In this document: positions 1 to 64,000 of the stretch, one piece after another
Position numbering within the stretch: the first letter of the stretch is position 1
How the letters are laid out: the number at the start of each line of letters is the position of its first letter
Source: Octopus vulgaris
Taxonomy: Eukaryota
DNA: 64,000 nt
Assembly (NCBI GenBank): GCA_951406725.2
Contig: OX597815.1
Coordinates: 197,160,001 to 197,224,000 of the forward strand
Reading direction: 5' to 3'
Translations under genes and position numbers: made by a program
The notes under the pieces: generated by a model
The model's input: only the letters and a program-made list of their open reading frames with translations
What the model was told of the DNA's origin: nothing
The model's database searches: none

Positions 1-189
1 AAGACAATATACATAATTTGAAATTATATACTTCAAAATTCTAATAGGTTCAGGAATTAAATTAATATATACATACATACATTTATATATATTCACACAC
101 ATACACGCTAGCGCGCACATGCATTTTCTACCTACCTATCTATGTATCTATGTGTATATGTATGTATGTATCTATGTATATATGTATAT

Positions 190-190
190 T

Positions 191-257
<67 letters not shown>

Positions 258-270
258 GTCTATCTGTCTG

Positions 271-347
<77 letters not shown>

Positions 348-357
348 TTATCTATCC

Positions 358-416
<59 letters not shown>

Positions 417-425
417 CATCTATCA
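190..425. repeat. (CTAT)n microsatellite
   Basis: Near-perfect TCTA tetramer run; explains the overlapping YLSI ORFs. Confidence 0.97.
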
Positions 426-2266
426 ATAATTATTCTATAAAGTCAAAACAATGGAACTTATAAGAAATAATACAAGTCTATGGTTTGTGCTTTTACTGTG
501 TATTTCAGTATTTTTGAGATAAGAAGTACTTGTTCAGAAAACTTTTGGGGGAAGATGTGTGGTAATCTAACTCCTCTGTTCTGTAGCGTACGTATATGAA
601 AGGTTGTTTCGCGTGAGCAGGATAGTGCTGATATATTAACCATTCAACTGCCTAGAAGATCGGTTTTGCTGTTAGTGCTTGAGTTGATCTTTTTAATTAA
701 GATGACTTTTTTCTCTTATCAAATTACCAATGTTACTTTCTGTAGATTCAATGGAAACGTGGATGTCATGCGTATAGCATCAACGTCGTAGTTTTTGGGC
801 GGAAGAAGCATTAGCATAGATTTAGTCTTTATCACGTATATATACTTGTCTTATGGTACTTCCGATGTGGTACATTGGTGGATACAGGAAATCATATAAT
901 TTTGTATTGAGTACTTATATGAATAAATGCTTTCTGAGTTCTATACTGTGTATAATATACGCGCACACACACATACGCACACACTTACTTCTTTATATGG
1001 GTCGGATTGTGTGTGTGAAAATGACTTGTGTATTTGGAAGACGTTATTTGATTAAGAAATGTTACTTCTAAATTTTGGGATGAAATATATAATGAACACT
1101 AAATTTATGAATATAAACATCTGTCAACTGATCGGAAATAAGAAGCCATTTTGTTTGTAAGTATAGAAAGGTGTAAGCGATGATTAAATTTTTCATGGCA
1201 CTTTATCTTGAGGAACTTAAGATTAAGATATAGATAAAGCCTTGCTCTATGGCAATCATTATTGATAAAATAGCATTTCCATTATACATATACTTATATT
1301 CTTCTATGTACCCAATAATTTTATAGCAATAATAGCACTTCTATCATGAATATTATATTCAACACTGTTTCATATAGCATTACAGATATATAATTTGCTC
1401 ACAACAAAACGTAGTGAGAGATTTATGCTGATATATTTTACTGAAGACTCCTATTTAAGAAGTAGACGTAAAAATACGTACATATATATGTATGAAATGT
1501 GCTTGCGTGTGTATATGGAAAAGCGTGTGAGTGGGTGTGAGTGCGTGTGTATGTGTTTAAGTTCGTGTATTCCATGTGCGCCCGAAAATTTGCAAAAACA
1601 TTGGCATACACTTTACATTATAAGAATTATAAGAATTTACTTATATTTGTATGTCTGTATATCCCATCCCATTCTCTCTTCATATATATATATATTTATA
1701 TGTTATGTACACCCACCCACACATATACACATATATGCGTGTGTGTGCGCGTATATATATATATACTTATATACGATGTGATTTGAGTTTATGGAAAGAG
1801 ATCCCATACAACTCAACAATTTAGCTAAAATTAGTTAAATACAAATTCCTGTTTGAATTGAATTAAATTAAATTAAATTAATCAATTTAGTTAATTATAT
1901 CTAATGCCTAACTGGACTCACATCTCTCTTTATCATAACGATAGATATGAAAATCCAAGATTTTATTCTGACATTGAATCAGGAATTTCCATTATTTTTA
2001 TTTCTCTGTACGAAACGATCGTCTGCATGAATTAAAATTCTCTTATATATTTTAACAAATTCCCTTCTTCGTTTTTAAGTAAGTTGTTAAGTTTTATTGG
2101 ATTTCTCTCTGTAAATTCACAACACATCATATGCAAATTTTATTTTCATATTCGCAAATTTAGGCCTGTAAACTACCAGCAAAATATGAAGAATCAATAT
2201 TAGAAATCTTTTTTTCGAAATCTCCAAATTAAAGGTCGAATCTAAATTCAACATTTTTACACCTAT

Positions 2267-2302
<36 letters not shown>

Positions 2303-2307
<5 letters not shown>

Positions 2308-2900
2308 AGAGCCGCCTGAAAAGATCATAGGCTGACAAATTTACTTCCATCGGATGTGACGAAATTAGCTTTATTTTTCAACATAGTCCCTCTCGCAGCC
2401 CACACAATTCTTGCATCGGTGTTGCAGTGCAAGTATCTTATTGGCGAAGAGGCTTTCATCCTGTTGTTTAAAAAACACATCAACAGCAAATATGACGCTA
2501 TCATCACTGCGATTAAAGTTATCAGTGAAGTGTTTTTTCATGTTGGGAAACAATTGATAATCGGGCCCAACTAGGGGGAATAGTGGGGGTGATCAACCAG
2601 TTCAAATCACAGTCACACACAGTAGTCGTTGAAACGAGGAGCTTGTGTGCTGGTGCATTGCTCTGAAAAAATCCCCAGAAAACTTCCCTTCAGTTTTCGT
2701 GAGTGTTTGGTCTTGATAGCATTTCGTAACTGCCTCAACAAATTGCCATAGTGCTCTTCTTTGGTGGTGTGGCTCTCCTGAATATAGTCAATAGACGCAA
2801 TGCCTTTTGCACCTCGAAAACCTGAGGTCATCAGCTTCCCTACAGATGAAACGATCTTGGTCTTCTTTGGAGTAGGTGAGGATGGATGTTGATACAACAA
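2303..2900 (-). mobile_element. Decayed mariner transposase fragment (C-terminal half and probable 3' end)
   Basis: Minus-strand translation gives HPSSPTPKKTKIVSSVGKLM..IDY..LLRQLRNAIKTK, then ..DHPHYSP.. and ..RCKNCVGCERDYVEK*, all mariner-like motifs; stops and frameshifts present. Confidence 0.85.
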
Positions 2901-3733
2901 AGATTATCCATTAAAATTGTGGAGAATAAATAAACTGAAGGATGTCAGGAAATTATGCTATTTCATGTAACTATATGGCCAGCAATTGTGGTATTAAGGG
3001 AAAGAGAATTTGGAAAATTCGAAAAATGTCCTCTCAAACTGACAATACTGTAACATTGTTATGTAACGTTAAAAGATGAGGAAGCCTGTAGAAGCAGAAG
3101 AGAGAAAAGAATACCTAAAGATGGATAGAGTCATGCTCCCTATAAAATTGTCGAATTTGAGAGACGTAAGTGCGTTTTTATAAATCGGCATTAAAAATGC
3201 ATGTGTTCAGTAAACCTCTTTTTAATACTTATTTTGGAACTTATATCGGATGCAAAAGTTGCAATCCATATTAAATTACACTTTCTTCTAAATGTTTCTT
3301 TCTATTGTAAAACATCTGGAGAAGTTTCATGCCGACGATATCATGGGCACCGAAAGTCACAGAACAGAATTTATTAAATTTAAGAATGATAATAGCGAGT
3401 AATATTTATAAGGCTAAAAAATATCATGAAGAACTATGCTGTTAAGTTCTTTATCATTATTTATCTAAGCATGACACCATCTGTCATATCCTTAATAAAG
3501 GAGTTTGAATAACATATTTCGTCATTCTCTTATATACTGAACTCAGCTTCCTCGATCTCTAACTCATCTTAACGAAATGTTTTTTTTAAAAAAAGTAATG
3601 AAATAATTGTAAATATTTTAAAGTATTTTTCTTCAAATTTTGGATTTGCCCATAGACTTTGTCGTTTTTTAATTTCAGTTTTAATGATTTTTTAAAATCC
3701 ACATCCACACACGTAAACACCCACAAGAATACA

Positions 3734-3774
<41 letters not shown>

Positions 3775-3931
3775 CTGTGTATATATTATATACATATATG
3801 TGTGCGTATGAATGTCTATAAAATTATGCTTTTATATTCACCCATACTAATCGTTATAAATGCAAAAATTTGGACATCTCACATGCATATGCACTATCAC
3901 TGAATATCCTTTTATATATTATACTAAATGC

Positions 3932-4280
<349 letters not shown>

Positions 4281-5648
4281 CGTAGGTAGATAGATATAAT
4301 AAATTAAACATCTCTATCTTAGCCGTCGCAAAATTCTCTCATTAATCACCTTTGTCAATAGAAATTGCACTGCTACCATCATGAATCACATACCAAATAT
4401 GATTTATATATTACACCATTGTTCCCTCCTGCTCAGTTAGTACCATTATTGTAGACGGAATTAACGTTAATAAAACTCGCCGTGTGGTTTCCAGGAATAT
4501 GATAGATTTACTTCGTTCCTAAAGCATTTATAATTTTATAACGGTATGGTCTCCCCATTAGTGTTACTTATATTCATAAAAAAAATTGCGGTCATTTGTA
4601 AAGACTAGGTGACGGTATTCATGAAACCCAACACTTAATGTGAATGATTCTGTCGTAAGTTATAAATTATAGAGACAAAAAGATTTGGATATACGTTATT
4701 CCGTCTTTTCAGAGAGTCTAACTCGTATCTTAACAATTAGAATAATGTCTTTTATTTCGACGCAACATATGACTTTATCTCATTTATCTAGGCGATAAGT
4801 TTATTCTGCTATAGTGGATTACGTTCAATTACTAAAATCTAAGATATTTTGGGAGATTCGATAAGACTACATTTTGAAGGAAATATAGAATGTATTCGAA
4901 TTTATTAAGATTTCCGGGAAGTGATGTATTGTATTGACAAAAATCATCAATCATAGGCAACCTGTATAACCCGAAGCATATATATAATATAGATTTCATC
5001 CATGTATTTTATTGGAATGTTTTGCAAGCAAACTTTCTAAATTGTATTACTAGCTGTTATTGAGTAGTATTAGTCCCTGTATATGCAGTAAACATTCGAC
5101 ATTTAATATATTTATCTGCAAGATATGCCTTTATGTAGAATCCTATTGTGATAGAGTTACATTAAAATAGATTGAGGCATAACACAGAGTACAGACTATT
5201 AAATAAGAAAAATGCTTTTCCCACGCAGTTTACTTTTCAAGGTTTCTTGTATGAAATTACAGAATATTATCTCTTAGTTATAGCTTCCAAACCGAAAAAT
5301 TAATGGCATATCGATACAATATATATGCAAAAATCACCCAACCACGTGCACACTGACGCGTATATACATGTATGTGCATGTACATATATATATATATGTG
5401 TGTGTGTGTGTGTATACATACACACATATATATATATATACTTATGTATATATGTATAGTTTACAAATGAGATCCAGAGATTCTCCGTATAGAAGATACG
5501 AAGTAGTGCTCAAAAGTTTCAAACCTAGACTCCGATGTCTTTACAGGGGATCGATTCCACGAGGTAAAGAAAAGCTATAAGACGGATCATGTTAAGCGGG
5601 TATGGGGGCAATTGTGCGAATAAACAAATTAGACACATAACAACTGCT

Positions 5649-5737
<89 letters not shown>

Positions 5738-5764
5738 ATATGTATGTATATATATTTGTGTGCG

Positions 5765-6026
5765 TGTTTTTGTTTGTTCCTTCTCAAACCATGCCTGGCT
5801 CAAAAGGACCGGTTTCCCGGTTTCCTTGGCGTATAGGTTCCCCACCTGGACGGGACGCCGGTCCGTCGCAGATGAGCTGCAAGATGCAGGAGGAAAGAAT
5901 TAGAGAAAGGTGTGGGGAGAGAGCCGCGTGGAGTTTAGGTGTTTCGCTCATAAACACACATATCGGCCGGTCTGAGATTCGAACCCGCGAGTCCGCTGCT
6001 CTAACCACTAGTCCATGTGCTTCCAC
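5765..6026 (-). mobile_element. tRNA-derived SINE, group A head (OR-like) with V-domain-like 3' half
   Basis: Minus strand has A box TGGACTAGTGG and B box GGTTCGAATCT; head shared with 10884 copy; 3' half CTGCGACGGACCGGCGTCCCGTCCAGG..GAAACCGGGAAACCG shared with the 53715 copy. Confidence 0.85.
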
Positions 6027-7035
6027 ATATATTATTTGTATTATACGTATGTATGTATGTATAACTATATAAACAGTGAAACTTTAGTCAAATGCACACT
6101 CAGTACCTTCAAAAAGTATATCGTAGATTTTGCATTGAAAAGACAGACAGTTCTTTGAAAGAACTTTTTAAGATTCTCTTTAATCAAAATAATTCTATAT
6201 AATCCTTGTATCAAATATTTTTCGGTATGTATACGTATGTGTGTGCATAGAATTATCGATATTTCTTAGATTATCCAGAGAGAAAATTTCTAACGCTTTG
6301 TCTCTAATATACCTGTTTCTATTAGAAATCTTTATATATGACAGTATTTGTAATTTGAATTGATATTTATTGCAAAGTTGGTGCTATTTCAGGATTACTT
6401 GGTACTTTAATACACCGCGAGCATTTTATCTAACTTAACACATTTCAAAATTGCGCACATGCTAACTCTGCAAAAGGTAGTTTGAGACCAACAAATGACA
6501 GAAACTTAGCTATACTCTAGACTATTCAATTATATACATATCTAAACAAAATTCTGCACAATAACTAACACTAAAGGTACACTGGCTATCGTTATTGGTT
6601 GATTAGAAATAGCTTAAGATTTGGTGAATATCACTTAAATTATGTTTTTTTCCTGTTTATAAAATATTTGGATTGACGTTATGTATTCAGCTTCTTTTTT
6701 CTTTACTTATGTAGATTTCGAAGCCTATCTTTATTTCTGCTGTGGCAGTTGCTGTGAATATGGTTAGCAACCAGTTTAAGCATAATATCACATTTAAAAG
6801 TGTCTAAAAGTTAATATTAAATAAGAAATAAATCATAAAATAGTAAAATGAATATGTCACTCATAAAATCTAATTTTCTTCGGAGTACATATACAAAAAA
6901 AAAGAAAGAAAAAAGAAAATCCCGCCACCAAAGAGACGCACAATTGGTCGTACGTCTCTTTGGATTGTATTACATTAGAATACAAACAGGTCAGAAAACT
7001 ATATGTGACTAATATACATTTATACAGATTTATAA

Positions 7036-7103
<68 letters not shown>

Positions 7104-7133
7104 TCAAAATAAAAACATGATGCCAAGGATTCA

Positions 7134-7211
7134 GCGGTACATATGTTTCGGGCCTTTATTAGACGGATTTATAACAATGCATAATGTGTGTCTGTGGCCT
7201 TCTTCAGCCGC
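7134..7211 (-). ncRNA. Type I hammerhead ribozyme motif
   Basis: Minus strand reads GCGG-CTGAAGA-AGGCC..loop..GGCCC-GAAA-CATATG-TA-CCGC: stem I GCGG/CCGC, canonical core, palindromic stem III ACATATGT, one mismatch at pair 10.1/11.1. Confidence 0.75.
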
Positions 7212-7229
7212 GCACAACTACTTCTTCAA

Positions 7230-7272
<43 letters not shown>

Positions 7273-7289
7273 CACATATATGGATTACT

Positions 7290-7850
7290 GGTCACAGTGT
7301 GAAATTAACAGCGGACCATGAAGCATTCCAGAGAAGATTCACAAAGAAGATCGTCTCTTTGCAACACCTCACCTACTGGGAAAGGTTGAAACAGCTAAGA
7401 CTCTACTGCATGGTGAGGAGACGGGAGAGGTATGCAGTAATATATGTCTGGAAGATCCTGGAAAGAATTGTGCCAAATTTTGGCATTGTAAGCTACACCA
7501 ATGCTAGAACGGAACGACACTGCATAGTGCCAAAGATCGCAGCAATGCCATCGCGCTTCAGGACCAGCTACTGCAACAGCCTGGGTTTCAAGGGCACACA
7601 GCTTTTTAATATTCTCCCAAAGAGTCTGAGGAACTTGCACAAAGTAGATGTAGCGGTTTTTAAATCAAAACTGGACATCTTCCTGTCGAGAGTCCAAGAT
7701 GAACCTACCTCATGGCAAGAGGTGAAAATGAGGGTAGCTATATCAAACTCCATTCTTCACCAAGTGCCACATATTAGCGGGGGCTCTTAGTAATAACAGA
7801 GTTGCACAAAACGGCGGTGCATCAGCATGGCCGCAGCTTTGAGCTGAAAA
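7290..7850 (+). mobile_element. CR1-like LINE, 5'-truncated 3' end (post-RT region and 3' tail)
   Basis: EAFQRRFTKKIVSLQHLTYWERLKQLRLY..RRRERYAVIYVWKIL..LFNILPKSLRN..FKSKLDIFL is typical of the CR1/L2-group ORF2 C-terminus; lies between TA arrays. Confidence 0.88.
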
Positions 7851-9174
7851 TATATATATATATACATATATATATATGTATGTGTGTGTATATTTATATA
7901 CATACATATACATAAACATATACATATATATATATTTATATATATATACATATATATACTTATATATATATGTGTGTATACACATATATGTATATATATG
8001 AGTGTGTATATATGTATAATACGTGTATGTGTTTGTGTTTCTATATACTTATAAATACATATATATCTATATATACGTGCATACATAGATATATTCACAC
8101 ATGCATAAACACATACGCGACAGAAATAATTTTGTTGACACATACAAAATGCTATTAGATATTTTAGCTCGTTTCCAGACCTCGGTTTAACTCACGTACA
8201 TGTCAGTTATGGTATGACGTCCCTTCCATTTCTATGCAATAGCTGTTCGCATAATATTCAACATACATGGCCCATGCTGTCAAGTATGATTCAGTACATA
8301 GCATACAACTTTTGATGATGAATTTCATCTTATGATGGGTATTTGTTAGAATGAGTTTAGTTTCCTGTTTCGAAATAGGGTGGTGTATACGATCTGTAAC
8401 GTTGTGCATGGCAGACGTTGAACTAAATATAAATATTTCTAAATAGTGGTGCATTGATAGGATTTACTAACGTAATAATTCACTTTCACTTTCTCTTCCT
8501 ATATCGAAATACCCATATGCAGTTTTACAAATGAGCTGTCGGAAGGAGTTGGTGTGATGTTCTACGAAATAATTTAATGGATGCTCTGCTAGTCGGGATC
8601 TTTTATGTAAATAATTTATCTCAATAGATTATGCATATTCCAATGCATTTATCTTTCGGCTACAAAGCTTGCTAATTCGTGTATTCATCATTTGTCGGAA
8701 CGTCTTAGTTATACCACAAAATTCATTTCTCAAAGTTAGGATATATTCTTTAAGTGTATATTTTGCATTATTAAGAAGGTCTGTAGAAGACAAACCATAC
8801 AGAAATCCGTTTCAAGAAATATACACTTACACACGCACACAATTAGGAACATTTATATGCATAGAGATACATTCTCACGCAAATACATATACCTGTTTTG
8901 TCTGGACTCATACACGCCACACACACACACACACACACCCATATTCACATAAAAGGACAATATCTGTAAATACAAATATACTTATATATTTATTCTAGAG
9001 TAAGACACGCAGGCAAGACAAACGCGTACAAACATACACGCACGCACACATACATATACACACACATATTCATATACATATCTACATCAGAACATAGAAA
9101 TTTACTTATATATTTATACATTATTAAGACACATAGGCAAGACAAACGCGTGCAAACATTCACACACATATACA

Positions 9175-9257
<83 letters not shown>

Positions 9258-9342
9258 ATATATACACACACACACATACATATGCCTACACGCACGCACA
9301 CACATATAAAATGAGGCATGTTCTCACATTCTCACACATGTG

Positions 9343-9381
<39 letters not shown>

Positions 9382-9629
9382 GAGGGTACTATTATTCATA
9401 GGTACCGCACGCTAGGAGGGAGTTTTACAGTCAAAACTACTAAAATAAACAAATTGTACCAAATGCAAAACTTCAAACCGAGTCATTTAAAAACAGAATT
9501 AAGTTACATATCACCTGTGATTTCGCAATCAATGCAGAAAAAATACAACGTCACATACCCGACAACCAACCGTAGAATTCGCCGCAGCATGTACGAATGT
9601 TTATCTTTAATTATCTTTACATATCTCTA

Positions 9630-9688
<59 letters not shown>

Positions 9689-10077
9689 GTGATAACCTAC
9701 AAATTAATCATAAAGCATATAGAATTACCATACCAGACATACTAACGTTTTAGGCCCATCGTTAATAGGAAAAATCATCTCGTTTGGAGAATATGTATGT
9801 ATCGATGATTATGTCCTGAAGGTGCTCCTTAAACTGCTGAATGTATCAAAAAGTTAATAAAATAGTACAAAATGTTTGATTGCTTGTTGCTCCCCAGAGA
9901 ATGAGGTTCATTCTTTGAGGTATAAGGTAACATTGTATAAGAATAAAAATAATTAACCAAATAATCGGATCCAAACTTTGAAATCTGAGGACTATTACCA
10001 GCAGTCCATAAAATTGTTAACTATTTTTCTTACTCTATGTATGTATGTATGTATGTATGTATGTATGTATGTATGTA

Positions 10078-10108
<31 letters not shown>

Positions 10109-10189
10109 ATGTATGTATGTATGTTTGTATGTATGTATGCATGCATGTATGTATGTATGTATGTATGTATGTATGTATGTATGTATGTT

Positions 10190-10446
10190 GTGATACACGA
10201 TCCCTATTGATCGTTTTTTTTCCTCTTCCCCTTTTTTCCTCTTTTTTCTTCTTTTTTAAATTTTTCTTTTCTTTCGTTTCTTTTTCCATTTTTTTCCTCT
10301 TTTTTCTTTTTTCTTTTTTTTTTGTTCTTTTTTCCCTTTTACGATCCCTTTTGATCGAAAACCTTTTTTTTTTCTCCCCCAAAAGAAAAGCTCTACCTTG
10401 TAAATTGTCCCATCTGTGTGCAGCCCTGTGTGGCCAATAAAGAAAC
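10190..10446 (+). mobile_element. Probable LINE 3' UTR remnant sharing its terminus with group B SINE
   Basis: T-rich tract with CGATCCCT(A/T)TTGATCG twice; ends TGTCCCATCTGTGTGCAGCCCTGTGTGGCCAATAAAGAAA, similar to the group B tail TGTCCCCTCTATGTTTAGCCCCTTGTGGGCAATAAAGAAA. Confidence 0.5.
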
Positions 10447-10568
10447 TTATCTATCTATCTTATTATAATGTTAGATGAGGGGTATAAACAACAACTTCGA
10501 AATTTCGGCTAACTCGTCTTCATCAAACAGTCTGATTATTTTACTAAACTACAATAAATATGTATTCA

Positions 10569-10765
10569 AAACGGCGAGCTGGCAGCAACGTTAGCACGCC
10601 GGGCGAATTGCTTAGCGATATTTCGTCTGTCTTTATGTTCTGAGTTCAAATTCCGCCGAGGTCGACATTACCTTCACTCTTTTGTGGGTCGTTGCACATT
10701 GCAGTCGATCTAACCGGCTGGCTCCTCCCCCAAAATTTCGGGCCTTGTGCCTAGAGTAGAATGGA
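10569..10765 (+). mobile_element. tRNA-derived SINE, group B (tail type 1)
   Basis: GGCGAGCTGGCAGCAACGTTAGCACGCCGGGCG head, B-box-like GAGTTCAAATTCC, GAGGTCGAC core; homologous to the copies at 36044, 50540, 55920 and 62240. Confidence 0.85.
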
Positions 10766-10883
10766 ATATCTATTCTGCAAAATGTGTCATATAATCATTC
10801 GGTTTAATATAAAATTGTTTTTATTATATCTCAACATAGCAACAAACAGATATCTACCTACCTACATGCATACATACATATAT

Positions 10884-11183
10884 GTGGAGGCGCAATGGCC
10901 CAGTGGTTAGAGCAGCGGACTCGCAGTCGTAGGATCGCGGTTTCGATTCCCAGACCGGGCGTTGTGAGTGTTTATTGAGCGAAAACACCTAAAAGCTCCG
11001 CGACGCTCCGGCAGGGGGTGGTGATCCCTGCTGTACTTTTTCACCACTCTTTCTCCCACTCTTTCTTCTGTTGGCCTGCTCGCTTAGCCAGCGGGGTGGC
11101 GTCATTCAAAGGCTAAAACAATGCGAACGCATTGTGACCAGCGATGAGTAACAACATCTGATGGTCTGGTCGGTCACGTGATC
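10884..11183 (+). mobile_element. tRNA(Arg)-like SINE, group A (OR-like), full length
   Basis: A box TGGCCCAGTGG, anticodon-arm-like GCGGACTCGCAGTCGT, B box GTTTCGATTCC; head homologous to the 45200 and 5765 copies. Confidence 0.88.
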
Positions 11184-11194
11184 ACATACATATA

Positions 11195-11545
11195 TAACAC
11201 TACCTGAATATCAATCTTGAAAAATTAGGCTTCTCAATACTTGGAAGGAGAGAGCTAATTCGATGACTAGATATTCAAGCCATCACTGGAACTATAAAAA
11301 AAATCTGTAAAACGTTCCAGAGTTTTATCATTTAAGTATATAGAAACATGTCTAGATATGCAAGTATATGTATGAGAAAACATACGTAAAACAAACATAC
11401 AAATCTGCACGTGTACGCACATACATGAAAAAATATCCTGTTGTTGATGTTGATATTCCAATGAAGGAGTCTTGAATCTTAAGTTAAAAGCCCGTCCTTT
11501 CTCTATTAGCAAGAAATCTTGACGTAAATCGAATAAAGACATGCA
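11195..11545 (+). mobile_element. 3' end of RLE-type non-LTR retrotransposon (same family as 30160 and 31765)
   Basis: Shares ATTCAA(G/T)CCATCA(C/G)TGGAACT..CTGTTG(T/A)TG(A)TGTT..GCAAGAAAT(C/T)TTGA with the other two copies. Confidence 0.75.
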
Positions 11546-11573
11546 TAGACATACATATACATACAGAAATATT

Positions 11574-11611
<38 letters not shown>

Positions 11612-11812
11612 GTCACATAATCTCCCCAAAAGTAGACGCATGCCACAGAACCTCCCCAAAAGTAGACGCCAATATCTAAGCGTTATCTTTCTTTAGTAAC
11701 ATTATCTATAAAGGAATCATATCAATAAATGTAATCTTCACAAACCATGAATCTGCAGACACTTTCCCTTCACTAGAATGAAGGACTAACTATACATACA
11801 TACATACATACG

Positions 11813-11878
<66 letters not shown>

Positions 11879-12119
11879 CATGAGTGCGGCGCGTGCTTAT
11901 ACTTTATGGAGACATCTTAAGGTAGAGTTTAGACATTGGCGTCTTTTTCTACCATGTTGGCGACTTGTATACGTATATTTATCCTCTTATAGGAATTTTT
12001 ATCCAAGATACACTGCTTTAATATCTTAAATTTTGAAGTGATATTAGAATATATTATATAATAAAATATCGTACAATATCAAACAATAGATCTCGCTGTC
12101 TTCTAACTCCAATAATGCA

Positions 12120-12160
<41 letters not shown>

Positions 12161-12644
12161 GTGGGGGTACGTATTTAATCCCCTACTTTTTACTTAACAC
12201 AGCAATCCGTCGGTGTATATATGCATATATATACAATTTGGTTGCAGTATGCGTAATGCGAGCGCATGCCCATGCGTAGCATTTCAGAAACACAAAACTT
12301 TAGAAATGATAAAAGCGATGAAAACAGGAAAAAGATAGGTGCACATAAGGGAGAGAAATGTGGGAAAGTGAAGAGCAGAGAATGCTAAATATCAAACAAA
12401 TAAAAAAAAAACATCAACAAAAGAGAAGAACCTTCACCATTTATAGAATATTTTGTGAAAAAATTTAAAAAAAACCATTTCAAAAGGAGACACGTAAAAT
12501 ATAATATTTGAATTATTTAGCTTCTGTTTATATGGTTCATTTTGGTGTCAGATGTATGATATATTTCACAAACATCTTGTGATAAAGAAATGATTCTGTA
12601 TGATAGGTTCAAGTAATTATCCGATATATTTTTATATATATATA

Positions 12645-12760
12645 TTTAAACTATATGTTTACCGCCATCATCAAAGATTTTTTTGCATCCCGCTACACTT
12701 ATATTTACGTATTGTTAACATTGAACGTCTGCAAATCCGTTTTGTTGTATCACGTATTAT
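12645..12760 (+). repeat. ~115-bp dispersed repeat, second copy at 13694-13808
   Basis: TTTTTGCATCCCGCTACACTT..TTTACGTATTG..TTGTATCACGTATTAT present in both, same orientation. Confidence 0.8.
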
Positions 12761-13079
12761 ATTTTACGAATGCAGTTCAGTGGAGATGAAAAATGATGCG
12801 ATTGTTGAACTTTAAACCTGAAGCTAATTTACCTAAAAATCACATCCGCTACATTATTAAGCTTATGACTCTGCGAAGGTGAATATATTTTTTCATTTCA
12901 ACAGCGAAATGTAATTTCTATCCCTTGGAGAAAGACGGCCCATAGAATTCAATGTGCAAGACGAATGGAACTTTGAACATATGCATTCTTTCAGTCTTTT
13001 TAGACCTCCAACTGAGAGGCACACCCTTCTACATTTTATACAAGTTCTATTATGAATTTTAATAGCCACATCATTGTTT

Positions 13080-13660
13080 ACCATGGATAGATTCTATGAG
13101 AATTTTGATGGCTCACCAGGCCTGCACGTCTCATACACCTCCGCCCAGAAACCCACACACATAAAATGCAACACTCACTTTCTACAGGTTCCCACTTTTT
13201 AAGCCCCATCCTAATTCTCTCATACTTCACTCTCTCCCTCTCAAACCTTGAACAAACATCATGCACTATACTCCTCCATCTCGTGTGTCTCCCTCTCCCA
13301 ATAACCACCTACAAATCCTGTCCGTATTAGAGAACTTTTTAGGCCATCGTTAAACCTTAGTTTAGGCTTATACGCTGGTCTCCTGCCATCTTCCAGCTCA
13401 TCATACACTAGTTGCTTGAGCAGTCGCTCATCAAACAACCTTACCTATCTCTTCCCACCTGAAAGGTTTTTGCAAAATCTTTGACTCTATACTTCTAGTG
13501 ACGCCCTTCTCAAGCAACTCCACTTTACTAATGACGATTTTCCAATTTATTCCTCAAATCTTTCTCAGACAGTATTGATGAAATCGTTCCAGTTGCCTTA
13601 CCTGCCTACGGTAAACAACCCATGCCTCAATTTCATATAGCAAAGATGGGATGACGCATG
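13080..13660 (-). mobile_element. RTE-clade LINE ORF C-terminal fragment
   Basis: Minus strand gives RLFDERLLKQLVYDELEDGRRPAYKPKLRFNDGLK, then RWRSIVHD..GRRCMRRAGLVSHQNSH (terminal zinc-finger-like motif). Confidence 0.8.
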
Positions 13661-13802
13661 TGTTATATACCTTAACTTTAATTATATATATATATTTAAG
13701 TTATATGTTTATTGACATTATTAAACAATTTTTGCATCCCGCTACACTTTTATTTACGTATTGGTAACATTGAAAGTCTGCAATCCATTTCGTTGTATCA
13801 CG

Positions 13803-13847
<45 letters not shown>

Positions 13848-13918
13848 TGTATGTATATGTATATATATATAAAGAGAAAGACAAACATATATACATATAT
13901 ACATACATATATATATAT

Positions 13919-14268
13919 CAGAGTTCTCCTTCAAACAGGGACAACGGTTTACAGTGAAAAGCAACTTCACGTGTGCTTCGGAGAACCTAATATACTCACT
14001 AACCTGCTCCGGGTGTCAAGAGCAGTACATAGGCCAAACAAAAAATAGTTTGCGTAAAAGAATGGCCCTGCACAGATCCCAGATAAAGATTATCCCCAAA
14101 ACAGAAAAATAGCTTTCAGCCAACACATAGATACTTGCGCCAACAACAAAACAACAGGCTTCAGGATTTTCCCCCTCTACCAATTTAGGGACGATACAAC
14201 CTCGAGACAACGAATAAGTAAAGAAACTCTCTTTATTACAAAATACAAGCCACTTCTTAACGGGTCTA
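13919..14268 (+). mobile_element. Penelope-like element GIY-YIG endonuclease fragment
   Basis: FTVKSNFTCASENLIYSLTCSGCQEQYIGQTKNSLRKRMALHRSQIK, then a frameshift, then ..KETLFITKYKPLLN; LIY..YIG motif with conserved R, H, E and N. Confidence 0.88.
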
Positions 14269-14909
14269 CGACAAACGATTAATATACCTCAACTTTAGAA
14301 TAAAAGAAATACATACACAAATATTACATTCCAAAGAATCCATTACTTATCAGCCCCAATCACAGCTATAATCCATAACATGCCAACTTCAAGTCATACA
14401 ACACCTCACTACTTTCACCCATTCATATTCTCCCTTCTCTGTTTTCTTCTTCTTCCTCTTCTTCTTCATCATCATCATTATCATCATCATCGTCGTCATC
14501 ATCATCACCACCATCATCATCATCATCTTCTTCTTCTCCTTCTCCTTCTTCTTCTTCCTCTTCTTCTTCTTCATCATCATCATCATCAACATCGTCATCT
14601 TCTTCTTCTTCTTCTTCTTCTTCTTCTGCTCCACCTTCTACCTCTTAACTTTATCACTAATGCTTTTTAGTAAAACACCTACGCAAATTCCATAAACAAA
14701 CCTCTCAATAGAAATATTCTCCTGAATTGAACTGCAACTGCTAGCCGTCACTGACCATTCAAACTACAACAATCAAGGCACTCCCAAATTTTTCCACCCC
14801 TCTCCTCTTCAGCCTTCTTCTTCTTCTACCCTACCAAGAATTCACAACGACTTCGAACACACAAGTGCAAACAAGGGAGTCAGAGAAAGGCAGAATGCCA
14901 CTTATATTT

Positions 14910-15512
14910 GAACAATTCGACCCCGGGACGTATTATTTTTAGCCTAATACTTATACCATCGTTATCGTTTTCGGGTCGCTAAGTTACGGGGACGTAAACA
15001 TACAAAGTCCGACTGTCAAGCGGTGATGGAGGGACAAACAAAGATAAACGCAGATACACACGCACAAACACACAGATATGTATATGTATATACATATATA
15101 TATTAATAAAGGGAATTCCAACCTTGTCTGATTTTCACGTTTTATTTACAATCTTATAATGATATAATATAAGATAATATAATAAAATAAAATAAAATAA
15201 AATAATAGAATGTTAAATGTTCATTCTGATTGAACTAGTACTTTCATGCATTAAATTCTGCAATCTTCAGATTCATATAGTAGTGGTGACAGTCATGCTT
15301 CACAATTTTTGACTGTAGCGAGATGATTAAATCTGTGCCTTAAATACACGATGGGCTTCTTTTAGTTTTCGTCCACCAAATACATTCACAAGGTTTCTGA
15401 TTGTCCCTCCCGAAGCTATAGTAGAAGACACTTGCCTAAGGTGTCACACAGTGAGACTGAACTCGGAACCATGTGGCTGGGAAGCAAGTTACTTATCACA
15501 TAGCCACGCCTA
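14910..15512 (-). mobile_element. Group C SINE (OK-like), old copy interrupted by an insertion at ~15104-15345
   Basis: Homologous to 21221-21676 on both sides of the insert. Confidence 0.8.
15231..15275 (-). ncRNA. Minimal type I hammerhead ribozyme motif
   Basis: Minus strand reads TGAAT-CTGAAGA-T-TGCA-gaatttaa-TGCA-T-GAAA-GTAC-TA-GTTCA, with palindromic stem III AGTACT. Confidence 0.72.
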
Positions 15513-17375
15513 AGTGCTTATAGCGTCTAACTCCGTGCTTATGCGTGTGCCTGTAAATCTAAATTTTGATTCATAATGTGTCAGATTATCTTTTGAAATA
15601 CAATGTATACAAAGGCCTTCCTTTGGTTCGGATTTTGAAATACAACTTAGTCTACAGCGTTATTAATCCACTGCTACTGTATCATTATTAATGAAAAAAA
15701 TTCTGTGTAATGACTATTTCCATTTGCTCTTTTTACATGGTTTCTCTTTTAGCATGATTTTAACTATAATGAAGTTCGTAATTTTCGAAATGAAATGGCA
15801 GAAATACTGCTTGAGAAAATTTAAACATGATAGGTTACGTATATTGATTTAAGAGCACATCCCTTTGCTCCTACGATATATACATGGTTAACTAAAATGT
15901 AAAATAAGTTGAATCGCGTTAATAAACTGACACTGAATCAGTGTTAAATGTTAAATTTAGTTTGTTGTTTATCTTTCATTTTCTACACCTCTGCATTGAC
16001 GTACTTCATCAAAGTTGCAGAAATTGGCTGTTCACCAAGCAACGAACACTGCAGATGCTCGGAGAAAGAAAACGTTTTTGTCTCTAGAGAATGATTAACA
16101 ATTTTTAAATCCAATTACCAAAACAATTATCTGGCTCTCAGAGTACAGTATTTTCGGTACTTTCTATATATCTATCGACCCGTTGATCATTTTTATTGGT
16201 TCTCAAGATTACATATACGTTTATGATATTGTTCTGTTTGAACGGCTACACTACTTGGTTTGTGTGCACTGAAAGAAAACATATGCCACGATTATACACA
16301 CAATCTCTAGACACAAAGGTATACTTGTAATGTTACAAAGTGTGAAAATATTGATATTTCATTTTTGGTGCAGTCGATTTGGTAATATGATAAAAGTAAA
16401 TATGAAGCACATACATAATTGATTATATTAAGTAACAAATATATCCTACACGAGATAAAGAAATATAATTTTCTTATGCCTCTCTTCCGTACGTCTCTAT
16501 ACCACTTTTCTATGAAACATTTGAATGAATTAGGTCGTTGGAAGCTAAATGCATAACTATAGATGATGCGTAATACCCACGTGAGTCACGGGCAAGTCAG
16601 TTGTCTTCTAGATGCCTCAAAAATATCTTGATTGAATCAAGTGGTATTTCAATAAGATTTCAGTGAATAAATAGGCTCTTAGTATCTACAAATTCACGAA
16701 TGTCGTTCAAAATTTATATTTCTCGGCTGTAAGATAGTAACATCAAGCTTAAATTGAATTAGATATAAATTATTCAGTTTATAATATTCTATAAATAAAA
16801 AGGAAGATATAGGTTAAACGACGTTCCGAAAGCTCAGATTTTAACAATTATTGTGATGATACTCGCCATAGGACAGTAAATATAAATTAACCAATAAATA
16901 TAATTTGATCAGAAATACTTAAATATAAAATAAACGATATAAACTCCTGGAGTGGTATACTTAATTGTTCAATATTGCCATTGTATGAAAAGATTCCCGA
17001 AATCTTTCGTTTAAAACGAACGACTGAAGAGAGATTTAAGGAAACGAATCTACTTAATGAATGATGATTAAAGACAATTAGACGAATAATTTATATCTCA
17101 GGAAGACTACTAAATAAGAGTAAGTTTCAATTACCGTCCATTTTATGACCGTTGTAAAAAGCAATTAATAGTAATACAGAATGCTTACCGTGAAAACAAC
17201 GAGAAGGCATGTGGATATAAATCTCTCCAAGTTTATCTCTGTCTCTCCTTCACCGTCTACATATACACACATATCTATCTATATAAAGCCATCTGTAAAT
17301 CAATGAATATATTTATACACAAACACACACACACACAACCATATATATATATATATACACACACATATATATGTA

Positions 17376-17411
<36 letters not shown>

Positions 17412-17685
17412 CACACACACATACATGTATATTTATATATATAAATATGTATGTATTTATGTGTATATATATAAGTGTATGTACACGTATGTATATGTAT
17501 ACATACGTATATATATATTTATATACGTTTATATTCATACGTTTACATAGACATACATATGCATATATATGTATACATATATATATATATATATATATGT
17601 GTGTGTATATATATATATGTGTCTGTCTGACTCTCTGTCTGTCTGTCTCTCTGTCTCTCTCTGTCTCTCTCACTCTTTATATATA

Positions 17686-18829
<1,144 letters not shown>

Positions 18830-18913
18830 AAGGTTCTTTTAATATACTGCCACAATTCCTGATGGAGTTTTTTTCTGTAGAGAAACAGGCTACATCCCTT
18901 TTAATAGTATATA

Positions 18914-18981
<68 letters not shown>

Positions 18982-19109
18982 TGTATATATATTTGTACGT
19001 ATATGTGTGTATGCATACATCCGACCCATATAAATAGATAAACGAACAAGGAGTTAAATTGAATAAAAAATTGTGATTGTATTATGTGTTTGAGAAAATG
19101 TGTATACTA

Positions 19110-19290
19110 TATGAAGGGAAGCTGAAAAGTACTTGTTTTTTGAGTAAAAGAAAAATACAGGAGGATCAATTAATTATGATTTTATTCAACGTATTCCTCT
19201 ATCAGATACATAGACTTATGGCAGCTGTCCTTCAGTTTTTCTTAGTCCTTTTAAAAGAATTCTGAGGTTTGGACCTCTAATCAGGCTTTT
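19110..19290 (-). mobile_element. Mariner 3' end remnant
   Basis: Minus strand (with a frameshift) gives KGLRK/LKDSCHKSMYLIEEYVE*, followed by TIR-like TATGAAGGGAAGCTGAAAAGT on the plus strand. Confidence 0.6.
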
Positions 19291-19442
19291 CGTGATGCTC
19301 TTCCTCGTATATGATGATGATGATGATGATGATGATGAGGAGGAGGAGGAGGAGGAGGAGGAGGAGGAGGATGGTGATGATGATGGTGATGATGATGATG
19401 ATGATGATGATAATAATAATAATAATAATGATAATATCAATA

Positions 19443-19496
<54 letters not shown>

Positions 19497-19500
<4 letters not shown>

Positions 19501-19912
19501 CCGCTGACAAATGTTATAAACACCATCCTGAAGCTGTGATGGAAGGAGAAAATGTGTCGATTCTATGGGACTTCCCCGTACATACTGCAAAACTGAAAAA
19601 GCTAATAAACCGGATATTGTTATAATAGATAAGACAAAAAAAGGTGTGTTTATTAATTGACATGAGTATTCCTTGCGATCACAATATAGCGGCGAAACAA
19701 TTTGACAAGATGAGTAGATATAAAGACTTGCTAATAGAAATTGAAAAAATGTGGCATCTCAAGGCGACTACAGTACCAGTGATTGTAGGATCTCTAGGAA
19801 TGATAAAAAAAGTTATTGAAACCTATTTGAAAATGATTCCAGGCTTACCATCCCTACAGGAAGTGCAAAAAATCGTGGTAACTGAAAAGACTCATGTACT
19901 GAGAAGAGCATC
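19497..19912 (+). mobile_element. R4/Dong-like non-LTR retrotransposon, restriction-like endonuclease domain
   Basis: ILWDFPVHT..ANKPDIVIIDKTKK/VCLLIDMSIPCDHNIAAKQFDKMSRYKDL..VPVIVGSLG..LQEVQK..HVLRRA (PD-D-K RLE motif); abuts an (AAT)n array. Confidence 0.88.
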
Positions 19913-19967
19913 TATTCATGAATATATTGATTTATTAACACACACACGTACACACACACACTCACTC

Positions 19968-20002
<35 letters not shown>

Positions 20003-20384
20003 AACACACACACATGATGGACTATATGCTGGAGATTTACCTCCCCAATGGCGATCTAAGCAAGGGTACGTTGTGCACCAGACGCCAACAGAAGTGGTAG
20101 TATATTCAAGCTGAGAAAACAGTGTCACGTTTAAAGAGATATCTTGAGGAAGATGTTTTTGTTTCAAAGACAGGAAGTGCTAATGATTGTGAATTGGTAA
20201 AAGCCAGCGGTAAATTTCATATGGGAATCAGATACCAGAGAAAAAAAGCCTAATGATTGGATACTAACGAGTATCGTGATACGCAGTGTTTTGGGTCAGG
20301 GAACCTGAATGAGGTTGGTGTGAGGTGGAGAGTAAAGTACATATATCTGCGTGAACTCGATTATTCTTTTACTCTCTTTTACGA

Positions 20385-20425
20385 TGCTGGTGGGACAAAT
20401 GCAGGCACACAAATACGCACAGACA

Positions 20426-20457
<32 letters not shown>

Positions 20458-20645
20458 TACATATATAAACGTATACATATATACGATAGGCTTCTTTCAG
20501 TTTCCGCCTACCAAATCAACTCACAAGGCTTTGATTGGTCCGAGGCTATATTAGAAGACACTTACCCATGGTGTCACGCAGTGCGACTGAACCCGGAACC
20601 GTGTGGTTGATAAGCAAGCTACTTACCACGCAGCCACTCTTGCGT
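20385..20645 (-). mobile_element. Group C SINE, 5' half
   Basis: Homologous to 21400-21676. Confidence 0.85.
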
Positions 20646-21220
20646 GTGTACATATATCTATACGATTTCGTCTGAAGTAATGTGTGTGTATGCGTTTGTA
20701 TTTGTATGTGCGTGCGTGGTGTGTGTGTATATGTATTTGTATATATATATGTATATGTATGCATATACATGTATGTATGTATATATGGATATGTATCTAT
20801 AACTATGTATATGTATAAGGAGAGGAAGGGTGAGAGAGAAAGAAAGAGATATATAGATAGATAAATAGAGAGAGGAGAGAGAGGGAGAGAGAGAGAGAAC
20901 AATATTGGTGTTAGTCATGCTCGATACGCTTCTAGATTAAAACTTCAGCACGTTGGCGCCTCTTGGGCAGTTATCGTCGGTTTCACTGATGAAGAATATT
21001 TTTTGCCCTTTATCAGTTTCCTTACTCCTTTGATTTTCTTTCCGACCTTATATCTAATATAGTATATCGATATTTCCATTTTCTGTCGATACAAAACTAG
21101 CTTTCTCTCTTTGAGTATCCGTTCTCCTGCTCAGCAAGGAACTGTTTGCAAAAGGTCATAATTTGTGATGTTTCTTGTGAAACAGATTTGTTATCTATTC
21201 TCCTGTATGCTTTTTTACTA

Positions 21221-21441
21221 TCTTTTACTCTTTTACTTGTTTCAGTCCATTTTACTGTGGCCATGCTGGAGCACCGCCTTTAGCCGAACAAATCAACCCC
21301 AGGACTTATTCTTCGTAAGCCTAGTACTTATTCTATCGGTCTCTTTTCCCGAACCGCTTAGTTACGGGGACGTAAACACACCAGCATCGGTTGTCAAGCG
21401 ATGTTGGGGGGACAAACACAGACACACAAATATGCGCGCAT

Positions 21442-21508
<67 letters not shown>

Positions 21509-21676
21509 TGCGACGGGCTTCTTTCAGTTTCCGTCTACCAAATCCACTCACAAGGCTTTGGTCGGCCCTAGGCTATAATAGAAGACACTTGCCCAAGGTG
21601 CCACGCAGTGGGACTGAACCCGGAACCATGTGGTTGGTCAGCAAGCTACTTACCACACAGCCACTCCTACGCCTAT
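21221..21676 (-). mobile_element. Group C tRNA-derived SINE (OK-like), full length with internal (TA/TG)n
   Basis: Minus strand has AGGAGTGGCTGTGTGGTAAG A-box region, GGTTCAGTCCC B-box-like, CORE-like CCTTGGGCAAGTG, and tail GGCGGTGCTCCAGCATGGCC..ACTGAAACAAGTAAAAGAGTAAAAGA. Confidence 0.9.
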
Positions 21677-21888
21677 GCACGTAAAATGTTTGCACATGTT
21701 CCCCAAGAAATCTATTATGCCGTCATTTTTAACAAATCTTTTGTCTGGACTTATATATACTATGACCATCATTAAGTTTCGATGCATTCCCCTTATTCTT
21801 ATATATTCCCTTTGTTGACAAACATCATGTATAGTGTAACAAAACAGACTATGTTTTCATAAACGTCAGTTGTGACTTCATAAACTTC

Positions 21889-21951
21889 AAAGGCGGTGCT
21901 CCAGCATGACCACAGTCAAATGACTGAAACAAGTAAAAGAGTAAAAGAGTA
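21889..21951 (+). mobile_element. Isolated 3' tail of group C SINE or its partner LINE
   Basis: AAGGCGGTGCTCCAGCATGACCACAGTCAAATGACTGAAACAAGTAAAAGAGTAAAAGAG. Confidence 0.85.
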
Positions 21952-22931
21952 ACACTTGTCCTGATGTTGTCGTTCGTTGTTATTTTATTTTTTGTTATCT
22001 TTGAATTTTGAGTCTTCTTTTTAGATGATTGTTTGCTTAAAAATAGGTATACAATTCTGATTTTCTTTTACTGTATCTGTTTACAGCTTCTTTTGTTCTC
22101 TGTTGTCACTGACATCATATTTATGTTATATTTCTTGTTATTTCATCCTTAAATTTTATGAGCTTTTCCATAGCTCGTATTTCCTGCACACATACACATT
22201 GTTCCGGTTTGATTGGTAAGCATTATGATGTTGCCAGGAACATGAAATACAGAACTATTTCGTCTCTCTCCCGAAAAGTATTAAATCATTTTGGATTGAA
22301 TATTATATCTGCGTGCTTCTATTATACAACTTACCTCTCTCATGACGTATGCTGAAACGATTGTAGAGCTGTATTTGGAATAGTTGACTCTTTCCTCTAA
22401 AGTTCCATTTGTTGCTTACCCAATGGTTTGGTTTTCCCACTTCTTTCCTTACTTTCATGATGCTAATTCTAACTGTTTTCATCACCATTGAACTAGGTAA
22501 AGGCCCGTTGTTTTCGCTATCAGTCTTTACGTTATTAATTGTCTTATTCTGAGAACTGAACTGTGTTTCCATCTAGATGAGTTTATATCTGTCATTTTTG
22601 ATATATCTTATTCCTATCCATTTTTTTTTTTTTGTTATACTTTATTCCTGTAAAATTTTGTTTCTTACCATTTTTAAAGTGACTGTTTTACACATTTATT
22701 TTGTCAGATTTTTGCATCCTGCAGTATTTCATCTTTTCTTTTATGACGAAATACTCCCTGTTTCCACATATTTTTCTCATCGATTTTTTTTTTCTTCGAC
22801 ATTTTCATTAAAATCTCTCATTATAATTTGTTTTCAAATATGTTTTAATTAATCCTACGATGTTCTCGTAAACATCAACATACACTTTGCTCTCTAATTT
22901 TGGTGTCACATAGACTTGAATTATATCAGTA

Positions 22932-23326
22932 CTAGCAATATAGCCCGAGTTTGCTGGGATTTGTTTTCTTTTCGACCCTTTAGAATTGGAATTTTTGAAA
23001 AGTAAACATGTTTCATTATGTAGCTTGTTATTCTCTTTAAGTGAACATTTTTCTGGTTGAAATACACCGAAAAATGGCGACACAGCAGTCGAAAAATCGT
23101 AAAAAATAAGGATTTTCATAGAAAAAAGTATCTTTTTTATGTAAATAATTTTTGGTCTTAACATGGTCCGATTTGAACTTTTTCTTCTACAGAATGAAGA
23201 GCAAGCCTTCTTCTATCATACTCCCAAATTTGGTCAACTTGGGCCGCAGGATCTCGGAGGCGATAGTGTTAGTTAAAGGCTACCAAACCTGCCACACACA
23301 CACAACTTCAGCTTTATATATATAGA
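22932..23326 (-). mobile_element. Non-autonomous Helitron
   Basis: Minus strand starts A|TCTATATATATAAAGCTGAAGTTGTGTGTG and ends CCCAGCAAACTCGGG (imperfect hairpin)-CTATATTG-CTAG|T; AT target with no TSD. Confidence 0.85.
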
Positions 23327-25824
23327 TTGTGTCTGTTAATATTTTATTTTCCGTTGTGACCTTTGGGTGATGTTCTCTTCAGCATTTACATACATAATCA
23401 TCCATAACTCTATAACGAATCAGAGCCAGTTTGGCTTCCATTTTTCATATACATATAGTAAAGGTGACATCCATTTTAGTTCAAATTACTTTTATCCAAT
23501 CTTTCTCTAAATATACATATATCCTAGTTTAGGTTTTCAAGTTCCCCGCCGAAATCCTGAAATTAGGTCACATCCAGTGGTTATCTGATATTACATTTTC
23601 ATGTTTGGTAATCAACCCAGGAGTTTTAAGCAATCTTGTTCTGAATTCGACATGGCTCCATAGTACATTACATAAACCCTACAAACTTGAGGTCGCTCAG
23701 CAATGGTAATGTAAAATAACCAGTCCTAACTCGTGAATTGCATTTTAATGGGATTTTTTTAAAACCCTGACTGTGGCAATGAGACTGATACAGAAAGGTG
23801 CTCGACCGATATGGTTATCACAAGAGGAAATGTCACGGGGCCCAGCTGGAACTCTTCTGGGAACATTATGCTGCGATATGATTAATTTCAATATATGTTT
23901 AATATACTGTTGTGAATAGTTCAGGGACAGTACTTCTTGACCTACTTTGCTCGGTTTGTAGTCTGGAAGTCTACGGTGTAAAGTTATAGTCCTTTGTTCT
24001 GCCATGTTCTGGAAAGAGTAACGACTTAGGAAGTGACATTTTGGCCCCTACGGTCAGGGAAAGTTCAAGAAACCACCCTTTAAGATGCGACGCGCTGTGA
24101 GCTTGTAGTCAGTCGAGGACAGAGCAAGTGAGTAACAGGTTGTTTCTGCTGTGATAGATGAAGGACAGGCAGAGGGGAATAAGGAACTGAGAGAGATTGC
24201 GACGAGAGGGCTTGGCAATTACAGTAGTAATCGTCTGAAATTGTTGCAGACGGAAAGGAACGTCCGGTAAAGATTTGTTTGTGTCTTTTGGCTGTTGTTG
24301 ACGGTATGTGTTTAATTATGTTTTGATATGTGAAGAAAAAGAAGGAAAGAGTAAAAAGAAAGAACAGTGCTGAAGGCTGAAATGCTAAAGAAATGAGACT
24401 GTAAAGACATTGTGAATTAAGGAAAAAAGAAAAGAGTTGTTGAAATGTAAAAGAAAGTAGAATAATACTTTGTAGGACTTTGAACTGTAGCGTGTATTGT
24501 TGTTTTGATTTGTAACGTGAATTATTTGTCTATGAACACTGTATATTGCATATGCATACTGTTGATTCTGTTGCATGTATTTTCTTTGATTTATTTGATT
24601 TGTTGTATACCTGTTGTTTTCTTTAAATGTATTTGATGTTGTAATGATTGTCATAAACTAGTGTTAAATGTAGCCAATTGCCTTCCGCCGTATCTCTGTG
24701 TCTCTTCCTACTGTTTGTTGTTGTTGTTGTCATATCTCCGGTCGCCGACTTCGCTGCCATTCCCCCACCGAGTCCTCTCTGTGTGGCGAGTTCTCCGTTC
24801 GACTGAGCCTGGTCAAGCGTCGTCGCTCGACTTGGTAGGGTCCCGGGTTTTTCCCGAAGAGTTTGAGCGACGGCAGGTGGGATTCCGTAATAACTTTGGG
24901 ATTCCCTAACAATACTGTAAGCATATACACAGATGTTCTATTAATTATAATTTCATAGGTATCATATCCATTAAACTTTCTCTATGCAAACACATAGGTT
25001 CATTCATACACATTCAATTATGAAATTATTTATCTAAACGTGCATAGGCACTGGGGTGTTAATTCGTTCGTATACGAGAAGTTGCACATGCGCAAGAGAG
25101 ATAGGCGTGAAGAGGGAAAGAAAACATCAGAGTGAACTAATTTATAAATATTGCATTTCTTCAACCGAAACGCTGAATGATAAATATATCACTTTCATAA
25201 ATTTGTTCTTTTCAGCTTCCTTTTGTAAATCAAGTGAACATTTTTTTTCAACCAAATGATTAGGATGTTAAGAGTTTAGACATCAGATCTATATGATATC
25301 TAAGGTAGGTCATATTAATTATCGACGGCGTCGACAATGACTACGAGAATTCCATTGACGATGGTGTTGCTGTGGTTGTTGCTGCTAGTTTAGCCAATGA
25401 AGCCAGTGTTGAATCTCAGGGCATATAATATTATATCTTATCGTACTCAAGAACGTAACTGCTTTTAAAATAACTGCTCTCTGTTTCCAAACTTAATTAA
25501 TACATAGGGAAAAATAATTTCAATCAATTCAAGTTACCTTTGATGTGGAGATAATGAGACGTGCACTAAATTTAAACAAATTTGTTCAAAGCAAACGGGC
25601 CACAACTCCGGAATTTTAATTAATTAAAAATTAAATTACGCATGCAATAGGGAGATGAAAATATTGAGGATGCATTAATACTGATATAGTTTAATCGGTA
25701 AGAAGCACGTAACAGCTCCAAGTTTGGTACAATTTCAATACGCCTACGCAGCGAAGTTCGAAATTTTTCTGTTTATAACGATCTATCCAATATATGCAAA
25801 TATGCAATAATAAATCACCACTAC

Positions 25825-25859
<35 letters not shown>

Positions 25860-25960
25860 CACACACACACACACAACACACACACATATACACACATGTA
25901 TATATACATGCACACGCACACACACATACACACACACACATATATATATATATATCATAC

Positions 25961-26039
<79 letters not shown>

Positions 26040-27193
26040 AGCACACACATATACATACACACAACTCAATCACAAAACACACACATACACAAATACACAC
26101 ACACATAGGTACACAGATTGTTATTATTCAGAGCAATTTTCAACTCACCAACACCACTGAAATAATATCTAGCTAGAATCTATTATCTCTCTTTCAAATC
26201 ATCGTTTGACACGGTGATAATAATTTTCAAAGTGATCCTCAGAATGGAAAAACTCACAATCCAACTAAATTACCATTTATATTTGGGATTAAAGAATTGT
26301 CTACGGGGCCAGTGATGGAGTCTTAACAGGTCACATTTTCTCCTCAAAATAATACACAATCGTCTTGAAAGCAAAAGCAAAAGGACATATTGGATGATGT
26401 AATTCTTATTACACAATGCACAAATGGACGACATTATATCTTTGACAAAAGCGCATATGTTTGTAATACAATACAGGCAGTTATATTCTGGAAACAAAGA
26501 ATAATAACAGCAGCCGTTCAAGAATTTGGACCTGGAGATCTCCATTTCCAGCGACTTCGGGGGCCACCTCCCAGTGGTGTTGGGCGTCAACGAAGAGCGC
26601 TCGACTACAACAAGACGACCAAAGTTTTTTTTCCAAGGTCTGGGGTCTCCCGCCCCTAAGCCCTATACCATCCCCTAATCAACCTTACCCGTCTTTTTTA
26701 TTAACAACAAAACAACAACAGCAGCAACAACAATATATACCTAACATTGTTTAGGTGAAATGACTCAGGGATCTCGCAATGACGATTTTTCTTACGTTGG
26801 AAATTCAGACTGCACAATATTGCTAGAATTATAACATCTACATATCTGCTATACTGTAACGGAAAGACAACGGCTAATGCCGCGATCTATAATAGTTGTA
26901 TTCATATGATGAAATTATATGAAAGAAGGGACGCATCGTGCGTTTTGTGCAAGAAATATTCGCAGTAATTTTAGTGAATACCTCTTGAAATATTAATAGT
27001 TATCGCCAAGCTAACATGGCAGTCCAGATAAATAGGATGAATGCTGCCGTTGATTAGCTCCAAGAGGCTATCGCCTCTAGCTAGCTATGTGACACATAAA
27101 ACTGTGTCCATTATAACCTTCGAGCAGGGTTATAATAGACAAATTTTGAAGTGATTCACTTCAAAATTTGATACTGATTAGAAGATCGAAAAT

Positions 27194-27237
27194 CCACCTG
27201 AAGATTGTCGGTAGCAGACATGAAACATTTGTAGTGG
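27194..27237 (+). ncRNA. Minimal type I hammerhead ribozyme motif
   Basis: CCAC-CTGAAGA-T-TGTC-ggtagca-GACA-T-GAAA-CATTTG-TA-GTGG. Confidence 0.75.
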
Positions 27238-29546
27238 CGGTTTATTTAATTTATATTAAAATTTTATGTATTGATTAAGTCTTTCCTTGTTTGGTTTTAA
27301 AATAGTGGTTTTGTCTCGAATTATATTATATAATATTTTACTATAAAATTGGATTTAACCCTAAATCTGATTTTTTCCCTGTAATTTTGGATTCATTCCC
27401 TAATATATTATTATTATATATATATATATATATATATACATATATATATTTAGTTTTGGACAAAGAAACATAAAGGAACGCAGTGTAAATAACGGACGGA
27501 GTTAAGTCTATTGAAAAGGTTGCAAGACGCAAGTAACATTTTAGGAAAATAAAAATAAGAAATACGTGAAAATTTTACCGTTGAGTGTGTTAAATTATAA
27601 GGCACAAAAAGAAAATGACTCTCTCCAGACGCAACAGCATATATAACATAAAAAAATATCTGAGCAAACTATGGGGTATTTAGTCGTTAGTGTAAATAAG
27701 TTGAAAAATTTTGCCACTGAGTTTCTTGTGAGTGTGATCGTGATCCTTTGCCCATGTCTTCTATGTGTGAATGGGAAATTCACGAATGATTGCTGTATTT
27801 GTTTGCAGCATTTAGTTCGAGCGCACGTCTCCAAATGTATGACGTTCTCGTGATTCGTTTCACGTAAATAAAAAGTGTTGTAGTTCACTTGCCAGTTAAT
27901 GGAGTTATAATAATCATACTTTTCCCCGGTTAATTTGGCTTCTATTTTATAAGTAATGCTAACACTTCATGGAATACTTAGTTGTCTTTTCTTTTTTCTT
28001 TTTTTACATATTTCACGGTGATTTCATCACGTTATCTATAAATCCCATTTACATTATAAACTCCATTTTGATGCAGAAAAGTGCACCAGTTTACATTTAC
28101 ATGTATTTCGTGTATTTTTCAGTTTGTAAGTACGTAAATGTTTTATAGAAACAGAAACACAGAAAACAAACAAACAAATATTAGCCAGTTAAGAGAGAGC
28201 ATAATCATAACATATTTAAGAGAAAAATTGTTATTTCCACAAAAATTGATAAACGAATATAAAGAAAAGAGATAAACGCAATCTAAATAAACCAGTGCAA
28301 GCAAACAAGCATGATTATCCTGTAAACATTGTATTGTCTCAGCTTCTTCAATATAAAAACATAAAATCATATAAAACGTTGCTGCCTAATCTACTAAGAG
28401 GAAATTTAGTTTCTCTGCTTACTTAGATGTAGCCTAATTGTATTTTCGTGATCTAGGTCAGCCACAGTAGAAAAATCTATTCTTTGCATCTCCCTTGTTT
28501 TTGTTGGTTATGTGTTCAGCTTTTTTTTTTTATGTCTGAAAAATCTCTCCATCGTTCTCTTTTTATTTTTTAACTATGTCTCAAGATATATATTTTCTGT
28601 TTGTTTTTCCCCTTTATTCGTGCTATCGATAAATCAAATGTTTATCTACCACATACTATGCTTGTTTATCTGCTTTCATTTAACGTTATATAGAAGAAAG
28701 GTCAAAAACATATCTGAGATGGAGTAGAAAACATAACGTTTGTCCCACATACTCAAGTGTGAAACACTGTAAGCAAGATGTAGAGCTATAAAACACGAGA
28801 GGGAAATGAAAAACAAATGGAACAGGATATAATGAAAAGTGTTTCGGTCGTATTACTAAATATAGCGTATATCATGTATTTAAAAAAAAATAATTCTATA
28901 AAATAAAATACAGATGCATTTTCAAAAATGTATACGTGCACTTAGGGAACCTATTTAATAATAGCCGAATACATATACACATATACAAATAAAGTTTATG
29001 CAAAAACGCACAGATACAAATACGTAGACATTCAAAGACACATTATAAAATAACAAAACAAAGGCATTTTTCAAAAATTCAATACTTGCACTAGGTGAAC
29101 CTACTGAATTAACAAATTGCCGAACGTATTTACACATATAAGAAAAGAGTACACATATATATCATAAACACACACGATTGCACATCAATACTATTTTATA
29201 TATTCATGTCCTTTGAAAATTTTCATTTACCGAGTTCTATCAATTGACGTACTTAATTACTATTTAGTTTTTCTTTTAAGAGTAGAATTAATAAATTATT
29301 TTAAAATATGAGCTATTATGGGAAATTTTGAATAATATTGAGGTTTAGTGCGTTTCATTTCTGTAAAGAACATTTTATTCCCCAGCAACTGCATAGACAA
29401 CATAAGGTTAACCGAAAAATTGTAAAGCTTGTTAAACTATATAGTATGTATTATCAATTTTTACCATCATCGAGAGATTCCTTTTTTTAATATTCAAACA
29501 TTTGATCGGTACCAGTTATTCATGCAGAATAACATTTACTTATATA

Positions 29547-30088
29547 TTGGGTTGCCCGAAAAGTTCATGCCAATTTACTTTCCGACTTATTTTAGAACAT
29601 GGTTAAGTTCATGAAATAGAATTTGACTACACCTCTATTTAGAGCACAGTTTAAGCTATCTTTTAAGAAGGTTTATGTTCCTATAACCTGTGTTAATTCT
29701 GTAACCCTTTAAAATGGAAGATAAGAAAGATCATATTTGGTACTTGATGAAACCAGACAAAAATTGTTGCAGCTCGGCTGGGGTGTGTTACCACACCCTC
29801 CATATTCACCAGATATTGCTCCTTCGGTTTCCACTTATTCAGGTCTCTGCAGAATAGTCTTAGTAGTAAAAATTCCAATTCTTTGGATGACGTAAAAAGA
29901 TACCTTGATGAATTCTTTGCCATGAAACCACCTCTTCTGGGAAGAGGGTATTTTCAAGTTAAAGGAAAGATGGAGACGCATTGTGCAACAAAATGGTTCA
30001 TCTTTGGTTGATAAAAAATGTAATAGCAAGTATTTATTGACCTTTTTCGTTCCTTTAAAAATCGGCACGAACTTTCCGGACAACCCAA
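29547..30088 (+). mobile_element. Internally deleted mariner (mellifera-like TIR), copy 1
   Basis: TA-flanked TIRs TTGGGTTGCCCGAAAAGTTCATGCC / GGCACGAACTTTCCGGACAACCCAA; MEDKKDHIW joined to LLQLGWGVLPHPPYSPDIAP. Confidence 0.92.
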
Positions 30089-30159
30089 TACATGCATACA
30101 TACCTATCTACACACATAGATACTTACATACATACAGACCATAGCCAATAGTAATATGA

Positions 30160-30750
30160 ACGAGCACTGGTGGAAACATTAATAAAATATAAACATAATA
30201 TACCAGACATTGTGACTTGAGACAGAGAGGAGAAACTGTGCCAAGTAGTTGAAATCAGCTGTGAAGTGAATGTCATAATAAAGCTAAAGATCAGTGAAAA
30301 AGAAGACCCCTACGCTGACCAATTCAGAAATACTCTACCCAAATTCAAGTCCAGGTTTATACATATAACTATTGGGGCACTAGGATATGTAACACACTGC
30401 CTAAGCACCAACCTTAAGGAATTAACCTTCACAAAATCTGAAAGGGGAAAGATAATTCGAAGACTACAGATTCAAGCCATCAGTGGAACTGCAAAATTTT
30501 TAAAGCTTTCCAGAAATTTACTATTTGAGTATATATATACGCATATCTAGACATGAAACTATGTGTATGAGAATACATACATAAAATAAATCATGCAAAT
30601 CTACTTGTGTACAAACTCCAAATACTTCATCATACAGCGTACACATGCCAATACGCTGTTGATGTTGTTGCATTTTCAATGAGACTTGGATCTAGGTTAG
30701 AAACCGGGTCTTTCAAATTGGGCAAGAAATTTTGAAATGAAACTGAATAA
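30160..30750 (+). mobile_element. RLE-type non-LTR retrotransposon 3' end (endonuclease and 3' UTR)
   Basis: HNIPDIVT*DREEKLCQVVEISC..KISEKEDPY..ITIGALGYV..RRLQIQAISGTAK. Confidence 0.8.
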
Positions 30751-30779
30751 TAATATACGGTGTGGTGTAGCGTCAATTT

Positions 30780-31390
30780 GTGATATTCTACTTTGAAGTC
30801 TACATCCATGCAATACTTGAGCAAGAGTTTCTCACCAAGTGTCTACAGCATAGAAGGCAGAAAACGTTGACAAACAAGTGTAGGGTTGGCAAGATCAAGA
30901 CTGAAGTCATAAACCACATTATTCCCAACTATGAAAAAAAGGTCTTCCAGATGTTATCTTCCCAAGAGGTGTAATGTGGTGGCTAAAACGGTCTGGAACA
31001 GGATAACAAGAAAGGAAATACCCACAAACAAAGCTGACCATATTGAAACCGATGGGTCAAAGCAATATTGGTGAACTTAAAAATTAAAACAGACACCAAT
31101 TTAATACACAACCGTGTGGGACTACAAAAACATTTGTTCAGTTGGCCTCTGGGCACGAATATGGTTAGAAATATACAAGAGAAAGAGGATAACTATGAAC
31201 CTAAGGTACCCATTCAGTATCATAACTACGATAATTGGAGCAACAGGAAACGATCCAACTGTCTCGAGCAAAATATGACTGAAGTTGGGATCATGGGGAA
31301 AGAATGTATATCCTTAATTCATATGCTAGAAATGATCACCATATCCGAGACAAAAAATAGTCTGCAAAGCCCCGTTGAGTTTTAAAGGAC
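30780..31390 (+). mobile_element. Second RLE-type LINE family, decayed (zinc knuckle to RLE)
   Basis: NKCRVGKIKTEVINHIIPN (CCHC-like knuckle), KTVWNRI, and NLKIKT..HNR; homologous to 32200-32420. Confidence 0.7.
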
Positions 31391-31764
31391 GCTAGTTAAA
31401 AATGTTATTTTCCTTTACAATCTTACTGCGAAGTAGGTGTCCAGTCCAAAGTTACGCTATAAGTTAAAGGAGAACGTTACATACATACATACATCGACCG
31501 GCAATTTCGTACATTACAAGTGCAATCTGTGAGTGGAACAATAAAAATTTGCTAGACCTTTCCCAAATTCAAATTATGAATTTGTCTGTGTTAACTACAT
31601 CCAAAAGACGGAGCCTTGTCTTTTTGTTAGAGCCTGGCACCCTCCTCACTGGAAGATTTATAATAATTAAAAATGGAAGATACATACATACATGCATGCA
31701 TACATACACACATACATAAATACATACATACATAAATACATGTATACATATATACATACATAAA

Positions 31765-32175
31765 ACATGAAAGGAGAAAAGTAATTCAAAGACTACAGAT
31801 TCAATCCATCACTGGAACTGTAAAAAATCTGTAAAAATTTGCAGATGTTTATCATTTAAATTTATATAGGCATGTCTATAAATGCAACTATTTTCATGAG
31901 AATGCATACATGTAACAAAATATACACGTCTGCACATATGCATACATGCATGCATACATGCATGCATACATGCATGCATACATACATGCATGCATACATA
32001 TATACATAAATACATACATACATACATACATACATACATACATACATACATACATAGAAGCAAACATCCTGTTGTTGATGTTTAAATTCCATTAAAGGAG
32101 GATTGTGTCTAGATTAGAAACCGGCTCTTTTTCTTTTGGCAAGAAATCTTGAATTAAACCTAAGCAATGACATAC
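31765..32175 (+). mobile_element. 3' end of RLE LINE family (as 11195 and 30160)
   Basis: AGACTACAGATTCAATCCATCACTGGAACTG..GGCAAGAAATCTTGAA, flanked by (CATA)n. Confidence 0.75.
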
Positions 32176-32199
32176 ATACATAAATAATTACATATAAAT

Positions 32200-32422
32200 A
32201 TAGGCTGTGCAAGACCAAACCCGAAGGCATAAAGTACATTATTGCCAACTGCGAGAGATTGTCTTCCGGATATTATCTTCCCATGACGCATGATACGTTC
32301 GACAGAACGATTTGGAACAGGATATCAAAACAAGTAAATACCTACAGACAAAGTTGACTACATCAAAACCGAAAGATATTGGTAGGACCTAAAAATTAAA
32401 ACAGCCACCAAGTTAAAACACA
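32200..32422 (+). mobile_element. RLE LINE zinc-knuckle fragment
   Basis: YRLCKTKPEGIKYIIANCERLSSGYYLPMTHD..RTIWNRISK. Confidence 0.7.
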
Positions 32423-32429
32423 TCCGACC

Positions 32430-32869
32430 ATCCAGACGTGTAAGATAGATTCCGTCGTATATGGAGCAGAAGCCACAGCAACGCTTTATGATAATCAAAC
32501 CGAAAATAAAAATTACATCGGCTTATACGAAACTGATTTCAAAAGACGTTATACTAACCACCTAACTTCTTTCTGGTACATAGACAAACGTAAAGCCGCT
32601 AAGTTTGTTAGCCACGTATGGGTTTGAAGACAAACTGCACATACAATCAAGTGGAGAATTGAAGAGAAATCCATGCCATATACTCTTTTACTCTATTAGT
32701 TGTTTCATTCATTTGACTGTGGCCATGCTGGAGCACCACCGTTTAGTCGAGCGAATCGACGACAGGACTTATTCTTTGTAAGCCTAGTACTTATTCTATC
32801 GGTCTCTTTTGCTGAACCACGGTTGTCAAGCGATGTTGAATGGGGGGACAAACACAGACACACAAACAT

Positions 32870-32945
<76 letters not shown>

Positions 32946-33540
32946 ATTTACGACGGGCCTCTTTCAGTTTCCGTCTGCCAAATCCACTCACAAGGATTTG
33001 ATCGGCCCGAGGCTATAGTGGAAGACATTTGCCCAAGGTGCCACGCAGTGGGACTGAACCCAGAACCATGTGGTTCGTAAGCAAGCTACTTACCACACAA
33101 CCACTCCTACGTCTATGTTAATGGAAGCAAGCAATGCAATTTATACATACTTGAAATATCACATATTTTTGTAGATTTCCATTGCAGTAATGATTTCTAG
33201 AACCGAAATTTTCTGGAAATGCTAGCATATGAACAAATTCATTTTGGCGAACGAATTAACCAGTGTCTCGGAAACTTTGGACCCCTTTCCGTACATATTT
33301 GTTTACAACTAGCTTAATAATGGCTTTACGATTTCTTTGTTTTCTGTTTCCGTTTTAATTCACCCTTCGACTCTCTGCATTTACCTTCTTATAACTTTCT
33401 CCTGATTTCTCTTGTACCAGCGTCTGTTTGCAAATTAAATGGACAATGTGCTCAGAGTTTAATATTGCTTGGAGAGACAAGGCGTATTATAAAAACCTGC
33501 CTAGATCCGCCTCTCCAAAGCAAGAAACTTAGTCGCTAGT
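32430..33540 (+). mobile_element. Penelope-like element GIY-YIG and 3' UTR, split by a group C SINE
   Basis: DSVVYGAEAT..NYIGLYETDFKRRYTNHLTSF..HVW..IKWRIEEKSMPY, then the SINE, then VNGSKQCNLYILE. Confidence 0.82.
32682..33116 (-). mobile_element. Group C SINE, full length
   Basis: Homologous to 21221-21676. Confidence 0.9.
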
Positions 33541-36043
33541 ATCTTTAAACAGTCTATTATATCACGTACACACACGCACACACACACACACAGACACACA
33601 CACACACACAAACACATACTAGCTTCAGTCGAAGGTATGAAGTAGTGTCTGGTACACTAAGCTCAGGTAGACACACTAGATGTTTTGATGGCATAAATAG
33701 TATTCCGATCTACCTAACAGTATTGGGCATTCCATCTTCGTAAATTATATTGCACTCACGTGTAACATTATAGCACATCATATATACACGTGCTCCAGCA
33801 TATAGTAGATCATATATACGCGTGTTCCAACCTTTGACTGAAAGCAATAAAACAATAAATGAATATACAAAGTTTGCTTGGACGTATTTTTCCAGGTCCT
33901 TTGCGAATCAAGCATCGTAGTGACTAATGACCAATCACAAGAAATAAAAACAAAATTCCAGTGTTTTCTGAATTACTCTTCATCAGCAAAGCCCTCTTTA
34001 AGATCACTGTTGAAATCTCATACCAATAAAGCTGGACTTAAGACGGCCTTTCGCTTTCTTTCTCACTCATGTACACCAGAATTACAGCGCCTTGTTACAA
34101 TTCCTTCTGATGTAGTCGATGTCATTAAAATAATGACATTACCGTGGTCCTCTGAGGTACTGATAACACCTCAAGTTACTAACATATTTAGGAACGGAAT
34201 GAACTTACTGATAATGATATTCCACTATGGCAGCTTGTCTTATGAGTATACTTATGAGTATATACTATTCACAATATATTCTATTCTATTCTATTTATTC
34301 TATTCTATTTATTTTAGGTTTAATGTTATTCCTACCACGTATGATTATTTCCGTCTCATCTTCAAATATATATATATTTAGTGATAATTTGTGTGAAAAA
34401 TTACTGTTTTTCTCCAAGGCGGGATTTCTTTCGAACAAGAATTCATTACTCTGTGTGACTCTGTGAATTTTATTAACGAAATTTGCCACCACAATGCCAC
34501 TATTGGAATTAGCTGTGTTGCTGCACCTTCATTGTTATTTATGATTTACGGATGTTTAACAACATAATAATAATAATAATAACCATCACCTCATCATCAC
34601 TATCCTCCTTGCCGTAATAATCAATATCATCATCCTGGACGTTGTTGATATTCACGTCGACGTCCTTCCTTCCTCTTCCTCTTCCCTATCCTCCTCCCCT
34701 CTTCCCCTTCCTCTTCCCCTCCTCCTCATTATCCTCTTCCTCCTCTTCTCCTCCTCTACCTCCTCTTCCTCCTCTTCTCCTCCTCTTCCTCCTTCTCCTC
34801 TACTTCCTCCCCCTCCTCATCCCCATCATCATCAGTAACATTTACCTCTTTATCATCGTCATCAATGACATTCATCTCTTTCTCATCATCGTCTTCATTT
34901 TTTTTGCATTATCTTTATACTTTTCCGACCTCAGATTAAAGTTCTGTATATTACTCACCCTCCATTGAGTTAATGATCTGCCTGCATTAATGTCTTCTAG
35001 TCAAATAGAAGTTGCCTTTTACATCACATTTTATATATGTAGGATTGTTTCAATATTTTTCCTACTATTTTTGTAAAACTTTTATTTTCGGTGAATACTT
35101 GCCACTTCGTTACACTACCCTATTCTGTTTCACGATGTGGAAATACTCATATTTCTTTCCGGGTTGCAATAGATACTCACTCAGTTCTAAATGCGAATAC
35201 ATTTTGTCTATGCAGGAATAATATGGAGCATTTCGTCTTTATAATTTTACACTTGTTTGATTAATATAGAATTAAGTTTTTGTGCTATTTCTTTCAACAC
35301 TGAAGTTTTCCTGCGAAAGTCAGTAATTGTCGAACTATCGCTTAATTTTTAAATTGTTTCACTTCTTGATGCAACGATGGTGAAATGATATCGTATTTTT
35401 ATGTTTTCCCTATGCGCTATATTTCTGTATCTAAATTGTTTTAGCTTTAAAGTTTCCTGTTCTTTGATTCTGACTTAAATGTATGTTCCAGTAGAATTAT
35501 CTGTTGTGTAGTTTGACACTTTGATTTTCTTTCTACATGGATATTGTTTCTTGTCTTCTTTTTATGTTGTCTGAATATAGTAGTTAGTTCTCCCTTGTTT
35601 GCATATAATTATTTATCTAGATGAACTATCATGACTCTGACGCCACCTTATTGATAAAAAATTGATCGTGCTCTGGATATGACATCTATATCGATTTTCA
35701 GGTTAATAATCTTGGAGTACATGTGGCAGTCTTCTGGGATTGGGGCCTGATTACTTCAAGCAAGGAAATCGCCAATTTATTGAGTTAAAGGTTCAGTTTA
35801 CAACGAGCGAGATTGTCCAGTTTATTTTCCGCTAACCTGTTATCTTATACAGTGCTCATTTAATCATATTTAAGACGCTATCTAGCCGAATGTGTAATTT
35901 ATTGGAGAAAGTATATCATGGTGCTTGGTTATAGTATGTAAAATTCTGAATTGAAATTCTCCAGGGTTCAAATACATTCTCTATCACTCTGGTGTTGAGA
36001 ACTTCAAGGAACAGTCAAATACTGGGGTCTTAAGTGTATATAT

Positions 36044-36275
36044 ATTTCTTTATTGCCCACAAGGGGCTAAACATAGAGGGGACAAACAAGGACAGACAAA
36101 GGGATTAAGTCGATTACATCGACCCCCCGTGCGAAACTGGTACTTTATTTATCGACCCCGAAAGGATGAAAGGCAAAGTCGACCTCGGCGGAATTTGAAC
36201 TAAGAACGTAACGGCAGACGAAATATGGCTACGCGTTTCGCCCGGCGTGCTAACGTTTCTGCCAGCTCGCCGCCT
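36044..36275 (-). mobile_element. Group B SINE (tail type 2), full length with TSD
   Basis: TSD TGGGGTCTTAAG at 36023-36034 and 36277-36288; core GAGGTCGACTTTGCCTTTCATCCTTTCGGGGTCGATAAATAAAGTACCAG. Confidence 0.92.
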
Positions 36276-39200
36276 TTGGGGTCTTAAGGTATATAGCCAT
36301 CCTATAATGTGAAACCAGATGTCAAAGGTAATATATCAGTCTTAAACAGCTGCATTACAAATGTATCCCTTAATTCCTGTACTTTTCATCTTATGAGTTT
36401 CCTTTATATCTAATTACTAAAATTGGTGAAGTTGCCATAATACTTTGCTTTAAGTTACGTATTTAACTAAATACATTGATTTTTCAGCCATCGTTTCTGA
36501 CAGAAACTTTGGTATATATTTTATTATCAACATTTCTCATTTTATATCACCTCAGAGTTCATGTGTAATTTCCAGTTAGGTCTCGTTCTTTGTGCTTTGT
36601 TTTCAGTTTAAATAGAGCGCATAAAGTAGATAGTATATAGACACTACATATAATGTATAGCCATGTAGTTTAATTCACTTAACACGTCGAATGCATAAGA
36701 GAATAACAAAAAGATTTTGAGGATGTTGAATCTCCATAAAAAATGGTTTTCCATTTTGAAACGTTTCTTTTTATTGTTTTTATCATGCGATGCAATTGAA
36801 GTTTTACCAATTTGATATACCCCAGTAAATACACTGTCGTAATTTTATGGCTGCTTTGTTTTAATAAATCATCTATATTGTCTAGAGGTGCGGTATTCTG
36901 TCAAAATCCTTTCCAATAATCAATCGATACCGTGTTTAGTTCCATCTTTATTGTTAGAAAAACTTTTCGGTTCAACAATAACATTTACTTACAATCAAAC
37001 ATCAATTTCAGGTACCTTTCAAGTTCTTATAGTAAGAGGTCATAATTTTCCAGATCAGCAGGCAGCCTGTTTGTAAATATATATTTGTATATGTTTGCAA
37101 CACATGCCTATGGTTTGTTAATAGACGCTTTTGTTTCGAGTAATTTATATAGTAACATTGCTTTCTCCTGTATTTAACAAACTAGTGTTGATTCTTTTCA
37201 TTGTAGTAATTCTTTAAATTATGTTGCCTCTGCTTTCTGTGAAATTCACCGTACATAATTGTCGCAACAATTGGGGATTTATCAATTCCGGTGCCTTTCA
37301 AATGCTAATTGGCTTCATTGATAAATGTCCTATTAGCCACGTTGGAACGGTGAACGGAAATAAAATTACAGGAAAAGAAAAAGATACAAAAAATTTGTCA
37401 GAATTCTAACTCGAAAAAATGTTACAAAAACGTCAGCTTTCATTTAAATACCATAAATACTAGTTAAAGGAGGGGAAGAAATAAGCTTCAAACCGTTCAT
37501 TAACTGACAATATTTGACGTGCAAACAATTATAACATTTATACAATGCCATTACACATCTTTGGAAAAGCAATAATAACAAGCCTTAAATAAAAAAAAAA
37601 ACCCATAGAAATACAAAGTAAAACACTGAAGCAATTATTAAAACTTCACAGTGACTATGTTTTCTTTTGGGATTTTTGAACCATTCAAGAAGTTCATAGT
37701 ATATTCCCCACTGTTTTGAATTCTATATCTCTCCATTACTCTTTACGTTTCCGGCTATCTGTTTAGAATATATGGTTGTATTTATATTATTGTTATTGAG
37801 TTTTCATGTGTAGCTTTTGTTGACGGTTGAAGCGTTTTATTTTAGTCACTGGTATTTCTTCTTAGTCGAAGCGGTGATCACATTCTTGAAAATGTTTGAA
37901 CACGCATCCGTTTTATTTTTCCATTTCATCTGAGATTTTCCATTAGATATATCTCAAGTGACCTATTTTCTTAGTATATAATCTATTGTGTTCCTTCGTT
38001 CAATATGAGTTTTCTTAGTTCTCTTATTAAATATACACAAGTATGACTTTTGTGTATTTTCTTAATTTGCTGATTTTGGTCCCATTTGAAACAAACCCAC
38101 TTATACTGCTTAATGTTATAGCCATCGTCTAAATTACTTCATTAATTAATTAATGAATATTTGTATTTATTTAGGCAATAACATTTTCCCTGAGGGCTGA
38201 GGTGTTTTCGTTTCTCTAATTCATTGATTTATAACTGAGTTCTTCCTAATTCTTGTATTGTTTCTGTTAGATTTTCTTCATAAAGAGTTTGGTTACTCAC
38301 AGTTGGTGTAGCATCGCATTTTCAGAAATCTTTTAACCTAGAACTGACGGTATATTTTTAATAAAAAAAACTGTGTGTACTCCACCATCATTTCAATTTT
38401 ACCTTGGTGTTCAAGTATGTACCAATATTTTTTGCAGCTTGTACATCTCGAGTACGTTTACGGAAATTATGATATTCTCCTTGTTGTATACATGAGTATA
38501 TAAATTGTAACATTTTAAATATATATTTGTATGTATCAGGACAATGTTCTTCCGTTCTGCGCCTCTTGAGAAGCTTCTTTCCGTATCTCTATCAATGAAT
38601 AATATTTCCGTTAATATCCAGATAAATTGTCAGTTTGAATTCACTCATCGATTTGAAGGAGATTATTTCTTAAGGTATTTGATGAAAATGCGTAAGCAAT
38701 ATCCGTTATGTTCTCTGTCGATAGGAAATGCATCTTCTAGAGTGTAATGACAGGATCATGAACTGAAACAGGCATTGTGTTGGTGATTGTAAGAACTATG
38801 TTCCTCGCGTATTTCATGATACTGAAAGCGATTCTGATATTCTATGATTTTAACTTAGGCGGATGTGTATATGTGTTTTGTTTAAGATTAATGTTTTGGG
38901 AATAAGATTTAAATTAAATCATCGATATATTCCTTTTGGATTTACATCAACTAGAAGTTCACTAGCTATTATAATGAATACAATTGTTGCAACAAAAACG
39001 TATGCAGTGAGAATATATTTTCACATCTTTCAGTTTTGACCTTTGACGTATTCATTTTTGAAACGATTCGAAAGCTGGCTTCCAATCATAAAATAAAGGC
39101 AGAAAACATGATGAAAAAATTAATTCTTTAATAGCAGATCTCTAGATTGTTTACTGCTTTTAAAAATACACACACATATACGCCCTCAGAGAAAGAGAAG

Positions 39201-39799
39201 GAAAGACAGAGAAAGATGAAAAAAGAGTGAAATTAATGCGCACGTATATACACTCGTAAAAAGATATACTCATATATGTATAGCTGACCGGTCCTAAATT
39301 CTCTGCGACTCACTGACGCATGTCTTGATATTTCTGTCATTGAGAATGGCCCTCTAAGCATTATCTTCCATTCGTGTCTTGTTAGCTCTGTGGCTATATT
39401 TTGTTCGTTTCTTATTCATTTAGTTTTGTCTATCGTCCATCGTTTTATATTACATATTTTCCCCTTTCATATGTGCACTCCTGTATCGCTGGTTATCTAT
39501 GTATTGTTTGATATCGGCCCTATACTCTCCACCACTTTTGTAGGCACGGCCAGCATGGGAAGCCTTCAGTCTTATCATTACTACCATTCGGTTGATAACT
39601 GATGAAGAATTAGGGACCTACTGTGTCTATCTTCTATCCACTTGTGCACGCAATATGCGTTATACGTTTTTAATACGTTTGTGTATTTACAATACATTTG
39701 TAATCTATTATATATATGCACCTAAATGTATGTATATATATATGCACATATACATACGTATATGTACATACATCTATACGTACATATTTATACATACAT

Positions 39800-40452
39800 C
39801 TGTGGGCACATGACGTCATAAAATGTGTACAAAAAAATGTACGAAGCATGAGTACATGGTACATGAATTATTCTTTCGAACACCGAAAGACACAAATGGA
39901 AAACAAAATAAACAACATAAAGAACGACCCTTCATCATTTGTTGGATGTTTTTCTAGTCCCGTATTTCGATAAAATAATATACGCATTCGATAAAACTGT
40001 TTCCCCCGCAAAGCCAGTTAAATAAAATTTGGGATTTTGCGGAATGTCAAAATAGGTAAGAGAAACAGGACAGTGAAAACATACAGAGAGGGCTGCTAAG
40101 CCTAAACTAGGTTGTGGTGGGGAACGGGTAAATCAAGCTAGGACAGGAGACCAACAAGAACACATCTTCCTTGTTCCAGGTATAACGGAGAGAAAGAAGA
40201 AAAGATGACTGTCACGAGGAAAGCACTTGAGCAAGGGAGAGAGAGTGACAGTGTAATAGGATAGAATAGTGGGGAAAAGGTGAGGTAAAAGAATAAGAGA
40301 GAGAAAAGAGAGAAAAACGAAAGATTAAAAGTACGTATAGAGTGCGCATCACATTATTATGTTAAAACGTACTTACAAATCATATAATATTATACATAAA
40401 ATATATGAACATTTCTGTTGTACACGTTTCATGACGGACGTCATGTGACCAA

Positions 40453-40483
<31 letters not shown>

Positions 40484-40677
40484 ATCCAAACAAGAAAACA
40501 CAAAACAACACAACTACGCGAGGACGTGGAACAAATATAGCATTATTGGACGCTCAGGAAAGAAGGGAAGAAGGACGGCTTAAAATTTCGAGCGGAGCTC
40601 TTCGTCGGAAACATAGGAGAAGGAAAGATCCCGAGAAGGGAAGACAGAGGAAAAAATCGCCAACGGTACACACGAGG

Positions 40678-40723
<46 letters not shown>

Positions 40724-41580
40724 GTATGAACATATATGTATGTATATATGCATATATTATTTAAATTATTTTATGATTGAACGTATCCTCTTACAAGTAT
40801 GATTTATCTTAATAATTCTGATGCACACTGAATACGATCTTTTTATTCTTTCGTTTTTCTATCTTTTCTCTCTCTTATTCTTTTACCTCATCTCCCACTA
40901 TTCTATCCTATTACTCTTTCACTCTCTCTCCCTCACTCATCTTTCCTTGCTCATGTGGCTCCCACTCGACCACTGGCATCTTTCTTTCCTTCTCTCCGTT
41001 GTAGCTGGAACAAGGAAGATGTATTCTTGTTTGTCTCCTGTCCTAACTGTCACCCACAAACTCGTTTAGGCTTAGCAGCCATTCCTGTTTGTTTTCACTG
41101 TCCTGTTTGTGTTACCTATTTTGACCCTCTACAAACTTCCAAATTTGATTTAAATTGCTTTGCAGGAGCAACTGTTTTATCGAAAGCGTATATTGTTGTG
41201 AAATGCTCGAAATGCGAGACGAGAAAAACAGTCATCAACATATAAATAGGATGTTCTTTATGTTGTTTGTTTTGTGTTCCATTTGTGTCTTTCATTGTTC
41301 GAAAGAATAATTCTTGTTCCATGTACTCGTGCTTCATACATTTTTGTTGTACACGTTTCATGACGTTATAAGCCTATATATATACATGATTGAAAGCCAC
41401 GCATCCTCTTTCAAGTAAGTTTTATCTCAATAATTCTGATGCGCACTCTATGCGATCTTTTCATTCTATCGTTTTTCTCTCTTATTCTTTTACCTCCTCT
41501 TCTCCCAATATTCTATCCTCTTACTCAGTCACTCTCTCCCCCCACTCTTCCTCCTTTGTTCACGTGGATCCCACGTGCCC
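39800..41580. mobile_element. Cluster of an unclassified ~600-bp element: 39800-40385 inverted relative to 40770-41375, plus a partial copy at 41385-41580
   Basis: GAGTACATGG..AATTATTCTTTCGAACA..GAAAGACACAAATGGAA matches the reverse complement of 41250-41365; ATGATTGAA..ATCCTCTT..AATAATTCTGATGC occurs at ~40773 and ~41386. Confidence 0.8.
40480..40680 (-). mobile_element. ~200-bp element in (TA)n carrying a degenerate hammerhead motif
   Basis: Minus strand GTTT-CCGACGA-A-GAGC-TCC-GCTC-GAAA-TTTT-AAGC; shares TTCCTGAGCG(T/C)C with the 61030 and 62710 elements. Confidence 0.6.
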
Positions 41581-41594
41581 ACATATGTATATAC

Positions 41595-41727
<133 letters not shown>

Positions 41728-41972
41728 TATAGATATATATAGATAGATACATATTCTTCACTCGCTTATTATAATTATTATTATTTTTTAAATTTTGATG
41801 CGCATTTCCGACAATGGACAGGCGTAAAAATAATGAAAATAATAATATAAAATTACAGTAATAAACGAATGGAGAAAAATGTTTGTAGTGCGTGTGTTCA
41901 TTTGGCAAGAAAAGAGATAATAGATAAAATGAGAGAGAGAGATAGACAGAAAGAGAAAGAGACTGGGAAAGT

Positions 41973-42004
<32 letters not shown>

Positions 42005-44502
42005 AAGAAAGATAAAGATTATTATATATACACCTGTGTTCAAGTGTGTATATATACGTGTGTACAAAATAAACTGGACTGCGTCGGTTACGACCACACC
42101 TCTTCCGGTTGAGCCGATGAAAGGAACATCCTTTTGGAGAAATGAAGCAATTTGTTCGTGGTGTCGGAAATCAAACCTAACGACCTTACTATCGTGAGAC
42201 GAAGAGCCTAAACGCTTTTGCTCTCGCATTCACATAAACATAATCTAAGCATATATTTTAATTCCTTACATTTATAAATATATATACAACTACCTCCGAC
42301 CTTAAAAACAAAAAATAATACGATGACGTGTCTTATATTTTTCACACTTTGTATTGAAATTGGTTAACACTGGCTAAGGCGTTTGATTCTTACGGGGTGA
42401 CATGTAAAACGATATTTCAATGTCGGTCGAGGCTATCTCGAATTTCGGAAGACAAAATAACAACAGAATAGAAATGATGGAACGATAATCTAAAATACAT
42501 GCATCATGTCTTGCGTTAATTTCAGCCACGTGATCAAAGCTGCAGGAAGTAATTACTTTATTTTGCAGATATTGCAGCTACAGTTGATGCAGCGAATGCA
42601 ATAGCAGTTGCAGTAATGCTGTTTACACAATTAGAAGCAACAACTGCATTATGCAATATTTGTGTCACCGTTCTTCTAATATTGCAGCGTGATGAGAATG
42701 AGTGATTGTAAATGCAGTACCAGTTGCACTATCCATGTTACCTGCAGTAATATGAACTGAATCGTAATCAGCTCTGCTGCTGCTGCTGCTGCTGCTGCAA
42801 AAGCGGCTGCATCAACCACAGGAATGCAACAGTACGGGTTTGACTGTAATAGAAGCAGTACCAGTCCCCGCACTGTTAGATGTCACGTCAGAAACTAGGA
42901 GAGCGACGGCAGCATTAGTATTAGTAGCAGAAACCGAAAGATACAGTGAATTATGGCATCGAGTCGACACGAACACCATAAAATATTTGGTACCGATTCT
43001 CTGGGGGGTGGGAGATGTTCATGGAATAGCTCTACGTAGGTATGAAGAAATAAATAACGTAAAGAACTAAGACGATATATCAATTCTTTTTGAAATGCAA
43101 TCGTTGTTTCATCCTCCATCAAAACGAAAACGTCTCTCAGCAATTCTAACACGCACATTTTTAATACGGCATCGATTTCCAATCTAGAAAAAAAAAGTGC
43201 TACTACGTAAAATTAAAACGGGGAATCTCTATGTCAGTTAAAATCCATTTACAATTTGGACGGTTGTGGTATACGTAGATGTCAAAATATACTTTCAGAC
43301 TTCAGCTACGTTGCGTGACAAGCTGATAAGCGTGCAAGCGGATTGTGATGGTCTCTGATATGTTGATATAAGATTAAATTAGAAACTCAGAGTTTGCTAG
43401 CATCAGCATCTTATAAGACGAGGGTATATTATTTTCCCTAAATGCAAAAAAATATGAGCGCTCTAGACGAGGCTGCTTTTAATAGCAGAATCTCCTATGT
43501 TGCAAAGCCTCAACCACCAAGAAATATGAATAAATTATACAACAAACATTACAAAAATAACAAAGTCTAATAGTAAACGAATGCAACGAAACGCAAACTC
43601 TTGAACAAAAATATCTGCAATCAAAGCAGAATGCACACCAGAAATATAAAAAAAAATATCTAAATATAAATAGATATTGAAAATTCTTGCCGATTATAAG
43701 ATATTTGACTAGATAACCTATATCAGATTACGTGTACACAGTGATTGGAAAATGAACCGTAGAACAAACTCTGGCTACAATACAAATGACAGGAAATGAT
43801 GTCGAATATTTTACTGTTCATTGGATAGGCACATTTGACTTCTGAAAAATGTCAGTTAATGGAGTAGTAAACAACTATGAAAGATTTTGGATGTAGATAT
43901 GTTATTTTGATAATATTTTAGGGCAATTTATAGGCAAGAATAAGTATACTTTGAAAAATTACGTCTTATATGTAAAAAAAATATCACTTCAGCTGGAACA
44001 AGCTATGTATATATACATTATAACGTCGATAATGTTGTGTCCAAGATAAGATAAAATACGGCAATAAATAACTTTAAATATTTCCCCGAAATATGTGCTC
44101 GACATTCAACTCAATCACTGCCGAAGATTCTTCTATAAATAAAGTTTTGCAAAAGTGTGTCGCAGTATTTCGTTTTACATCACGTATATGATGAAAAGCT
44201 GAATGGTTAAAGAGGATGGCATGTATTCAAGATGTCTAACCGATCAAAAATCCATACAAACGTTCATAATGATTAATTATGTAGAGATAGTGAGTAGGAA
44301 TAAACAATTAAACACAGCTGTTAAAACTCTTGATGCTTCTTGCGGAGATTTTTTAGCGCTTTGGATTATATTATGTGCAACAATATACAGTCACATAACA
44401 ACACACACACACCAACATAAATATATATGCATATATATATATGCATATATATGCATATATATATATATATATATATGCATATATATATCATATATATATA
44501 TA

Positions 44503-44558
<56 letters not shown>

Positions 44559-44647
44559 CATATATACATATTATACATCTATGAATATTTTCATTGTCCT
44601 GTCGAACTCTTGAAATAATCACTTCCACATTTTGCATATTGGTTCTA

Positions 44648-44851
<204 letters not shown>

Positions 44852-44877
44852 GGGTGTGTGTGTGTGTGTGTGTGTGT

Positions 44878-45070
44878 AGTTGAAATTTATAGAAAACAAA
44901 AGACTAAAAAAAAGGTGAATGAAAAACAAGCAAATGTATTTGTCGCTGAAAGAAAAATGAAAAAGTATTTTACGTTTCGAGCCTATGCTTTTCAACACAA
45001 AAGAATAAGGGAAAATAATCAGAGAGAGAGAGAGGCGGGGGAGAGAGAAGGAAAAAATCTTGCACATTTC
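44878..45070 (-). mobile_element. Decayed copy of the 61030/62710 hammerhead-bearing element
   Basis: TTTTACGTTTCGAGCCTATGCTTTTCAACA matches TTTTACGTTTCGAGCCTACGCTTTTCTACA at 61124. Confidence 0.7.
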
Positions 45071-45199
45071 AGCAGTCAAACGTACACATATTTTCTATTA
45101 TATGTATGCATGTATACAATAATTATCTAAAATAGCAGTGTGTATCGTTTATAGATACAAAAATATATATGTACATGTATATATTTTTTTATTGTATTG

Positions 45200-45416
45200 T
45201 ACTTGTTTCAGTCATTTGACTGCGGCCATGCTGGAGCACCACCTTTAGAGTGGTGAAAGAGTACAGCAGGGATCACCACCATCCCCTGCCGGAGCCTCGT
45301 TGAGCTTTTAGGTGTTTTCGCTCAATAAACACACACAACGCCCGGTCTGGGAATCGAAACCGAGATCCTACGACCGCAAGTCCGCTGCCCTAACCACTGG
45401 GCCATTGCGCCTCCAC
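45200..45416 (-). mobile_element. Chimeric SINE: group A head and body fused to the group C tail
   Basis: Minus strand runs GGAGGCGCAATGGCCCAGTGG..CTGCTGTACTCTTTCACCACTCT directly into AAAGGTGGTGCTCCAGCATGGCCGCAGTCAAATGACTGAAACAAGTA. Confidence 0.85.
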
Positions 45417-46614
45417 ATATATACATATATATACATATGCATGTGCATATACATATACATATACATCTGCATATATATACATATGCATACATATAGGGTG
45501 TCACTCTCAGTGTCTCCCTTTCTCTCTATCTCACCCGCTCTCTTTCTCTTTCTTCTATCTTTCAAATATATACACATATATGTTATACATGCCTGAATAT
45601 TTTCCTTGTCCTATCGAACTCTTGAAAAAAATCTCTTCCGCGCATTTTGCATATTAATTCTTGTAATATCAATGAATTTAACCTTAGTTACAAATAAATC
45701 AAATCTTGCTCAAACTAAAATACGTACCTGGAAATCTATTTGAATGTGAAGAATAGAAATATGTAATGAAAAATAAATAAATGAAAGTGGAACCTATTTT
45801 CAAAAATATATGTATTCTGTTAAAGTTCAGAATGTTAGTGATACATATTAGGAAATACAATATTTTTTCCTTCGCTTTCTCTATAAACTCATCACTATTT
45901 TCTTCAGTAATCTATGACAATTTCGTAAATATATTGTTTTGAGGTCACTTTACACCCTTACATTTGTACCATTCAAATATCACTGTACTTAACTTTGAGT
46001 CTTGTTTCCCCAATTTTGCTATGTATATACACAAACATCAATTATTCCTAAATACCTACATACATGTATCTCCCACCGACACTCATGCATACACATGGAA
46101 ACTACCTGACATACATACAGGCGATAGCGTTATGTGTGCTGTATTCGTATTTCCAAATGTAAATTTGTTTTGTCATACATTTTGCTTCTCTGATGCTAGA
46201 GAAAGCGGCAAAAATGTTGATTAACGGACAATATCACGAATATATCACCATATTCACCATAATTCCAAAATTTAAGAATTCGGAAGATCATATTGAGAAT
46301 ACCATATTCGGAATATATAGCATAGTCTCGTTCTTGTAATCAACATAGTAGATACATGTATGCCATTAGTGCATATTAGACCTACTGTTAAATTTCAATT
46401 TACGTTATGAATCTTTATAAAACCGTGTATATCACGCACATACATCGCAGTCTTTCATCGAGATTGCCTTTTCTATAAATCATATGTAGCACATACATCA
46501 ATTAAAAGTATATTTTGTATTGTCTTTTTAAAATTTATTTTTCTTGCTTCTTTTGTACACCTGTCTGCTTATTAGCCAACCTACGCATCGAATGCATATA
46601 CTTTTAGACAGAAA

Positions 46615-46658
<44 letters not shown>

Positions 46659-46678
46659 GCTCGTCTATCAGTCGGTTC

Positions 46679-46779
<101 letters not shown>

Positions 46780-47069
46780 GTTAGCTAGCTATCTACACAT
46801 TTATCTATCTGTTCATTGCTTAAAATATCTCTCTCGTTCCCCTCATACACACACGCATATGCATATGCATATATATATATATATGCATATGCATATATAT
46901 ATATATATACATACAGACATACACACACACATATATATATATATGTGTGTATGTGTATGTCTGTATTCATATATTTATGTATATATGCATATGCGTATAG
47001 ATATATATGTATATATACATATATACATATACATATATATATATATATATACATATATACATATATATA

Positions 47070-48358
47070 CGAGGGGCGTTCTATAAGTAATGCCCCTGAC
47101 CCACTTCCCACAGCAGTAGAGCAACGAAACTTGGCACAGTTATTAGTCTTTTTCTACATAGGAACCACCCAGAGTTACGCATTTCTCCCATTGCTTGATG
47201 CAGCTCTGGAGACCATTTTTGTAGAAGACTTCAGCTTGGTCCTCCAACCACGACGTGACTTCAGAAATCAAGGCTGCATCATCTGGGAAACGCTTTCCTT
47301 TCCAAAACAAATTCATGACTGGGAAGAGGTGAAAATCAGAGGGTGCAAGGTCAGGAAAGTAGGAGGATGGGGGAGGAGTTCATAGCCATACGCCTGTGCT
47401 TCTGATCTGGCGACAAGCGAGTTGTGGACCGGAGCGTTGTCCTGCAGGAGGAGGATGCCTTTGCTGATCTTGCCCCGCCTCTTGATTTTGATAACTTCTC
47501 TTAATTTCCTCAAAAGTAAAGCATAATAGGCTCCTGCAATTGTGGTACCCTTTGCCAGGAAATCTGTCATCACTACTCCGTCCTGTTCCCAGAAGACTGT
47601 GAGCATGACCTTGCCAGCGGAGGGCTGCACCCTTGCCTCCTTTGGAGGGGTTGAGTCACTGTGCTTCCACTGCATTGACTGGCTTTGGTCTCTGGATCAT
47701 CGTGATGGACCCAGGTTTCATCCTGTGTAATCAGTCTTTTGAAAACTTTTGACTCATCTTCTTGGCACATCTCCAAATTCACCCTCGAGCACTCGACGCG
47801 TTCTTGCTTCTGGAAAGGCGTGAGCAACCTGGGAATCCGTCTGGCAGACACCCTTTGCATATGCAAATGGTCATGAATGATGGTTTCCACAGATCCGGTA
47901 CTAATCTTGACCTCATGGGCTATTTGGCGAATAATTATGCGTCGATTTTCCAAAATGGCAGCCTCAACTTGACAGACAGATGCCTCATCAATGGCAGAAA
48001 GGGCGACCAGATCTGGGAGCTGTTTCCACAGAGCTCCGACCATGTTTGAATTCACGATGCCAGCGTTTTACAAGGTCATATGATGGGGCATCATCACCAT
48101 AAGTTACTTTCATTTCATCAAAAGTCTCCCGTGGTGTGCGTCCTTTCAAATACAAAAACCGGATCACTGCTCGGCACTCAATAGGCTCCATTTCACACAT
48201 GACTCAGTTCAAACACCTGTAAATAAGAAACCCCAATTACTTCAGAGCTGTAATTTGCCACTTACTCTATAGAGATATGAATGATTGCACATGCAAACTT
48301 TCAGCTAGATCAAACAACTGCAAGTGGGTCAGAGACATTACTTATTGAACGTCCCTCG
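47070..48358 (-). mobile_element. Full-length mariner transposon (irritans-like), 1289 bp
   Basis: TA-flanked ~37-bp TIRs: CGAGGGGCGTTCTATAAGTAATGCCCCTGACCCACTT versus reverse complement CGAGGGACGTTCAATAAGTAATGTCTCTGACCCACTT; inserted in (TA)n. Confidence 0.97.
47143..48200 (-). pseudogene. Mariner DD34D transposase with about three frameshifts
   Basis: MEPIECRAVIRFL..PRSGRP / ..SARRIPRLLT..ITQDETWVHH / ..GKVMLTVFW..LLQDNAPVH..LLPHP / ..DLAPSDFHLFP..YVEKD*. Confidence 0.95.
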
Positions 48359-48795
<437 letters not shown>

Positions 48796-49933
48796 ATCAT
48801 TTTTACAAGACATATATCAATTCATCTATTTGCATCATTTGCACAGCGAGGTTCCTCTGTACCTAATCAGATATATCACCGTGTAATATATGACATGAAA
48901 TAAATTTAGTTAACAGTGAACTCCATGGAAATGTAGATGTTGCAATGGTTATAAATAGCAAATAGTCATCTGGGATTCAATATAAAGTAATATTAACTTA
49001 CAATGGGAATGAAGATATTCATAAAATATCATTTATTATGAAGTGTTAACAATTCTTCCTGAGAGCTCTTTAATTATATTAAATTAGAAAATTTAAAAAA
49101 ATCCTGAGAAAAACTTTATGAAGTACATATGACCTCTCAAATCCAATTCATATAATTGATTGCTTGAGAGATATGTTGAATAAATCTGATATTAGTTGCT
49201 GCAAAGAACAACGTCGATGCCAATTAAATAGACAGCGAGATATAATCCTGCTTGAATATAAAGCAAAAAATGTGCATTTATTTACGTATGTAGATATATA
49301 CATATATACATATATTCATATATACACACACACTTATATCTTAGGCAGGTCATTTCAGTGTTTGTGTGAATTCCTTGTCATTATGTGAAAGAAATACAAG
49401 AATAAATAAAATCAAAAATTATTCGACATGATGTTTAAATGAACCATACTACATCGGTCATGGTTTTTAATTGTATTATTAATATCCGCTTAATCGGAAT
49501 GATATTGGACAACATTGTAAGCTTTAATTGTAATTGAAGAGCATTATATACCATTAACTTACTGTTGATATGTGTTTTGACATAGAAAGTGCTTCGATAA
49601 TGACATGTGTCAAAGCGAAAAAAAAAAAAATTAAAATTGCTATATTTTTCGTAAAATACTTAATAGAAAGTGCTTCTAGCCAGATTAATTATGCTGTAGA
49701 TAATACTGATATGTTATATTGTGTGTCATTCAATTTATAATTATAGCTTACATTGATATTTCCGACTTATTTCACAAAAACTTCACTTGATTAAACACTG
49801 AGAATATAAACAGCGTATACATATTTCAGTATTTAGCACAATATTTATAATTTAATTCCTTGTCGTAATCATCAAATTCCATATCGTCAACAATAGTTGT
49901 CCATATAATATGATTAATTCGATGCTGCTTAGA

Positions 49934-50005
<72 letters not shown>

Positions 50006-50065
50006 CTGTGTGTGTGCGAGTATTTCTTCATGCACAAACACATACATAATACAGTGGTTTATATA

Positions 50066-50449
50066 CTCTCTCTTTTACTCTTTTACTTGTTTCAGTCATT
50101 TGACTGCGGCCATGCTGGAGCACCGCCTTTAAGCCCAGTACTTATTCTATCGGTCTCTTTTGCCGAACCGCTAAGTAACGGAGACCTAAACACACCAGCA
50201 TCGGTTGTCAAGCAATGCTAGGGGGGACAAACACAGACACACAAACACACACACGCATATATATATATATATATACATATATACGACGGGCTTCTTTCAG
50301 TTTCCGTCTACCAAATCCACCCACAAGGCTTTGGTCGGCCCGAGGCTATAGTACGAGACACTTGCCATAGGTGCCACGCAGTGGGACTGAACCCGGAACC
50401 ATGTGGTTGGTAAAACAAGCTACTTACCACACAGCCACTCCTGCGCCTA
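50066..50449 (-). mobile_element. Group C SINE with a small internal deletion
   Basis: Homologous to 21221-21676. Confidence 0.9.
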
Positions 50450-50451
50450 TA

Positions 50452-50484
<33 letters not shown>

Positions 50485-50539
50485 CTGTGTGTGTGAGAGT
50501 ATTTCTACATGCACAAACACATACATAATACAGTGGTTT

Positions 50540-50746
50540 CAAGTTTAGGCACAAAGCCAGTAATTTCGGAGAACGGGTTTAAACGATTATATCGACCCCA
50601 GTACTCAACTGGTACTTATTTCATCGACCCCAAAAAGATGAAAAGCAAGCTCTACCTCGGTGGAATTTGAACTCAGATTGTAGAGACGGACAAAATACTG
50701 CTAAGCATTTTGTCCGGCGTGCTGACGATTCTGACAGCTCACCACC
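50540..50746 (-). mobile_element. Group B SINE (tail type 1)
   Basis: Homologous to the 10569 and 36044 copies. Confidence 0.85.
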
Positions 50747-50777
50747 TTATACACATATGTAACATACTGATTTATAA

Positions 50778-51042
50778 TCTTTTACTCTTTTACTTGTTTC
50801 AGTCATTTGGCTGCAGCCATGCTGGAGCACCGCCTTTAGTCGAGCAAATTGACTCCAGGACTTATTCTTTGTAAGCCTAGTAGTTATTCTATCAGTCTCT
50901 TTTGCCGAATCGCTATGTTCGGGGACGTAAAGACACCAGCATCGGTTGTCAAACGATGTTGGTGGGGAACAAACACAGACACACATATACTCACATACAT
51001 ACATCCATCCTTACATACATACACACATACACACTTGTACAC

Positions 51043-51094
<52 letters not shown>

Positions 51095-51259
51095 GTCGGG
51101 CTTCTTTTAGTTTCCCTCTGCCAAGTCCACTCACAAGGCTTTGGTCGGCCTGAAGCTGTAGTAGGAGACACTTGCCCAAGGTGCTACGCAGTGGGACTGA
51201 ACCTGGAACCATGTGGTTGGTAAGCAATCTACTTACCACACAGTCTCTCCTGCGCCTAT
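50778..51259 (-). mobile_element. Group C SINE, full length
   Basis: Homologous to 21221-21676. Confidence 0.9.
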
Positions 51260-52179
51260 ATTGAAATTTCTGTATGGTTGGCGCTATTCATACATTTTAT
51301 GCTAATATATTACATCAGGCGGTCATTTTACATTCCAAAAAGTTTATGTAAATGTACATATCTACGAAAGGCAGATTTATTCGCCATCGATGAGTGTGAT
51401 AAGCATCTGCTGATTGGAAACCTTGTGCTTCTGATCTAGAAAGCGGCAAAAGTTCTTTATTCTGTTACTGGTATTCTGTTTACTTCTGAAACTGTTTACT
51501 CAGATGATGGTTATTACCCAGACACTTTACTCGTCTGTTGATTGGAATATTCGCCTGTAGCTTGTAGACGTTACACAATAAACATATCGAGATATTGTTC
51601 CTCAAGTCGCGTTTGTCTCTATTTATTTGTATAGTAGTTTAAAACGCTCTTCTCTGTTATCACAATTTCGACAAGTTTTCTAAATTTAGTTTTCTAAAAT
51701 ACCAGTTTATTATTACACTTTCCTAAGTAAACTAATTAGAATCCACGAATTCACTTCATATTCGATGATTTACTTTAAAATAAACATAATTTTCTTCTTT
51801 TCTAGTGAAATGATGAAGCACTGAAAATTTTCGCTTCTTATCAATTTAAAAGATAGTTCAGAGTGAACTTCCTAAAATACTGAAAAACAACTAACACATA
51901 GAACCTGAAATATAAGTGCTTACATCTAAAATATATTTCTCAAAATATTTTTATTAGTAATATATAGTTCAATTTTTAATGCTGTGCTTTGGGGTATATA
52001 TTATTTTAGCTTATTCTGGGAAGATCTAAAAAGAAGAAATTTTACTAAAGACTCATAGCTGAAGGCAATCACATTGAAAACAAGTAACACTAAGCAATAC
52101 TTCACCGAGCAAATTGTTATACAGTAGCTAACAACTAACAAATTACATACCTACTGGCTTTTAGTTTCCCATGCACACA

Positions 52180-53180
52180 GACACTCACTAACTCACTTAC
52201 TCACCCACTCACTCACCCACTCACTCACATACTCAGTCATTCACTCACTCACCCACTTAGTCGCTCACTCATACTCACTCACTCACTCATTCACTCACTC
52301 AGTTACTCACTCACTAGATCACTCACTCACTCACTCACTGAACCACCCACCCAGTCACCCACTCAGTCGCTCACTCACACTAACTCACTCACTCAACAAT
52401 CCACTCACTCACCCATTCATTCACTCACTTACCCACTCACTCACTCACTCGCTCACTCACCCACTCACTCACCCACTTAGTCGCTCACTCACACTCACTC
52501 ACTCACTCATTCACTCACTCAGTTACTCACTCACTAGATTACTCATTCACTCACGTATTCCCTCATTCAGTGACTCACTCACTAGATCACTCACTCACTC
52601 ACTCAACCACCCACCCAGTCACCCACTCAGTCGCTCAGTCACACTAACTCATTCACTCAACAACCCACTCACTCACCCATTCATTCACTCACTCACCCAC
52701 ACACTCACACACTCGCTCACTCACTCACGCACTCAGTCATTCACTCACTCACCCACTTAGTGGCTCACTCACACTCGCTCACTCACTCACTCATTCACTC
52801 ACTCAGTTACTCACTCACTAGATCACTCACTCACTCACTCACTCACTGAACCACCCACCCAGTCACCCATTCAGTCGCTCACTCACACTAACTCACTCAC
52901 TCAACAACCCACTCACTCACCCATTCATTCACTCACTCCCCCACTCACTCACTCACTCACCCATTCACTCACTCACCCACTCACTCGTTCACTCATTTAG
53001 TCAGTCACTCAGTCACTCACACACTCACTAACACACTCACCCATTCACTCACTCACCCACTCAGTCGCTCACTCACTCACGCTCATTCACTTAACAACCC
53101 ACCCACTACCCCACTCACTCACTCACTCACTCACTCCGTCACTTACTCATTAGATCACTCACACACTCACTCACTCACAA
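52180..53180. repeat. (ACTC)n-derived satellite with higher-order duplication
   Basis: ACTC monomers; variant block CCCACTTAGT..CAGTTACTCACTCACTAGAT..AACCACCCACCCAGTCACCC recurs from ~52252, ~52472 and ~52752. Confidence 0.92.
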
Positions 53181-53714
53181 ACTGGAATACACAGCAATAG
53201 ACCTATGTGTGTGTGTGCATCGATCACCGAGCCGGCATAACAAAACCGTGGATTAAAACATTCCTAAACCTGAGTTGGTCCGAAGGTAGTAGAACACAAT
53301 CTTTAATTAATAAAAATTTATTTTAATACAGACATATTATTTTGAGCCCACCTGTCCTGTGCATTAAAGCAATATAATCGTAACTATAATGTTGAAACAT
53401 ACGAGCAAATTATTAAAATATTTATGACTTGTAAGTACCAGTTCCAGAAATGCATTTAATATATCCAATAACTACACACCACTAGATATGGTGGGTATTT
53501 AAGTAATGTGTTCGAGGAAGATTAATGGATGGGACGGATGCTGATGAAGGAGAAAACGCCCTGAAATATAGCATATACACTCATTATCTGATTTACATCT
53601 TTAATCTCATGGTTTGTTTTCATCTGACGCCTGGTATACGAAACGTCGTTGCAAAAATCAGTGGCGGGTATAATTTCTATAGTATATCGATAAATATAAT
53701 TAAAAAAATGAATG

Positions 53715-53961
53715 CGGCCTTTTTAAAGCCTAGCCAGGATCATGAGCTCGGTTTCCCGGTTTCTATGGCGAATGTGTTCCCAGCTGCACGGGATGCCAGT
53801 CCATCGCAGCGTTACTCATTTTTGTTAGCTGAGTGGGATGGAGCAACGTGAAATAAAGTGTTTTGCTCAAGAACACAACGCATCGCCCGGTCCAGGAATC
53901 GAAACCACAACCTTACGATCATGGTGCTGACACCCTAACCACTAAGCCGCGCGCCTCCACA
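53715..53961 (-). mobile_element. tRNA-derived SINE with CORE-like centre and V-like 3' half
   Basis: Minus strand GGAGGCGCGCGGCTTAGTGGTTAG..GTTTCGATTCC..TGTGTTCTTGAGCAAAACACTTTA..CTGCGATGGACTGGCATCCCG..GAAACCGGGAAACCG. Confidence 0.85.
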
Positions 53962-55856
53962 TATCGATAAAGATAACCTAAATAAATTATCGAAATATAT
54001 AACAATAAACAAGTTTGCAAGTTTGACAACTTTAGAATTTTCCGTACCTATAAAAGGGACAAATCGGAATATGATCAACATGCAATTTAAATTTTGGGAT
54101 TTATTTCGTGTTATTTTTTTTTTTTCAATTTGCATCTCACTAACTTGCATGTATTTCTTTCAGTCACTTTTTATGAATGTACTCCTCTTACCTCGCTTTG
54201 TTTTTCCATCATTCTTTCGAACTGTATTAAGAAACACTAACTTCCAGGCAAATTTTCGTTCGTATTTAAATTGGAGACTGCTTGCTGATGTATTCTCTGT
54301 AAATATTAGAAATAATATCAATATAATATTAGAAATAATATCAATGTAAATAATATCAATATTAGAAAAAGGAGGTTTATATGAGAATACCGACACAGTA
54401 ATTTAATAAAATTTGCTTAGCAGAAATTTATGTAATTAAAAATAAATTATGATTCTCAACGCAGATGCGCCCTCGTACAATTGTATGCACCTGCAGTACT
54501 CACTTCGTGATAAAGATTTTCAGATATTCGCACCAGGGTGATGCATCTGAAAAATATAGTCGAATAATTATTTTTGCTTAAATCATTAATAAATTTATAG
54601 GATGATAGAAATATATTTAACAGTACAAAATACTAAACCAGAAATTTGTGTAGTAGTTTTTGCGTGGTTGTGAGGGTGGGCCAGAAGGAAGAGTTAACTT
54701 CAGTGAGGTAGGTAGGAAATAAGAATGTAATATTTTTCAAAGTTAATTAAACAGAAATAAGATGTGCGCGTGTATGTCTTACACCCAAGATCACACTGTT
54801 AGCAAGCCGAAGAATATCTTGCGTAAATCTGTCAAACAAATCGCTGAGTTAAGTTAGTGTTCCCTCTCTGCCACTATCCCTGCACTATATGGTGCACTAG
54901 TCATGTCATGCTCATCAAATACTTCAAATGTTCTTTGGTCATGTATATGTAACTAATTTATAAAGATAAACGCTTTTGTCGCTCAATCCCTGCAAGAGGA
55001 ACCGATCGACTAGCTGAAAGGAAATTGACTGATTCAAACGCCATATCATTTATAAAGTCGATCATTTGAGTACATTGTAGGTAAAAGTATCCTTTGGGGA
55101 TAAAGAAATTTATTGATTTAATATTTCCTACTATGTCGGATAAGGTTGTCAGTGTGAATTTTATGGCGTATAATTTCAGGAAACCTCTTTTGATTCTAAC
55201 CTACTTATCCCGGTTTTCTTTTAGATTGAAAGTTCCTTTTCTGTGTGCTTTATTCAGAACTTATCAGGCTTTCATCGGTAACTTATATACTATATGACAC
55301 ATTTCAGGATTCAGAAATGTCTACTTCGTATATAATTCACCATATTATCTGGATTGATACTATACACTCACTAACATAACTAATTATTCATTTACCTTTG
55401 ATATACATGGACAAGTGACATAAAAGCTCCATTTTCAGGTATGCTCTGCAAACATCTTGAATACACAGTACTATACAGTTAAACACAATTTAAAACGCCA
55501 AAACTAGACAACATTTTAATAAAAATCAACTGGAATGGGAACAGAAACTTAATTTACTAACATGCTTCACTAAGGTAATAACAAGCGATGTATCTTTCTT
55601 CTTGATACTATAAAAGCACTGACGCTTGAATATAATCGACTGAGTATAGTGTGATAATCATCTTTGTTTTGCGTGTCACTGCAAGAACTTTCTTATTAGT
55701 CCGTCACAATTCTTCGTTTTTAAATTTAACTCTCAACGACCTGTACCGTCTATCCAGGTTTCTTCGCGTTTGTGTAGTGCAATGGGTCACCTTTCCTTCT
55801 AAGTTATTTAATACTCATATATCAATAATGATAATAATGATTGTGATGATGTTGAC

Positions 55857-55913
<57 letters not shown>

Positions 55914-55919
55914 CTTCTC

Positions 55920-56126
55920 TTCTATGAGCACAAGACCTGATATTTTAAGCAAGGGAACTAGTCGATTATGTCCACCACAGTACTCGACTGTACTTATTTT
56001 ATCGACACTGAAAGGATAAAAGGCAATGTCGACCCCGGAAGAATTTGAACTCAGAAAGTAATGACGGACGAAGTACTGCAAAACATTTAGCCCGGTGTCC
56101 TAATGATTCTCCCAAATCGCCGCCTT
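55920..56126 (-). mobile_element. Group B SINE (tail type 1), old copy between (AAT)n and (GAT)n
   Basis: GAATTTGAACTCAGAA and AAGGATAAAAGGCAATGTCGACC homology to other group B copies. Confidence 0.8.
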
Positions 56127-57722
56127 ATGATGATGATGATGATGATGATAGCAATAGTAATATAGTAATAATAATAGTAATAATAATAATAAATTTTTAA
56201 TACATATTTTATCTGTGAATTTGCGCGTGCAATCTGGGAATGCATACAATGAGCTTCTCTGCCCTAGGTGTATGGAAAACACTCGCGAGAAACGTAAGAA
56301 AATTTGAAGAAAGAAGGAAAAAACATAATAATAAAATTAATATTAAATATGCATAGGATCCTTCGAGTAGCGACAAAATGATCTTTCTGTAGGGTCATAG
56401 GTGGAAGGCCATTTAACAATATAATGGAGGATGAAAGAATTTAATAAAACAAATTCTTTTTATTAAAAGTTACACAGTTCAAAATGGCCCAGGGAATGTA
56501 AGTATATTCAAATGGGAGGTGTTTCAAAATTAAATATCGCTTTAGATTATTTTTTAATTGGAAATGAAAACTTTTATTTCCTTTTTCTGTTGCGTTCAGT
56601 CTCTCTGATGATGAAAAGAGGCACCTCGTTTCACCTCTAACCAAACACTGTCTGGAAAGATAATGCCGTAGCGCCACTATACGGAAAATTACGAGCTTGC
56701 ATATGGAAGATACAATGCATTTGTTCTCGAATATTTATCTTTTTCGCACACGTTATTTAGAACAAAGTATCGACTGACTTTTGTTTATGTTTTTTTTTTT
56801 CAAATTACAGTGTAAATAGATGAAAATACTATTAAATAATGACAGTATTCATTCTATGTATTAACAAAAAAAAAATACTTCTATATCCTCAGACGGCCAT
56901 TCAGGTTTCAGCAAACGTGTTCATTCAGTGAAGTCTTATTTTTAAATAAAAATTATATTATAGTTCTACTTTTAAAAACATTTCAAGAAAACGAAATTGC
57001 GTTTGATTCAAAACGTGAGAAGTGCGTTTACTTTAATAAAGAGTGGAATAAAACTAAAAAAATGCACTAATATTAATTGCAAACAACATTCTGCCCTTCG
57101 GCGCTTAGAAACAGTGATATATTTAGAGACAACATGAGTCTGTTCGAAGAAACAAAATAGCGAGAAAATTTCTGGTATCTAATAGAACGACTCTAATAAT
57201 ATTGCTACATAGGAATGACAGTTTTATATACGTATATATATATAAAAATTGATATTGGAAATAACTCTGTTCAGCGATTGTTTTCTATATTACAATTAAA
57301 ACCAGACTTACAAATTACGTATAATTGAATAGGGAGGATAAGTTTAATTTTCCTTGACAATAGCAAGAAATTTAGCAATGCGAGTTCTTTATATGAATTT
57401 GTTCTATACGTGACGAAAATAATGAGATACTGATGTATATTATTTATATAGAAGAACAGGAAATGGTGAAGAAGGGCACTGGGAGACGAAGTAGGATTGC
57501 TGAACCTTTATAAGATCGTGGAAGAAACAAAATATAGGAGATTAAGACAATAATAGCCTCTGATGTTTTGTCGGCTGCTTTGATTCGCAGAACCTTAGAA
57601 AGGGTAATTGTAATAATTCTTTATAATCCTTACTACAGTCATCTTGATATTTTCAGTCAAGGACATAGTATGTGTTAGTAAATGATTGGTTTTCGTGTTG
57701 TACATGCGCCTTCAATACAATA

Positions 57723-58286
57723 TTGGGTTGTCCGGAAAGTTCGTGCCGATTTATAGTAGCTTACCTTCCGACTTATTTTAGAACATGGTTGAGTCCATAA
57801 AATAGGATTTGACTACACCTGCATTTAGAGCACAGTTTAAGCTATCTTTTCGTGGAAGAAGGTTTATGTTCCTATAACCTGTGTTGATTTTGTAACCCTT
57901 TAAAATGGAAGATAAGAAAGTTCATTTTCGGCACTTGATGATTTGAGAACCAAACAAAATTTGCTACAGCTCGGCTGGGATGTCTTACCACACCCTCCAT
58001 AGTCACCAGATATTGCTCCTTCGGATTTCCACTTATTCAGATCTCTGCACAATAGTCTTAATGGTAAAAATTTCAATTCCTTGGATGACGTAAAAAGATA
58101 CCTTGATGAATTCTTTGCCATGAAACCACCTCTTCTGGGAAGAGGGTATTTTCAAGTTAAAGGAAAGATGCAGACTGATTGTGCAACAAAAGGGTTTATA
58201 TTTGGTTGATTAAAAATGTAATGGCACGTATTTATTGACCTTTTTCTTTCCTTTAAAAATCGGCACGAACTTTCCGGACAACCCAA
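57723..58286 (+). mobile_element. Internally deleted mariner, copy 2
   Basis: Perfect TA-flanked TIRs TTGGGTTGTCCGGAAAGTTCGTGCCGATTT; MEDKKVHFRHLM joined to ..LLQLGWDVLPHPP*SPDIAPSDFHLFRSL. Confidence 0.95.
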
Positions 58287-58954
58287 TATTTACGAGCTAC
58301 AGTTACTTTCAACACGCCATAGTTCCTTATGCTTCTCGTAACTAGTACTATCCAACATCAAAGAATTATAGGTATAATTGAATAAAATAATGAGTTTTAC
58401 TAATATGATCCTTCGAAGATTTTACTAGAGGTACCTGGTAACATATTTAGAATAGACGTATTAGAAGCATACAGTCACAAAACTGCACATAAAGCTCTTA
58501 ACCGTTTTCTGCCCTCCTTGGAAGTTAGAACAGATACGTGGAAGTCACAGCAGCTGAGCAGTCTCATCTCAGAAGAACATTATTGGCATAGCTATTAGAA
58601 AAGAGCCCAAACACTATCTGCTCCACAAATCGGACCGTTTATTGCCACTTAAAACTATCCAATTTGACTAGGACAAAAACTAAAATAAAAAAAATTAAAA
58701 AGGTGACGTATGCTTCTAAAAATGCGTTGTTCGAATTATGAAAACTTGAAAACTTGCTGTATTGTGAAAAACCTAACAGTCCTAACAACCGTGCCGCTTT
58801 TATTGAAGTAAATGTTAACAGATATTTTTTTTTATAATTGCTCCTTCTGAGATGTGATTGTCACGCGAAGTTAATCCAACTGATATAGACTATGGAAGGA
58901 TAGGAAAATATTAGGTTTATAAGCTCTAAAATTCACTTCATAACTGTTCACGGT

Positions 58955-59025
58955 TATATAGCGTAGTGGTTAAGACTGGGCCTACTAACCCCAATATTCC
59001 GAGCTTGATTCCAGCCAGTGACATG
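58955..59025 (+). mobile_element. tRNA-like SINE head remnant
   Basis: TAGCGTAGTGGTTAAG A box and degenerate B box GCTTGATTCC, followed by (TAT)n. Confidence 0.5.
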
Positions 59026-59027
59026 AA

Positions 59028-59066
<39 letters not shown>

Positions 59067-59067
<1 letters not shown>

Positions 59068-59603
59068 GAGTGAGAGAGCAGTGCATGCCATCAAAGTAAC
59101 ACTGGGGTAAAATATACGAAGCCCAATATACCCATCATTACTACCCGTCTGATAAGGGTACACCAGGCACAAGCATCACAACCATATGTGCGTGACATGG
59201 TGATCTCATATCAAGATAAACAGCACATGACCTTGCAGGTGAGGCCCAGTTAGAATTTTCGTCAGGTTGAGTAGCCCATCCCGCTCAAAAGGTCCCTGAA
59301 TAAGGGTTGTTTAAGGATGTTGAAAGAACCACCCATGTTTCCAGAGGTGAATTATTCAAGCCCCAAAGAATCCCTCTCAACACATGGCTATGATGCTCCC
59401 CCACTACCTCTGCTCGTGATCAGAGATGCACATATCGTCAGCCACTAAGGGACATGCTCATCTGGTTAAGGTCAAACAACTGACAAGCAAATCTGTGGTA
59501 TTGAGCAGAATATTTGCTGTAGCCCATCTTTTATACCAAGACAAAACAATGTACATGATAACACTTCCAATCAGTTAAGATCAGAAACTATGAGAGCCAC
59601 TGC
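59067..59603. mobile_element. Unclassified ~540-bp element embedded in (TAT)n
   Basis: Sharply bounded block of higher GC with TAT repeats on both sides; no recognisable ORF. Confidence 0.5.
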
Positions 59604-59689
59604 TATTGTTATAATTATTATTATCATTACTATTATTATAATCGAAAAATACCTTAGGAATGAGAGCCCAGGTTCGAAATTTCACCAAT

Positions 59690-59733
59690 ACACCTGATGG
59701 AGGCTGGAGTGTATATTAGCCGAAACGTTGTGT
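59690..59733 (+). ncRNA. Minimal hammerhead ribozyme motif (one core substitution)
   Basis: ACAC-CTGATGG-A-GGCTGG-agtgtata-TTAGCC-GAAAC-GTT-GTGT; palindrome AACGTT replaces stem III. Confidence 0.65.
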
Positions 59734-60911
59734 TAACAAATAAGATGAGGGAAACTATCCGTCAAATGTAAGCAATGTACTATTTACTATGTAGATGAAA
59801 GCCGACGTATAAGAAACAAGATTGCGTCATCTGTTTTCCGATCAATAATATATTAGAAGAGCTGCCACGCACTTCGAGTTATGGCATCATTAAACTTTGC
59901 TTATTGCTGCCTTCAGTTAATTTAAGAAAAGAGGATCCAAGAAATATCATCCTTTCCACACCAAATGGCAACTAATTCAGTTTAAACTGTGACATTAATT
60001 GCAATGTAAATCGCCGCTGTAATACGTGGTATAGTTTGGGAACCGACAAAGAATAGTAGTAGCCTTCGCCTACTGTAACATCTTTTCAAGCTGGCTTTGC
60101 GATGGGAAATATGCTCTTCCACCAAAAATAGTAGGAATGAAACTTCTGCAGCTACGTCAGGTCGAGATAATCCTTTTGTTGGCTTCTTCGTATTAGGTAA
60201 GGTCAACATTTGTAGATCTGTTTAGAATTAGAATTTGCAAGCGTCTACCTGTTGTATGAACCGCTATCTAGTACGGGTTAAGGTGCAGTTTTTTTGAAAA
60301 ATCGATTTACAATAAATTCCAGAACATTCCACATCGGCAGTTTGTTTACGAACTCCGAGTCGAGCACTATGGCCATCTGTTTGCAGATGGCCATGGTGGA
60401 ATCGCATTTTGCCTGGCATGCTAAAGTTTCTGCTAGATCACCGCACTCTTGTAGGCAAATATTAAAAACCGAATAGCTTTTAGAGGCTATTACGCCATCT
60501 GGTCTTTTTTTCTCTTCTGCATACATTTTTTGTAACAATAAGAAACTTCTGTTACATATTTTTATTTTATTTTCCATAGCACTTAACGATATTCAACTAA
60601 TATATGCTATAACATTTTGTCGATGATTATCTACGGCGTATTTTAACAGAATATAGTAATTCATTATTGTTTATGGTATACAGAATAGTAAGTCAAAGAA
60701 ATAACCAATATTTAACGAAAAACAAACATTGTCATTCTCACTTTCTAATCGATAATACTGCTAAGAGTTCAAATACATATATTCATCAGCACATATATAG
60801 ATAAATTAATAGATAAACAAGTAGATAGATGGATATATTGAAACGTCTGTTGCCGATATATGTGTGGCATAAATATATAGAGATATTTAAATATGTACAG
60901 TCACACACGGA

Positions 60912-61013
<102 letters not shown>

Positions 61014-61029
61014 TGTGTGTGTGTATGAA

Positions 61030-61217
61030 TAGGGAGAGTTTACGAAAAAAACAAAAGACGAAGACCGGTGGTGTACAAAACAAACAGATGTATTAGTATG
61101 ACGCTCAGGAATAGAAAAATGTCTTTTACGTTTCGAGCCTACGCTTTTCTACAGAAAGGGACACAGAAAAAAACAAGGAGAGAAAAAAAATGTGTGTTGT
61201 GGCTAACGATCATGGCG
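61030..61217 (-). mobile_element. ~190-bp element with hammerhead-like motif (61123-61158)
   Basis: Minus strand CTTT-CTGTAGA-A-AAGC-GTAG-GCTC-GAAAC-GTA-AAAG; inverted copy of 62710-62905. Confidence 0.75.
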
Positions 61218-62239
61218 AGGCATAGTGAACACTGAAGATGCTGCAGTAGGTACTGACGCGTTGATACGTTGCATAGTATATATTTTGGAATTGAAACATA
61301 TATCTGATCAAAATATTATCATGAAAGTGCTGTGAATTCATTAGAGAGAAATACACGAACTCCGATATGTACTTGAATTTCAAATATCATACATATCTGA
61401 CAAAATACAATTATATCCTATATTTTTATTAATGGAAATAATACTTATATATCGATTTATAAGTCGATTCAATTACTTGCAGTTCATTGGACAGATAACG
61501 CAATAATTCTATGGAATCCTGAATCGATTGTCGCTCTGATGGCCAAATGACGATGAGATATTATCGGAAAACTATTGTCACATCACTTTCCAAGTAATAA
61601 TATGTTCGTAGCTACATTGGTTTATTCGGCCTATTCATTCTTGAAAATAAATTAAAATGGGAATACAGTCTGACAATTCCAGTGGCAACAGCGATTTAAT
61701 ATATCTTAGCGCTATCAATTGTAATCTCAAATACTTCGGCAGATTTAAAATTAGTCAATTGTAATATCATGACAATAACGGAAGAAAAACGTTGATCACT
61801 CCTCTAAATACATTACATATATTAGTTCGACACACTGAAGTAGAATTCAAACAATGTCACATTTTATTTCCTGCCTCTAAACATAACTTCCCCAATTATG
61901 TAGTGATATTCCTGGTATTCCGTATTCAGTGAAAACAATACCGTTTGGGGATGTGAAAATAAATGGACAGCATGATCGTTGAAATGAAAAAATTTGATAT
62001 ATTGGATGATTAAATGTTTATTTCAGGATCTCAACAGTACATATTTTACTGTAAATAAAAACTAAATTCACACACACAGAGCCACAACACACACACACAC
62101 ATACACACGCACGCACACACACACAAACACACACACACACGCACACACACACAAACACACACACACACGCACACACACATACACGCACACACAACCACAA
62201 CACACACACATATCCTCATTTGTAATGACTCTGAATGGT

Positions 62240-62655
62240 TATTCCTTTACTGCCCACAAGGGGATACACACAGAGGGGACAAACAAGGACAGACAAACTG
62301 ATTAAGTCGATTATATAGACCCCAGTGCGTAACTGGCACTTATTTAATCGATCCCGAAAGGATGAAAGGCAAAGTCGACCTCGGCGGAATTAGAACTCAG
62401 AACGTAACGGCAGACGAAATACTTGTTTCTTTACTACCCACAAGGGGCTAAACATAGAGGGGACAAACAAGGACAGACAGACGGATTAAGTCGATTATAT
62501 CGGCCCCAGTGCGTAACTGGTACTTACTTAAAGGACCCCGAAAGGATGAAAGACAAAGTCGACCACGGCGGAATTTGAACTCAGAACGTAGCGGCAGATG
62601 AAACACCGCTAAGCATTTCGCCCGGTGTGCTAACGATTCTGCCAGCTCGCCGCCT
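62240..62655 (-). mobile_element. Group B SINE head-to-tail dimer within one TSD
   Basis: Full monomer at ~62425-62655 and a 5'-truncated monomer at ~62240-62422; TSD TTTGTAATGACTCTGAAT at 62219-62236 and 62655-62672. Confidence 0.92.
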
Positions 62656-62769
62656 TTGTAATGACTCTGAATTCTATTGTTCCATTCACTTACATTGTAG
62701 AATATTGTCGACAGCTTCTGCACACATTTTTTTCTCACCTTGTTTCTCTCCGTGTTTCTTTTCTGTGTA

Positions 62770-62807
62770 TCTTTCTGTTGAAGAGCGTAGGCTCGAAACG
62801 TAAAAGA
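62770..62807 (+). ncRNA. Minimal hammerhead-like motif with A6U core, in a ~190-bp element (62710-62905)
   Basis: TCTTT-CTGTTGA-A-GAGC-GTAG-GCTC-GAAAC-GTA-AAAGA; perfect stems I and II. Confidence 0.65.
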
Positions 62808-63659
62808 CTTGTTTTATTTATATTCCTGAGCGCCATACTAATACAATTGTTTGTTTGTACTCCACCTGCCTTCGTCTTTTGTTTATTTTCATAAAGCTTC
62901 CCGTTATATATTTAGCAAATCAGTTTGTCGTGTAATATTTAACTAAAATAATAGATTTTAAAAAAATGGAATGTAACTGAAGACATTCTTTGAATAAATC
63001 TGGAAGAAAAGTATCCGAATTAATCAACGATAATTAGACTAAGCAAACCTGGGTGTTGAAAATACTATCCATCAAATTCGAAGGACAAGTTGTAACTCAA
63101 ATTCGACGAATAAGTTTTAATGTCAAATGTTTAGTTTGCCGTGAAGGGTGTTGAAGCATTTCATTGAAAGCTAGGGAAGCAAGGAAAATCCATTCTCTCT
63201 TGAAATACATTTTCCTCAGGAAATGGATTTGAAGAATAGCTCTAGAAGTTGAGAGCGATGTGAAAGTGTATGGAGCGGGGAGAGAGAGATGGGGAGAAAG
63301 AGTAGTTTTATGATTGGTTCAGAAGTTTAAGTGCCAAGTGGAAAGGTAAAGTGAACTGGAAACAACGTCAAAGGTAAACTATATGAAGGATTCATGTAAA
63401 ATGCGTAGAGAAGGGAGAAGTAGGCAACAAAGTGAATTAAAAATAGGTTCACATAAAGCAATCCACAGTGTACGGCACGGTTATTTTCAACTTGACTGTA
63501 AAGCATATCGGTGATCTTCAATGAACAAAGCAGAAAAATAATGTTCCGTTTTCATGACGAAATATATCTATAAACTCGGCCGCATGCACGAATGCAACCA
63601 TAGCTGAAAGGACGCACACTAATATATACATACATATATACATGCATACGTACATATAT

Positions 63660-63734
<75 letters not shown>

Positions 63735-64000
63735 TATATAAGGAGAGAGAGAGAGGGGGAGAAAGAGAAATGCATGATTTTAATGCATGCCGACAGACAT
63801 ACCTAAGCACTCCTTTTACGACTATACACGCTTCTTATATATATATATATATATATATACATCTATATCCATATACATGTATATATGTGTGTGAGTGTAT
63901 GTATGTATACATGAATGTGTGTATATTCATAAACATATTCAAGCACGAGTGTGCACAGATTTGTACGTCTAACTGTCTCAATATAGGCACTTACGCAGAA

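Follow-up and report, generated by a model that had tools for sequence, protein, structure and literature searches.

Two inserts of different families lie head to head at the locus, within the 64,000-nt stretch of DNA that was analysed (the window). The left insert belongs to family A and is read on the (−) strand, the right insert to family B and is read on the (+) strand. The two families adjoin at this locus only, among 275 loci outside the family A set. A check of the sequence confirmed the hammerhead and all five inverted repeats at the positions where the initial annotation had placed them. The features, in window coordinates, are as follows.

26990–27129, (−) strand: family A fragment, 5'-truncated, the 3' 140 nt of a 343–361-nt hammerhead-bearing tandem repeat; short 3' end at 26990; contains hairpins 1–3 and the left arm of hairpin 4.
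27009–27059, (−) strand: hairpin 1, AGCTAA/ATGGCAG stem, internal to family A; 94–99% of cells paired in other copies.
27063–27078, (−) strand: hairpin 2, AGAGGC/GCCTCT, internal to family A.
27091–27108, (−) strand: hairpin 3, GACACA/TGTGTC, internal to family A.
27110–27136: hairpin 4, ATTATAACC/GGTTATAAT; extendable to 27105–27141 with one mismatch.
27128–27141, (+) strand: inverted second-arm stub of family A, 14 nt, one mismatch to its template; forms hairpin 4.
27140–27154, (−) strand: inverted stub of the family B 5' end, 15 nt; forms hairpin 5.
27140–27170: hairpin 5, perfect 15-bp repeat.
About 27154–27424, (+) strand: family B copy, predicted pLTR (leader) of a Hydra-type PLE.
27154–27184, (+) strand: family B exon 1, from an initiator-like TCACTT site (likely start 27154–27158) to the splice donor.
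27185–27424, (+) strand: family B exon 2, directly joined to exon 1.
27194–27237, (+) strand: type I hammerhead, PLE pLTR motif; predicted cut after A27233, uncut in the locus copy.
27337–27424, (+) strand: PLE tail, between the two family 3' ends at 27336 and about 27415–27424; the locus copy has the long end.
27415–27450, no strand assigned: (TA)n target of the family B insertion.

Family A is a non-coding repeat. A search of the 2.8-Gb genome with 26980–27260 gave 63 matches from the best 40 of 2907 candidates; among these, the best non-self matches cover just 26990–27129, with 93–96% identity, and family A homology ends at 27129. The full unit, 343–361 nt, has its own type I hammerhead with a palindromic stem III and a U3-A8 core variant, which is known from Schistosoma PLEs (PMC4209133). 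The motif is present in most long copies, is located upstream in the unit and is missing from the 26990–27129 fragment. Tandem arrays, for which the initial annotation had proposed to look, exist at some family A places: 2.6 units are found at L007/L018 (one place), and two hammerheads there and at L024. Copies differ from the majority at a mean of 5.4 of 140 bases (52 copies). Among 23 rows of two-armed family A insertions, at least 5 show target duplications of 9–11 bp by eye; no such duplication surrounds the locus insert at 26990–27424. No coding partner for family A was found, and PLE remnants are nearby at L013 only, among 42 loci. Folded as a circle, the 361-nt unit has a z of −7.4, a value that is not evidence for circular RNA.

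By these characters family A is assignable to the animal non-LTR retrozymes, and the locus holds just a ribozyme-less fragment of it. Shared with the described members (PMC7229834; bioRxiv 10.64898/2026.07.22.740005) are the non-coding unit, one type I hammerhead per unit, the occurrence as monomers and short tandems, and the PLE-like insertion marks. The lack of a ribozyme in the locus fragment and the U3-A8 core are points of difference. Two other identities were rejected. A MITE or foldback element with 140-bp terminal repeats is opposed by the fixed outer and variable inner ends of the inverted pairs and by the hammerhead of the unit; a Helentron, considered on account of the end motifs, is opposed by the same ends, the hammerhead and the 9–11-bp target duplications. 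Stem-specific constraint in family A is not supported, as non-CpG variation is 3.4% in stems, 8.1% in loops and 2.1% elsewhere.

For family B, a genome search with 27128–27260 gave 66 matches from the best 40 of 1063 candidates, and the family B matches among these are mostly 97–100% identical and begin near 27154. In its hammerhead, stem I pairs 27194–27197 with 27234–27237; the core comprises CUGAAGA (27198–27204) and GAAA (27222–27225). The hammerhead 33-mer has 235 exact occurrences in the genome. Over 18 variants the core is invariant except for N7 and one cleavage-site base. Loop II is variable, and stem-loop III takes several near-palindromic forms, as would suit a ribozyme of the dimer type (PMC4209133). 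Covariation, another check proposed at the outset, gave no support: 10 of 12 pairs never vary, and the score is not above that of shuffles. Rfam gives no match at gathering score within the 64-kb window and no hammerhead model at E ≤ 10 in 26000–28500. No tandem occurs in 90 intron-less family B places (contigs C1–C4), and the sole tandem is a 3594-nt ORF-bearing one. To judge from these characters, family B is not a retrozyme; the locus copy is best described as the spliced leader copy of a Hydra-type PLE.

The coding partner was identified at L145, where the same family B sequence stands on both flanks of a long ORF. Intact frames in family B coding elements fall within 820–860 aa, and the open frames that combine RT and GIY-YIG measure 822–841 aa. 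A structural model of the ORF, made with 57 aligned relatives, has a pLDDT of 84.8 (34 for the single-sequence model), and telomerase RTs take the first 11 places among its fold matches. With Pfam the ORF itself gives no domain, and GIY-YIG is recognised in only 2 of 58 relatives; a PDB sequence search with the ORF gave no match. The N-terminal RWK motif is KWK at residue 42 in the ORF and RWK in 41 of 58 relatives. Characters shared with the Hydra-clade PLEs (Craig et al. 2021, PMC8557442) are a single ORF, a telomerase-like RT, a C-terminal GIY-YIG (VY..YIG at residue 710), DKG changed to DKT (residue 127; 52 of 58 aligned proteins), a CxCx5C linker and CxxC and CxH near the C terminus (residues 690, 796 and 825), an endonuclease without CCHH by eye (one Cys between VY and YIG, versus two Cys and two His in a Neptune-type ORF), (TA)n targets, a canonical type I hammerhead in the pLTR, and tandem and inverted pLTRs with a tail. 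Family B differs in its unit of about 6.2–6.3 kb, as measured from hammerhead to hammerhead (6167 nt at L261, 6310 nt at L264), against less than 3 kb, a typical but not strict feature of the clade; in its asparagine-rich linker; in its tail of about 80–90 nt against 30–40 nt; and in its 1.3-kb leader intron, with most genomic pLTR copies intron-less. The motifs fit a Hydra-type PLE as the coding partner. The supplement of PMC8557442 contains one cephalopod Hydra family with a different hammerhead sequence; it gives no leader intron for Hydra, and the word 'intron' occurs in it twice, both times for other elements. A 781-aa Neptune-type family was rejected as the partner of family B, with no shared pLTR and no significant protein match.

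The locus copy lacks an intron that its relatives keep. Copies near coding elements have the first 28 bases of the locus copy, then GTATGT, a 1260–1326-nt stretch ending in TTTTTAG, and then the sequence from 27185 onward. The parts that flank this GT...AG intron are joined exactly at 27184/27185 in the locus copy. Exact 20-mers of the intron-less joint occur 315 times in the genome and those of the intron-keeping acceptor 94 times; controls occur 0 times.

The ends of the intron-less copies are fixed. Of 77 distinct intron-less arms, 76 go upstream of the donor by at most 33 nt, to TCACTT, and one by 46 nt. Exon-1 queries found many of these arms, so that short extents are under-sampled; the upper limit is unbiased. 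Thirty of 48 places, taken in positional order, gave 16 intron-less copies, 15 of which end within 33 nt of the donor, and 14 intron-bearing copies, all of which extend further upstream. Intron-less copies that extend further are L045/L174 (46 nt) and L308 (about 110 nt). Downstream, the arms end at exon-2 positions 148–152 (37 arms) or 239–257 (39 arms), and one is a short local duplication. The ATG is at 283, and none of the 77 arms reaches the ORF. Conversely, among the best 30 loci that run into the ORF, 23 have the intron end, none has the spliced joint and 7 are uninformative; most of the 23 are from sister subfamilies, not from the subfamily of the locus. Exact leader-to-ATG matches number 3 in the genome, all among these 23. 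DNA is the source of the evidence for splicing, for hammerhead activity and for TCACTT as a candidate transcription start. The intron-less copies point to a template of spliced sense RNA, and the locus copy and hundreds like it are likely products of PLEs that copy their own spliced RNA. A G ahead of the likely start base was considered as a copied cap: of 9 arms that include 27 nt of exon 1, 7 have it. It was rejected, as the partner arm explains most cases.

Alternatively, a single loss of the intron in DNA, a few such losses, or one early retrocopy may have given a short intron-less master that then spread in a SINE-like, non-autonomous manner with the PLE enzyme. The copies retain the initiator-like site and could be transcribed, the intron-less copies are in the majority (315 against 94), a donor-mutant class shows more widely spaced pairs and includes a copy with additional upstream sequence, and one source per cell would likewise make the two arms of an insertion concordant. 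Against this stand five exon-2 haplotypes, one with six variants, that are found in intron-less and intron-bearing copies alike (from 76 spliced, 39 unspliced and 7 truncated arms of the subfamily of the locus); haplotypes common to both splice classes imply that intron loss is recurrent, although the single-variant ones may be homoplasies. Against it stands also a sister subfamily, 73% alike around exon 1, with TCACTT kept and two GT donors 4 nt apart. Its spliced joints were predicted before the search and were found at 424 exact places, at the two donors; of the first 100 listed, the first donor accounts for 77 and the second for 7; in 15 the second is used and the first GT is changed, and 1 is another variant. 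Losses in both subfamilies and at two donors call for several exact GT–AG losses, that is, repeated copying of spliced RNA. A master copy is therefore regarded as unlikely as the general explanation, and secondary spread from intron-less copies may have swelled the counts. In the openly accessible literature that was searched, no report of spliced genomic PLE copies was found.

The two inserts appear to differ in age. The left junction of family A is bridged by contigs of sequencing runs X3 (38 nt into A) and X5 (52 nt), the flanks of which differ from the locus at 12–14 of about 390 nt. Contigs of runs X2 and X7 enter A by 28 and 30 nt, under the bridging limit. No contig crosses 27142–27166 in runs X2, X3, X5 or X7, which is uninformative, and the empty site was not seen there. 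One X5 contig has the identical family A fold-back point and continues as A; it is a candidate ortholog. Compared with several intron-bearing copies over 228 nt, the family B copy of the locus shows no substitution and 2 gap positions, whereas about 4 substitutions (own estimate) would be expected if it were as old as the X3/X5 split. As A is shared with diverged runs and B is nearly unmutated, B was most likely inserted later. On this sequence comparison, family B most likely inserted into a TA run that adjoined an earlier two-armed insertion of family A, and the loss of most of the right arm of that insertion is inferred. The 15-nt B stub could instead be the remnant of a later deletion and not a fold-back.

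Co-insertion of A and B, in which each end of one break would be primed on a different RNA and the cDNAs joined at their folded-back tips, is decidedly improbable. It would suit the outward 3' ends of both inserts, as in two-armed insertions, the short end on the left and the long end on the right, the 14–15-nt stubs on both inserts, and a comparable two-stub joint of unlike elements at L097. It is opposed by the sharing of A with diverged runs and the private changes in A, beside an almost unmutated B, by the absence of a target duplication flanking the whole insert, by stubs that are found without A too (L036, L050), and by same-family pairs, which appear single-templated.

Two-armed family B insertions indicate how the copies are made. 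On contigs C1–C4, where both lists are complete (90 intron-less and 30 intron-bearing places), head-to-head pairs are spliced/spliced in 26 cases, unspliced/unspliced in 4 and mixed in none; 7–11 mixed pairs are expected (permutation P 1e-5). In the sister subfamily 26 of 26 pairs are concordant in splice form, and the first versus the second donor alone gives P 0.0017. The two arms have a variant in common in 18 of 33 pairs, whereas shuffles give 4.1; among these 33 is one pair that extends over two adjacent insertions. Of 37 two-armed insertions, 35 combine a long with a short 3' end. In 4 two-armed events each arm has sequence absent from the other, so that neither arm could be a copy of the other and both derive from RNA. 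Gene conversion within palindromes, or expression of a single intron-less source copy, is another possible cause of concordant arms. Concordant arms agree with the scheme of the PLE PAc, in which RT starts at two internal sites, both strands are cut and extended, and uncleaved RNA is used (PMC11167929), and not with an antisense template. Self-priming on antisense RNA, the proposal of PMC3846280, accounts there for intron retention and palindromic joints, and hairpin 5 is such a palindrome; it is nonetheless highly implausible as the source of the arms described here, since antisense RNA of an intron-bearing locus would keep the sense GT–AG intron and would not end at the sense initiator, and 26 of the 30 pairs on C1–C4 are intron-less. 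It may hold for copies that bear the intron, or where antisense transcription starts from intron-less DNA copies.

The hairpins are divided among the two inserts. Hairpins 1–3 are kept within family A. Hairpin 4 takes its left arm from the terminal bases of the family A fragment. Hairpin 5 is the centre found in many head-to-head insertions of family B with itself, and palindromes at pLTR 5' ends are known for PLEs (PMC3846280). The two stubs overlap by 2 nt. Both hairpin 4 and hairpin 5 are scars of inversion where the two inserts meet. The region 27005–27240 folds at −75.5 kcal/mol with a z of −5.86, and 0 of 200 shuffles are equally stable; the dense structure noted initially is thus real as an excess over shuffles, but it is uneven. 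The retrozyme part alone has a z of −2.8 on the (+) strand and −2.2 on the (−) strand, and the hammerhead-bearing part alone +0.3 to +1.1, so that the two junction repeats account for a large part of the excess. The first interpretation, a retrozyme-like unit or a PLE pLTR, named two kinds of element that are both present, but not as one structured RNA. With hairpins 1–3 in (−) family A, the hammerhead in (+) family B and hairpins 4 and 5 formed by stubs, the five hairpins are not a pLTR recognition element of the adjacent hammerhead. That hairpins and hammerhead form one functional RNA, retrozyme monomer or recognition element, has in its favour the z of the whole region and the conservation of hairpins 1–3, and is scarcely credible for halves on opposite strands, from separate families that meet only here among 275 loci, with two hairpins that are products of the junction and an MFE fold of the whole region in which the hammerhead is not formed. 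Caution is due elsewhere as well: dense hairpins beside PLE hammerheads can be insertion scars.

The locus is read, with good confidence, as an old (−) retrozyme-like fragment head to head with a young intron-less leader of a Hydra-type PLE, the enzyme of which likely reverse-transcribed its own spliced sense RNA at a cut in a TA repeat. Seen directly in the DNA are the two homology blocks with their strands, the exact GT–AG loss, the 5' limit at the initiator-like site and the two fixed 3' ends upstream of the ATG (exon-2 positions about 152 and 240–256). The RT/GIY-YIG protein would nick both strands and prime from both DNA ends, at two internal sites of one RNA molecule. On spliced mRNA the start sites would lie in the leader and give an ORF-less copy of 180–290 nt, extending back to the RNA 5' end. 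ORF-bearing copies would require a long RNA, unspliced or read-through, with priming in its downstream pLTR. Leader priming on spliced mRNA would therefore yield ORF-less copies only, and copies with the ORF would keep the intron. At the locus the right-hand cDNA would have reached the RNA 5' end, folded back over 15 nt (hairpin 5) and been joined, through the 2-nt microhomology, to the remnant of the older two-armed A insertion; hairpin 4 would be the centre of the latter, its right arm being mostly lost.

A wider reading is slightly favoured. Intron retention in PLEs would be an effect of the RT start position and not of an antisense template: spliced mRNA that ends before the downstream pLTR would yield only ORF-less leader copies, and full elements would need unspliced read-through RNA. 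This would help to account for intron retention in full-length PLE copies. Retention of the intron through an RNA stage and the origin of head-to-head repeats have been open questions for PLEs since 2003.

Penelope of Drosophila virilis resembles family B in its short exon 1 and in a leader intron that begins right after the start (46 bp past it; PMC2377424) and ends shortly before hammerhead stem I, and its spliced and unspliced RNAs coexist (PMC2377424, PMC4209133). Genomic copies of Penelope are described as keeping the intron, which is ascribed to selection or unusual templates, whereas hundreds of family B copies are spliced, all ORF-less where examined. The Poseidon element PAc of Anolis (PMC11167929) resembles family B in two internal RT starts that bound the tail, in AT-rich targets, in cutting and extension of both strands, and in the use of uncleaved hammerhead RNA as template. 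Its start sites lie inside the ORF, in the account given there splicing is not discussed, and those of family B are upstream of the ATG. In vitro work on PLEs is confined to one element (PMC11167929).

Spliced copies that number in the hundreds, are bounded by the start site and have concordant arms provide genomic evidence for a sense template copied at both ends of the DNA; PLE replication can now be tested with a young intact element and a short RNA. If the proposed mechanism is true, ORF-less leader copies form a large SINE-like class (more than 700 exact joints in two subfamilies), and they preserve, for individual germline RNA molecules, the start site used and the splice isoform.

Processed retrocopies and L1 twin priming also produce exact intron loss, a start at the RNA 5' end and inversion by priming from both cut strands. 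Family B differs in having no poly(A) end, in being copied from two internal sites and in having arms that usually overlap on the same stretch of RNA.

The sister subfamily of family B, the leader of the Hydra-type Penelope-like element (PLE), carries two GT donors 4 nt apart. Judging by the places of the predicted joints, the second, downstream donor is used by copies in which the first GT is altered. Such donor-changed copies constitute a natural test of splice-site mutants, recorded in DNA. An intron-less family B copy on the minus strand at L308 (G000:C1:51338622-51341650) has about 90 additional upstream bases, preceded by a duplicate exon 1. This copy may be the product of two-intron splicing from a promoter-like duplicate within the intron.

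A single TA run at L041 (G000:C13:54647107-54650213) holds two adjoining intron-less insertions, each two-armed (a head-to-head inverted pair) and belonging to different B subfamilies. Besides the joint in the window, a head-to-head joint of two unlike elements is present at L097:5440-5770 (G000:C11:50843000-50852900). Its partners are as follows, each with an inverted stub, a short inverted piece at the 5' end of the insert:
5'-truncated Neptune-type PLE
older relative of family B

The intact ORF of the family B partner (L264) contains, at residues about 490-600, an Asn-rich linker between RT and endonuclease, modelled with low confidence and like that reported for Adineta Penelope. Asn-rich linker also present in a second Hydra-type family, L267:3414-6278 (955-aa frame, 44% identical). 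At L013:1195-2664, a two-armed insertion of family A, the hammerhead retrozyme-like repeat, splits a decayed Hydra-type ORF (40-45% identical).

Many loci, among them L091:2664-5006, hold a young PLE family of the Neptune type, with many intact 781-aa frames. Its targets are (TA)n, and the spacing between its two 3' ends is about 35 nt. A scan of one locus showed no hammerhead.

At three loci, L005, L021 and L023, family A copies have a 184-bp tandem repeat nearby. A crude scan of the window, with the hammerhead core alone, returned three further loose matches:
53541, plus strand
33986, minus strand
15270, minus strand

Two more very high-copy repeats, seen through depth and a match to locus L043, lie on either side of the finding:
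26506-26700
27461-27645
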